This document shows positions 1 through 64,000 of a DNA stretch of 64,000 bases, piece by piece. The translations under genes were made by a program, and so were the position numbers. How positions within the stretch are numbered: position 1 is the first letter of the stretch; every line of letters begins with the position of its first letter. This DNA comes from Mobula birostris (Eukaryota), in contig NC_092374.1 in the NCBI RefSeq assembly GCF_030028105.1, positions 178,832,057 through 178,896,056 of the forward strand, given 5' to 3'. Below the pieces are notes generated by a model that was not told where the DNA came from, ran no database searches, and saw only the letters and a list, made by a program, of their open reading frames with translations.

Positions 1-280
1 AAATGGTAATGAATGGAATGTATTCACTTGTCTCAAAACCTTCTCACTAGAAATCAGAAATATAAGTAACTAATATAATCTCAGGTAGGAGTAAGGAAAA
101 ATGTTCACTCCTGATGTCTGGGCAGAGGATGGAAATCCCTGGTATAAGCAGATGTGAGGCAGCTTTTGGGACCACTGTGTGAGTCTATGTCACCCATCAA
201 ACAAGTAGAAAACAAGCTGCAGGAAGAAGTTTACCACGGTTATCTTGACTGTGCATCTTCCCACCCGAAGGAGTTAGCAC

Positions 281-455
281 ATTCTGCCTGTGACCGCGTG
301 GGTTTCCTCCCACAGTCCAAGAATGTACCGGATTGTAGGTTAATTGATCATTGTAAATTGTCCTGTGATTAGGCTAGGATTAAGTTTGGAGATTGCTGGG
401 TGGCATGACTCGAAAGGCGTATTCTGCACTGTATCTCAATAAATAAATAAATAAA
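281..455 (+). mobile_element. V-SINE (HE1-like) fragment
   Basis: Core GTGGGTTTCCTCCCACAGTCCAAG..TAGGTTAATTGATCATTGTAAATTGTCC resembles the vertebrate V-SINE central domain; related copies at about 7192 and 37280. Boundaries approximate. Confidence 0.55.
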
Positions 456-539
456 ATGAATGATAGAAAGATTGATAGATATATATATAAATAAATAAAC
501 AAACAAAGTGCTATTCCCTTTTCTCAGTTCATTCATCCC

Positions 540-1510
540 CATCCTGTTCCCAGGATGTGGCTTTGCTTTCCAGGTTATCAGAGATGTTGTCCTCCTTCAA
601 AGAATGGGGTTTCCCTTCCTCCACTATTGATGCTGCCCTCACCTGCAATTCCCCCTGTTTCCTGAACATCCGTTGTCACCCCATCTTCCCACTGCCTTAA
701 CAGTGATAGTTTCTCCTGCCTTTACCTACTACCCACCTGTGAGCCTCCGCATCCAGCACACATCTTTACCCCTCCCCCTCCCCTGCACACTTTCTCCACT
801 TTCTGCAGGGATCCCTTGTCCATTTGTTCCTCCCCGCTAATCTCCGTCCCGACACTTATCCCTGCTAGCGGCCAAAGTGCTACACCTGCCCATTCACCTC
901 CTCCCTCACCTCCATTCAGGACCCCAAACAGTCTTTCCAGGTGAGGCGACACTTCCAGGTGGGTCGTCTACATTGGTGAGACCTGCCGTAAACTGGGGGA
1001 CAGCTTCGTTCAGCACCTCTGCTCCATCCACCGAAGGCAGGACTTCCCAGAGGCCAAACACCTGAATTCGGATACCCATTCCTGTTCTGACCTGCTGGTC
1101 CACGGCCTCTTCTTGTGGCAATATGCGGCCACCCTCAGGAGAAGCAATACTTATATTTCAACTGCAATAAATATTTATTTCTTCTTCTGGTAAAAATATT
1201 TTTCTCTCTCCCTACCGTCTCTTCTGTTTCCCACTCTGGCCTCTTACCTCTTCTCAAATGCTTATTACCTCCCCCTAGGTCCTCTCCTCCTTCCCTTTCT
1301 CCTATGGTCCACTCTCCTCTCCTATCAGATTCCTTCCTCTTCTGCACTTTACCTTTCCAACGCACCTGGCTTGACCTATCAACTTCTAGCTATCCTCCTT
1401 CCCCTCCCCCCTACCTTTTTATTCTAGTGTTTTCCCACTTCCTTTACAGTCCTGAAGAAGGGTCTCAGCCCAAAACATCGACTGTACATTCATTTCCATG
1501 GATACTGCCT
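540..1510 (+). mobile_element. Penelope-like element 3' fragment (degenerate GIY-YIG region plus terminal repeat)
   Basis: Frameshifted translation gives KCYTCPFTSSLTSIQ.PKQSFQVR..IGETCRKLGDRFV.HLCSIH, typical of the Penelope GIY-YIG domain. Ends in the CAGTCCTGAAGAAGGGTCTCAGCCC.. terminal motif. The tail is interrupted at about 1511 by a Rex fragment and resumes at about 1869. Confidence 0.7.
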
Positions 1511-1511
1511 G

Positions 1512-1868
1512 CTGGTGTCTGAAAGGAGGATGCTGTCCAAGTTGCATGCCATCTTGGTCAATGTCTCCCATCCACTACATAATATACTGGGTGGGCACAG
1601 GAGTACATTCAGCCAGAGACTCAATCCACCGAGATGCAGCACTGAGCGTCATAGGAAGTCATTCCTGCCTGTGGCCATCAAACTTTACAACTCCTCCCTT
1701 GGAGGGTCAGACATCCTGAGCCAATAGGCTGGTCCTGGACTTTATTTCCTGGCGTAATTTACATATTACTATTTACCTATTTATGGATTTATTACTGTTT
1801 AATTATTTATGGTGCAACTGTAACGGAAACCAATTTCCCCCGGCATCAATAAAGCATGACTATGACTG
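1512..1868 (+). mobile_element. Rex1/Babar-clade LINE 3' end nested in the Penelope-derived tail
   Basis: ORF 1515-1727 (SERRMLSKLHAILVNVSHPLHNIL..RKSFLPVAIKLYN) is nearly identical to the C-terminus of the LINE at 10805-11176. Ends with AATAAAG plus (ATGACT)n. Confidence 0.8.
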
Positions 1869-4451
1869 ACCTGCTGAGTTTCTCCAGCATTTTGTCAGTG
1901 TTGCAGGAAGAACTCACTGAATCAGGCAACGTCTGTAGAGGGAGGTAGTCCAGATAGTTTTGACCTAAAACATCAACTATCTGTCCATTTCCCTCCACAG
2001 ACACCGCCTAACCTTCTGAGTTCTCCCAGTTGCTTCTTTGTTGTTCACATTCAAGCACCTGCAGTCTCTAGTGCAAGGACTCGAGGGCCTGAGTTGTAGG
2101 GAACATTGGGCAGGCCAGGACTTTAACCCTTGATGTATAAGAGATTGAGGGGTGACCTTAGAGAGATGTATAAAATCACGAGGAGAACACACACAATCTT
2201 CTTTCCGAAGAAAGTAATAAAAAAAAACTAGCAGGCATAGGTTTAAAGAGAGGTGAGCAATTTTAAAGGGATCTGCAAGGTAACAGAGGGTGGTGTGTTT
2301 ATGGAATAAGTTGTATGAGAAAGTGTTTGAGGCAGGTAAAATAAACTATTAAAAAGACACCTGAATGGTTACAGAGATAGGAATGGTTTAACAGAGAACG
2401 GGGAAAGCAGAAGAGTACAGCATAGGAACAGGCCTTACAGCCCAAAGTGTCTGCGTAAAACAAGATACCAAATTAAACTAATTCTCTTCTGATTCCAACA
2501 GATCCATATTTCTCTACTCCTGGATATTCTTGTTTTTATCTAACAGTTTTTTAAATGCTGTTATTGGAATTGAATTCACCACCACAACCTCTAGCAGCTT
2601 GTTCTAAGAACCTACCATGCTCTGTATGAAAAATATGTCCTTTAAAGTTTCGCACTTTAAATCCATGTCTTCTACAACTTAAGATTTCTTCTCTGAGGAA
2701 GTGATTCCTACCATCAACCTATCGTAGTTTTATAAACTATGAGGTCTCCCAGCCTCTGCTGCTCCAGAAAATACAACCCAAGTTTACCAAAGTTCAAAGT
2801 AAATTTATTATCAAAGTACATGCTGTATATGTCACCCTATACAACCCTGAGATTCTATTTCTTGTAGGCATACTCAACAAATCTGTAGAACCATAACAGA
2901 ATCAATGAAGTATCTATGGAAATGAATCAACAGTCGATGTTTTGGGCTGAGACCCTTCTTCAGGACTGAGAAGGAAGGGGGAAAACACCAGAATGAAAAG
3001 ATGGGGGGGGGGAGGAGGATAGCTAGAAGGTGATGGGTTAAGCCATGTGTGTTAGAAAGGTAAAGTGCAGGAGAGGAAGGAATCTGATTGAGGGGAGTGG
3101 ACCATCGGAGAAAGGGAAGGAGGAGGGGACCCAGGGGGAGATGATAGGCAGATGAGAAAGGGCATTCAACCTATGTGCAAAAGACAACAAACTGTACAAA
3201 TAAAAAAGGATAGAGCTAATAATATTTATTAATTAAACTATATCGAGAACATAACATGGAGAGTCCATTGGTTGGGAACATTTCAATGATAGAGCGAGTA
3301 AAGTTATCCCCTTTGAAGGGAAGAAACTCTTCCTGAACCTGGTGGTGTGAGTCCTGAGGCTCCTGACCTCCTTCCTGATGGCAGCAGCAAAAAGAGATCA
3401 TGTCCTGGGTGATGGGAGTCCCCGATGATGGATGCTGGTTTCCTGCATCAGTGTTTCATGTAGATGTGCTCAGCGGTGGGGAAGGCTTTACCCATAATGA
3501 GCTGGGCCATATCCACTACCATCTGTAGGATTTTCCATCCAGCCTCTCCATATAACTCATCGCTCTAATCCAGGCAGTACCTGGTGAACATCTGCTGCAC
3601 CCTTCCCAAAGCCCTACCTTCTTCCTGTAGTGGAGTGACTAGAATTGCCCTTAGAGGAAGAATGTGGAGCCTTTGAGCCATTTAGAGGAATATAAGCCAA
3701 ACACAAGCAAATGGCAACAAAAGAGACTGCAGATGTTGTAATTTAGAACAACAAACAAAACACTGGTGGAACTCAGTGGGTCAGACAGCATCTGTGGAGG
3801 GGAATGGACTGTAAAAGTTTCAGGTTCAGATCCCTCAACTGGTCTGGAAGAGAAGGGGAAGCAATCAGTATTGAAAGGCAGAGGGAAGGGGTGGAGCAAG
3901 AGTTGGCAGGTGACGGGTGAATCCAGGTGAGGGGAGGGAAGTGACAGGCAAATGGGAAAAGCAGAAGTAGAATGGCATTAACAACGTGGAGTCAATGGGT
4001 GGAAGTGATGATGAGGTGAAGGTTTGGAACCTGACAGGAGAGGGAAGTGGAGCATGAAATAAAGGGAGGGGATCCAGTCGGAGGAGTGTGTGGGTGATAG
4101 GCAGATGGAGAGGGTGAGGAAAGGAAAGAGATCGAGCGATGGAGGGGAGCATGTCAGGAGGAGAGAGGAAAGCGACAGAGCCCTGCAGAAAGATCTTGGC
4201 ACAAATTGTCGACTGCACGTTTTTTCCATACATGCTGTCTGGCTGGCTGAGTTTCTCCAGCATTTTGTATGCATTGAAGGGACAGAGGGGGACCAATTAA
4301 GGAAACATCTGCGCCTTTTGTGTCTCAATGCCTACGCGCTGAGGTGACATCTGAGGTTCTCTTTGGAGATGCGACTATCTTAGATGAGTTTCTAGTTCAA
4401 CATGAGCTAAGCACATCAGAGCACTCTGATCCATACCGTATTGCAATGCAT

Positions 4452-4478
4452 GATTTTTTTTTGTTGTTTTGTTTACAG
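4452..4478 (+). promoter_or_regulatory. Splice acceptor for the ZNF coding exon
   Basis: T-rich tract GATTTTTTTTTGTTGTTTTGTTTACAG ending at 4478, 13 nt before ATG 4492. This implies an upstream exon, which I did not identify. Confidence 0.7.
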
Positions 4479-4491
4479 ACTGCATTGGGGG

Positions 4492-5664
4492 ATGGAGAGT
4501 CACTGGGAATGGACTGCACTTGACGAACGCCAGGGCTCCCAGCGAGGACGCCCCTCGGTTTCCCAGAGCAATTGCCCAGTGGCTGCGATGTCACGCCATT
4601 TCCTGACGGGGAAGAAGCCATACAAGTGTGAGCTGTGCAGCTGGACCTTTGCCCAGCCCTCCGACCTGGGTGCCCACCTGCGGATGCACACGGGTGAGAG
4701 GCCGTTCCGGTGTGAAGTGTGCGGCAAGAGCTTCAGCCATTCCTCCAGCCTGGTGAAGCACCGTCATGTCCACACTGGCGAGCGGCTCTTCCAGTGCAAG
4801 GTGTGTGAGCAGGCGTTCGCGCAGGCCACCGCCCTCCTGCAGCACTGGCGCCTGCACACGGGCGAGAAGCCCTTCCAATGCAAGACGTGCCGCAGCACCT
4901 TCACCAAGCAGTCGCAACTGGTGCTGCACCGGCGCAGTCACGCCGGCGGCCGGGGCTTCAGGTGCAAGGTGTGTGGCAAGGCATTCATGACGCCAGCCCG
5001 GCTGGCTGAGCACAAGTGCGTCCCCAAGGACGGGCGGCTTTTCCGCTGCGAGACGTGCGGCAAGGACTTCTGCAGCGCTGCCTACCTGGTGGTGCACCAG
5101 CGCCTCCATACCGGCGAGAGGCCCTTCCGCTGCGAGGTCTGCAGCAAAGCCTTCGGCAGCCTCTCCTACCTACGCATCCACCGACGCAGCCACGCCCAGG
5201 TAAAGCCCTTCCACTGCGACGTCTGCGGCAAGGTGTTCTGCAACGTCTCCTACCTCCGCATCCACCAGCGCAGCCACACGGGCGAGAGGCCCTTCCGCTG
5301 TGAGACCTGTGACCGGGACTTCTGCAGTGCATCCTACTTGGTGATCCACCGGCGCATCCACACAGGGGAGAGGCCGTTCCACTGCGAGGCCTGTGATAAG
5401 GCCTTCCTCAGCTCGTCCTACTTCCTCAAGCACCAGTGCGTCCCGACGGGGGACAAGCCCCTGAAGTGTGAGTTCTGCAACAGGGGCTTCACGCAGCTGG
5501 CACACCTCCTCAAGCACCAGCGCACCCACACTGGCGACAGGCGCTTCCAGTGCGACTTCTGCCAGCACTGCTTCACCTATTCCTCCTCCCTGGAGATACA
5601 CAGGCACACCCACTCCGCAGAGAAACCTCCCATCCTCCCTTCAAGCAAGCCAAAGAGTACCTGA
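4492..5664 (+). CDS. C2H2 zinc-finger protein, 12 tandem fingers (about 390 aa), no KRAB/SCAN/BTB domain visible
   Basis: Uninterrupted GC- and CpG-rich ORF with 12 C-x2-C-x12-H-x3-H type units and TGE(K/R)PF linkers. ATG 4492 is in good Kozak context (GGGATGG). The ORF-track start at 4441 lies in the intron. An upstream coding exon cannot be excluded. Confidence 0.93.
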   Translation: MESHWEWTALDERQGSQRGRPSVSQSNCPVAAMSRHFLTGKKPYKCELCSWTFAQPSDLGAHLRMHTGERPFRCEVCGKSFSHSSSLVKHRHVHTGERLFQCKVCEQAFAQATALLQHWRLHTGEKPFQCKTCRSTFTKQSQLVLHRRSHAGGRGFRCKVCGKAFMTPARLAEHKCVPKDGRLFRCETCGKDFCSAAYLVVHQRLHTGERPFRCEVCSKAFGSLSYLRIHRRSHAQVKPFHCDVCGKVFCNVSYLRIHQRSHTGERPFRCETCDRDFCSASYLVIHRRIHTGERPFHCEACDKAFLSSSYFLKHQCVPTGDKPLKCEFCNRGFTQLAHLLKHQRTHTGDRRFQCDFCQHCFTYSSSLEIHRHTHSAEKPPILPSSKPKST

Positions 5665-7030
5665 GGGCAGCGATTATGGAAAAAGCCTGGCCCAAAGAGT
5701 CAAATCAACACCACTTTCCAGAGGGTATTGGAAATGCTCCTTGAGAAGGGAAGACTTGTAGATCTCCAGAGGAGGAGGAGGAAAAGAGTTAGTTGATTAA
5801 CTCAAAAGAGCGGACACAGGGAAGGTTGAATGCTGAAAAGCTTCTGGATGGGTACCTGCCAAACTGTACTGATAACGCTCTGTCATAATACACTGGTAGG
5901 CCCACACTCAAAGATGGTTGTGGGAAGAATTGTCAGCATTGGAAGTATTGGCGTCACCTGTCACCTTAATCGTGTATATTCTTGGAGGAATGAGGGTAAA
6001 ACTGGGGGTAAATCTAGAATACGTACCATAAGCAGGTCAAAAATCTCCGCAGGGGTATGTTCCCCCCATTTACCTCACTTTAATAAGGATGTTGTATTCC
6101 AGGAACTCCACATCCTAACTGATGGAAGATTTTCCCTTCAAAATTTCCACTTTTAAAAGCTGGTCCAAAAGCAAAATAGTACAGCTGCTGCAAATCTGAA
6201 GTTAAAGCGGAGACATGGAACAAGTCTGACGGTATCCACTGGATGGAGATACAGGGTTAACACATCTGGCTTTCATCAAAGTCGATATCTTGCTTTACAT
6301 TTATTTGGTCAGTGAAATTGTAGCTACTGTATCAGTCCAGCCATTTGAATGACACCATTATGGTGTACATATATTCTCAGTGGGAACTGATTGCTGATTG
6401 GAGAATTAACAAACTTTTTGCTGGAAGGGCTGTTTTTGGGGTCTTTGATGGCACACCCAGTTTTCCTTCCGTTGTGGCAAATACAAATATGTTGCTGTTG
6501 TTGGACAGGATCTTCGGTCTCTGGAAGTTTTCTGCACTGAGACACATGTGATCAGACATGCATGAGATTAGCAAGTGAAGGTGTAAGAGGAGCACAACCC
6601 TTCCCATAATTTTTAGAAACCAAATGAATGGAGTGTTTGGGCACAGCACACGCCCAGCCCACAACACCAGGGAAGAGGGCTCATCACTGTTCAACTCCGT
6701 TGTCGAGGGAGATGCAAAAGAGAAGAGTTCAGTACTAAACACAGGTGTACATACTCTATCAGAAGAACATATATCAAGAAACTTGAGTTTACCTCAGAAT
6801 GTATTTTGCCCAGCTAATGTTCAATGTAGTGTAATGTTTTCTAGGAGTCTAAAACATGTATTGTTGCCACCTGGGAGATGTGCCCTGTGAATTTTGCATT
6901 GTTTTGGTTTTAGAAATTGCTCTAAATATTAGTGTTGGTAATATTGCATGCTGTTTCCCTGCTTACGTTTGCATACATTTATACTGTGCAGTAAATTTGA
7001 TACTTGGCTTTATCCAGACTCTTTGGCTTG
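5665..7030 (+). other. Probable 3' UTR of the ZNF gene
   Basis: Mostly non-repetitive sequence after the stop codon, with a U-rich distal part and only a variant AGTAAA signal near 6990. No transcript evidence. Confidence 0.35.
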
Positions 7031-7191
7031 TAAAAGTTTCTTTTCCCACCTTTTCACAATGGAGGCATACACAAGCTGCTGCTGTGAAGTAGCTGGTGGT
7101 TCCCCACCGCGTTCCCAGGATGGGCACTAAATGCCGAACCTTTCAGTGATACCCATAATCCAAAAGGAAAGGTAAGCAGGTTACTCCCCAC

Positions 7192-7440
7192 AGGGCAGCA
7201 CAGTGGCTCAGCTTGTAGAGCTGAGTTCAGTCCCAACTTCCGGCACCATCTACGCACCTTCTCCCTGTGACCCCGAGTGTTTCCGCTGGCTGCTTCGATT
7301 TCCTTCCACGTCCCAAAGACATGCAGACTGATGAGTTGGTTGGCCACTGTAAATTTCCCCCAGAGTGTGGGTCAGTGGTAGGACTTGGGGGTGGGGATCG
7401 ATGGGAAAGTAGGGATAATATAAGAATGGGATTAGTTTAG
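7192..7440 (+). mobile_element. V-SINE (tRNA-head) copy
   Basis: GGGCAGCACAGTGGCTCAG A-box-like head plus V-core CGTCCCAAAGACATGC..TTGGCCACTGTAAATTTCCCC. Confidence 0.65.
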
Positions 7441-8329
7441 CAACTGTGTGGTGGAGGAAATTAGAAGGTCAGGCAGTATCTGTGAATGGAAATGAATAGT
7501 TGATGCTTTGGGCCTCGACCACTCATGGGGTCTCGAAAGGAAGGGGGCAGAAGACAGAGAGAGAGGGCGGGAGAAGTGGGGGGGGGAGTACGAGCTGGCA
7601 AGTGATAGGTGAGTCCACGTGAGAGGGGGAAGGTGGATAGGTGGGGCTGGGTGGATGAAAGACGATGCTATGAGAATTTCAGATGATGGACAAAGAGATA
7701 AAGGGCAGAAGATGAAGCAGTCGAATAGGAGAGAACAGTGCACTGAGAATAAAGGGAAGGATGGGCAATGGAAGGACAAGGGGTGAAATGCAACTAGAAT
7801 TGGAAAATTGGTTCAAACAGATGGGACTGCTTATGGTGGATGCTGCCTAACATGCTAAGTTCCTCTAGAATTTCAAGTGTGTTGCTCAAGATTTCCAGGA
7901 TCTACAGTACCTCCTGTGTCTCTGGGATTAGTGTGACTAGGTGTTCAGTGATTGGCATGGATTTAAAGGTCCTCTTTCTGTCCTGTATCGCTGTCTGTAC
8001 AATGGTATAGGTGCAGACTACAGCGCAACTGTACGCTTTTTCTGAGTTTCTTTCCTTCCCTTTGCAATGATCCTGCACACCTTATTTGCCCTCTTCTTAC
8101 ACAATCCCTGGGGATGGAGGGTAACCTGATTCCACTACGGTTCTGTGGGATCTGCAGATAGTGATGTGGAACACATGGACTCTTCCACTGATAAGATAAG
8201 ATAAAGCTTTATTTATCCCAGAGGAAATTATTGTTGCAAGGTTGCTCAGTCAGAAATATATACTTGGAAATATATTGAGGTATGAAAAAATACAAAATGT
8301 GCATTAAAACGTAAATAGTGTAAAATACA

Positions 8330-9020
8330 TGTAGCCCCCCCCCCCCCCGGCAAGTCTCAGGGTCACTAAACTCACTGTCGTCTGGGGAAACAGCCCCCAG
8401 ACTGGGTACTTAAGTTTGTGTGGATGCTGTGTGATGTACCCCACCCCGCCAAATAACAGACAATACACCAGATACGATTAAATAAATTACAGTTTATAGA
8501 TATTACTGGAACTATATAATTAATAGAGATAAAATATAAAGGAAAATAAAAGGCGCCAATTTAGCAAAGTTCAATCTCTTTATGCACAAACAGTTGGAGC
8601 TCTAGTAACGACCCTGTCTTCGCCATTCAATCCCCTCTGACCACCTCGACCTGCCGCCTGGGACCAACCACGGTGGTGGACCAGACGCTCCACACGAGTC
8701 TGTCTCCGTCTCCTCTCCTCGCCGAAAACCCTGGACCTTGGACTCCTGCTTGGGATCTGACCCCGTTAGCCGGCTCACAGCACCTTGTCCATCCTCTCTC
8801 TCTCTCTCTCTCTCGCGCCTTCTGCCCAAAAACCCGCGCATCACAATAACTTGCAGACACACTGGAAAGAATAACATCTATCCCAATTGGTTCGTTTACT
8901 CTATTATCAATAATATAACCCAAACAAGCTGCTAGCGAGAGAACTTTCTCAGCTTTTAACATAACAAAGAATTCATTTTAATTAGCCTACACAGTAACAT
9001 AAAAGAATAAACCCCTTACA
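8330..9020 (-). mobile_element. Solo LTR (about 691 bp)
   Basis: TGTA..TACA termini with a 4-bp TSD TACA (8326-8329 and 9021-9024). Interrupts a LINE 3' tail. Orientation is inferred. Confidence 0.7.
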
Positions 9021-9559
9021 TACAGATGTGCAATGAAGCCGTATACTTATATACTTAAGGAGAAGGAGATGTGGTGTCTTATAGCCACAGGGAGAAAGGA
9101 TCTCCTCTGGCATTCAGTGGTGCACCTTGGTGGACTGATGCCGGTAGTCATCGGAAGGGGGATTCAGGGATTTGGGAAGTAGTCCATCTGCTTCAGGGTT
9201 TGTCTTTATTTTCTTACACATTGGGGCAATCTGTACAGTCCTGATGAAGAGTCTCACCCCAAAATATTGACTATTCATTTCCTTCCATAGGTGCTCTCTT
9301 GACATGCTGGGTTGACCCAGCCAGCACTTGGTGTGTGTGTTGCTGTACATATCGAATGTCAGCCCCTTCTTTCCTTATGCTTCGGTGAGCAAGTTGATAA
9401 TGGCTTCGAGCTTGGCTTTGTCTGCATAAGTGCAGCTTAAGTATTGCAGGTCAGCCAACCAACTTGCTATAGTGTAATCACTACAGTTTGAACGGATTTC
9501 CATTGCTTCTGAAGCCTGGCTCTATTCCAGTGTGAAAGCTGGATGAGGTGAGGAAAATT

Positions 9560-10050
9560 GGGAAGAGTGTAGGTGCTTGTTTGACACTGTTCCTGTGCTT
9601 ACTGTGAACACGGCGCAGCATATCACACAAACCAATCTTCTGTCCTTGGACTCACTTTACACCGCACGCTGTTGGAGCAGTGCTGTCAGGATAATCAAGG
9701 ACATGGCCCACCCAGCAAATACACTTTTCATCCCTCTTCCCTCCAGGAGGAGGCTCAGGAGCTTGAAGACTCGTACGGCCAGATTTGGGAACTGCTTCTT
9801 TTCAACTGTGATAAGACTGCTGAACGGATCTGGGCCATACCCTCCAAATATCCGGACCTGCCTCTCATTTTTTTTTTGCACTACCTTACTTTCGGTTTTT
9901 TTATTTTCTATTTATGATTTATAATTTAAATTTTTAATATTTACTATCAATTTGTAATCCAGGGAGCAGCAACTGCAGAATCAAATATCGCTGTGATGAT
10001 TGTATGTTCTAATATCAATTGTTTGGCGACAATAAAGTATAAAGGATATG
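9560..10050 (+). mobile_element. Rex1/Babar-like LINE 3' fragment
   Basis: ORF 9577-9924 (IIKDMAHPANTLFIPLPSRRRLRSLKTRTARFGNCFF..VIRLLN) is the conserved C-terminus. The same 3' UTR family occurs at about 19380-19620. Confidence 0.7.
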
Positions 10051-10087
10051 AAGTATAAAGTACATTCTATTCTATCTGCAATAAAGT

Positions 10088-10504
10088 TGTCACTGTGGTT
10101 TGTATATGGCCCAAGTGCGGAGTGAGAGACACTGAAGCAGGTTGGTGGTTCACAGAATTTAATGCGAACAGTGTTAAAGGGAAAGGAAAACAATAAACGC
10201 TAGGCCAAACAGGGCCATTAACTAAAACTCTCAAATGGAAAATGAAGCCTAACTGCGACTGAAAAGAACAACTAAGAATAGAACAAGTATCGCTAGTCCT
10301 CAGAGTCAGTTGACTGGACAGTTTAATTTTCAGGCAAGTCATAATGCAAGCAAGGCACAGTTGCTGTGTCCAAGTCTCAACAAATACTGTGACAGAATGA
10401 ATGGAGTTAAATACTATCACAATGAAATGATAATTAGTTTACAAATGCATATTCATGAGCGCAATTGCCAAATATACTGCGCTGCCGAATCCGTGGTTGT
10501 GACA
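10088..10504. mobile_element. Possible solo LTR (about 417 bp)
   Basis: TGTCAC..GTGACA inverted termini; flanks AAAGT and AAATT (4/5 match) as a possible TSD. Confidence 0.4.
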
Positions 10505-10585
10505 AAATTCCCCTCATCCATTTACCTTTCTCATTACTTACAGAATCTGTAACTGCCTTTCTCAAAATGAGCAGACTTTCTTTTT

Positions 10586-12445
10586 CATAGTCATAATCAT
10601 ACTTTATTGATCCCTGGGGAAATTGGTTTTCATTACAGTTGCACCATAAATAATAAATAGTAATAGTAATACTACTTTTAGTAAATAGTAATAGTCATGG
10701 AAATAATAAATAGTAATAGAATAGTAATAGAAAAATAGTAATAAATAGTTAAATAGTAATATGTAACTTATGCCAGTAAATTATGAAATAAGTCTGGGAC
10801 CAGTCTATTGGCTCAGGGTATCTGTCCCTCCAAGGGAGGGGTTGTAAAGTTTGATGGCCACAGGCAAGAATGACTTCCTATGATGCTCTGTGCTGCATCT
10901 TGGAGGAATGAGTCTCTGGCTGAATGTACTCCTTTGCCCACCCAGTATATTATGTAGTGGATGGGAGACATTGACCAAGATGGCATGCAACTTAGACAGC
11001 ATCCTCTTTTCAGACACCACCATGAGAGAGTCCAGTTCCATCCCCACAACATCACTGGCCTTACGAATGAGTTTGCTGATTCTGTTGCTGTCTGCTACCC
11101 TCAGCCTGCTGCCCCAGCACACAACAGCAAACATGATCGCACTGGCCACCACAGACTCGTAGAACATCCTCAGCATCGTCCGGCAGATGTTAAAGGACCT
11201 CAGTCTCCTCAGGAATTAGAAACGGCTCTGGCCCTTCTTGTAGACAGCCTCACTGTTCTTAGACCAATCCAGTTTATTGTCGATTTGTATCCCCAGGTAT
11301 TTGTAATCCTCCACCATGTCCACACTGACCCCCTGGATGGAAACAGGGATCACCGGTACCTTAGCTCTCCTCAGGTCTACCACCAGCTCCTTAGACTTTT
11401 TCACATTAAGCTGCAGATAATTCTGCTCACACCATGTGACAAAGTTTCCTACCGTAGCCCTGCACTCAGCCTCATCTCCCTTGCTGATGCATCCAATTAT
11501 GGCAGAGTCATCCGAAAACTTCTGAAGATGACAAGACTCTGTGCAGTAGTTGAAGTCGGAGGTGTAAATGGTGAAGAGAAAGGGAGACAAGACAGTCCCC
11601 TGTGGAGCCCCAGTGCTGCTGATCACTCTGTCGGACACACAGTGTTGCAAGCACACGTACTGTGGTCTGCCAGTCAGGTAATCAAGAATCCATGACACCA
11701 GGGAAGCATCCACCTGCATTGCTGTCAGCTTCTCCCCCAGCAGAGAAGGGAGGATGGTGTTGAACGCACTGGAGAAGTCAAAAAACATGACCCTCACAGT
11801 GCTCGCTGGCTTGTCCAGATGGGCGTAGATACGGTTCAGCAGGTAGACGATGGCATCCTCAACTCCTAGTCGGGGCTGGTAGGCGAACTGGAGGGGATCT
11901 AAGTGTGGCCTGACCATAGGCCGGAGCAGCTCCAGAACAAGTCTCTCCAGGGTCTTCATGATGTGGGAGGTCAATGCCACCGGTCTGTAGTCATTGAGGC
12001 CACTGGGGCGCGGCGTCTTCGGCACAGGGACGAGGCAGGATGTCTTCCACAGTACAGAAACACTCTGGAGCCTCAGGCTCAGGTTGAATACGTGGCGAAG
12101 TATTCCACATAGCTGAGGGGCACAGGCTTTGAGCACCCTGGTACTGACACCATCTGGTCCTGCAGCCTTGCTTGGGTTGAGACGTTTCAGCTGTCTTCTC
12201 ACCTGTTCAGCCATGAAGCCCACCGTGGTGGTTTCGTGTGGGAGAGGGGTATAGTCATGAGAGCAGGGTGGGGGACTGTAAGGAGGGGTAGGAGGGGAGA
12301 GTGGAATATGTGTTGGTTGGGGGCCGACAACAGATGTGAAATCTGTTAAAGAACAGGTTAAGTTCGTTGGCACTGTCCACACTGCCCTCAGCTCCAGTTT
12401 GCCGAAACCCAGTGATGGTCCTCATCCCACTCCAGACCTCTCTCA
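10586..12445 (-). mobile_element. Rex1/Babar-clade LINE, 5'-truncated, reverse transcriptase largely intact
   Basis: ORF 11216-12382 has RT motifs (KAAGPDG, YRPVALTS, DFSSAFNT, GAPQGTVLSP, FSDDS, YKYLG). The C-terminus continues in 10805-11176 after a frameshift or stop, followed by a 3' UTR with AATAAAG and a tandem tail. Confidence 0.9.
10650..10765. repeat. Imperfect (AATAGT)n microsatellite in the LINE 3' UTR
   Basis: Repeated AATAGT/AAATAGTAAT units; the sister copy at about 1760-1790 has only a short version. Confidence 0.7.
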
Positions 12446-12559
12446 TGTTGTTCTGCTGGAGTTCCCACTCAAGCTTCCTCCTGTACCTTTTCTATTGTGT
12501 ATAACCCAGGCTGTGGAGCATGTCACACAACCTTCCCTTCAGCAAAATTTTCATTATAG

Positions 12560-13400
12560 AACATAGAAATTTACAGCATATTACAAGCCTGTCAGCCCAC
12601 AATGTTGCGCCGACCATGTAACCTACTCTGGAAACTACCTAGAATTTTCCTACTGTATAGCCCTCTATTTTTCTAAGCTCCATGTACCTATCTAAGAGTC
12701 TCTTAAAAGACCCTGTTGTAACCACCTCTACCACCTTCACTGGCAGCGCATTCCATGCACCCACCACTCTCTTTCTGTGAAAAACTTACCCCTGACATCC
12801 CCCTTGTACCTCCTTCCAAGCACCTAAAAACTATGCCCCATTGTGTTAGCCATTTCAACCCCGGGAAAAAGCCTCTTGCTATCCACATGATCAATGCCTC
12901 TCATCACAGCTATCAGGTCACCTCTCATTCTCTGTCGTTCCAAGGAGAAAAGGCCAAGTTCACTCAACCTAATCTCATAAGGCAAGCTCTCCAATCCAGG
13001 CAACATCCTTGTAAATCTCCACTGCCCTCTCTGTATAGTATCCACATCCTTCCTGCAGTGAGGTGGCCAGAACTGAACACAGTACTCCAAGTGAGGTCTG
13101 ACCAAGGTCTTATAGAGCTGTAATATTATCTCATGGCTCTTGAACACAATCCCATGGTTGATGAAGGCCAACACACCATATGCCTTCTTAACAACACTGT
13201 CAACCACCGCAGCAGCTTTGATTGTCGTCAGATCCTCCACATGCCAAGAGTCTTACCATTAATATTATATTCCGTCTTCAAATTTGTCCTATCGAAATGA
13301 ACCACTTCACACTTATCTAGGTTGAACTCCATCTGCAGCTTCTCACCCCAGTTCTACATCCTGTCAATGTCGTGCTGTAAACTCTGACTGCCCTCCAGAT
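12560..13400 (-). mobile_element. CR1 LINE 3' fragment
   Basis: ORF 12824-13240: VVKKAYGVLAFI..LYKTLVRPHLEYCVQFW..RMRGDLI. Confidence 0.8.
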
Positions 13401-13529
13401 TGTTTCCACTATTTACAATTTCTGTAGCCGTTTTTACCACCACAATCTTCTCTGTACCAACAATCCCATGATATCTCTGTCTTCCTCCAGTTCCAGTCTC
13501 TTCATTTAATCCTCCACCAATGACAGAGC

Positions 13530-14540
13530 AAGATAAGATTCCAGAGAGTAGTGGTGGATAACTTTTGTCATATTGGAGGACGGTGTCTAGCGGTGTGCCT
13601 CAGGGATCTGTACTGGGTCCAGTGTTGTTTGTCATATATACTAATAATCTGGATGATGGGGTTGTAAATTGGATTAGTAAGTATGCAGATGATACTAAGA
13701 TAGGTGGAGTTGTAGATAATGAAGTAGGTTTTCGAAGCTTGCGGAGAGATTTAGGCCAATTAGAAGAGTGGGCTGAAAGATGGCAGATGGAGTTTAATAC
13801 TGATAAATGTGAGATGCTACGTTTTGGTAGGACTAATCAAAATAGGACATGCATGGTAAATGAAGAATGCAGTAGAACAGAGGGATCTAGGAATAATGGT
13901 GCATAGTTCCCTGAAGGTGGAATCTCATGTAGATAGGGTGGTGAAGAAAGCTTTTGGTATGCTGGCCTTTATAAATCAGAGCATTGAGTATAGGAGTTGG
14001 GATGTAATGTTGAAATTGTGTAAAACCAGATTTGGAGTATTATGTACAGTTCTGGTCACTGAATTATAGGAAAGATGTCAATAAAATTGAGAGAGTACAG
14101 AGGAGATTTACTAAAATGTTGCCTGGGTTTCATCACCTAAGTTACAGAGAAAGGTTGAACAAATTAGGTCTTTATTCCTTGGAGCGTAGAAGGTTGAGGG
14201 GGGACTTGATAGAGTTGACATGGATAGGCTTTTTCCATTGAGAGTGGAGGAGATTCAAACAGGAGGACTTGAGTTGAGAGTTAAAGGGCAAAAGTTTAGG
14301 GGTAACATGAGGGGGAACTTCTTTACTCAGAGTGGTAGCTGTGTGGAATGAGCTTCTAGCAGAAGTGGTTGAGGCAGGTTCGATGTCATTTAAGGTTAAA
14401 TTGGATAGATATAGGGACAGGAAAGGAATGGAGGGTTATGGGCTGAGTTCAGGTCGGTGGGATTAGGTGAGAGTAAGAGTTCGGCACGGACTAGAAGGGC
14501 TGAGATGGCCTGTTTCCATGCTGTAATTGTTATATGGTTA
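13530..14540 (+). mobile_element. CR1 LINE RT and 3' end (frameshifted)
   Basis: SGVPQGSVLGPVLF..KYADDTKIGG..; VQFWS..RRLRGDLIE; CR1-type 3' tail. Confidence 0.85.
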
Positions 14541-17149
14541 TATTCCCCTGAACCTTCCTGCAAGAACATCCTTCCTGAGATAAGGAGACCCACACCATAC
14601 ACCTCCTGATGGGTTTCACCAGGACCCTCTATAGCTACAACAAGACATCCCTGCATAGTGGCATATAGTGTTGAGGAAACAGAGAGAGTCTGCTGAAAAA
14701 CTTAGAAAGATTAGGAAGATGGGCAAAGAAGTGGCAGATGGAATATAGCATAGGGAAGTGTATGGTCATGCACTTTCGTAGAAAGAACAAAGGGCCAGAC
14801 TATTTTCTAAATGCGGAGAAAAATCAGAAATCTGAGGTGTAAAGCGACTTGGAAGTCCCTGCGTAGGATTCCCTAAAGGTTACCTTGCAGTCAGTGGTAA
14901 TGAAGATGTTGCTGGCATTCATTTCTAGAGGACTAGAATGTAAAAGCAAAGATGTAATGCTGGGGCTTTTTAAAACATTAATCAGACTGCACTTCAAAGT
15001 TCAAAATGAGTTTATTTTCAAAGAACATATATGTCACCATGTACTACTTGGAGATCCATTTTTTTGCAGGAATTCACATTACATACAAAGAAACACAATC
15101 AAATCAGTGAAAAACTGATGGATGGACAAACAACCAATATGTAAAAGACAACAAACTGTTGCAAATACAAAAAGACAACAAATACAAAATAATAATAATA
15201 AATAAATAAGCATCAAATATTGAGAACATGAGTTGGAGAGTTCTTGAAAGAGCGTCCATAAGTTATGGAATCAGTTCAGTTTTGGGATCAATGAAGTTGA
15301 ATGTAGTTATCCCTTGTCTAATGCTTGAGGGGTAATAACTGTTTCTGAATCTAGTGGTGTGGCACCTAAGGCTCCCCTGCCTCCTTTCTGATGGCAGCAA
15401 CGAGAAGGGGTCGTCAATGATGAATGCTTATTTCTTGCGATAGTGTCCCTTCTGGATATACTCAGTGGTGGGGAGGGCTTTATCCATTATGGAGTGAGCT
15501 GTATTCACTACTTCTTGTTGGCTTTTCCGTTCAAGAGCATTCGTGATTCCATACCACGCCAAGATGAAACTAATCAATGTACTCTCCACTGCACATCAAT
15601 AGAAGTGTGTCAAAGTTTTAGATGACATGCTGAACCTTTGCAAACTTCTAAGAAACTTGGGGTAAGAAAATAGGGTGTTGCTGTGCCTTCTTTATAATGG
15701 AAGTTATGTATTGGACCCAGGATTTTCTGAAATGATAATGCCCAGGAATTTAAAGATGCTGACTCTCTCCTCCTCTAATCCCTGAAGAGGACTGGCTCAC
15801 GGACCTTCAGTTTCCTCCTCTTGTAGTCAATCAGCCCTTTGGTTTTAAATAGTAGGGATACCTTTGCCATCCTCTGATCTGCAAGAAATTTGGAAAATGA
15901 CCACCAATGCCTCCACTATTTCTGGGGCCACTTCTACTCTAGGATGTGGATTGTCAGTCCCTGAGAACTCATCACCCTTTAACCCTGTTAATTTCCACAG
16001 CACTATACTGTTGCTAATATTGATTCCTTTCCCTGCTTGTTCAGAAACCTTGATCATCCAGCAAATGGCTCAGTCAGCTGACACCTGGACTCTGAGCCAG
16101 ATGTCTAATCAGATCCATGGTTGGGGTTGGCGACACTAGGGGTCAGGAACATAGGTGGATTTGCAGCAGGCGCTGGAGTATGGATTGCTTGTATATCCCC
16201 CACACTCTTTAAAGCACAGTGGGTTCACTGGAAATTTTACTCTACTCTCTAATCCAGCATTCAATGGTCTGGCAAATCACAGGGTCAGCATGTTTTGAAA
16301 CCATAGTACAGATCTGCACTAATTAATTAATCCTAACTAAGATCTGTACGATGCTGTTGTTAAGGAAAGTTGTGACAGTGCCAGAGTATCTGCAGAGGAG
16401 ATTCACCTGGATGGAGTGTTTTAGATGTGAGGAGAGATTAGACATCCTGGGTGTGTTTCCCCTGGAATAGAGGACATTAAGTAGGGATAGTATTGAATTT
16501 TGCAACATTATTTTGGGTGGAGATAGTGTCGACTGCCAGAAAATTTTCCCCATATCAGAGGCAGATAAAACTAGAAGACATAGATTAAAAGGAAGAGCGA
16601 AATAATTCAGAGGGGATCTGAGTGAGACCATTATCACCCAGAGAGTGGTGATTACCTGGAACACGCCGTTGCAGAGAGTGGTGGAAGCAGAGTCACTGAC
16701 AGCATTTAAAAAGTGTCTAGGTGAGTAAACGAGTATCCCATGGTGGGCTGAAGGACCTGCTTCCATGTTGTCTGACTCTATAAACATCTGGGTTCCTTGA
16801 ACATCTGACCATCCACTCAGCACCGAGGTGCAAAGTTTGTGAGAAGTCCTTAGTGCAAATGAGTTCCCAAAGAACTAGCTGTAGCTCATTGTGTTCTGTT
16901 ATTCAAGAGGGAAAGAGGCATAACCCAGGAAGCTACAAAGTGATGAATTTCATGTGGAAAGTTACAAGAGGGGATTCTTAGAGATAGGACATATCAGCCT
17001 TTGAAAAACCATGCCTAATTAGGGACAATCAGCATGGTTTTGCATGGCCAAGTCAGGTAGTACTAATTTGAATTAATTTTTTGAGGTAATTGATAAATGT
17101 AGAGCTATGAATGTTGTATGCATGTATTTTAGATAGGTGTTTGACAAGG

Positions 17150-18330
17150 TCCCTCATGGAAAGCTCATCTAGGACCTTGACCTCTCACCATTTAACTGCT
17201 TTCTGCTCTGTGCACTGAAATGGGGATAGTGACCAGAACTGTAGACAATGCACCAAATTTGGCCTGACTAACATCTTATACAACTTCAACATAACATTCC
17301 AACTCCTGTTCTCAATAATTTGATTTATGAAGGCCAATGTGCCAAAAGCTCTCTTTACTGCCCTACCTACCTATGATGCCACTTTCAATGAATTATAGAT
17401 CTGTGTTCCAGATCCCTTTGTTCAACTGTATTCCTCAGTGCACAACTATTCACTGTGTCCTACCTCGGTTTGTCCTCCAAAAGTGCAACACTTCAAACTT
17501 GTCTACATTAAATTCCATCTGCCGTTTTTCAGCCCTTTTATCCAGCTAGTCCAGATCCCGATGCTTTCCTCGCTGTCCACTACATCTCCAATCTTGGTTA
17601 TTTGCAAATTTGATCATCATCCAGATCGTTGATATACAGTTGATGACAAAAAAATCAATGGATCCAGCACCGATTCCTACTGCACCTCAAACAGTACAGG
17701 CCTCTAATCAGAGAAGCAACCATTTACTGCCACTTTCTGGCTTCTGCTGCTCAGACAATATTGAATCCAACTTCCTACTTTATCATGAATGCCAAGTGAC
17801 TGAACCTTCTGGACTAGACTCCCATGCAGAACTTTATCAAAGGCCTTGCCAAAGTCTGCTCAGACAACATCAACTGCTTTACTTTCATCAACTTTCTGGT
17901 ACCCTCCTTTATAAATGCTATAAGATTGATTAGACATGACCTACCATGGTCAAACCCATGCTGACTAGCCTTAAGCAGGCTCTGTCTATCTAAATCTCCT
18001 GCCCTCCAGAGTATCTTCCAATAATTACCAATGTCAGGCTCACCAGTCTAACTGCCATATTTTCACTTATTCTCTTAGTCAGTTCATCTCATCTTTAGCT
18101 TCTTCCATACATTCTCACATCCTCCTCCCAGCTCACTAGTCTGACTGTTATTGTATCAGCAACTGGGTAGTAAGACTTAGTTGGACTATATCTTTGATAT
18201 GATTTCCATGGAATCCCCCTAGTAACAGCCAAGCTTCTTGTGAATAACATGTTTATTCCCACTTTTTGCTTTTTGTTTAATAAACAGTCCTGAATCCTTG
18301 GCAATACAAGAAAATGCTAAAGGAACACAA
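17150..18330 (-). mobile_element. Degenerate CR1 fragments
   Basis: Reverse-strand CR1 RT signatures (GTCCACTACATCTCCAATCTTGG; QKVGIN..AVTRGIP). Confidence 0.6.
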
Positions 18331-20209
18331 CAGGTCAGGTAGCTGCTGTGGAGTGGTTTCAGGTCTAAAACCTGCATCAGGACACTCGCATAGATCAACC
18401 TGAAACAACCTTTCTTTCCACAGATGCTGCTTGGCCTGCTGTGTTCCTCCAGCAGATTGGATGTACCTTCTGGAGGAACCCAGGCAGCATCCATAGTGGG
18501 AAATGAGCAGTCAATGTTTCAGGCTGGGATGCTTCATCTGAACTGGAAAGTGGAAGGAACCAAAAGAGAATTTGTTCAGGGTAACCTCAGGTTCCGCAAG
18601 GTAGAAGAGGGTGTTAGTTAAGAGGTACTAGTTGGATCTATGTTTCAGAAAAAAAATAGAGCGCTCTTGGGCCATCCTGATTGGGAATAGAAGGGAGGTA
18701 AGGTGTCGAAAATGAAGTGGTGGAGGCCAGAGAATTGAAAGTTGTTAAAATGGTGGAGAGTATGTGGGATGTCCTGGGCATCGGTGGAAATGGATTTGAC
18801 AAGCGGAAGTTAGAATCAAAATACACTTAGTGGTCACTTTATTAGGTAACCTGTGGATCTGCTGGTTAATGCAAATATCAGTGGGCTACAATCATCAGCA
18901 GATGTACTTCATTGGTGAGGCAGTGTATGGTTTAAAAAGAGCTTGGTGCCTTTCGGAACTTTTCAGTAGGCTGCAATCATAGCAATCTCTTAGGGACTCG
19001 GCAGGGGCCAATAGAAAGAAGCGAGGTATAATCAGAGCAGTCCTGGTAGAGTAGACAATGTTAGAGTGGCCAGGATTTGGCTCCACAGGCTTCAGTGAGA
19101 ATAGGCACAGGCTAGAATTTAAGCCCGAGAAGTTGGAGGTATAACAAGAGTTGACAGGATGGTAGTTAAGTCAGTGGAATGCTCCTCCTGTAAGATGTGG
19201 AATTGTAGGCTACCTAACCATCTCCTTGACGATAGACAGGAGATCCAATGGCCACAAAAGAGATGCCAGGATGGTGTGTTGCCTCCTGGGTGAGAGCAGA
19301 GGAAGGGTGATTAATCAGAGGTGGAGGTGCACAATGGCATAGGTAGAGAGGGGAAGGAGGTCCTGCATAGTGTGATAAGACTGCTGAACGGATCCTGACC
19401 TGGATCTGGGCCGTAACCTCCAAATATCCGGACCTGGCTCTCGGTTTTTTTTTGCACTGCCTTACTTTCCATTTTCTATTTTCTATTTATGATTTATAAT
19501 TTAAATTTTTAATATTTACTATCGATTTGTACTCCAGGGAGCAGGAAGCGCAGAATCAAATATCGCTGTGATGATTGTACATTCTAGTATCAATTGTTTG
19601 GTGTCAATAAAGTTAAAGTACAAGGAGTTAGAAAAGAGGCTGAAGTAATTGGCAGTAATTGTTTGAATACACACAGTACCATGTACTAGTAAAGACAGGA
19701 ATAGGATGATAATATAGATGAATGAGTGGCTGAGGAAGTGGTGCTGGGGACAGGGTTTCAAATTTCTGGATCACTGGGCACTGGGATCTCTTCTGGGGAA
19801 GGCATTATCTGTAAAAAATTGACAGGTTACATCTGAACCCAAGAGGAACCAATACTCTTGTGGACAGGTTTGCTAGAATGTTATGTCGGGTTTAAACCAA
19901 ACAAGTTTGCTAGAATGTTATGTCAGGTTTAAGCCAATTTTGGAAGGGGAAGAGAACTGGATGGATGGTGCAGTTGGAATGCAAGTTGATGCATTGTGTC
20001 AATGCATAGCTTCAGCAAGATGATGCTGGTGAACCATGGTGATGAGCTGTGGGCAGTTTACAAAACTCCTAAATATAGTTCTTTTGAATAACTCTCATTG
20101 CAATCTGCAGCCTGTAATTTCCCTTTAAATAATATAGTTTTAAACCGTCATAGGTACATCACTACGCCAAAAGAGAGGGAGGAGGGGAGGACTGCAAAAC
20201 AGAGTCAAA

Positions 20210-23200
20210 TGAAGTGGTATGACACTTCCTCTACCCAGCATTGTGTTAGCAAATGTACTGTTGCTGGAGAACAAGATTGAGGACCTAAGAGCAAAATTGT
20301 TGTAGATTAGATTAGATTAGATTATGAAGACACGCAGTCCTCTTTTATTGTCATTTAGTAATGCATGCATTAAGAAATTATACAATATTTCCTCCGGTGT
20401 GATATCACAAAACACAGGACAGACCAAGACTGAGAAAAAACTAACAAAACCACATAATTATAACATATAGTTACAACAGTGTAACAATACCATAACTTGA
20501 TTAAGAAGTCCATGAGCACAGTAAAAATTCAAAGTCTCTCAAATGTCCCACATCTCACGCAGACAGGAGAAAGAAGAAAAACTCTCCCTGCCATACCTGA
20601 CCATGGTCCAACTCTGAGATATCCAAAAACTTCGAGCTCTGATCAACTCTCCGACAGCGAGTACTGAGTGCCATCTCTGTCCGAACAATTCGACCTCCAT
20701 CTCGGTCGCCAACTGCAGGCAAAGCCAGGGATTTTGAGGCCTTCCCTCTGAAAGATTCCCGACCGCGCAGTAACGACAGCAGCGAACAAGCGTTTCAGAA
20801 ATTTTTCCAGATGTTCCTCTGTGCTTTCACGTCCATCTCCATCAAATCAGAATTGTCCACGGCCCCTATTTAATGGATACGATATCATTTTTCACCGGAG
20901 GGCTGCGCACGCATGGCATGCTGCTTCTCTCTCCTCCCGCTGATTGCATCAGAGTGAAATGAGGATTTGCTGCATTCTCTGTTTCACAGAGACACGGCTC
21001 ATTCCAGACATGCTGGATTTGTCGCTAAGGCTCCAAGGCTTCTCAATACACGGGATGGACCAGACTGCTGATTCAGAGAAAACAAAAATATAGGAGTCTG
21101 TATTTCGTGATAAACTCTTTGTGGTGCTCAGATATAGCGGTCTTGTTGCACTCTTGTTCCCCACCTTGAAGCATCTTATGATTAAGCGCCAACCATTCTA
21201 CCTACCGAGAGAGTTCTCCTCCATGATCCTGACTGCAGTTTACAAGCCATCAAAGGCTGATGTTAAGTAGGCTCTCAATGTATGGAGTGCCATCATCAGT
21301 AAACAAGAAACAAACTACCCCGACACCTTTCAAATCATTGTTAAGTATTTCAGTCAAGCTTGCTTGAAGAAATCTCTTCCCAATTATCATGAACATTTCA
21401 GCTGCAGCACCAGGGTTCCTAAAACACTTAACCACTGATATACTATAATTAGGAATGCCTACCAATGGCTGTCCTCCTCTTACTTGCATACAAAGAGGTG
21501 GTCACAGGGGGCAGAGGAGCGGCTATGGGATTCCTATGAGTTGGTGGTCTGGGCCACGTTCAAGAACCTGAAGGACCAGAGGATCTGAACCAATACGCAA
21601 TGGTGATCACGGACTTTATAAAAACAGTTGTAGATGAGTGTATCCTTAGAATATCATTCAGAGCCCTCTCCAATCAGATGCCATGGATGAATCATGAGAT
21701 CCACAAAATGCTGAGGGCCAGATCAGTAGATTTCAGGTCTGGCCCAAGTAAATACAAGAGATTCAGATGCAATATCCAGAAAGCCATCTCACATACAAAG
21801 TGGCAATTCCAGACCAAATTTGAATCACCAAAGGATGCTCAACAACTGTGCTGGGACTTGAATGCTATCAACTCCTGCAAAGTGAAACCAAATGACATAG
21901 GTGGCAATAAAGCTTCACCCCCAGATGAGCACATGTCTTTAATGCTAGCTTTGACTGTCAAAAACATGGAGGCACCTCCACAGACTCCAACAGCCCTTGA
22001 AGACCCTGTGATTTCAGTTTCTGAGGACATCATGAGAGCTTCCTTCATGAGGATTGTTACTGCAAGCCAAAACAATCAACACCAAGTGGTCAGCTGAAAC
22101 CAATCCCAGGCTGAATTTTACTGATTAGTCATTGTCCCAATCAAAGACTCAATTGTTCTGGAATCAACCATTTAAATAGTCATGCTGGGGAATGTGTTTG
22201 AGTTTGATGTAGTTTTACTGAATAAAGGGTTACTTTGAATTCCAGTTTTTTCTGGAGTTATTTGCCTTTGGGTCTCATCAGTACTTATAGGCAAGTGAAC
22301 ACATGGAGGGAGAACCCACAGAAGCATCCTGCCCAGATAGTATATCTGGCCGAGTACCAAAGACCTGTGTTGATCAACTGGCTGCAGTGTTCACCGATAT
22401 CTTTAACCTCTCACTTTGGAAGTATGAAGTACAGTTCTGCATCAAGCAGACTTCAATCATACAGGTGCCTAAGGAGAATGTGATAACTTGCCTCAATGAC
22501 TAGCATCCAGTTACATTTCTGTCCACTGAGATAAAGATCTTTGAGAGTTTGGTGATGAATTATATCAATTCCTGCCTGAGAAGCGATTTAGATGTGCTCC
22601 AATTTTCCTACAATCACAACAGGTCAACAGCAAATACCATTTCATTGGCTCTTCACTCATCTCTGGAACACCTGTACAGTGAAGGTGCATACATCAGGAT
22701 GCTTGTCATTGACAACATCCCATCAGAATTAATCAATAATCAAGATGTTAGCCTCAATAGCTCCTTGAGCTACCAGATGCTCAATTTCCTCACTTGCAGA
22801 TCCCAGTCAGTTTGGGTTGCCAACAACATCGCCTCCACTATCTCCATCAGCACAGGTGCACCTCAGGGCTGTGTGCTTATCCCCCTGCTCTGTTTGCCTT
22901 GTTCTTATGACTGTGACACTAAGCACAGCTCCAATGCCATGTTTAAATTTGGTGACAATACCACTGTCATTGGTTGACTGAAAGGTGATGAGGAATCAGC
23001 ATATAGGAAGGTGATTGTTTTGGATCTCCATAACAAACTCTCACTGTAGGTCATTCCTCTTTGGAGGATCAGGTCAGAGGTTGAGAGGGTCACCAACTTT
23101 AAATTCCTCAGTGTTATCCTTTCAGTCAATTTGTCCTGAGCCCAGCACGTAAGTGTCATGAAAAAAGCATGGCAGTGCCTCTACCTTTTTTAGGAGCTTG

Positions 23201-23839
23201 TGAAGTTTCAGCATGTCATCTAAAACTTTGACAAACTTCTATGCATATGTGTTGAAGAGTATATTGTCTGGACAGTGAAGATACGTACTTCAGGGTGCAT
23301 GTCATCACGGACTGGTATGAAAACACCAGTGCTGTTGAATGGAAAAGCCTACAGAAAGTATTGGATATGGCCTGGTCCTTCACATGTAAAGCCCTCTCTA
23401 CCACTGAGCAACCTACATGGAGTGCTGGTGCAGAAAAGCAGCATCCAACATCGGTGACCCCCAACATCCAGGTCATGCTCTCTTCTTGCTGCTGCCATTG
23501 GGTAGAAGATACAGGAGTCCCAGGATCCACGCCACCAGGTTCAGGAACAGTTACCCGGCAAACGTCAGGCTCTTGAACCAGAGGGGATCACTTCATTCAA
23601 CCTTACTTGCCCCAACTGAACTGTATTCACTTTCAAGGACTCTTCATCTCATGTTCTCAAGATTTATTGCTTACTTATTTATTGTCGTTTTCTTCGCTTT
23701 TTATATTTTGTTAATGGTCTTTTGCAGATTGATTGTTTCTCCATTCTGTTGGGGGTGATCATTGATTCCATTGTGTTTCTTTTACTTACTGCGAATACCA
23801 CAAGAAAATTAATCTCAGGGTTGTATACTGTGACATATA
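20210..23839 (+). mobile_element. Old Rex1/Babar-like LINE (endonuclease plus RT, heavily degraded, with nested inserts)
   Basis: CILCFTET endonuclease motif near 20970; RT remnants ISLALHSSLEHL, STGAPQGCVL..PLL, KFGDNTTVIG; C-terminus HPGHALFLLLPLGRRYRS. Confidence 0.75.
20312..20941 (-). mobile_element. About 620-bp non-coding retroposon, copy 1
   Basis: Reverse complement of 40157-40780 with high similarity by eye; (AATCT)n tail at 20312-20325. Confidence 0.75.
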
Positions 23840-25498
23840 CAGTGGTACTCGAAAGTTTGTGAACCCTGTAGAATTTTCTCTATTTCTGCATAAATATGAC
23901 TAAAATGTGATCAGATTTTCATGTAAGTCCTAAAAAGAACCCAGCTAAATAAGTAACACAAAAGCATTGTACTTGTTCATTTAATTATTGAGAATAATGA
24001 TCCAATATTACATGTATTTGTTGGAAAAAATATGTGAACCTCTGGGGTAATGCCTTCTACAAAAGCTATTTGGAATCGGGTGATCCAGTCAATGAGATGA
24101 GATTGGAAGTGTGGGTTGTTGAGAAGCCCTGTCCGATAAAAAAAGACACACAACGTAAGGTTACGGACAGAGCCTGCCCTTCTCAAGAAAGATCTGTTTA
24201 TGTGCACTGTGCCTTGATGAAAACACCTTTCAGAGGACCTGAGAAGGATTATGGAGATGCATGAAGCTGGAAAATGCTACAAAAGCATTTCTCAAGACCT
24301 GAGTATTCATCAGTCCATAGTTAGAGAAATTGACTACAAATGGAGGAAGTTCAGTACTGTTACAACTTCCCCTAGGAGTGGGCATCCTGCAGAGATCACA
24401 CCGGGAACACAGCTTGCAATTTTATTATTATTTTCTTCTCTTTTTATATTTTGTTAATTGTCTTTTGCAGATTAACTGTTTCTCCATTCTTTTTCATTGA
24501 TTCCATTGTATTTCTTTTACTTACTGTGAATATTACCCCAAGGGTAATAGCAAAAAACCTGCAGAAATCTCTAGAACTTGCTAAAGTTTCTGTTAATGTG
24601 CCCACTACAAGAAAAACGCTGAACAAGAAAGATGTCAATGGAATGACACCAGGGTGGAAACCACTGCTCCAAAAAAAACATTGCTGCAAGTCTCAAGATT
24701 GCAAAAGACCACATGGATGTTCCACAATGCTTCTGGGACAATGTTCTGTGAACAGATGAGACAAAAGTTGAATTTCTTGCAGAAATACACATTGCTATAT
24801 TTGGGAGGAAAAGGACATCACACACCAACACCAAAACCTCAGCCCAACTGTGACACATAATGGAAGGAGCATCATGGTTTATGGCTGCTTTGCTGACTCA
24901 GGGCATTGATAGCTTTCAATCGTTGGGGGAACAATTAATTCAAAATTGTATGAAGAAATTTTACAGGAGGATGTTAGGATAGCAGTTCATTGCCTGAAGC
25001 TTAATAGAAATTGGATAACGCAACAAGACAATGATCTGAAAGACAAGAGTAAATTAACATCAGAATGGTTTAAAAAGAAGTAAATTAGTGTCTTGGAATG
25101 ACTGAAACAAAGACTTGACCTTAATCCTATAGAAATAAAAGCAAGCAGTTCCTGCAAGGAAGCCCACCAATATCCCAGAGTTAGAGTAGTTTTGTAAGGA
25201 GGAATGGGCCTAAAATTTTTCCAAGCAGACGTACAGGACTGATCAATAGTTACTGGAAATGCTTGTTTGAAGTTATTGCTGTAAAAGGGGGTCACACCAG
25301 TTACTGAAAGCAAAGGTTCACATACTTTTCACGACAACTACATGTAATGAACAAGTATAATATTGTTGTTTTATTTATTTAATTGTTTTCTCTTTATCTA
25401 GTTTTAGGACTTGCTTGAAGATCTGATCACATTTTAGGTCATATTTATGCAGAAATAGAGAAAATTCTACAGGGTTCACAAACTTCCTAGCACCACTG
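23840..25498 (+). mobile_element. Tc1-family DNA transposon, full length (about 1.66 kb), transposase decayed
   Basis: Long TIRs CAGTGGTACTCGAAAGTTTGTGAACCCTGTAGAATTTTCTC.. and ..GGGTTCACAAACTTCCTAGCACCACTG; TA TSD (23838-23839 and 25499-25500); HTH remnant GKCYKSISQDL..PRSGHPAEITP. Confidence 0.9.
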
Positions 25499-25619
25499 TA
25501 TGTGCCATTGATTTACTTTGAACTTTGAATTTTGAACGTTGAATTTTGATACTGTGAGGAAGGACAGGCAGATGATAGGATAAAATTGTAATATGTGGGA
25601 TGAGTTGAAGTGTAACATG

Positions 25620-28010
25620 GGGGCAAAATTAAAAAGGAGTTGAATATGGGACTTCAGGTAGATGATCTTCTAGTGCAATTATAGATTGGTATGTATGATG
25701 TTGTGGGCATCACTGACTCATGGCTGATGTAAGATCATAGTTAGGAGCTTAACATCCAAGGATACACATTGTATCAAAAGGACAGGCAGGTAGGCAGAGG
25801 GGGGGGATGGGGTATTTATTTATTTGTTTGTTTAGATACAGTGCAGAGTAGACTCTTCCAGCCCTTTGAGTCATGCCGTCCAGCAATTCCCCCAATTTAA
25901 TGCTAGCCTAACCATGGGACAATTTTACACTGGTACATCTTTGGGAGGAAACTGAGCACCCGGAGGAAACCCATGTCACCATGGGGAGAAAGCAGTAAGT
26001 CCTTACAGGCAGTGGTGTAAATTGAACCCAAATTGCCTGTACTGTAAAGTTTTGTGCTAATCACTGCAGTGCCATTCCACCCCACCAAGTAGGGTGGCTG
26101 TGTTGGTAAAAAATGAAATCAAATCCTTAGAAACAAGTGAGATAGGTTTAAAGATGAAGTTTATTTGTGGGTAGAGTTAAGAAACTGCACGGGTAAAAGG
26201 ACACTAATGGGAGTTACATAAAGGCCTCAAAACAGTAGCCAGGAACTGAGATGTAAATTGCAATGGGAGATAGAAAAAGCATGTGATAAGGGCAATGTTA
26301 CAATACTGATGGGGAATTTCAATATGTAGGTAGATTGGGAAAATCTGATTGGTGCTGGAATTTGTAGAGTGCCTCCAAGATGACTTTTTAGAGCAGCTTC
26401 TGGTTGCATCCACTAGGGAAAAGGCAATTCTGGATTGGGTATTGTGTAATGTGCCATATTTGATTGGAGAGTTTAAGGTAAATGAATACTGAGTGATCAT
26501 AATCTGATAGAATTCACCCTACAGTTTGAGAGGGAGAAGATAAAGTCAAATGCGTTTGTGTTATAATGGAATAAAGGGAATTACAGAGGCATGAGAGCGG
26601 AGCTGGCAAAAGTTGATTGGAAGGGGACACGGGCAGGGATGATGGCAGAACAGCAGTGGCTGGAGTTTCTGGCAGCAATTCAGATGGTGGAGGATAGATG
26701 TATCCCAAAGATGAAGAAGTATTCTAAAGGGAGGATGAGGCAACTGTGACTGACAAGGAAACGTAAAACAGCATAAAAGGAAAAGAAGGGGCATATGATA
26801 GAGTAAAAATTAATGGGAGGTTAGAAGATTGGGAAGCTTTTAAAAGCCAACAGAAGGCAATTAAAAAGCAATAAAGAGAGGAGAGATGAAATACGAAGGT
26901 AAGCTAGCCAATAAAATCAAAGAGGATGCCAAAACTTTTTTCAGATACAAAAAGAGCAAAAGAGAGACTTTGGTGTATATCAGACGCCAGGAAAAGGTGC
27001 TGGAGAAGTAGTAATGGGGTACAAAGAAATGGCTGATGAACTTAATAAGTATTTTGTATCATTCTTCATGGTGGAAGACACTAGCAGTGTGCCAAAAATT
27101 CAGGAGTGTCAAAGGGCAGAATTGAGTGTAGTTGCAATTATTAATGAGAATGTGCTTCGGAAGCTGAAAGGTCTGAAGGTAGTAAGTCACCTGGACCAGA
27201 TGGAATACACCTCAGGGTTCAGAAAGAGCTGGCTGAAGAGATTGTGGTGACATTAGCAGTGGTCCTTCAAGAATTACTATATTTTGGAGTGGTTCTGGGG
27301 GGCCAAAAAATTGCAAACACTCATTAAGAAAGAAGGGAGGCAGAAGAAGGGAGATCATAGGCTAGTTAGCCAGATGTCAGTGGTTTGGAAAATTTTGGAT
27401 ACCATTATTAAAGATGAGGTTTCAGGGTGCTCAGAGGCATGTGATAAAATAGGCCAAAGTTAGCATAGTTTCCTTAAGGAGAAATCATGCCTGACAATTT
27501 TGATGGAATTATTTGAGGAAATAACAAACAGGATGTTGTTTACTTGAATTTTCAGAAGGCCTTTGACAAGGCCTCGCACGTGAGACCATTTAACAAAATA
27601 AGAGCCCATGGTATTTCAGGAAAGGTACTTGCATTGACAGAAAATTACTTTCTTGGCAGGAAGCAAAGAGAAGGAATAAAGGGGGCCTAATCTGGTTGGC
27701 TGCCAGTGAACAGTAGTGCTCTGCAGGGGTCGATGTTGGGGCTGCTTCTTTTTACGATTTGGATGCAGAATTGATGGCTTTTTGGTCTAGTTTGCAAACA
27801 ATATAAAGATAGTTGGAGGGCAGGTAGTGTTGAAGAAGCAGAGAGTCTGCAGAAGGACTAAAACAGATTAGGAGAATGAGCAAAAAAGCGGCAGATGGAA
27901 TATAGTGTAGGGACGTGTATGATCAAGCACTTTGGTAGAAGGAATAAAGATCTAGACTATATTCTAATTGGGGGAAAAAAGTGAAAAGTCAGAGTTAGAG
28001 CATAAGCCAC
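25620..28010 (+). mobile_element. Degenerate CR1 ORF2 (endonuclease to RT) with a V-SINE insert at about 25810-26090
   Basis: GYKEMADELNKYFVSFFMVED; TTTCAGAAGGCCTTTGACAAGG; RT remnants with many stops. Confidence 0.75.
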
Positions 28011-31000
28011 AGGAGTAGAATTAGGCTATTTGGTTAATTGAGTCTGCTCTGCCATTCAATCATAGCTAATCCTTTCTTCCCCTTTCTCAGCTCCCCTCCC
28101 TGGCCTTCACCCTGTAACCTTTGACGCCGTGTCCAATCAAGAACCTATCAAGCTCTGCCTTAAATACACCCAACCACCTGGCCTCCACAGCTATCTGTAG
28201 TAATAAAATCCACAAGCACACCGTCCTCTGGCTGAAAAAAATGTCTCCGCATCTCTGTTTTAAATGGATGCCCCTTTATCCTGAGGCTGTGCCTTCTTGT
28301 CCTGGACCTCAAGCATAGTACTATTTCAGGCAACTTTATAAGCCTCTGTCTTCAATTAAATTCTAAATTCTCTCATCACGACTAAGCATATTTGGTCATT
28401 GATGATATTTTTGCAAATGATATATTATCTCATAAGTGCAAGCCCATCATCATTTCCTTAAGCATATTTTCCCAGTTAGCCACATCTCAGTGTCCTCTCA
28501 TTCATCCATTCACCTGTTAAGATGTAAGAACTGAGTCAGGTTAAACTACATCCGATCATGTTATTATCAGTATTTACCACAGACCCTAACAACAAGATTA
28601 TCAATTAACCCCTTTCAATGCAAACAAAAAAGGAAGATCTAAAATAACTTTACCCAAGTGGTTTGTCCATACGTTAAATTGGAAAACTACCTCATATGCA
28701 TTCCATGAGTTCCCCCTTACTGCTAATCCTGTGTATTAGTAGATAAAATGTTCCCATCGTTATCTTACCTTTTTTCACCCACTGTATTTGTCACGATCAG
28801 TGTTACGTTTATGACCACTATTTGGTTACCCGTGAGGAACTCCTACCAATGTTTCTGCTCATTGCTATTAGCTTAGCATGAAATGATTTTAATTCAAGGT
28901 CATGATCCATCCAAACAAGATAATTTCCAGCATCTGCACATTTTCTCTTGTTTGTGAGATAATTCCTCACCAGTGTGCTGATCTCTTTCCTTACTGATAA
29001 TACAACACCAAGAATTTCACTTATCTTCTCCCTCCAAAGATTGTACATCTTTGAGCATTTAGTCACAATGCAGCCATTCTTCTGTACCGGCACTGAGATA
29101 ATACTCATTTTTATTTTGTGTCATTTTCTCACTTACTTTGTTGCCAATACTGTGAGCATTTAGATGGAGCAGTTTTTGCTTTGCTTCTTAAACTTTTTAC
29201 TGTACTTTGACTCCATTTGTTGCATGACTTTGGTTCCAATGACTAATTATTATTTATCTAGTTTTCCACTTCCTGCTTTGTTTAGTTTCTCCCTGAATTC
29301 TCTTTAAGCTTCCATCCCCACGTAAAGCTAAGGTATAGCATTACTAATATCAGTACCAAGACCCAAACTTGGTTGAGGTCTGAAGAAATACCACTCCCAT
29401 GCTGCAGAAGTGATTGCAATAAATTAGTGTCACTCCAAGACCTCTGACTTAAATTGACCTTTGGGCATTAAAGTGACTGCATCTTCCTTTAATGATTCGC
29501 CCGCAGTGCAGGTCCCTCACAGGCTAGACTGGAGGGTCAGCCGCGAATCCAATGCACTAGTCTCCCATGTAGAACTTAAAGCTACAGGCTATCAGCCAGA
29601 GTTTAAATTCCTCTCAGCAATTACAATTACAATGTTTAAAAGACATTTGGACAAGTACTTGGATAGGAAAGGTTTAGAGAGTTGTGGGCCAAATGGGACC
29701 AATGCAAGTTGGCAACTTGGTCCGCATGGACACCTTGGACCAATGTTTCCCTGACTTATAATGATTCTAAATCATCCGCTACAGCGAATGACAGATACCT
29801 TAAGCCCTCCCTCCCTTTCTATCTTTTGCCATGCATTTATCGGCCCCATCCTTTTATTTCTGAACTCATTCACATTCATAATAATCCTAAAATCCTGCAC
29901 TTTAATCTCTTTCCCAGTTCCCTAAATTCCTAAATATAATGAACCGGTGAGAATTCTGGAGACTACATATCTTGGGATTGCTCCCACTGCCAGCTCATTT
30001 GGTAGGAGTGCAATTTCTGCTTGGAAAACCTGCGGCTTTAAGTTCCTCATGGGAGATCAGAGCTCTCCTGAACTCACCCCATTGCCCAGCTCCCCTCCCA
30101 TTGCACAGTACTGATCCAAAACGCATTCCAACGCTTTTCTCTCTCCATCTATAAATCCAAAACTATTTCATCCTCTTCTCTTCATCCTCTATCCATTTGA
30201 TACTATCCCACTTTCTGTCTGCACAAAACACTGCTCCGCTCTTTCCCCATGATCTGGTATCAACCCAAAGTTAATCTCGCCCCTATCACCTTCATGAATC
30301 CAGTACCAGTTAACTGCCCTCCCCATAGCCCTTTATCAGTCGCAGGGATTCCTGATGCCCTGTTCCTTCCTAAAGGTATAGCCTTTTCCTCTCTGCCATC
30401 AGATTTCCGAATTGTCCGTGAACTCATTAACACCACCTCACTATCCCTCTTTTGTATTATTTATTTATTTATTCATTTAATATTGGTAACGTATATTTTT
30501 ATGCACTGCTGCCCCAAAACAAAACAAAATCCTGACGAAGGGTCTTGGCCCAAAACGTCGACTGTACCTCTTCCTATAGATGCTGTCTGGCCTGCTGCCT
30601 TCCACCAGCACTTTTTATGTGTGTTGCTTGAAATTCCAGATCTGCAGATTTCCTCATGTTTGCGTCATGAGATATGTCACTGCTTCTGATCCTAAAGGAG
30701 ATTTGTCAGTGCAAAGCTAATCAGAATTAGGTTTTAGTGTCATTGGCACCATCCGGGAAACGGTACCGCAGCATAAAAACCAGGACCAACAGGCTCCAGG
30801 ACAGCTTCTTCCACCAGACCATCAGACTGATTAATTCATGCTGATACAGTTGTATTTCTGTGTTATATTGACTGTCCTGTTGTACACACTATTTAATATA
30901 AATTACTTTAAATCTCACATTGCACATTTAGATGGAGACATAACGCAAAGATTTTTACTCCTTATGTATGTGAAGGATGTAAGTAATAAAGTCAATTCAA

Positions 31001-31109
31001 TTCATATCATGAAATTTGTTAACTTTGCGGCAGCAGCACAATGCAGTGCATAATATATAAATAATATTACTTATTTAACTATTTTTATATACATATACAT
31101 ACACTAAGT

Positions 31110-31384
31110 ATGTACGTGTGGCCTCCGTCGGTCGTGGTTGACCGTGGGTACTGCGCCTCTGGTAGTCACTGGTTTGTCGAGCAGCGTCGACTGTGGCTAT
31201 TGAGGCTGATCCTGGAACGGCAATGGTTGCTGTTGCTGCTGCGGCTGCCACAGTTGCTGCATGTGTAGGGTGTCGTGGAATTGTTGTCATCTATCCACTG
31301 TGCTCTTCTCAGACTGACTCAGGATCACTCTTCCGCCTCGCTCTGGGTGTTGCTGAAGAGTACCTCGCCATTTGTTGCGGAGCG
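31110..31384 (-). mobile_element. RTE-clade LINE 3' fragment
   Basis: Minus-strand frame CSNC..HCRSRISLNSHSRRCS* matches the RTE C-terminal Cys/His motif. Confidence 0.65.
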
Positions 31385-31389
31385 TGTAT

Positions 31390-32100
31390 ATAAAAATAGT
31401 TAAATAAGTAGCGCAAACACATAAATAAAAAACGTAGTGAGGTCGTGTTTCAGTGTCCGTTCAGAGACCAGATGGCAGGGGGAAAGAAGCTGTTCCTGAG
31501 TTTTTGAGTGTGTGCTTTCAGGCTTCTGTACTTCCTTCCTAATGGTAACGGTGAGAAGAGAGCATGTCTGGGTGGTGGGGGTTCTTTTTTGAAGCACCGC
31601 TCCATGAAGATATCTTCGATACTACAGAGGCTAATACCCATGATGGAGCTGACTAATTTTACAATGCTCTGCAGAATACTTTGATCCTGTACAGTAGCAG
31701 CCCCCCATACCTGATGGTGATGCAGCCAGTCCGAATACTCCCCGCGATACATCTGTAGAAATTTTCGAGTGTTTTAGGTGAAATTCCAAATCTCCTCAAA
31801 TTTCTAATGAAATATAGACGCTCTTGCCTTCTTTGTAGCTGCATCGATATGCTGCGAATAAATCAGGTCCTCAGAGATATTAACACCCAGGAACTTGAAA
31901 TTGCTCACTCTCTCCACATCAGCTCCCTCTGTAAGGATTGGTGTATGTTCCTTCACCTTACCCTTTATGAAGTCCACAATCAGCTCTTTGGTTTTAATGA
32001 CTCTTGAGTGCAAGGTTGTTGCTGTGACACCATTCAACTAGCTGGTATATCTCCCTCCTGTACGTCCTCTCGTCAGCATCTGAGATTCTGCCAACAATGG
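31390..32100 (-). mobile_element. Rex1/Babar-like LINE 3' fragment
   Basis: VERVSNFKFLGVNISEDL; HALFSPLPLGRKYRSLKAHTQKLRNSFFP. Confidence 0.7.
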
Positions 32101-32659
32101 TAGTATCTAGCCATGCAGTCATGGATGTAAAGAGTGTTAGCCATAAAGAACTACAGTCTGCAAATCAGTGAATTCGAATGAATCAAACATAGCGGAAGCA
32201 GATGGACCAATTGTCTTTGTTCGTACCATAAGGGGGCAGATGGAGGCTGCCATTTGTGCTAAAGTCGCTTGGCGTAATCAGTGTTTTAAAGTTGACTCAA
32301 TGATGCCTCAGGGAATCTACTGAACGAGGAATCATTTCCAAATAAGAAGTTATTTGAGTGCTGTTTTTGGGTTGGATATAGCATGCAGGTTTGTAAATGT
32401 GGTCTCTGTCTGGTCTGTGTGATTCAAGTAGATGCTGATTGAGAACAAAGAGCCATCGATTGCCCATTGTCACTTGCAGGGAAGAAGACAATAAGTGGAT
32501 GTTGGCCTGGAGAATAGCTAATAAAAAGGTGTTAAAGTTTAGACACATGACCTACAGCCATTGACACTGGAATGTACTATTTGAATTGGTAAGAAATGAA
32601 TATAAAAGCAGCCGTTTATAGTTTGCTGGCAGTGGTTACTCTGTAGGAGAACAACTTTA

Positions 32660-32950
32660 TTTTATTAACAAAATATACTTCCCTCACAATGAAATTACTT
32701 ACAACAAACCATTCAATAACTCTAAATTCTTTACAGACATTACCATTACATTCTATACAGTTTCACAATTTCAGCCACTTACATGGCACTCTGTTGGTTC
32801 ATATTGTATAACCACTGTTGAGGGGTATAGTCCCCGCCACCCAACCCCTCCCACTTCCACGGGAGAAGAAGCCTAAACCATGGTCCTTCCCCACCAGGCC
32901 CTTGCAGTGGTTGCACCAAGTTCCAGTGCACCCCTCAGCATGTAGTCCTT
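32660..32950 (-). mobile_element. Older Tx1-clade LINE 3' fragment
   Basis: Reverse complement aligns by eye to 35720-35860 (GGACTACATGCTGAGGGGTGCACTGGAACTTGGTGCAACCACTGCAAGGGCCTGGTGGGGAAGGACC). Confidence 0.7.
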
Positions 32951-33077
32951 CAGCCACAAATGTGAACAACTATCGTGGATGTGAGGTGCCCCAGTCACGT
33001 GGAGATCTGAAACAGGACTCTGAGGAACATGTGGTCAGCAGCAGAAACTCCCTTTTAACTGGTAATATCTTTACTGT

Positions 33078-36000
33078 GCCTCCTGAGAGCCACCTGTCGC
33101 TTACGGGAGGACCAGAAGGCAGGCAGGGGGACGTGGAAGCTGAATGTTAAGCTGCTGACCCCAGAGAACATCGAGGAACTAGAGAAGGAGTACACAGGTT
33201 GGAGAACCTTGAAAGCCTTCTTTGATTCCCCGGTTCACTGGTGGGAAGCTACCAAGGAGAACATTAGGAGGTTCTTCATTCGCAAGGGTATCCAGAAAGC
33301 AAGGCAGGAGCAGAGGGAACTGCGTAAACTCCAGACAGAGTTGCAGCAACTTCTCCTTCTGCAGTCGAAGGGGGTGGATGTCAGGGAGGAACTGCGAGAG
33401 GTGAAGGGCCGGCAAGCCCAGAACCTCGCCGCCGAATCCTCCAAGATCATCTTCCGATCAAGGGTCCGAACCGTGGAGCAGGACGAGACGTGCTCACGCT
33501 TCTTCTTCCAAAAGGTGCACAGGGGGAGCTCTGTGATCCACAACCTTAAGGAAGAGGACGGCTCAGTCGCGACCTCGCAGACCGACATACTGAGGATCTG
33601 CAAGTCCTTCTATGCCGGTTTGTACGACGAAAAGGCCACAGAATCCACAGCCTCCCGCAACTTCCTGTCGTCTATCACGCAGGTCTTAGACGACGGTAAG
33701 CGGGAGAGTCTGGATCAGCCACTGACCCTGGACGAGCTGACAGGCTCCATCCGTTCCTTTGGGTCGGGTAAGACTCCCGGAAGCGACGGCTTACCGGCTG
33801 AGTTGTACTCGGCTCTGTGGAACTGGATGGGCCCAGACCTGCTGGAAGTGTACAACGCTATGCTTCTGGCGGGTAGCATGTCTGAGTCCATGAGGAAGGG
33901 CATCATCACCCTCATCTACAGGCAGAAGGGGGAAAGGGAGGACATTAGGAATTGGAGACCCATCTCTCTCCTCAATGTGGATTACAAGATCCTGTCCAAG
34001 GCTATCGCCAACAGGGTCAGGTCTGCTCTGGGACAGGTGATCCACCCGGACCAAACCTGTGCTGTACCGGGCAGGAAGATCTCAGACAGCCTCGCGCTGC
34101 TGAGGGACACCATCGCCTACGTGCAGGACAGGGGGGTGGACGCCTGCCTGGTCAGCTTGGACCAGGAGAAAGCCTTCAACAGGATATCGCACACATACAT
34201 GGCGGACGTGCTCTCCAAAATGGGATTTGGTGAGGGGATCCGGAATTGGATCAGACTGCTCTACGCAGACATCCGTAGTGCAGTCCAGGTCAACGGGTGG
34301 GAAACAGACAGCTTCCCCATCAGGTCTGGAGTCAGGCAGGGCTGTCCCCTCTCCCCTGTCTTGTTTGTCTGCTGTATAGAACCCTTTGCCGAGGCCATCA
34401 GGAGGGATGAGGGCATAAGAGGGGTGACGCTGCCAGGCAGTGGAGGGACCCAAGTGAAAACCTCCCTGTACATGGACAACGTCACCGTCTTCTGCTCTGA
34501 TCCGAGGTCAGTTCGCAGGCTGATCAGCATCTGTGAACAGTTCGAGCTAGCGACGGGGGCCAGGCTCAACCGCACGAAGAGCGAAGCCATGCTCTTCGGC
34601 AACTGGCCAGACCGATCCAGCGTCCCCTTCACCATCAGGTCTGACCACATGAAGGTGTTGGGGATCTGGTTCGGAGGGGCCGAGGCGTGCAACAAGAACT
34701 GGCGGGAGCGGACTGCCAAGGTGAAACAGAAACTGGGACTGTGGGGAGGGCGCTCCTTGTCGATAACGGGCAAGAACCTGGTCATCAGGTGTGAGGTGCT
34801 CTCAGGGCTGCTGTACTTGGCGCAGGTCTGGCCCGTCCCCCGCTCCTACAGCTTGGAAATCACCCGGGCTGTCTTCAGATTCGTCTGGGGATCCAAGGTG
34901 GAGCGGGTGAGACGGACCGCCATGCACAAGTCCCTGGACAATGGGGGCAAGAACGTCCCCAATGTCGCCCTCACCCTGATGGCCAGCTTCGTGTGTGGCT
35001 GCATCAGGTTGTGCGTGGATCCCAGATACGTGGGCACAAAGTACTACTATGTGCCCAGGTTCTACCTGTCACCCTGGCTATGAAGGATGGGTCTGGCCCC
35101 ACTCCCGCGCAACGCCCGCGTCAGCTGGTCGTTGCCCCCTTACCTGTCCTTCGTAGAAAAATTCTTCAAGACCAACGCATTTGACCACAGGGCCATCAGG
35201 CAGTGGCCGGCACGTAGTGTCCTGCAGGCACTGCAGGAGAAGGACGTGATGGACACAGTGGCGTGGTTCCCTGAGCAGACCGTCCAGTTCATCTGGCAAA
35301 ATGCCTCATTGCCAGATCTCACCAACAGGCACAAAGACCTCGCCTGGCTGGCAGTGAGAGGAGCCCTCCCAGTCAGATCCCTCCTGTACGCCCAGAACGG
35401 TTCCTCCACACCCCACTGCCCACGGGAGGACTGTAATGGGTTGGAGTCGGTGGCTCACCTCTTTGCACACTGTGGGTTCGCAAAGAAGGTGTGGAAGAGA
35501 ATGGAAGGGACAGTACTAAGATTCATGCCCAGCAGCTGCATTACCGAGGACTCCGTGATCTACGGGCTGTTCCCGGGGACGCACACGGAGACCAACATCC
35601 GGTGCTGCTGGCAGATCATCAATTCGGTGAAAGACGCTCTTTGGTCGGCCCGAAACTTGATGGTCTGCCAGCTGACAGAGATGTCCGTGACTGAATGCTG
35701 CCGACTGGCACACTCTCGTCTGCAGGAGTACGTTCTGAGGGATGCACTCAAACTTGGTGCAGCCACCGCGAAGGCCCGGTGGGGAAGGACCACAGTTTAA
35801 CGTTCATCACCCGTAGGAGGGGGAGAGGTTGGGTGGGGAGGAGACCTACCCTCATCAGCGGTGTGGACAGATAATCAACATGGTGCCCAAGGAGTGGGTG
35901 CAATTGTTAATTTGGGAAAGTATTAGAGCCATTGCCTGCCTTTATTGTTGAAAATTTTGATTGTTATTAAGTCTTAACTCTTGACCAAGGGTTGAGAGTA

Positions 36001-36175
36001 AACGCATGATTTACTTTAAACATCTTTCATTTATAAATGAACAGAGTCAACGCAAAATTTTATTGTTAATAACTGTATTGAATAAGGACTCACAGTCAAC
36101 GAATGGTTTTCTTTTCCTGTATGTAATTATTTTTATTTTGTAATATTTCTGAATAAAGTATTTTTGGAAAAAAAA
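33078..36175 (+). mobile_element. Tx1-clade (L1 group) LINE, 5'-truncated, young
   Basis: One frame from 33080 to 35800 with a single internal TGA (35081-35083). Shows endonuclease C-terminus GTWKLN, RT motifs KTPGSDG/NWRPISLLNVDYKIL/GVRQGCPLSP and a C-terminal Cys/His motif. AATAAA plus A-tail; exact 14-bp TSD AATATCTTTACTGT (33064-33077 and 36176-36189). Confidence 0.95.
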
Positions 36176-36339
36176 AATATCTTTACTGTACTTTGACTGC
36201 TCATGGAAGGTCAGGAAAACTTAGATGGTGTGCACACAGGTATTGGCTGTGCAAGTTCAAGTGTTCCTCCATTGAGACAATAAATATCGGTAAATACAGA
36301 TACTTTTTGTGCATCACTGATTATTATTATTATTATTAT

Positions 36340-36930
36340 TATGAGGAGTGAATCTTGTAACAAGATTGTAGAGTAGTGGACTAAGCACACATCCCTGAGG
36401 TGTGCCAGTGAGTCATGGAGGCCGAGATATTATTACCAATCCGCTCAGATTGTGGTCTTCCAGTTAGGATGTCGAGTATCCAGTTGCGGAGGGAGCTACA
36501 GAGGCCCAGGTTCTGTAGCTTTTTGATCAGGACTGTAGGAATAATGGTGTTAAATGCTGAGCTATAGTTAATAAACAGCAGCCTGACATGGGTATCTGTA
36601 TTGTCCAGGTGATCCAAGGCCACTTGGAGAACCAAAGAGATTGCCTCTGCTGTAGACCTATTGTGATGACAGGCAAATTGCAATGGGTCCAGGTCCTTGC
36701 AGGCAGGAGTTAAATCTAGCCATGACCAGCCTCCCAAAGCATTTCATCACCGTAGTTGTGAGTGCTACTGGATGATAGTCATTAAGGCAGCTTGTACTGC
36801 TCTTCTTGGGCATTGATATAGTTGTTGCCCTTTTGAATCTGGTGGGAACTTCTGACTGTAGCAGTGAGAGATTGAAAATGTCTTTGAACTCTCCCACCAG
36901 TTGGTTGGCACAAGTTTTCAGAGCCTGACT
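36340..36930 (-). mobile_element. Rex1/Babar-like LINE RT fragment
   Basis: DIFNLSLLQSEVPT..YHPVALT; [26 protein letters not shown]. Confidence 0.7.
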
Positions 36931-37279
36931 AGGTACCCCATCGGGGCCTGCTGCCTTGCGAGGGTTCGCCCTCCTGAGAGACAGCCTCCGAGTCAGAGAT
37001 CACAGGGAAGTCCTGATGCAGGATATCAGCCCAGTACACTGGCACTTTCTTTCCCCCACAAATGCTGCTCAACCCACTGAGTTCCTCCAGCAGATAGTTT
37101 GTTGCTCGAGATTCTAGCATCCGCAATCTCTTGTGTAGGTAATCATGGAAGTTTGCTGTTTAACTTTGATATTGAAATTGTGGCTTGTCTATGATCCAAA
37201 TGTTTTAAGTCCCCAGTGCAGAATGCTATTGAAGGAAAGGGATATTACTAAAGGAGGCCCAAGGAAGGAAACACTGTGA

Positions 37280-37545
37280 CTGGCTCAGTGGCACAGTGTG
37301 TGGAGCTGCCTCGCAGTCTGAGCAATTTGAGTTTGATCTTAACCTCTGGTGCCCTCTGTGACTCCATGAGTTCCCCCAGGTGCTCCGGTTTCCCCCCATA
37401 TGGTTAGTTGCATGCTGTACATTGCTCCATCTATGCAGGTGGATGAGGGAATTAATTGGAATGTGGGGAGACTAAGTTATAGAGAATGGGATTGCTCTCA
37501 GAGCTAGAATAGACTCAGTGGGTCAAATGGCCTTGTTAAGGACAT
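37280..37545 (+). mobile_element. V-SINE copy
   Basis: TGGCTCAGTGGCACAG head, B-box-like GAGTTTGATCTT, and core GGTGCTCCGGTTTCCCCCCATA. Confidence 0.6.
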
Positions 37546-37620
37546 ACAGAAATAACATGCAATACTGTAATAGGAGTAGGGTGGTAGGAGTGAAAAAAGA
37601 ACCAGTAAAAACCAGCTGAA

Positions 37621-37724
37621 GGGTGGGGCAATGCTGAATAGGACTGTTGTGCTGGAAATTCCCTTCTTTTCTTATCACACATACTGCATGACACAATCAA
37701 AACCCAACTCTTTCACTTTCGTTT
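37621..37724. promoter_or_regulatory. Candidate NF-kB plus ISRE enhancer
   Basis: GT/GC box GGGTGGGGC at 37621-37629; GGAAATTCCC at 37654-37663 (reverse complement GGGAATTTCC, canonical kB); CTTTCACTTTCGTTT at 37710-37724 (reverse complement AAACGAAAGTGAAAG, canonical IRF/ISRE). Lies in apparently non-repetitive sequence. Confidence 0.55.
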
Positions 37725-39249
37725 GGCACAGGTTCAGTGCAGAAAGGGCTCAACCCAGCACTGTGTGTTTACCACGAACAGCACACCGCCTCTGTTTTGT
37801 ATCTGGGCTTGCCTTCTCCACATATTCACATTCCTGCCATTTTTGCTCCTTCTTTTCGCTTGGAGCTGGAGGAGTCACTATGAGTATCCCCTGCTCTCCT
37901 GGAGGATACCCGTCAGCCAGCCCAGGGAGGATCAAGACAGAGCTGGGGCAGACCACTTTTGTTGTCAAGTAATCACAGGAAGCCAACCGAAAACATTGAT
38001 CACATAAAGTCATACAGCAGAGAAAACAGACCATTCAGCCCATCTGGTCTATTTAAGCTAGCCTGCGTTTGACACATATCTTTCCAACCTTTTCCTATCC
38101 GTGCACCTGCCAAAGTTCCTTTTAAGTGTTGTTAATGTTTCTGCTTCAATCACTTCCTCTGGCAGATCATTCCATATACTGAACAGCCTCTTGGTGAAAA
38201 TGCTGCCCCTCGGGTTCCTATTAAGTCTCACCCCTCTTGCTCTAGACCTGTGTCTTCTCGTTTGTGATTCCCCAGCCTGTGACCCTAAGGAACCCTCCCT
38301 GTGATATATAAGGAGACAAAGTACAGGTGACCTTGTAAAAAAATGGACCTCAAAGATAATAATTGTTTGACTATCTGAGCCAATATAAAAATTTGTAAAA
38401 AGCCCGCGGACCAATAGGTTACATGTCATTCTATGATAATGAATGGGATCTACTTTTGAAGTTCAAGTTATCATTCAATCATACACAAGTACCTATGAAT
38501 ACATCCAAATGAAATGTTACTCCGGGGCCAAGGTGCAAAACACCATACCGACAGTTGTACACAGAAGAAGGCACACTTGGCATACATGGCCCATATTAGA
38601 TAGAAGTAAAATGCAGCCACACACAAAAAAAATAGTCCAGGTCCCTGAGTCCATGAATATTGCCGCTGTCTGCAGTCGAACAAAATGCAGGTTGTCTTCC
38701 ACCGAGTGAACACTGCAGAGCAGCACTGACATCAGCTTTGATGCCACACCACACTGCCTCTGGCACTAGCTTTGACGCCTCTCTCCTGCATGGCTGCAAG
38801 GAGGCGATACCAATGCTTGAGACCATGCAGCTCCCCTGCTGTGGGTCCCACCAATAAACTGCATTTGCAGCATTCCACACTACCAATGTCCAACAGGGCC
38901 CTGCGATCACAACAAACATGACTAAAACATCACTCGCTGTCAGACTGCAGACCACCTCCGCACACCAACTCTGATGCCTCTCTGTAACAGGCAGCAATAC
39001 AGTCTGCACCAAGTCCAGCTCCTTTTGTTTCTCCACCAAGCAACTCATTGATAGGGTAGATCTGCGGTATTCTAAGTTCATAATATCCAGCAGGGTCTGC
39101 AATCGTAGAAAGAACATTTAAAAAAAGACAATAACACCTTCGGTCGGCCCTGTAGAAGCCGCTGCATATGAGCATGCTGCCATCTAACCTTACAATCATT
39201 CAGAATTTGATTTTGTCACTTAAGTATGAAAAGACGTAGCTCACTCAGG

Positions 39250-41900
39250 TTCAATGATTACAGACTCATAGAGAAGTACAGCACAGAAACAGGCCATTCA
39301 GCCCATTTAGTCTATGCCGAAGCTACCAACTCCCATCGACCGCAATGGGACCATAGCCCTCCATATCCCTACTATCCATGTACCTTGCCAAACTTCTCTT
39401 AAACTTTGAAATCGAGCTTACATGCACCACTTGTGCTGGAAGCTCATTCCACACTCTCATGGCCCTCTGAGTGAAAAAGTTTTCCCTCATGTTTTCCTTA
39501 AACTTCTCACCTTTCACTCTTAACTCATGATGTCTGGTTGTAGTCCCACCCAACCTCAGTGGAAAAAGCCTCCTTGCATTTACCCTATCTATACCCCTCA
39601 TAATTATGTATACCTCTATCAAATCTCCTCTCAAAGGGCTACATTCTAAAGAATATAGTCCTAAACTATTCAATCTTTCCTTATAACTTAGGTCCTCCAG
39701 ACCTGGCAACATCCTTGTAAATTTTCTCTATACTCTTTCAACCTTGTTTATATCTTCCCTGTAGATAGGTGATCAGAACTATACACAATACTCCGAATTA
39801 GGCCTTGCTAAAATCTTATACAACTTCAACATAACATCCCATCTCCTGTACTCAATACATTGATTTATGAAGGCCAATGTTCCAAAAGCTTTCTTTATGA
39901 CCCTATCTACCTGTGATGCCACTTTAAATGAATTATGGATCTGTATTCCCAGATCCCTTTATTCTACCAAAGTCCCCAGTGCCCTACCATTTACTGTGTA
40001 TGACCTGCCCTGATTAGTCCTACCGAACTGCAACTCCTTACACTTGCCTGCATTCAATTCCATTTGCCATTTTTTCAACTATTTTTCCAGCTGATGCAGT
40101 CCCTCTGCATGCCATAAGACCCTTCCGCACTGTCCACTACAACCCTTTCTTGGTGTCAGAAGCGGGAGGAGAGAAGCAGCGCGCAGCGCGTGCGCAGCCC
40201 TCCGGTGAAAAATGATATTGTATCCATTAAATAGGGGTCGTGGACAATTCTGATTTGATGGAGATGGATGTGAAAGCACAGAGGAACATCTCGAAAAATT
40301 TCCGAAACGCTCATTCGCTGCTGTCGTTACTGTGTTGTCGGAAATCTTTCGGAGGGAAGGCCTCAAAGTCCCCGGCTTTGCCTGCTGGTGGCGACCGAGA
40401 TGGAGGTCGAATCGCTCGGATAGAGATGGTGCTCAGTACTGGGTGTTGGAGAGCTGATCAGAGCTCGAAGTTTTCAGATGACTCAGAGTCAGCCGTGGTC
40501 GGGTATGGCAGGGAGAGTTTTTCTTCTTTCTCCCGACTGCGTGAGATGTGGGACATTTGAGAGACTTTGAACTTTTACTGTGCTCATGGACTTCTTCATC
40601 AAGTTATGGTATTGTTGCACTGTTGTAACTATATGTTATAATTATGTGGTTTTGTTAGTTTTTTTCAGTCTTGGTCTGTCCTGTGTTTTGTGATATCACA
40701 CCGGAGGAAATATTGTATCATTTCTTAATGCATACATTACTAAATGACAATAAAAGAGGACTGCATGTCTTCATAATCTAAAATTTGCTGATCCAGTTAA
40801 CCACATTATCATCCAGATCATTGATATAGATGACAAACAACAAAGTACCCACACCAATTCCTGCAGCACACCACTAGTCACAGACCTCCAATCGGAGAGG
40901 CAACCCTCTACTACCAGTCACTAGCTTCTCCCACAAAACCAATGTCTAATCCAATTTACTCCTTCGTCTTGAACGCTGAGCGGCTAAATCTTTTTGACCT
41001 GCCTCCCCTGCTAGACCTTGTCAAGTACCTTACTAAAGTCCATGTAGACAACATCCACTGCCTTGCCTTCATCCACTTTCCTGGTAACGTCCTTGAAAAA
41101 CTTTATAAGGTTGGTTAGACATGACCTACCACGTCGAAAGCTATGCTGACTATCTTTAATCAGTCCATGTCTATCCAAATATTTACATATCAGTTTCCTT
41201 AGAATACCTTCCAATAACGTTCCCAGTTGATGCTGCTTTGCCTCCCTTCTATAGACTCTGTATCTGTCTCCTGAGTAAATATATACAGATGCAAAGAATG
41301 TATTTAAGGTCTCCCTCATCTGTTCTGGCTCCACACATGGATTACATTCTGGTTTTAGGACTAATTTTGTCCCTTGCAATCCTTTTGCTCTTAACTTATT
41401 TGTAGAATCCCTAGGATTCTCCCTTCACCTTGTCTGCTAGAGCAACTTTGTGCCTATTTTTAGCCTTCCTTATTTCTTTCTTAAGTGTTCTCTTACATTT
41501 TTTATACTCCATAAGCACCTTGTTTGTGCCTACTTGCCTATACTTGCTATGCACCTCCATTTTTCTCTTAACCAGGGCCTTGATATTTCTTGAAGAGCAA
41601 GGTTCCCTACACTTGTTATCTTTGCCTTTTATTCTGAGAGGCACAGATAAGCTTTGTACTCTCATATTTTTTCTTTTCGAAGGCCTCCCACTTTCCAAAT
41701 GCACCTTTGCCAGGAAACAACCTGTCCCAGCTGGATCATTTCAAATAGCATCAAAATTTGCCTGTCTTCAATTTAGAACCTCAAACCACAAACAAGACCC
41801 ATCTTCTTAAATATTCAGTTTGAAACCAATTTACTTTGTGGGCACTGGATACAAAGTGTTTCTGTACACACAGGTCACCTGCCCTGTGTCATTTTCTAAT
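39250..41900 (-). mobile_element. CR1 LINE mosaic (RT and 3' end), interrupted by the 620-bp element
   Basis: LPGLEDLSYKERLNSLGLYSLE; RSCLTNLIKFFKDVTRKVDEGKAVDVVYMDFSK. Confidence 0.8.
40157..40780 (+). mobile_element. About 620-bp non-coding retroposon, copy 2
   Basis: Inverted homolog of 20312-20941; ends AATAAAAGAGGACTGCATGTCTTCATAATCT. Confidence 0.75.
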
Positions 41901-42109
41901 AGCGCATCCAGTATCTCACACACTCTCGTTGGGACTTCTATGTGCTGATGAAGGAAACCTCCCTGAACACATTTGACAAACTCTATCCTATCTAGTCCTT
42001 TTACAGTATGGGAGTCCCAGTGAATACGTGGAAAGTTAAAATCATCTACTATAACAACCTTATGTTTCTTGCTAACAACTTTATGTTTCTAATGATTGAG
42101 TACATAAGG

Positions 42110-43450
42110 CGTTGATCAGAGGCAGTTTGGTGTTTGAAAAGTGGCCAGTCAGCGATTAGCAAGAACAAATAAAGATAAGGCAGGGCAAGCAGAGCGGCAA
42201 TTGTTGGAGTTTTCTTTGTTGGCGTGGACAGAGTGAGAGTAGTTTTTGAGGCTTTACCTCTTCGAGGCTTCAGTGAGGAGAGGCTTGAGTGAGAGAAGGC
42301 GAAAAAGCTCCAGGTAGATTTTTTCCACAGTTTATTTATTGTTTCCTTCTTTATATTTGCACTGTCAAAAATGTGGGGATGCCGGGCAGAATAGTTGAAT
42401 GTGGGACGTGAGGAGGCAAGGAGACCTTCAGTGTCCCTGATGTTTTCACCTGCAAGAAGTGCATCCAGCTGCAGCTTCTAACACTCCGTGTGAAGGATTT
42501 GGAACTGGAACTGAATGAACTCCGGGTCTCTGTGGTCTCTCACTGGGCTTTCTTCCAGGAAAGGTGGGACTGACTAGAAGAAACAGTTTGTGCCTGAACA
42601 GGATGGTACTAATAACCTATCAGGCTTTAAACTAGAGTTGCTCGGGGGTGGGGGGGGGCAGCGGGATAGGGGAGGAATCCAGAGTGCCAGAACAGATGAT
42701 GGAAAGGTTGTGAAAAAAAATGTTGCTGACATTTCAGAAAAAGTCACGAATCAAAAGGTCCTTCATTGAACTGAGCTGTGTGTATGTCAATGCAAGAAGT
42801 ATTGTAAGAAAGGCAGGTGAGCTCAGGGCATGGATCAACACATGGAATGATCATATTGAAGCTATTATTGAGACCAGGTTGCAGGAGGGGCAGGTACCTC
42901 AATATTCCGGTGTTCCATTGTTTAAGACGTGACAGGACAGGAGGAGGGGTGGTGTTACTAGAGAAAATTTCAAAAAGTGCTCAGAAAGGACTGACTAGTG
43001 AAGTTTTATGGGTGGAACTGAGGAATAAGAAAGACATGCAACACACATAAGAACTGCTGGTGGAACGCAGCAGGCCAGGTAGCATCTATAGGAAGAGGTA
43101 CAGTCGATGCTCCACCAGCATTTTTTGTGTGTTGTTTGAATTTCCAGCATCTGCAGATTTCCTCGTGTTTGCAAATAAGAAAGACATGACCTTGTTCATG
43201 GGGCTATATTACTGACTACCCAACAGTCTGTGGGATTTAGAGGAACAAATTTGTGGAGAGATCGCAAACTGTTGCAAGAAACATAAGGTTGTTATAGTAG
43301 GTCATTTTAACTTTACACACATGGACTAGTCCTCCCATTCTGTAAAAGATGGACTAGTGTTTAACAAATGTGTTTCGGAAAGTTTCCTGAATCAGTACAT
43401 GGAAGTCCCAATGAGAGAGTGTGCGATACTTGAGCTGCTATTAAAGTTCA
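42110..43450 (+). mobile_element. CR1 5' region (ORF1 zinc/leucine-zipper remnant and endonuclease start)
   Basis: ETFSVPDVFTCKKCIQLQLLTLRVKDLELELNELR; CVYVNARSIVRKAGELRAWI..AIIETRL. Confidence 0.7.
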
Positions 43451-44049
43451 AAAAGTTCAAAGTTCAAACTAAATTTATTATCAGAGTACATACATGTCAC
43501 CACATACAATCCTGAGATTCTTTTTCCTGCGGGCATACTTAGCAAATCTATAGAACAGTAACAGTAAATGGGATCAATGAACAATAAACTGTGCAAGTAC
43601 AGATGTAAATAAATAGCAATAAATAACAAGCATGAAATAACAAGATAAATGAGTCCTTTAATGAGTGTAGTTATCCCCCATTGTTCTACAGCCTGATGGG
43701 TGAGGTATAGTAACTGTTCTTGAATCTGTTGGTATGAATCCCGAGGCATCTCTACCTTCTACCTGATGGCAGCAGCTAGAAAAGAGCATGGCCTGGGTGG
43801 TGAGGATCTTTGATAATGGATGCTGGAAGTAGAGGCACTGTCATGCTAAGGAATGAGAGAGGGCAGGTAACAGAAGTTTGTGTGAGGGAATACTTTGCAT
43901 CTAGTAATCGTAATGCCAATAGTTTCAAAGTGAAAATGGAAAAGGATAGGTCTGGTCTGTGGTTTGAGATTCTAAATTGTAGAAAGGCCAATTTCGATGG
44001 CATCAGAAAGGATCTGACTAGTTTTCTGGTAAAGGTGAATTTGGCCTTC

Positions 44050-46310
44050 ATAAGAGAATTTCTGTGAAGACAAAGCTTGTATGTGCCTATTAAAAAAGTA
44101 AAGATAAAGCAAAATGGCAGTGGAGAACATCTAGGAAGAGTTTAAAACACCAGTGACAGAAGTTGCGGAAAAGACTTTGGGTTATCGGAAAAAGAGCAAA
44201 AGACATAACCCTTGGTTCACCGATGAGTTGAGAAAGTTAACTGAAGAAAGAAAGAAGGTAAAACATCGGGATAATGAACAAAGCCCTGTGGTAAACCATA
44301 TATATATATATGTTATAACTTGGTTACCTGTCTGGACACACCCCTCTGCTGACTGCTCCTGTGGCTCCTCCCACAGACCCCTGAATAAAGGTGATTGTGC
44401 CATTGCTCCTCCTCTCAGTCCAGGGCAGATACTCAGCATGGTGGAGGTCACATTTTACTGCTAATAAAAGCCTTTCAGTATTTACTTTACTTCCAGTCTT
44501 TTGGAGTTATTGATAGTGCATCAAGCCCTACACTGCTTGATTCAAAGAAAATGCAAGGAAGCAAAAGAGAATTGGATGAATGAACGGTGCAAAGAAATTG
44601 AGCAGTATGAACAAAGTCTTGATTACAGAGGCCTTCACCAAAAGGTAAAGGATATGACGAAATTAAAGAGGACCATGCCATCAATTGGGTGTATCGAAGA
44701 CAGTAGTGGTAATCCATGCTATGAAAAAGAAGAGGTCATGGACAGACGGGTTAAGTACATCTTGGAATTATTTGAAGATAACAGGATTAAGGATTTACCA
44801 GAATTAAATCAAATGACTAATCAACCTAAAATATTGATGTCAGAGATGGAAAGTGCGATTTGGAGTCTAAAAGTCAAAAAGGTGGCTGGTGAAGATACGA
44901 TTTCCATTGAAATCCTGATATCACTTGGTCCGAACGGAAAAAAACAAACCTTTTAGCGATATTAAACAACAGTATTATGACTTTCTCAAATCGGTATTTA
45001 TTGCCTTACCAAAAAGGCCAAGGATGATAAGATGTAATGAACACAGGACGATAAACATAATGTCTCATTGCGTCAAGCTACTGTTGAAAATAGTGTTCGG
45101 CAGAATGAAAGGTACAATCAGCGATGAAATTGGAGAAACAGTCTGGTTTTCATAAAGGCTCAGGAATAAGGGAATGAATATTTGCGTTGAGAAGCATCAT
45201 GGAGAGATGCACTGAGGCACAAAAGACCATTTACTTATGTTTATTGACTATGAAAAGGCTTTTGATAAAGTAAGACACAAGAAAGTAATAGAAGTGCTGA
45301 ACAAGTTCAATCTGGGATGGGAGAATGTGCAGATAATAAGGAACTTGGATTGGAAACAGAAAGCAGTGGTCAGGGTAGAAAAAGAGCTATCACCATGGGC
45401 ATGTATTAAACCAGGCATAAGGCAAGGCTGTGTTGTACCGCTGGATTTGTTCAACCTCTACGGAGAATGGATTTTTCGGGAATGCAACCATCAGGAGACA
45501 GGTATTCCAATCGGAGGCTGGAGGTGGATAACATCAGGTATGTGGACGACACCGCGTTGTTAGCGAATGTGAACTGCCAATTATGCTGAATAAAGTGAAT
45601 GAGCAAAGCCTTGACTACGGACTAAAGATCAACCCTAAGAAAACAAAATCGATGGTGGTAAGCAAAGTAAGCTCTAAAGACTCATTCATGATGATATCGT
45701 TACAAGTGAATGGACAAGACATTGAACAGGTGTGAAAGTTTGAATATCTTGGCAGTTGTCTGACAGATGACGGGAGATGTGAAGTTGAGATCAGAAGGAG
45801 AATAGGTATGCTAAGACCCAGTTCATGAAGCTAAAGGATCTACTATGCAGTAGAATTCACTTCCTCGGGTGTTATGTATGGTCAGTGCTGAGGTGTGGAT
45901 CAGAAACATGGACCCTGAAGAAGGATGACATAAAACGAATGAATGCTTTTGAAATGTGCTCCTATTGACGAATGTAGAAGATCAGCTGGGTAGAGAAAGT
46001 TTCAAATGAGAGGGTTTTTGTCTGAAGTTGGTAGACCACGGATATTGCTGGAGAAGATTATGAAGTTAAAAGTTGCTTATTGTGGACACGTTATGCAGAG
46101 AGATAACATCTTGTTGGATTTGGTATATGGAAAGGTGGAGGGAAAGAAAGAAAGAGGAAGGCAAAGAACAAATTGGCTGGATATCAAGAAGGATTGGACA
46201 AAGCTGGACAAGACTAGGGATGTTGTGGACAAGTGTTGGGACAGAGAAGCATGGAGGGAAATAGCCCGCCAACTGGAAATTCCAGATGCGACCTAATGAC
46301 GGCAAAAGAT
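44050..46310 (+). mobile_element. RTE-clade LINE, 5'-truncated, frameshifted
   Basis: CKEAKENWMNERCKEIE; HRTINIMSHCVKLLLKI; FIDYEKAFDKVRH; GIRQGCV; YGKVEGKKERGRQRTNWLDI..WDREAWR. Confidence 0.85.
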
Positions 46311-47645
46311 AATGGGTTTAGGGATCCTTGGTTTTCAAGAGATATTGAAGCCCTGGTAATGAAAATTGGGAGATGCATAGCAGGTATAGGCAGGTAGGAA
46401 CAAATGAGGTACTTATGGAGTATAAGAAATGCAAGAGAACACTTAAGGAAGAAATCAGAAATTGCAGGGGCTCTGGCAGAGATATTTAAATCATCCTTAG
46501 CGACAGGTGACGTACCAAAGGATTGGAGAACTGCTAATGTTGTTCCACTCTAAAAGGCCCTAAAACTAAACCAAGAAATTATAGGCTGGTGAGTCTAACA
46601 TCATAGTAGGAAAGCTATTGAAAGGTATTCGGGTCTGAACATATAGGTATTTGGTTAGATGGGGAATGATCAGGGATAGTCAGCATGGCTTTGAGAGTGG
46701 TAGGTGATGTCTAAGAAAACTTACAGAGTTTTTCAAGGAAGCTACCAGGAAAGTTGATGAAGGCAAGGCAATGGATATTGACTACATTGAATTTAGCAAG
46801 GCATTTGACATGTCTTACATGGGAGGTTGGTCAGTAAGATTCAGTTGCTTGGCATTGAATATGAGTTAGTAAATTGGATTAGACATTGGCTTTGTGGGTG
46901 AAGCCAGACTGGAGGACTCTGACTAGTGGAGTGCCGGTGACTGCTGTGTCTGTTAATATTTGTCATCTATATCAATCATCTGGATGATAATGTGGTTAAC
47001 TAGATTAGCAAATTTGCAGATGACACCAATATTGTGAGGAAGACTATCAGAGCTCACATCAGGATCTGGACCAGCTGGAAAAATGGGACTGAAAAATGGC
47101 AGATGGAATTTAATGCAGACAAGTGTGAGGTGTTGCACTTCAGTAGGACTAACCAGGGTAGGTCTTACATGGTGAGCAGCAAGGCACTGAATGCGATAGA
47201 ACAAAGGGATCGGGGAATACAGGTCCATAATTCGTTGAAAATGGCATCACAGGTAGATAGTGTTATAAAGAAAGCTTTTAGCACATTGGCCTTCATATGC
47301 CAAAGTGCAGCGTACAGGAGATGGGATGTTATGTTGAAATTGTATATGAGGCCTAGTGAGTACTGTGTACAGTTTTGGTCACCTACCTACAGGATGTAAA
47401 TAAGGCTGAGAGAGAGTACAGAAAAATTACAAGGATGCTGCTGGGACTGGAGGACCTGAGTAACAAGTACAGATTGACTAGGTCAGGGCGTTATTCTCTG
47501 GAACGTAGAAGACTGAGGGCAGATTTGATCGAGGTATACAAAAATATGAGGGGTATAGATAGGATAAATGCAAGCAGCCTTTTCCGCTGAGGTTGGGTGG
47601 GATTACAACGAAAGATGATGAATTAAGAGTGAAAGGTGAAGAGTA
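46310..47645 (+). mobile_element. Outer (older) CR1; its 3' end resumes at about 49915-50150
   Basis: WQMEFNADKCEVLHF; RRRLRADLIEVYK. The GTGAAAGGTGAAGAGT..AAGGGGAACATG motif is split by nested inserts. Confidence 0.75.
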
Positions 47646-47659
47646 TAAGACCATAAGAC

Positions 47660-49757
47660 AAAGATGTGATTGGTAGGTGGGAAGCCTTCAAAGGGGAAAT
47701 ATTGAGAGTGCAGAGTTTGTATGTTCCTGTCAGAATTAAAGGCAAATTGAATAGGAATAAGGAACCTTGCAACTCTGATAAAGAAGAAGAGGGAGTTGTA
47801 TGAAATGTATAGGAAACAGGGAGTAAATCAGGTGCTTGAGGAGTATAAGAAGTGCAAGAAAATACTTAAAAAAGTAATCAGGAGGGCGAAAAGAAGACAT
47901 GAGGTTGCCTTGGCAGTCAAAGTGAAGGATAATCCAAAGAGCTTCTACCGGTATATTAAGAGCAAAAGGATTGTAAGGGATACAATTGGTCCTCTTGAAG
48001 ATCAGAGTGGTCGGCTTTGTGCGGAACCAAAGGAAATGGGGGAGATCTTAAATAGGTTTTTTGCGTCTGTATTTACTAAGGAAACTGACATGAAGTCTAT
48101 GGAATTGAGGGAATCAAGCAGTGAAATCATGGAAACTGTACAGATTGAAAAGGAGGAGGTGCTTGCTGTCCTGAGGAAAATTAAAGTGGATAAATCCCCA
48201 GGATCTGACAGAGTGTTCCCTCAGACCTTGAAGGAGACTAGTGTTGAAATTGCGGGGGCCCTGGCAGAAATACTTAAAATGTCGTTCTCTACGGGTGAGG
48301 TGCCGGAGGATTGGAGAGTGGCTCATGTTGTTCCGTTGTTTAAAAAAGGATCGAAAAGTAATCCGGGAAATTGTAGGCCAGTGAGTTTAACGTCGGTAGT
48401 GGGTAAGTTATTGGAGGGAGTACTAAGAGACAGAATCTACAGGCATTTGGATAGACAGGGACTTATTAGGGAGAGTCAACATGGCTTTGTACATGGTAGG
48501 GCATGTGTGACCAATCTATTGGAGTTTTTCGAGGAGGTTACCAGGAAAGTGAATGAAGGGAAGGCAGTGGATATTGTCTACATGGATTTCAGTAAGGCCC
48601 TCGACAAGGTCCCGCATGGGAGGTTAGTTAGGAAAATTTAGTCGCTAGGTATACATGGAGACGTGGTAAATTGGATTAGACATTGGCTCAATGGAAGAAG
48701 CCAAAGAGTGGTGGTAGAGAATTGCTTCTCTGAGTGGAGGCCTGTGACTAGTGCTGTGCCACAGGGATCAGCGCTGGGTCCATTGTTATTTGTCATCTAT
48801 ATCAATGATCTGGATCATAATGTGGTAAATTGGATCAGCAAATTTGCTGATGATACAAAGACTGGAGGTGTAGTAGACAGTGAGGAAGGTTTTCAGAGCC
48901 TGCAGAGGGACTTGGACCAGCTGGAAAAATGGGCTGAAAAATAGCAGATGGAGTTTAATACAGACAAGTGTGAGGTATTGCACGTTGGAAGGGCAAACCA
49001 AGGTAGAACATATAGGGTTAATGGTAAGGCACTGAAGAGTGCAGTAGAACAGAGGGATCTGGGAATACAGATACAAAATTCCCTAAAAGTGGCGTCACAA
49101 GTAGATAGGGTCATAAAGAGAGCTTTTGGTACATTGGCCTTTATTAATCAAAGTATTGAGTATAAGAGCTGGAATGTTATGATGAGGTTGTTTAAGGCAT
49201 TGGTGAGGCCGAATCTGGAGTATTGTGTTCCGTTTTGGTCACCAAATTACAGGAAGGATATAAATAAGGTTGAAAGAGTGCAAAGAAGGTTTACGAGGAT
49301 GTTGCCAGGACTTGAGAAACTCAGTTACAGAGAAAGGTTGAATAGGTTAGGACTTTATTCCCTGAAGCATAGAAGAATGAGGGGAGATTTGATAGAGGTA
49401 TATAAAATTATGAGGGGTATAGATAGAGTGAATGCAAGCAGGCTTTTTCCACTGAGGCAAGGGGAGAAAAAAACCAGAGGATATGGGTTAAGGGTGAGGG
49501 GGGAAAAGTTTAAAGGGAACATTAGGGGGGGCTTCTTAACACAAAGAGTGGTGGGAGTATGGAATGAGCTGCCAGATGAGGTGGTAAATGCGGGTTCTTT
49601 TTTAACATTTAAGAATAAATTGGACAGATACATGGATGGGAGGTGTATGGAGGGATATGGTCCGTGTGCAGGTCAGTGGGACTAGGCAGAAAATGGTTTG
49701 GCACAGCCAAGAAGGGCCAAAAGGCCTGTTTCTGTGCTGTAGTTTCTATGGTTTCTA
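47660..49757 (+). mobile_element. Young CR1 LINE, 5'-truncated ORF2 in one frame with two nonsense codons
   Basis: ORFs 47796-48641, 48663-48944 and 48948-49685 are in the same frame (TAG at 48639 and 48942). [26 protein letters not shown] and KFADDTK motifs; (TTTCTATGG)n tail. Confidence 0.92.
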
Positions 49758-50749
49758 TGGAGCAGAAGTCGGCCATTCAGCCCATCGAGTCTGCTCCGCC
49801 ATTTTATCATGAGCTGATCCATTCTCCCATTTAGCCCTACTCCCCCCACCCCTTCTCACCATAACCTTTGATGCCCTGGCTACTCAGATACCTATCAATC
49901 TCTGCCTTAAATACAAGGGGAACATGCGAGGAAACGTCTTCACTCTGAAGGTTGTGAGAGTGCAGAACGAGCTGCCAGCACAAGTGGTGCATGTAAGCTT
50001 GATTTCAATGTTAAAGGAAGTTTGGATAGGTACATGGATAGTAGAGGTTTGGATGGCTGTGGTCCTGGTACAGGTCAAAAGGACTAGGCAGTTTAATTGG
50101 TAGGGGACAGTCTAGATGGACTGAAGGACCTGTTTCTGTGCTGTACTTTGCAAAAAACTCCATAAGTCAGAAAATACACAAAAATTTCTGGCTACGGTAA
50201 CCATAACTCCACAATGATGCAAGGAATGGCAGCAAAATACACACAAAGCTGACAAGGAAGAACAAGTGGAGAGTGAGAGGAAATTTGTTCTGCTGTTCAT
50301 TAGAACAAATGTACATCCATAGAGTGATAGGGTACTAAGGCACAGAAATAGACCGTTCAGTGTTCATGCTGGAACATACTACTGAACTAGAATATGAGCC
50401 ATGATCTGGAACATAAGAAAATAGCAGCAGGATAGGCCAAGCCTGCCTTGTCATTCAGTATGGGTGATCTGCTCCAGGCCTCATCTATTTCTCTGTGTAG
50501 GACCTCTGCTCGCCTTAATAAATGGGGAAGCAGGTTTAGAAGGCTGGATTGCCCATTCCTGAAGCAATTTCTCATGTCCTTAAAAAAAGAGTACAAGGAA
50601 CTGACAGTGTAAATCGTCTTCCTTCTCAAAAGAGGGCACAAAAGACATACCAGAAATTGAGAGAGAGGGGGAAATAAAGTACTACTGAGAGCCATAGTCA
50701 TACAGCATGGAAGTGGATCCTGTATGGATTGACCCTATCTGTGCACTTC

Positions 50750-50980
50750 ATGCTTTTAAATACCTCTATAAGATCACCCCCAGTCTCATATGCTCCAATG
50801 TAAAAGGTCCCTACCTGCTCAACCTAACTCCATAACTCAGTCTCCGGAGTCCAAGCAGCACCCTGGTAATTCTCCTCTGCACTTTTTCCGGTTTAACAGC
50901 ATATTTTCTATTCTGGGGTAACCAAAACTGAACACAATATTCCAAATGCGACCTCACCAGCGTCTAGTACAACTTCTAGT
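50750..50980 (-). mobile_element. Degenerate CR1 fragment
   Basis: Minus frame KLY*TLVRSHLEYCVQFW. Confidence 0.65.
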
Positions 50981-51339
50981 GTACAATTTACCAAAAAAAA
51001 ATTGAACGCGATCCAAAACCATAAATTCTCCGACATTTAAAATGTTTCGATCTGCAACATTAATTGTGTTTATCTCTCTGTAGACACGGCTTAGGAATTT
51101 TAGGAGATTCTGTTTTCAGTTCTGGAAATCCCCTGGATTCAATTTCCTCCCCTACTTTACAATTTTGAAACTGCTGCAGTAGGGACGATATTGTTCTTGA
51201 GTCTCCAATATTCTCTAAATTCTGAGCATTGAAAATTGAAAATAAAGAAGACTGACACATTTAGGCCTCAACTGAAGTGATTGTGAGATTAACAATATGT
51301 TCAGCTTCAATCACACCGTAAATTGACTTTGGGGCCGCA

Positions 51340-51720
51340 GATTCTGTCGCAGGTGGATTCAGTTTCACATTTGTTTTGTTGTTTATAACAATAAATGTGT
51401 TCAGATTTGACAGGATTTCGTCAATATCAATCTAAGTACTGTTCCGGGATTTACCGAAGTTTCAGGTTCTCCTGCGGTAAGACCGGAGTCGAAAGCGCAG
51501 GCCAATTGAACTCTGAGCGATGACAGGGCTATGTTGGTTTCAGGGTGTAGGAACAAAAGTCACTTGGACTGGAGCCTGAATCGGTAATTCCGGGAATCCG
51601 TCAGATTTCTCTCTAAGCGATTTGGGAAATTAGTATAAAGATATAGCATGCGCATTTGCGCAGCTGAACGGGAGGGCGGTGACTTGTGTCAGTAACAGGC
51701 TGTGTGACTCATCGGATATT
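51340..51720. promoter_or_regulatory. CpG-rich regulatory element upstream of B2M (enhancer or divergent promoter)
   Basis: GAS TTCCGGGAA at 51588-51596; NRF1-like GCATGCGCATTTGCGCA at 51646-51662; GC box at 51674-51679; AP-1 TGACTCA at 51705-51711; ISRE-like CAGTTTCACATTT at 51360-51372. Local CpG enrichment. Confidence 0.5.
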
Positions 51721-52639
51721 TATCCCAGGTCTGCAAACCTTGTGTTCCCTGTAAGAAGAAATGCAAAACAAGAAATGTTTAGAGCAGTTTTTAACATTAA
51801 TATTGGGTAACCAGACCATTGCCAAAGGATAAACCCTAGCTGAGATTTTTTTTTTAGCATCATAGTTGGGTAACCGGGGTCATTGCAAAAGGATAATAAC
51901 TAGGTGAGAGTTTATAACATAAATGTCTAATTTAATGTATAATTCGAGTTTATTGTCATATGCGCAAGTACAGATATACACAAGTGCAATAAAAGCTTAT
52001 TTGTAACAGTATTACAGGCAAATAGCAACAAAACATAAATTCTACAAGTATGCACATACGACAAAAAGTCCATTTATCCTTGGATAATCTGAATCATATT
52101 TCGTTTCCGTATTTATCTTCCTATTATGTCTTTTTCTCTCTCGATTTGCAGAAATATCGTTTTGTATATGATGTTTATTTTATCGTGTAAGTTTCATAAA
52201 ATGCATGTTAATTTAAGTTCATGTCAACTTATGTACTGTGCTGCTGATGCAAACAATCTAATATTCATGCCATTTGTACATTTTCAGTACATTTGTACAT
52301 TTCAAGTTTATTGTCACAGGAGACTGCAAAATGGTAACTACCTAGTTAATTTTTTAGCATTATTGTGGTATGATCTGAGGCATTTTAAATGGATAAGGTG
52401 TAACTGAGCTCTGACGAGTAACGGATATACTGAATAAGCTCACCGTCCTATGAAAACACTAGAATTGGCTAGAATCCAACTGCCTCGGAATAATTATTCC
52501 ACAAATACATGATTTATGAAATTCCAGCAAATCACTCTAATGTTTTGCTTGAATGTTTCATACTGTGCCTAAAGTAGATTTGTCAATGCTGTGACACAGG
52601 CAGTCGGAATTGCAGAGTGACTTTCCTTATTAAATTTTC

Positions 52640-52912
52640 TTAAGAGATCGCCGAGGGTCGCGTCTGAACGATCCGCCCTCGTTTCCCGGTCCGCAAACTC
52701 TACCGAGATCTTTCACCCGGAGACTGATGATGCGTATATTCTAAATATTACCATTGGTTGTGCCGAGGCAAAAGGGCGGAGTGCCGTTTTCTTATTGGTA
52801 CCGGGCGGCCGGTTGGTTTCGCATAATCTGAGGGTGCAAGCGCGAGTGATCAGTCGCGGAGACCAAGAAGCGAATTTCTTTCTAGTAGCTGGAGTGTGCC
52901 GTGTGTCCGAAA
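52640..52912 (+). promoter_or_regulatory. B2M proximal promoter / CpG island with MHC-type X-Y module
   Basis: X1-like CCCGGAGACTGATG at 52716-52729 followed by ATGCGT; Y box ATTGG at 52753-52757; second ATTGG at 52794-52798; GC boxes at 52774 and 52803. Directly upstream of the signal-peptide ATG. Confidence 0.75.
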
Positions 52913-52964
52913 ATGATGCTACGTGTTCTGATCCTGCTCTCTCTCGGGTTGATTTGTGCGGCGA
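52913..52964 (+). CDS. B2M: Beta-2-microglobulin exon 1 (signal peptide MMLRVLILLSLGLICAA, phase-1 donor)
   Basis: Hydrophobic leader followed by a perfect GTAAGT donor at 52965. The leftover A joins the GT of exon 2 in frame (AGT, Ser). Absent from the ORF track. Confidence 0.88.
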
Positions 52965-53399
52965 GTAAGTAAATTTATAAACTCGAAATTTTGCAGCTGC
53001 TGGAAATACTGAGTGATTGAAATATTGATACATTTAAGTGTCTGGAAGAACTCAGCAGGTCAGCCAGCGTCTGTGGAAAGGAATAAACCGTCTATCTTTC
53101 GGGTCGAGATTGATGAAGGATCTCAGCCCGAAACGTCAACTTATTCCTCTACGTAGATGCTACTTGACCTACTGACTTACTCCAGCACTGAGTAAATTTG
53201 TCGTTTTGGGTCTGTAGGGATTAGGCAGGGTTGGGAAAATTCTCGGGTCCTATTTGGCCCTATACTCCAGTGCCCGCTCACTGAAAGAATACCCTAGGTC
53301 CGGATTCTTAAGTCTTCGTATCAAAGGCGACCTCCCCATTTACGCTAACGCCCCAAGACCTGTGTCTGGGCTTTATTAGCCTTCGCTCAAAGAGTCCTC

Positions 53400-54690
53400 C
53401 ACCTAACCTGTTACACCCACGTCCCCTCTCTGCTCTCTGAAAGATTTACCCATTAGCTCTATTGCCCCATGACGCTCTTGAAAGGAGAACTTCGCATTAC
53501 ACCCAATGCCCCCACAGCGCTCTGGAAAGCAATCCTTCCCACTGGGTGTAATGCTCAATTCCACCTCTGGTGAAACACCTTTCCATAATGTCCCATTCCC
53601 TCTCTCTGACCTTCCCACTGGTCTTAATGACCCTTGCCCTCTCTCAAAAGAAGTTGTCCTCATTAATACCAATACCTCGTGTCCCCCTCCGATTAGAGCT
53701 AATTCCCCGGGCAGGAGCCCCCACACCCCTTAAATCCCAATGTCCCATGATCTCTTTTCCAAAGGACCCTTAACCAGACTTCCCTCTCCCTCAGACCCAT
53801 CAAATGTTATTTGTCCCAGTATCCCATGCATGCTCCTTTTTTTGGAAGGAATCCCTGTTCCAGTGTCACATGCCCTGCCATCACCTTAAAACCTCACGTT
53901 TATTCTCTCCTGGAGAGAACACTGCCTCTGGCCATCTGCCCCATGCCTTCAACCTGCATCACCTTTGGAAAGAATCCCTCCCATTATCCTGAATGCCCGG
54001 CTGTTGTTTCCTTCTTGATGGCCTGTCAGTTAACCCCATTCTCTGTGCCCCACTTTTGCCCCATTTGTAAGTGAGACCCACTGACCCTGGAGTTGGAAAC
54101 TGTTCCTGGGGCTAGGGGGAATCGGGGAAAAGAGCTGTAGCATAGAACTGAATGTGGATGAATAGTGTTGAGATGGAAAGTAAATTCAAAGGGCTGAATG
54201 GTCTCTTGTTCCTTCTATTAGATGCAGTGGGCTTCCGCACTTTCTCTGTAAGAGCCCCAAATTACCCATCAACCTCAGTGCCCGATGTCTGGCACTTGCA
54301 CTTCCCATTCCCTCTGCTGTCCGTGTGTCCTTTGTTTCTGAAAGAGGCACCCATTACTCCAGAAACCCATGTCTTTAACTCTCAGAATACCTGCCCCATT
54401 AGTACACTGCCCCTCTGGAAAGACACACCATTAATACCTTCTGCCCCCCTCTGAATGTGTTCCCATTAATGTCCTGTGCCCCCTTCATCTTGGAAAGCCC
54501 TTACCCAGTCACTTTAGACCCTATGCCCATGCTCATTGTATTTGAAAGCAGTGTTGTCCAAAGCACCATGCCCTCTCTCTGAAATCTGGCCCCATTAACC
54601 TTAATGTTCCATGTCCTCCCCCTCACAGAGTGAGCTTCCAGTTAATCTAATGTCTGATGGAACCCCTCTCTCCCTATTGGATCTGTTGCC
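53400..54690. repeat. Highly degenerate pyrimidine-rich tandem repeat in B2M intron 1
   Basis: Recurrent CTCTG(G)AAAG..CCCATTAAT..TG(T)CCCC motifs at roughly 30-60 bp spacing. The period cannot be fixed by eye. Confidence 0.5.
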
Positions 54691-56491
54691 CCTGTGAAAA
54701 GGATGAATTTGTGAAGTGTAGAGGACTGGGTATGTTTGGGAACCAACAAGTGGAAATAGTTTTGGAATCAGTACTGTGCAGCAAGAAAGGGTTAATTAAT
54801 AAACTCTGGTAAAGGGGCCCAGAGGACATAACTTAACTGCAATACTACATGCAATTAGAAAGTGGTATGATTCAGACTGAAACCACAGTTTTTAATGCAA
54901 ATAAAATCAACTGTAAAATTATGAGGGGAGGGTTGGCCAGAACTAATTGGGAAACTCCGTTGGAGGATATGACCTCAAATGAGCCATGGTTTGTATTTAA
55001 AGGAAAAGTACATCACTTGTAAAACATTTCTTCAAGGCAGATAGAACTAACCAAAGAAGTGGACCCATCATAGATTATGGGATAAACAGCATAATTATTT
55101 GTAATTTATGTAAATGTTTTATGTCTTTGCATTGTAATGCAAATTTCACAATATATAAGTCAGTGATCATAAACCTGATTCTGAAAGTTCAAAGTACATC
55201 TATCATCAAAGTATGTATACTATATACAAGCTTGAGATTCAGCTCCGTGTTGGCAAACTTGAAGATTGAGAATCTTTTAGAATTCAAAAAGAAATTCATC
55301 TAGAAATTGGTAAAGAAAGGCACATAGGGTAACATCCTGTAAAAGCTTATATAGTTGTGTAAAAAAGAAAACTAGCCTGGGCATGTGTGGAGCACAGTGA
55401 GAGCTGGGAGAATTTATAGCAAAAATCGAGCTGCTGGAGGAACTTAATAGATCAGGCAGCTTCCGTGGTGGGGGCTGGGGGGGGGGGGAAATAGGCAGCT
55501 GATGTTTTGGTCCAAGACTCTTCAACCAGACTAAATGAGTAGAGGGGAGATAGTATGAAGAAGTGGGCTGAGAGCTGACAAGCGATCGGTGGATCCAGCT
55601 GAGGAAAGTTTGATTGGCAGTTGAAGTCAGTTGGGGGAGGGAAAGTGTAGATAGGCTCGGAGGTGATAGGTGGAGGTGACAAAGGGCAGTCAGTATATGG
55701 TGGAATCTATTACCAAAGAAAGATGCAACATGGAGTCAAATAAGGGAGATAGGGCAGTCAGTTGCAAGAAAGTAAAAGAAATAAATATGAGTAAAAGGGA
55801 TAGAACTAAAAAGTAGTTCCTGAAAGCAGGTAAGTTCCAAAGATCCCATGATCTACATAGTGGACCTTTGAAGGGATGATGACAGTCTGGTTATCATCTA
55901 ACAAAATTTTGTAGATTCTGAAATGGACCTTGCAGACTGGAGTGTAGCAAATATGACCCCACCATTTAGGAAAGAAGGAGAGTGACAACTGGAAGCTACC
56001 AATCTGTTAGACTTACAGTACAATGGAACACGGGAAAATTGTGAGTTCTACAATAAAGTATGTAATATCAAGACACTTAGAAAATAATTTGACAAATTGG
56101 ACTCATCATAGATTGAAGAAAGTAAAATCCTGTTCAACAAATTTTATTGGTGTTACTTGAGATGTGTCAAATAAGGGGGATTCAGTGGGTGGGTAAGGTC
56201 CCACGCAGCAAGTTAGAACAGATAGAATTGAGGATAATTACATCTATGGATTGGAGTTGGCTAACACATAGGGAATAATAGGAATAAGTGGAATATCTGG
56301 TGGCTTACTTAAGGAAGGATGTGCTTGCTATGGAGGGACATATTGAGGTATAATAACAATTCACCTCACTGGTTACTGGGGTGGCAAGGTCTGTAATTTG
56401 AAAAGTAATTGAGTGCTCAAAGCTTTATAAGTATAAGGGCTCGACAGTGTTTATATCAGGAGGATGTTTATACTGGCTAAAGAGCCTAGAC

Positions 56492-57300
56492 CAGCGGTCC
56501 ACAACCACCGGGCCGTAAAGCATGTGCTACCAGGCTGCGAGGAAACGATATGAGTCAGCTGCATCTTTACTCATTCCCTGTCACGCACTGTTGAACTTGA
56601 ACATAGGGTTGCCAACTGTCCTGTATTTGCCGGGACATCCCGTATATTGGGCGAAATTGGTTTGTCCCCGTATTTCCCCCGCTAAGGTAGAGCGTTCCTA
56701 TGAAACCTTTTGTGCCGAAATGGTGTGAAGTGAAGAAGCAATTACCATTAATTTATATGGGAAAAATTTTTGAGTGTTCCCAGACCCTAAAATAACACTA
56801 GCATATAGTAAAAGCAGGAATGATATGAAAAATACACAGCCTATATAAAGTAGAAATAATGTATGTACAGTGTAATCAGGAAGATTAAGCCAAAACCGAT
56901 TTGTGGGGGGAATAAATTGGCATGTACGCGCATGTGCACGTCACATATGCACACACAGGAGCCTGCGCAAGGCTTCATGGTCATGGTAGTCTTTATCAGG
57001 GTAAATACAAGCGTATCGTCAACACACGCAAAAAATGCTGGTGAACCCGGCAGGCCAGGCAGCATCTATAGGAAGAGGTACAGTCGACGTTTCGGGCCGG
57101 GACCCTTCGTCAGGATTCGACTGCTATTTTTGTCCCTTATTTGGGAGTGAGAAAGTTGGCAACCCTAACTGTAAAAGATGTTGAGGTGAGTTTAACCCTA
57201 ATTGAACTTGAACACCCTGCCCTCCCACTGGTCGGCCGGTCCGCAAGAATATTATCAATATTAAACTGGGCCACAGTGCAAAAAAGGTTGGGGTCCCCTG
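56492..57300. mobile_element. hAT-Charlie-type non-autonomous transposon (composite)
   Basis: TIRs CAGCGGTCCACAACC and GGTTGGGGTCCCCTG; 8-bp TSD GCCTAGAC / GTCTAGAC (NTCTAGAN type). A second, internal TIR pair TAGGGTTGCCAACT (56604) and AGTTGGCAACCCTA (ends 57167). Confidence 0.85.
57081..57117 (-). ncRNA. Minimal type-I hammerhead ribozyme motif in a Penelope-derived repeat
   Basis: Minus strand reads AATC-CTGACGA-A-GGG TCCCGG CCC-GAAAC-GTC-GACTG. Catalytic core intact, loopless palindromic stem III, but stem I is partly lost. Confidence 0.5.
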
Positions 57301-60300
57301 GTCTAGACCTAGAGTCACATTCTCCAAACTAATGTGTAGTTACATGAGTGCATGAGAATTATCTTCACAGAGTGGCTGGTGTGCCTTTGAAATTCTCTGC
57401 CCCAGAACTGTAGAGGTTTAGTCATTGGTACATTCAAAACAGGTTGCTAGATTCTGGTGAACTGAGGGAATTGAGAGATATGGGGTTAGTCTAAGAAGAT
57501 GGTGTTAAGATAGAAGACCAGAGGCAATGTTGTTGAATGGAAGAACAGACTGGAGGGGCTGAATGGTGTGCTTCACGTTTAGTTTCTCTCTATTAACTTC
57601 AAAGCCACTTCACCCTCTTACTGAAAGCTCTGCAGTGTCTGTATTGTCTTTCCTCTTTTTGAAGGCTCTCAAGTAGTTCCAGTGCCCCACTGCCCTTTCT
57701 CTGAAAGAGTTCCCTCATAGTCTAGGTCCTTATCAAAGTGCCAGTTGACTGAACCTTGGACTGTATCAGGCGGCAGTGTGTCATAATTACTCTCCACAGT
57801 TGGCCGTAGGTGTTTGTGCAATACTTGGCAAGCATTTTTATTGCATTTCCACACTTAAGTGTTATGAAGAAACCATCCCTAAAACAGATTCCTTTAGCAA
57901 ACTGATTTTAACTATGTATGTATTTGTATACAGTAGATGTGTATGTGTGTATACATTATTGTGTCTTTAATGCAGTGTGAACAGAATCCATTGCCATGAT
58001 CTGACATTGATACACAAGGGCTTCATACAATATCCGTATTTCCCTATTTCCTTCTAACATATCAGTCGGCCATTCTGCCTGTCAAGTCTGTCCTAGCTCA
58101 CAGAGCAATCCCATTCCTCTACTGATTTTTATGGTAATCAATTCTGGATTGCCTTCAGTTCCACCACACACTTGCACATTAGGAGCAGATTACAGTGTGT
58201 AAATCTTGTGTGCCTTCGTGATGCTCATTCACCACAACTTCAAACTTGCCTGCCTTGTTTAGATTTCAGTTTAAGATTTTAAATTCATCTTTCTTCACAT
58301 AGCAACTTCACTTTTTTTTGTATCTCCTGAGCTGCTGTTCGTACATGACTTCACAATATTTTTGATTTTTGTGTGGCTCTTCTATGGCTGACAGACCCTG
58401 ACTAATATACGAACAACTTCATTAAGTGGGGGGAGTGAGGATCTTGGCACAGTGAATAAATATTCTGATGAAACTCTGAATATCACTCAGGTTGGACCAT
58501 CAGACTTTCTGGACTTTTGGATATTCTTTTAATTAATACCTCAATGTACATTTAATTCAGTTTTTTAAAAAAGAGATTACATAGTATTATACTAGGTTTC
58601 CCTTGAAACAATTAAGCTTAAAGAGAGTGCAGAAACTCGGGCTGCAGTAGTTGGAAAAAAGAGCACAGGAACTGGGTGCCGGAGAGTGGAAAAGAAATGT
58701 GTTAGTAAGTGAACCAGATGTTGAAGTGTTGGATTTTCTAAATAGCATATCATTTATGCTTTACTATGGTTGTAAAGTTTTGATTTGTTGATTCTTGGAA
58801 TTGAGTGTGTGTGGGGGGGGTGAGGGGGTTGCTCTATAAATCAGAGTTTGTTACCCCCCCCACCACCACCTTGAGAAGACAGTCATAAGCAACCTTAAAC
58901 TACCACCTTCTGTTTAGCGAGTGCACCTGCCCTATGTAAGGTGTCCGAGGATGGTAGGTCAGGTGAGTGCATGATAAAGTAATCTCTCATCACCTAGTGT
59001 TCTGGCCTAAATAGTTCCCTTTCAGTGGCCTAAATCAAAACTAGAAAACAGTAGAATCAGTTAGTTGGTGGCACCTGTAAAGAGAGAAACAGGGTTGAGT
59101 TTCAGGTTGGTAAGTTGAATTGGGGAAAATTAGTTAACAGGCATATATGGTGAAGTGGGGTGGATGGAAGAACACCACCCCAATCAACGTATAAGGCTCC
59201 ATTGTAAATGGATGCCACAGATTGGAATAGACTAGCAGAGGATAGAAGGATGTTGATTTGACAGGAGGAAGTGAAAATGGAGAAGGTGCTGAGGAAAGAA
59301 ATAAAGACAAACTCTTCATTGTGAAATGTGCAATACCAAATGTAGCATCTACTGGAAATCTGAAATAAGGGAATCTATTTGGAGAGCCCAAAGAGAAGAA
59401 TACTGTCTTCAGAAGTGGTCAGGGAATGAAAAGTGAAAAAATGCAGATACTGGAAATCTGAAATATAAACAGAAACTGTCAGAAACATCCAGATCAGGCC
59501 TCATCTACAAAAGGAAGGAAACATAATGGTCCACATCAAAATCATGAGCAGTCACAGATCTGAAACACCAAACATACCTCCTTCCTCATAGATACAGCCC
59601 AATCTACCAAGCAGTCCCTGCTTCCATTGAAATTGATAATGTCTAACACAAACTGGAAAGCCCGGCTATCTGAAATTGTTGAATTTGACATTGAATAACC
59701 TATTCAGATGAAAATTGATATAAAAGTAAAGACATAGAGTCAGAGTGAGAATGCTGTGGAAATTTACAAGATGTAGGAAGTTGAAGGTTATTTTTGTGAA
59801 CTGAACAGAGCGGTCCTGCCAAATGGCCACTCAGTCTGCAGTGGTTGCCGAGGAAACCATGTTGTTCAAGTTTCAAGGTAAATTTATTATCAAAGTACAT
59901 ATATGTCACCATATACAACCCTGAGATTTGTTTTCTTGTAGGCATATTTAGTAGGTACAAGAACCATAATAGAACCAGTGTAAGACCACATTGCACCCAA
60001 CAGGGTAGGAAACAACCAATGTGTAAAAAACAAACTGTGCAAATTCAAAGGATAAAAAATAAGCAACAAACATCAAAAATGTGTGATGACGTGCCCTTGA
60101 AAGTGAGTGCATAGGTTGTGGGAACAGTTCAGTGATGGGTAAATGAAGTTCAGTGATGGGTAAATAAAGTTAAGTGAAGTTATTCCCACTGGTTCAAGCG
60201 CCTAGTGGTTGAGGGGTAATAACTGATCCTGAATTTGCTGGTGTGAGTCCTGAGGCCCCTGTACCTCCTTCCTGGTGGCAGCAGCAAGAAGAGAGCATGA

Positions 60301-61009
60301 CCTGCATGGTGGGGTTCCCTGATGATGGATGCTACGTTACTGCTACAGCATTCCATGTGGATGTGCTCAGTGGAGGAGAGGGCTTTACCCATGATGGACT
60401 GATCAATTTAGCATGGTCAACACCATGTTAAATGGTGCAGGTAGACATCAGCTTCACTTGGAAGGAGCCTTTGACACCCAAGTTGGTGAGAAGGAAAGGG
60501 ATGAGAGGGTGAGTGCTGCATTTCATGTAGTTCGTGGTTCATGGTGGAACGATGTATTGTGAAGGGCAGTTGGTTGGATGAGTTTGGGCCGTGAGATTCA
60601 ACGAGGAGACAGGAATCCACAAGAGGGGTGAAATATGTCTGGTGGTAGATGATGTATTAAATTTGGACACTGGACAGTTAGATGGAGAAGGGGTTGGGGA
60701 ATGTTTTAATTTCTCTGACCAGGATGTGGAGAAGTTGGAAGCATAATGGCTGCAATGATTACCAGTGATATCGATTACCAAGGAAGGACAACAGTGACAG
60801 CGGAAAAACATTACCAATAGATTCCTGACTTGTCATACATCAGCCAATTAAGAAATATATCACCTAGCCTTCATTATGAGTCTAAATCCTGAAATGTCTG
60901 CTCCAACAGCATTGTGGGAGTGCCTTTAACAAAAAGACTAAAATTATTGTAAAAGAATATCATTTTATCTGAGGGAAAAAAATTGGGTGTTGCTAGTGAT
61001 ATCTGATTT

Positions 61010-61260
61010 TCATCATCATCATCATGTGCCATGCCCAGTTTGAGCTTTGACTGCCATGGCCCACACACTCCTGTTTCGGGTCAAGTGGATCAATTCATTG
61101 GTATTCATTTCCAGTTCTCTGGCTGCTGTCGCCATCATCATTTGTCTTTGTTTTCTTCTTGCTTTCTTCCCTTCAATCTTTCCCATAATTACCATGCATT
61201 CTAACTCCACTTTGCTAATCACATGTCCAATGAAGTTACGTTGCCATTGGACATGTGATT
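61010..61260 (-). mobile_element. RTE-like LINE 3' end with (GAT)n tail
   Basis: VIMGKIEGKKARRKQR..RNRSVWAMAV, then CATCATCAT on the + strand. Confidence 0.7.
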
Positions 61261-61782
61261 AGGAAAGAGGAGTTAGAATGCACAGTAATTATGGGAAATG
61301 TTTTTCATACATAAATGAAATATAGGGGAAGCACCCAGATGGATTGTCTCGTGAGCAGGAACACAGGACAGGTAGAATAATTTTTCCAGGGGAATTGTCA
61401 AATACTAGAGGGCACAGGTTTAAGGTGAGATGGGGGAAGTTTAATGGAGACATTCAGTGCAAGTTTTCTTAAAGCAGAGAGTGGTGCGTGCCTGGAACTC
61501 AATGCTGGAATAGGTTCAGCAATGTTTAAAAGAAATTTAGCCAGACACATGAACAGGCAGAGAATGGAGGTGTAGAGAGCATATGCAGACAGATGGATTA
61601 GTTGGACTGGCATAATAGTCGGCCAGACATAGTCAGCTGAAAAGCCTGTCCTGTGCTACACTAGTCTATGTTCTAGGGGCAAGCTTGTGATGGGATTTTT
61701 AGTGTAGGAGACTCATAATGATACCAGAATTTGAATGGACTTTATTACATGCACTCACTGTGACCCTCCTGTGTATCTGCAG

Positions 61783-62061
61783 GTGTAAGTTCACCACAGG
61801 TCAACGTCTACACCTACAAACCCATCGTGACAGGTGAAAAGAACGTTCTCCTTTGCCATGCCAAGGAATTCAGCCCACCCAACATCAAGCTGGAATTGCT
61901 GCAGGATGGTGCTGCGATACAAAACACCAAACAATCTGACATCAGCTTTGAACCAAACTGGAAATTCAAATTGACCACTTATGTTGAGATCTTCCCCAAG
62001 GAAGGAGCGCAGTATGCCTGCAGGGTGCTGCACAATGGCGATACTAAAATTGTTAAACTTG
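61783..62061 (+). CDS. B2M: Beta-2-microglobulin exon 2 (Ig C1 domain)
   Basis: CTGCAG acceptor at 61782 and GTGAGT donor at 62062; 279 nt, phase 1-1. VSSPQVNVYTYKP..NVLLCHAKEFSPPNIKLELL..QSDISFEPNWKFKLT..YACRVLH..KIVKL carries both Cys residues and the SDxSF and W motifs of B2M. Confidence 0.96.
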
Positions 62062-62094
62062 GTGAGTAAAACATGTGATCCTCATCAATCATAT

Positions 62095-62902
62095 GACAAT
62101 GGATCCCCGTTACTTGGGAGACTTTGGGACCAGTACATTCTAGCCCAATTAAGCTATTGCCCCAATTAGCTGAAGTTTCATGGAAATATTTAATAAGATA
62201 TTTAAAAAAGTCAAACTACCATTTAACTGAGTAACAAATTATGTATTTAAATGAAATATAGAACAAATTAGAACACTACCAAAACTACTATAAAACTCTG
62301 TATTAGTTCCTAATAGTTATTGTGAATCTTAGTGTACGGCACATGTTCTCTTGATTGACTGTACATGAACAAAATTAGTGCAGACAGTTCGTGTAGATAA
62401 TGGATGCCTTCAGACAATGTTTTCGAGGATGCCATCCTCCAAATCATCATTGTCATTGTAACATTCAAAATGATTGTCAATACCTTCAAATTCTTAGTAG
62501 TTTCTAACTTGTTAAAGTAGTGAAATCATTTCATTTTCACTCCTAGCGATTTCTGGTGTCTTCAAGCCTGAATGCTTGAAACTGCAGTCATTCGTTCCCC
62601 TCCCCCCCCCCACCATCCCTTCCCACCGATCTCCCTCCCGGCACTCATCCTTGTAAGCGGAACAAGTGCTACACATGCCCTTACACTTACTATTTAAAAA
62701 CTACAGTGTAGTGTCTAAAGGCAACATGACATGCATGCCACTGATGTTAGTTAGAAACTGTTCTGTAACAGTTTCCCGTCCCAATTAAGTGGCAGGGGAC
62801 TACCAGCAATTTTCTTGATTTGATTTTGTTCTTCAAAGAGTTGTCCCGAATAAGCTGCAGTCCTGAATAACCGATGGCCCCGATTAACCTGAATCCGCTA
62901 TA
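62095..62902. mobile_element. Tigger/pogo-like MITE remnant in B2M intron 2
   Basis: Diverged TIRs CAATGGATCCCCGTTACTTGGG and CCCGATTAACCTGAATCCGCTA. Confidence 0.5.
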
Positions 62903-63199
62903 AGTCTCCGATTATCTGACACACTCAGGACTTCGATGGTGTTGGACTGCCAGGTTTTCTTGACAATTGAAAGTTGTCGTATTCGCAAAGCAGTTTAGAT
63001 TCATTTTTTTTGTATGTTACATGGTATTGCAATACGTTTTCGGTGAACACAGTAAGTGCAACAGGAACTTGAGGCCCAGGGCACCTGTGAATTCTAGAGG
63101 ATCCCAAGGAACTGGGATCCTAGTAAGTTTTATGGGAGTGCAGGTAGTATCATTGATGAGATAGATAATAAACCTACTGCCTAATCTAATAAAAATAGC

Positions 63200-63690
63200 A
63201 GATTATTACAGCTGAACTGTATATAAGCATACATTCTTTACTCCAATATGCACAATTAAGCTTTAATAACAAGTTCTTCTCCACCTAATATCAAAACTTA
63301 ATTAGATTCTACCCTGGAAAATTCCCAGGTATCGTTTAATCCTTAAATAATCACCTGAATTCCTGCTTAGACCTCATTTCCAGGTACCATGTGTAGGTGT
63401 CTGGCCTAAAGTTCAGTAATGTAACGTACCTATAACTAACATATACTGACCATTTTTCTCCCCTAAAATAAAGCAAATTCAAATGAGATGTTAACAAGGC
63501 AATGTGGAGGGTGGCCAAGATACCCAAAGGAAATATTTTTTTTAATGAAGCTGTGAAAATTTTTATGATGGGAAGTGGATTTAAGGCCCCATCCACAATC
63601 CAAACCTGTGACTCTGCTCAAGACTGTATGAAATGTCAGTGTAGTTTCTGTGGTCATGTGTTTGAAATGAGCCTCAACCCTTAACCTGTG
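63200..63690 (-). mobile_element. Very old L1-like RT remnant
   Basis: Weak minus-strand similarity only: GALNPLP, RGEKWSVY, RYLGIF. Confidence 0.4.
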
Positions 63691-64000
63691 ATTTGGCTGA
63701 GTGTCTTACAATGGAGCTATGCTACTCCCTGAAATCGGGCTGTAGGATACGGTATCGATGCAACAATTTTCTCGATACAGGCCCGGAGCATGTTTTCCAA
63801 AACCTGTCTGACTTAGCCAATTGTCAGCACTCAGCAAATAGAACACTTCAACACTGGAGGTAGCCCTTCATTTCACCATGTCCATGCCAACAATCAGAAG
63901 AATCTGACTAATTTCACCTCAAACTTCAAAGTAAATTCATTATTAAAGTACAGATATGTCACTATATACAACCCTCAAATTCATTTTCTTGCAGACCTAC

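Follow-up and report, generated by a model that had tools for sequence, protein, structure and literature searches.

In mammals, MHC class I and B2M genes are under the established control of NF-kB (Enhancer A), ISRE/IRF1, and the SXY enhanceosome, and in teleosts, ISRE and GAS elements operate in promoters of the MHC pathway (PMC7281430, PMC7573153, PMC4374748). For cartilaginous fish, a paper on MHC organisation covers the linkage of B2M, with no mention of promoters or enhancers (PMC10751288). Here, we analysed a window of 64 kb from Mobula birostris (the whole stretch of DNA presented above, 64,000 nucleotides), which contains B2M and, upstream of it, an NF-kB (kB) site paired with an ISRE. 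Sequence comparison indicates that this kB/ISRE stretch is very probably an ancient, putative immune-responsive control element, and we put the probability that it serves as a distal NF-kB/IRF-responsive enhancer of B2M at roughly 0.55. We found no earlier description of the element in the literature searched.

Like Enhancer A and the ISRE of the mammalian MHC class I/B2M system, the element places both site types side by side in association with B2M, and the same locus carries an S-X1-X2-Y promoter (PMC7281430, PMC4374748). By analogy, it may work like the kB plus ISRE half of mammalian MHC class I/B2M control. Unlike the mammalian Enhancer A-ISRE arrangement, which lies within about 200 bp of the start and beside SXY, the ray and shark element is found 6-15 kb away; it also differs in the 46-bp gap between the two sites, in the presence of TGAC and TTGGCA blocks, and in its IRF-E-like ISRE without a GAAACT end. 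With 15 kb between the pair and SXY in Mobula, and 6-10 kb in the other species, the arrangement is not a proximal Enhancer A-ISRE-SXY module.

A second point of reference is the IFN-beta enhanceosome, in which PRDIV (ATF/Jun), PRDIII-I (IRF), and PRDII (NF-kB) are contiguous within about 50 bp. As is generally known of that system, the shared features are a TGAC motif (ATF/AP-1-like), a GAAAGTGAAAG-type IRF site, a kB site, and fixed spacing. However, the order in the present element is kB-TGAC-IRF over about 71 bp rather than a contiguous ATF-IRF-IRF-kB array, and it is distal rather than promoter-proximal and lies beside a different gene. Composite kB/IRF inducible elements are already known, and what is notable here is the depth of conservation. 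Immune enhancers are generally thought to evolve fast, and deeply conserved non-coding elements are mostly located at developmental genes. With vertebrate developmental conserved non-coding elements, the stretch shares the form of a short non-coding block whose position and orientation have long been retained; unlike them, it lies beside an immune effector gene and carries motifs for stimulus-responsive factors, with copies sought in elasmobranchs only. Finally, like the MER41 and mouse B2 SINE enhancers (PMC10229128), it is distal and combines IFN-type motifs near an immune gene with TE-rich surroundings, whereas it differs from them in being single-copy, older than the flanking TEs, and conserved between sharks and rays.

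A kB/ISRE pair on a single-copy island

An earlier reading of the window from its sequence only had reported a kB site and an ISRE separated by 46 bp, with a GT/GC box upstream, about 15 kb upstream of B2M. All of these coordinates proved correct (Table 1), and the distance measured to the ATG at 52913 is 15.2 kb. The same reading had called the ISRE exact. This description is accurate for the core consensus GAAANNGAAA, which is matched by GAAAGTGAAA in Mobula, Pristis, and Stegostoma and by GAAACTGAAA in Narcine, but not for the full ISGF3-type consensus GAAANNGAAACT, in place of which the distal site reads GAAAGTGAAAGA; it is of the IRF-E/PRDI type, lacking the ISGF3-type ...GAAACT end.

Table 1. 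Positions of the kB/ISRE element, its parts, its surroundings, and its orthologous copies (window coordinates unless a locus is named).
Feature	Position	Strand	Description	E-value	ISRE to B2M start
Old SINE-like repeat tail, left flank	37265-37555	+	Depth up to ~2000 in relatives
Single-copy island, 420 bp	37556-37975	+	Whole length conserved among three batoid orders
Core conserved non-coding element, ~140 bp	37615-37753	+	Contains kB, TGAC, ISRE, TTGGCA; four-species core profile
GT/GC box GGGTGGGGC	37621-37629	+	Mobula and Pristis only
NF-kB consensus site	37654-37663	.	Plus GGAAATTCCC, minus GGGAATTTCC; fits GGGRNWYYCC
TGACACA, AP-1/ATF-like half-site motif	37689-37695	+	Candidate factor, from consensus alone
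ISRE / IRF-E	37710-37724	-	Plus CTTTCACTTTCGTTT, minus AAACGAAAGTGAAAG; GAAAGTGAAAG type
TTGGCACAGG block adjoining ISRE, NFI half-site-like	37723-37732	+	TTGGCA and AGG invariant in four species
LINE 3' tail, right flank	37976-38430	-	Minus-strand ORF with LINE C-terminal motif
B2M proximal S-X1-X2-Y module	52692-52757	+	Presumed target promoter; aligns in six species
Promoter boxes	S 52692-52703; X1 52711-52724; X2 52725-52732; Y 52753-52757; second Y 52794-52798
B2M exon 1, signal peptide	52913-52965	+	Starts at ATG; nearest downstream gene start
Mobula birostris copy	37556-37975		Reference		15.2 kb
Pristis pectinata copy	L002 3916-4352		Island	1e-156	5.9 kb
Narcine bancroftii copy	L004 1087-1469			6.5e-60 (nhmmer)	8.8 kb
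Stegostoma tigrinum copy	L005 115-241		Shark	1.3e-10 (nhmmer)	9.8 kb

How often such a pair arises by chance was estimated from 1000 dinucleotide-preserving shuffles of the 64-kb window, with kB defined as GGGRNWYYCC. A strict kB site and an ISRE core lay at most 100 bp apart in 9.4% of the shuffled windows, and a kB site with a stricter ISRE pattern in 4.3%. The exact kB decamer has an expectation of 0.25 per window; GAAANNGAAAS was seen four times against 1.8 expected, while strict kB sites are not enriched (7 seen, 8.3 expected). Since 4-9% of shuffles contain a pair, the motif pair alone is weak evidence and only mildly unusual in one genome, and thousands of such kB/ISRE pairs are expected genome-wide. 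As we read these comparisons, the evidential weight comes from conservation across species and not from the motif pair in a single genome.

The pair had also been described as lying in a small, apparently unique island among TEs. To examine copy number, we aligned contigs from four runs of related species (coded C, D, E, and F) on 37100-38400, at a likeness of at least 80%. Over 37540-37979, relatives C, D, and E showed depths of 7.6, 8.7, and 6.4, equal to a single contig, whereas the TE flanks reached depths from hundreds up to 37,000 in the relatives, the latter at 38112-38199. Given a single-contig depth (6-9) between flanks piled up to 10^2-3.7x10^4, the island is single-copy; its uniqueness is upheld in three relatives, and the hypothesis of a multi-copy repeat, which the sequence-only reading had listed among the refutations of its enhancer candidate, fails. 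There is no second copy within the 64-kb window. With this depth and one match per locus, the island does not behave as a member of a TE family.

The surroundings of the island include, besides the two tails in Table 1, further LINE reverse-transcriptase ORFs at 33209-35800 and 36381-37126. Both TE tails are common to Mobula and Pristis and absent beside the Narcine copy, and the island is therefore older than its flanking TEs. A solo LTR or TIR element was rejected, as short repeats occur at chance level only and there are no terminal repeats or target-site duplications.

Several other identities of the island were considered and rejected. Between Mobula and Pristis, indels of 1 and 8 bp disrupt the ORFs that could represent a coding exon; nothing in the 'MSIPCSP...' ORF resembles a signal peptide, and the island ORF at 37631-37969 gave no match as a protein query against homologous contigs. 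A structured RNA is contradicted by a consensus core fold of -2.5 kcal/mol with no covariation, and an Rfam scan of 36500-39000 returned only a chance sub-threshold snoRNA match. A relic class-I-like promoter was also discarded: the sequence downstream of the ISRE lacks both an X2 box and a Y box, and 37771-37783 resembles X1 only loosely. Neither a TATA box nor a CpG island is present downstream in the island, which has few CpGs. Moreover, none of the island's words occur in the RNA-like runs of the species, a result that weighs weakly against a promoter and is silent on an inducible enhancer.

Conservation across rays and a shark

Using an elasmobranch B2M protein profile, we retrieved B2M loci with 10 kb of upstream DNA from five species, namely Pristis pectinata (L002), Rhinoraja longicauda (L003), Narcine bancroftii (L004), and the sharks Stegostoma tigrinum (L005) and Heptranchias perlo (L001); the comparison of loci leaves out Mobula hypostoma, Hypanus, Heterodontus, Scyliorhinus (two species), and Carcharodon. 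An nhmmer profile built from Mobula and Pristis was then searched against these loci. Every copy recovered lies on the B2M strand, collinear with the promoter, and there is exactly one per locus (Table 1). In Pristis, a longer match (L002 3764-4682) includes both TE tails, with 73% identity over 934 bp. For Rhinoraja and Heptranchias, the searches did not find the element in the 10 kb of upstream DNA, and in these two species it is either located beyond 10 kb or dispensable.

The extent of conservation varies with distance. Between Mobula and Pristis, the island is 77.7% identical and the shared old TE tails 76.6-79.6%; because the island does not exceed the tails in this pair, constraint becomes visible only at greater distance, that is, in Narcine and the shark. 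Mobula and Narcine are 71% identical over the core and 66% over the right part, and conservation among batoids reaches about 220 bp downstream of the ISRE. Sharks and rays separated roughly 250-300 million years ago, and in Stegostoma only the core of about 140 bp persists, with conservation ending right after the ISRE/TTGGCA block; here, Mobula and the shark share 56-63% identity in the core versus 37-47% in the flanking parts. Upstream of B2M, the only blocks that align between Mobula and Narcine outside repeats are the island, 52451-52530, and the promoter, and between Mobula and Stegostoma, BLAST aligns only the promoter and the profile the island core. The element is thus a non-coding, single-copy sequence conserved in orthologous position beyond the reach of neutral DNA. 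Taken together, these comparisons suggest that it constitutes the core of an ancient conserved non-coding element, not derived from a TE, 6-15 kb upstream of B2M.

Within the core, the kB site reads GGAAATTCCC in Mobula, while Pristis, Narcine, and relatives C and D have GGAAATCCCC. This difference falls on the R position, and the consensus is therefore kept in these species (minus strand GGGGATTTCC). At position 37660, relatives C and D both carry a C, which the comparison with Pristis shows to be ancestral, the T of Mobula birostris being derived. The Stegostoma site, GTAAATCCCC (GGGGATTTAC on the minus strand), is a 9/10 match with one consensus mismatch. The ISRE is TCTTTCACTTTC in Mobula, Pristis, and Stegostoma and TCTTTCAGTTTC in Narcine; its core TTTCANTTTC is kept in the four species, the sole change being C>G in Narcine at an N position of GAAANNGAAA. 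Hence, except for the one kB mismatch in the shark, substitutions occur at degenerate positions of the consensus. The spacing between the two sites is similarly stable, at 57, 57, 56, and 57 nt in the four-species alignment (Mobula, Pristis, Narcine, and Stegostoma). A TGAC motif is found at -22, -22, -22, and -20 nt from the ISRE in the same species, as TGACACA, TGACACG, TGACATA, and TGACTCA, the last of these (Stegostoma) being a perfect TRE.

Columns that are invariant in all four species concentrate on the motifs. The ISRE holds 9/10 such columns, the maximum of the island, and the kB site 8/10; a score of 9/10 is also reached by the 10-mer that begins at 37723, in the ISRE/TTGGCA block. 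All 10-mers of the 420-bp island with at least 8/10 invariant columns fall on the kB site or the ISRE/TTGGCA block. Overall, 17 of 20 motif columns are invariant; the corresponding figures are 38 of 119 for the remaining core (Fisher p = 1e-5) and 81 of 400 for the remaining island (p = 3e-9). This test is independent because the motifs were picked from Mobula alone before the other species were seen. The sequence-only reading had proposed conservation as a check on the pair, and the kB site and the ISRE indeed emerge as two conservation peaks across three batoid orders and a shark. Selection appears to have been strongest on the NF-kB site and the IRF-type ISRE, 56-57 nt apart. The GT/GC box fares differently: it is present in Mobula as reported, but it is conserved in Mobula and Pristis only and not kept in Narcine or Stegostoma.

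The close relatives add little to this picture, since constraint cannot be demonstrated at a divergence of only 3-6%. Across 37680-37740, relative D is unchanged, and relative C has at least one private change within 37661-37740. In the most distant run, F, 2 of 40 sampled island words were found, all within 37661-37740 (2 of the 4 words there).

Three further observations concern the DNA around the core. In 37741-37866, 17 of 126 positions distinguish relatives D and E from Mobula birostris, compared with 6 of 185 in 37556-37740; at most of the 37741-37866 differences, D and E agree with Pristis, indicating that these changes arose on the manta lineage, in clusters. A stretch of 30 bp at 37749-37778, with a forkhead-like TGTTTAC and a RUNX-like ACCACG, is identical in Mobula and Pristis and mostly kept in Narcine; its conservation does not extend to the shark. 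The aligning block at 52451-52530 comprises 80 bp about 400 bp upstream of the B2M ATG and is 76% identical to Narcine L004 8735-8814.

A candidate distal enhancer and its alternatives

If the element is a distal NF-kB/IRF-responsive enhancer of B2M, Rel/NF-kB and IRF factors would bind side by side at the element after infection or cytokine signalling, the IRF being IRF1-like given the GAAAGTGAAAG type of the site. The bound factors would then recruit co-activators, and the element, acting as an inducible enhancer rather than as a promoter, would loop to the S-X-Y promoter of B2M and raise its transcription. B2M is the presumptive target, assigned through proximity alone, and since the locus is MHC-linked, the element might instead serve a more distant immune gene.

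The same conservation could mark a cis-regulatory element that is bound by other factors or serves another target. Such an element could be a constitutive or lineage-specific enhancer, with ETS/PU.1-IRF composites, AP-1, or NFI in place of the named factors, or it could act on another MHC-linked gene. We consider this unlikely, as the substitutions respect the degenerate positions of exactly the kB and ISRE consensus and B2M is the nearest promoter in 4/4 species although the distance varies from 6 to 15 kb. Nevertheless, conservation proves constraint and not which factor binds, the TGAC and TTGGCA blocks are as well conserved as the named motifs, the shark kB site has its mismatch, and both the proximity-based assignment and the MHC linkage of the locus (PMC10751288) speak for caution about the target. 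It is less probable still that the pair belongs to an alternative upstream promoter, with a non-coding first exon or lncRNA start, and is promoter-proximal to an unannotated inducible transcript. Although kB plus ISRE modules classically lie within about 200 bp of transcription starts (PMC7281430) and in batoids a further 220 bp or so downstream of the ISRE are conserved, shark conservation stops after the ISRE/TTGGCA block, and neither a TATA box, a Y box, nor a CpG island follows. In addition, the island's words are absent from the RNA-like runs, and no gene is called at the element in any annotated genome.

A chance co-occurrence of two short motifs in functionless, neutral single-copy DNA agrees with the shuffles (a pair in 4-9% of 64-kb windows, 7 kB sites against 8.3 expected) and with a Mobula-Pristis identity equal to that of the flanking TE tails; it is nevertheless very unlikely, because the element is kept in Narcine and the shark, where neutral intergenic DNA no longer aligns, and because conservation peaks on two motifs preselected from Mobula (p = 1e-5). 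Even less credible is an origin as part of an old TE or solo LTR carrying kB/ISRE sites in the manner of the MER41 or B2 SINE enhancers. TE-borne IFN enhancers are known (PMC10229128) and the island sits between two TE fragments, yet its depth in relatives is that of a single contig at 80% likeness or more, each locus has one collinear copy, terminal repeats and target-site duplications are absent, and the flanking TEs, which the island predates, are missing from the Narcine copy.

Should the conserved element be active as a distal enhancer of B2M, the ancestor of elasmobranchs would already have had hard-wired control of the MHC class I pathway by inflammation and interferon. The 140-bp fragment is directly testable for the regulation of antigen presentation in cartilaginous fish.

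The proximal promoter of B2M

The identity of the gene downstream is clear from exon 2 (Ig domain, 61783-62061), whose translation is 100% identical to the NCBI entry 'beta-2-microglobulin-like [Mobula birostris]'. In every species looked up, the 10 kb upstream of B2M contain no further called gene. Within the window, a single additional cellular coding sequence was recognised upstream of B2M, a C2H2 zinc-finger exon of nine or more fingers (4441-5664, plus strand).

In both sharks, a perfect ISRE that fits the full ISGF3 consensus is located about 40 bp upstream of the S box (GAAAGTGAAACT in Stegostoma, L005 ~9717-9728; GAAAGCGAAACT in Heptranchias, L001 9423-9434). In 4/4 batoids (Mobula, Pristis, Narcine, and Rhinoraja; window 52600-52700), this proximal ISRE is eroded to a half-site, and Mobula has GTGACTTTCC at this place, one mismatch from a kB site. 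The half-site and the near-kB sequence bear out the earlier statement that kB/ISRE matches in the proximal promoter of Mobula are no more than weak. The accompanying proposal that the strong pair had been displaced from the promoter does not hold, since Stegostoma has the distal element plus a perfect proximal ISRE. Because this shark carries both modules, the distal element represents an old additional module rather than a displaced one, and the rays appear to have eroded the proximal ISRE later.

A bolder reading combines these observations: an NF-kB/AP-1-like/IRF module of fixed geometry that predates the split of sharks and rays would be the distal inducible switch of B2M, to which interferon control was handed over as the proximal ISRE of rays decayed. 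We regard this reading as conceivable but rather unlikely. If true, the element would be a rare deeply conserved stimulus-responsive enhancer, a class usually thought to turn over fast. The contrast between the perfect proximal ISRE of sharks and the eroded one of rays is a natural experiment in which redundancy and hand-over between promoter and enhancer elements can be studied.

Other sites lie between the element and the gene. A second strict kB site, GGAAATCCCC, occurs at 51124-51133, 1.8 kb upstream of the B2M ATG, and is collinear in Pristis (L002 8380); the block around it (50733-51235) gives repeat-like extra matches. A palindromic GAS, TTCCGGGAA (51588-51596), ends a 62-bp block at 51535-51596 that is 82% identical to the skate locus (L003 8695-8755), which has its GAS at L003 8747; Pristis also has a GAS (TTCCCGGAA, L002 ~8593). 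From this alignment, 51535-51596 seems to be a second conserved element upstream of B2M. In Heptranchias, a tandem-repeat array with units of about 22-33 nt (GGAGTGGACTGAGTGTAAAGCC-like) occupies L001 9640-9975, between S-X-Y and the B2M ATG.

Follow-up and report, generated by a model that had tools for sequence, protein, structure and literature searches.

Does the promoter of the beta-2-microglobulin gene (B2M) of the manta Mobula birostris carry an SXY (S-X1-X2-Y) enhancer, and is such a module closer to those of MHC class I or of class II genes? SXY control of B2M is textbook knowledge for mammals, and conservation of the module throughout the vertebrates has been described. Such modules, with their NLR co-activators, form the master switch of antigen presentation, and their functional dissection has been almost entirely mammalian. 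An initial annotation of the 64 kb stretch of DNA analyzed here, hereafter the window, had reported an X-Y box with mammalian spacing in the B2M promoter and had called it class II-like, pointing to HLA-DRA, which has the same 23-nt distance from X1 to ATTGG.

The letters and positions on which this proposal was built are correct. The X1 box CCCGGAGACTGATG (52716–52729, + strand), a presumed site of the RFX5 complex, matches the consensus CCYAGNRACNGATG at 13/14 positions, ATGCGT comes next, and ATTGG (52753–52757) begins 23 nt (52730–52752) after X1. This ATTGG is part of the Y box CCATTGGTT (52751–52759, + strand), the reverse complement of which, AACCAATGG, is a good predicted NF-Y site. 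Upstream of X1 lies an S-like box, CAAACTCTAC (52694–52703, + strand), with a core CAAACT (52694–52699) that ends exactly 16 nt before X1; it shares its position with the S boxes of mouse H2-K and H2-Eb, as given by hybrid-construct boundaries (PMC4374748). The X2 box in its conserved register is TGATGCG (52728–52734, + strand), which takes in the final TG of X1 and is a one-base variant of the CRE-like TGACGCG (6/7 positions), without the CRE core TGACG. S, X1, X2, and Y therefore stand in SXY order and all on the + strand, which is the strand of B2M. The X1-to-Y distance of 23 nt corresponds to 21 nt after the 16-mer X box, or 18 nt after X2; in the literature, X-Y distances of 20–22 bp and S-X distances of about 16 bp are given for MHC SXY modules (PMC4374748 metric), and the X box is usually 17–18 bp from ATTGG (PMC7753138).

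Further elements flank these boxes. Downstream, there is an Sp1-type GC box, GGGCGG (52774–52779, + strand), and a second ATTGG, a proximal CCAAT box (52794–52798, + strand), 41 nt after the first. Upstream, GTGACTTTCC (52617–52626, + strand) matches 9/10 positions of GGGACTTTCC, which we take to be the NF-kB consensus; it is a putative accessory element, weak in manta, with a degenerate ISRE-like TTTC stretch downstream of it.

The X1 match by itself is at chance level. At no more than one mismatch to CCYAGNRACNGATG, the window contains one match against 1.09 expected from shuffles, and 66 of 100 shuffles contain at least one. Likewise, GATG followed by ATTGG at 15–30 nt occurs 13 times in the window against 13.8 expected, so this loose pattern was dropped as evidence. 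The X1-Y composite is rare. There are 1, 18, and 137 X1-like sites in the window at up to one, two, and three mismatches, respectively; among all 137, only the present site and one three-mismatch site have an ATTGG 21–25 nt downstream, making the composite single in the 64 kb at up to two mismatches. With ATTGG at a frequency of 0.0013 per position, about 0.007 composites would be expected per window at up to one mismatch. The deciding test of a module beyond chance is its position and conservation.

With respect to position, the gene is B2M of Mobula birostris: the protein joined from its exons matches the beta-2-microglobulin-like protein of this species at 100% identity, and hence the gene assignment and coordinates in the initial annotation are right. 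Exon 1 (52836–52964, + strand) is the signal-peptide exon, with its ATG at 52913–52915 and a splice donor after 52964. Exon 2 (61783–62061, + strand; 279 nt), about 8.8 kb beyond it, encodes the C1-set Ig domain, and its product likewise shows 100% identity to the Mobula birostris protein. We placed contigs of four public runs on 52500–53100; these contigs behave as RNA, because position 52964 joins straight onto the first letters of exon 2. RNA run X1 has zero differences from the window, and its contig depth is 77 over 52647–52835 and climbs to 6190, 19195, and 55374 across 52836–52898; one contig of RNA run X3 begins at 52841. The main B2M 5' ends thus lie at about 52836–52880, an approximate position given that it was taken from contig ends rather than CAGE. 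This puts the X1 box about 110–150 bp, and the second ATTGG about 40–85 bp, upstream of the main 5' ends. S-Y enhancers are located <200 bp from the transcription start (PMC2278383), and the manta module lies within the same distance upstream of its start. The surrounding 52600–53000 is a small CpG-rich island, with a CpG observed/expected ratio of 1.2–1.36.

A minor alternative upstream exon was also observed. Its 3' end (50837–50865, + strand) is repeat-like sequence with a donor GT at 50866, and it is spliced via a GT-AG intron (50866–52644) to an acceptor AG at 52643–52644: contigs of RNA runs X1 and X2 break at 52643/4, and their loose upstream letters match 50837–50864 with one mismatch. 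Depth of this transcript is about 77 compared to >10000 for the main exon. This acceptor lies a short way 5' of the S box, so some rare transcripts of B2M cross the SXY region.

The wider locus shows several features of its own. Within intron 1, 53041–53100 is matched by hundreds of RNA contigs at approximately 85–90% identity, in three of the four runs, and the flanks of these matches are unrelated. The stretch is a transcribed repeat of high copy number, either a SINE or another transposon fragment. The 52 kb upstream of B2M contain open reading frames (4441–5664, +; 33209–35800, +; 11216–12382, −; 47796–49685, +) that comprise a multi-C2H2 zinc-finger one (407 aa) and several of reverse-transcriptase/LINE-like type, and inspection of the open reading frames of the 64 kb window found no MHC genes besides B2M. 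Between Mobula birostris and Mobula hypostoma, the B2M proteins share only 88% identity, which is low for congeners and suggests either fast evolution or non-orthologous copies.

With respect to conservation, we aligned the manta promoter with the B2M loci of Heptranchias perlo (L001), Pristis pectinata (L002), Rhinoraja longicauda (L003), and Stegostoma tigrinum (L004). Both the motifs and their spacing are conserved in these four other elasmobranchs, which was part of the check proposed along with the initial annotation. Common to all four loci are an S-like CAAA[C/G]T, a T-run, the core CCCGG[A/T]GAC[C/T]G[A/G]TGA, the Y box, the GC box, the second ATTGGT, and a GGC block. Each of these four loci contains a single match to the 15-mer core CCCGGWGACYGRTGA, the one at the B2M promoter. 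In every one of the five elasmobranchs, an indel-free spacer of 16 nt separates S from X1; from X1 to Y, Mobula, Pristis, and Heptranchias have 23 nt, and Rhinoraja and Stegostoma have 24 nt. Sequences flanking the five-species module do not align.

Conservation within the module is concentrated in the boxes. Invariant across the five species are 11/14 columns of X1, 5/6 of the S core, and 4/5 of ATTGG, compared to a single column of the X-Y spacer (52735–52749). The Y box is conserved in the columns GA.TGG.T, reading ACTGG in Stegostoma; the GC box has 4/6 invariant columns and a mean pairwise identity of 0.87; and the second ATTGGT is invariant in all five species, starting 41, 41, 41, 43, and 52 nt from the start of the first. 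Taken together, the S, X1/X2, Y1, GC, and Y2 blocks have 33/53 invariant columns against 18/185 elsewhere (Fisher p = 3e-14), where the S, GC, and Y2 blocks were bounded only after the alignment had been inspected; the blocks set a priori, X1 and ATTGG, have 15/19 invariant columns on their own. In run X7, from a closer relative about 11% divergent over 52577–52825, there are zero differences across 52693–52737 (p about 0.003). The module is under purifying constraint across sharks and rays. These data provide a five-species footprint at base resolution, with positions and spacings fixed since at least the shark-ray split.

The alignment also refines two of the originally proposed boxes. The S box had been read as AAACTCT and described as weak; this heptamer is indeed present inside CAAACTCTAC, but with 5/6 invariant core columns it belongs to one of the best-conserved blocks. 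ATGCGT (52730–52735, + strand), which had been put forward as X2-like, is present in manta, but neither it nor TGCGT has a counterpart in the other four species, and the conserved register is instead that of 52728–52734. In this register, Pristis has TGACGCG, Rhinoraja TGACGAG, Heptranchias TGACCCA, Mobula TGATGCG, and Stegostoma TGATAGA.

Individual species depart from the common pattern. In Stegostoma, S, X1, and the second ATTGG are preserved, but the first Y box (L004, 2827–2831) reads ACTGG and X2 is the degenerate TGATAGA; the module may have decayed in part naturally, or the sequence may be a variant of the allele or of the assembly. Parts of the module appear to tolerate decay, given that Stegostoma has lost X2 and the first ATTGG and that the manta X2 is without TGACG. 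Perfect AGTTTCnnTTTC ISREs are found in Stegostoma and Heptranchias, 30–40 nt upstream of S, corresponding in place to the degenerate ISRE-like stretch of manta. In Heptranchias, the promoter core and the B2M ATG are separated by a minisatellite roughly 330 bp long (L001, 3641–3974; 22/33-nt units, CGGAGTGGACTGAGTGTAAAGC); it has pushed the X1-to-ATG distance to 517 nt, compared to 176–236 nt in the other species.

We then asked which class of mammalian module the elasmobranch one resembles. For this comparison of manta and elasmobranch B2M with mouse H2-K (class I) and H2-Eb (class II), the mouse modules and their box borders were rebuilt from the primers of both SXY regions and of six hybrids, as listed in the Methods section of PMC4374748, and X1 identities were compared by hand. 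Geometry is largely shared: the S end is 16 nt from X1 in manta, H2-K, and H2-Eb alike, and the distance from the X1 end to ATTGG is 23 nt in manta and H2-K (21 nt in the X-box metric of PMC4374748) and 22 nt in H2-Eb. The claim that the spacing is constrained and the geometry ancient is well supported by this agreement, with 16 nt in 5/5 elasmobranchs, 23–24 nt from X1 to Y, and 16 and 23 nt in mouse H2-K. In contrast, the same numbers weaken the use to which the spacing had been put: a 23-nt X1-Y distance is no class II hallmark, because it is class I H2-K that shows it, whereas class II H2-Eb has 22 nt.

The X1 sequence distinguishes the two classes more clearly. Identity of the manta X1 14-mer is 11/14 to H2-K, including CCGGA, and 9/14 to H2-Eb. 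We labeled CCCGGAGAC, the 5' 9-mer of the manta X1, a class I-type 5' half, and CCTAGCAAC, ACTAGCAAC, or CCYAGCAAC class II-type; this half is identical to H2-K at 7/9 positions and to the ACTAGCAAC-type half of H2-Eb at 4/9. The 3' half reads GATG in manta and GTTG in H2-K. For X2, the H2-K sequence TGACGCG, in the same overlapping register, is matched exactly by Pristis and at 6/7 positions by manta. Parsimony on the species tree favors C as the ancestral base at the fourth X2 position, such that the manta TGAT would be a derived C-to-T change and the ancestral elasmobranch X2 would be TGACGCG, unlike the class II forms. It is this derived change that would create a run, ACTGATGATGC, identical to H2-Eb, and thereby the class II look of the manta module.

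The S box separates the classes less well, even though it is decisive for NLRC5 specificity (Ludigs et al., 2015; PMC4374748). Over a right-justified 10-mer, the elasmobranch consensus of the S region has 5/10 identities with H2-K and 4/10 with H2-Eb. The manta core CAAACT compares with TAACCT in H2-K and matches the class II GGACCT at 3/6 positions; a GGACCT-type class II S heptamer is absent from the manta module. By these counts, the S-box sequence appears not to be diagnostic of class I versus class II. Other differences between manta and H2-K are that the manta ISRE is degenerate and not beside S, and that in manta a GC box and another ATTGG of the same orientation follow downstream.

These comparisons bear on the possibility that the module is specifically class II-like and of CIITA type, perhaps as a relic of the kinship of B2M with class II domains. 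The X1 3' half and next bases of manta (ACTGATGATGC) are identical to those of mouse H2-Eb, with which manta also shares the generic S-X-X2-Y geometry; GCAAACT is found beside the H2-Eb S box too, albeit 7 nt closer to X1; and mammalian CIITA is capable of acting on the promoters of B2M and class I genes (PMC4243378; PMC2278383). However, the 23-nt spacing equals that of class I H2-K, the X1 5' half favors H2-K, Pristis, Rhinoraja, and Heptranchias read the class I-type TGAC(G) at X2, the class II S heptamer is lacking, and the ATGCGT register is not conserved. We therefore regard a specifically class II-like module as improbable, and the earlier description of the ray B2M module as class II-like is corrected. 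Instead, the module appears class I/B2M-like in X1 and X2 and generic in geometry, with S favoring neither class.

Another possibility is that this is a conserved promoter made up of ordinary CCAAT, GC-box, and ATF-type sites plus a site for an unknown factor, in which case the resemblance to X1 would be coincidental and no RFX/NLR enhanceosome would form. The chance frequency of X1 alone is in line with this, as are the departure of the X1 core GGAGAC from the RFX half-site RGYAAC and the presence of two CCAAT boxes and a GC box, which are common in housekeeping-type CpG promoters. In addition, the IFN-gamma induction of MHC pathway genes in salmon cells is seemingly not enhanceosome-driven (PMC7573153). 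Set against this, the mouse H2-K X1 is also a poor match to the generic RFX half-site, a mouse module that has been dissected functionally has the same order, orientation, and two spacings as the elasmobranch boxes, and B2M is among the few known SXY targets. Moreover, across sharks and rays the 15-nt core never varies in length and hardly varies in sequence, and the S-to-X1 spacer is free of indels. An ordinary promoter with a fortuitous X1 is accordingly unlikely in our view.

For the same gene in mammals, an SXY module is already known. Mouse B2m is occupied and controlled by NLRC5 and RFX5, with SXY control established (PMC4374748), and the mammalian B2M/B2m SXY is described as a target of NLRC5, RFX5, and CIITA (PMC4374748; also as cited in PMC7573153). 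Compared by kind rather than base by base, the mammalian and elasmobranch promoters have the same kind of module at the same gene and proximal to the start, and sharks also have the ISRE and kB-type elements farther upstream. Orthologues of both CIITA and NLRC5 are reported in the whale shark (PMC8455134).

Among bony fish, MHC class I promoters of teleosts carry W/S, X2, and Y motifs (PMC7573153). Our own comparison for B2M covered two syngnathid loci (L005 and L006); the teleost B2M Logan contigs (P0026) are intronless transcripts and contain no promoter. Phyllopteryx B2M has CAACCTTTGCA, followed after 13 nt by an X1/X2-like CACACCGATGACGG (GTGGCACACCGATG, then ACGG) and by GTTGG 22 nt later; Syngnathoides B2M has kept the S-like and GTTGG elements and is without GATGACG. 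Relative to elasmobranchs, the syngnathid promoters differ in an S-X1 distance of 13 rather than 16 nt, in GTTGG rather than ATTGG at the Y position, and in an ISRE that lies downstream. Judged on these sequences, the syngnathid module seems recognizable but looser than among elasmobranchs, and syngnathids seem a poor outgroup. The syngnathid B2M genes (L005, 1–782 and 2001–3752; L006 likewise) are tandem duplicates beside a Death-domain kinase gene, and their duplicated promoters keep CAACCTTTGCA, with the Y-box ATTGG replaced by GTTGG.

With motifs, spacing, position upstream of a transcribed exon, and shark-ray purifying constraint all established, this stretch probably forms the core of an authentic SXY enhancer that lies in the manta B2M proximal promoter and is, in X1 and X2, of the class I/B2M type. 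The proteins that bind it and its co-activator we infer by analogy with mammals. X1 would be bound by the RFX5/RFXAP/RFXANK complex, the overlapping X2 by a CREB/ATF factor, and the Y box by NF-Y. Their fixed 16-nt and 23-nt spacings would hold them, along with an S-box factor, in one enhanceosome on which an NLR co-activator docks, most likely NLRC5, with CIITA possibly contributing. The outcome would be B2M expression coordinated with that of MHC class I, with the GC box and second CCAAT box downstream presumably serving as the basal promoter.

Our search of the literature found no description of an SXY module at a shark or ray B2M promoter; it is newly described for these genes, as a module of a kind already known from mammals. 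The footprint, with shark and ray spacings identical to those found in a mouse class I gene, opens to testing both how old the enhanceosome is and how old the split between NLRC5 and CIITA is. Elasmobranch B2M remains linked to the MHC, unlike that of bony vertebrates. We see about an even chance that an NLRC5-type SXY module, with 16/23-nt geometry, a CCGGA-type X1, and a TGACGCG X2, was fixed before cartilaginous and bony vertebrates split and controlled B2M while this gene was inside the MHC. Given the loose syngnathid match, a geometry predating that split, as the initial annotation had envisaged, is argued for mainly by the identity of spacing with H2-K and by what PMC7573153 states for teleosts. 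Were the NLRC5-type module that old, the division of labor separating class I-type from class II-type SXY modules would be as old as the MHC itself.
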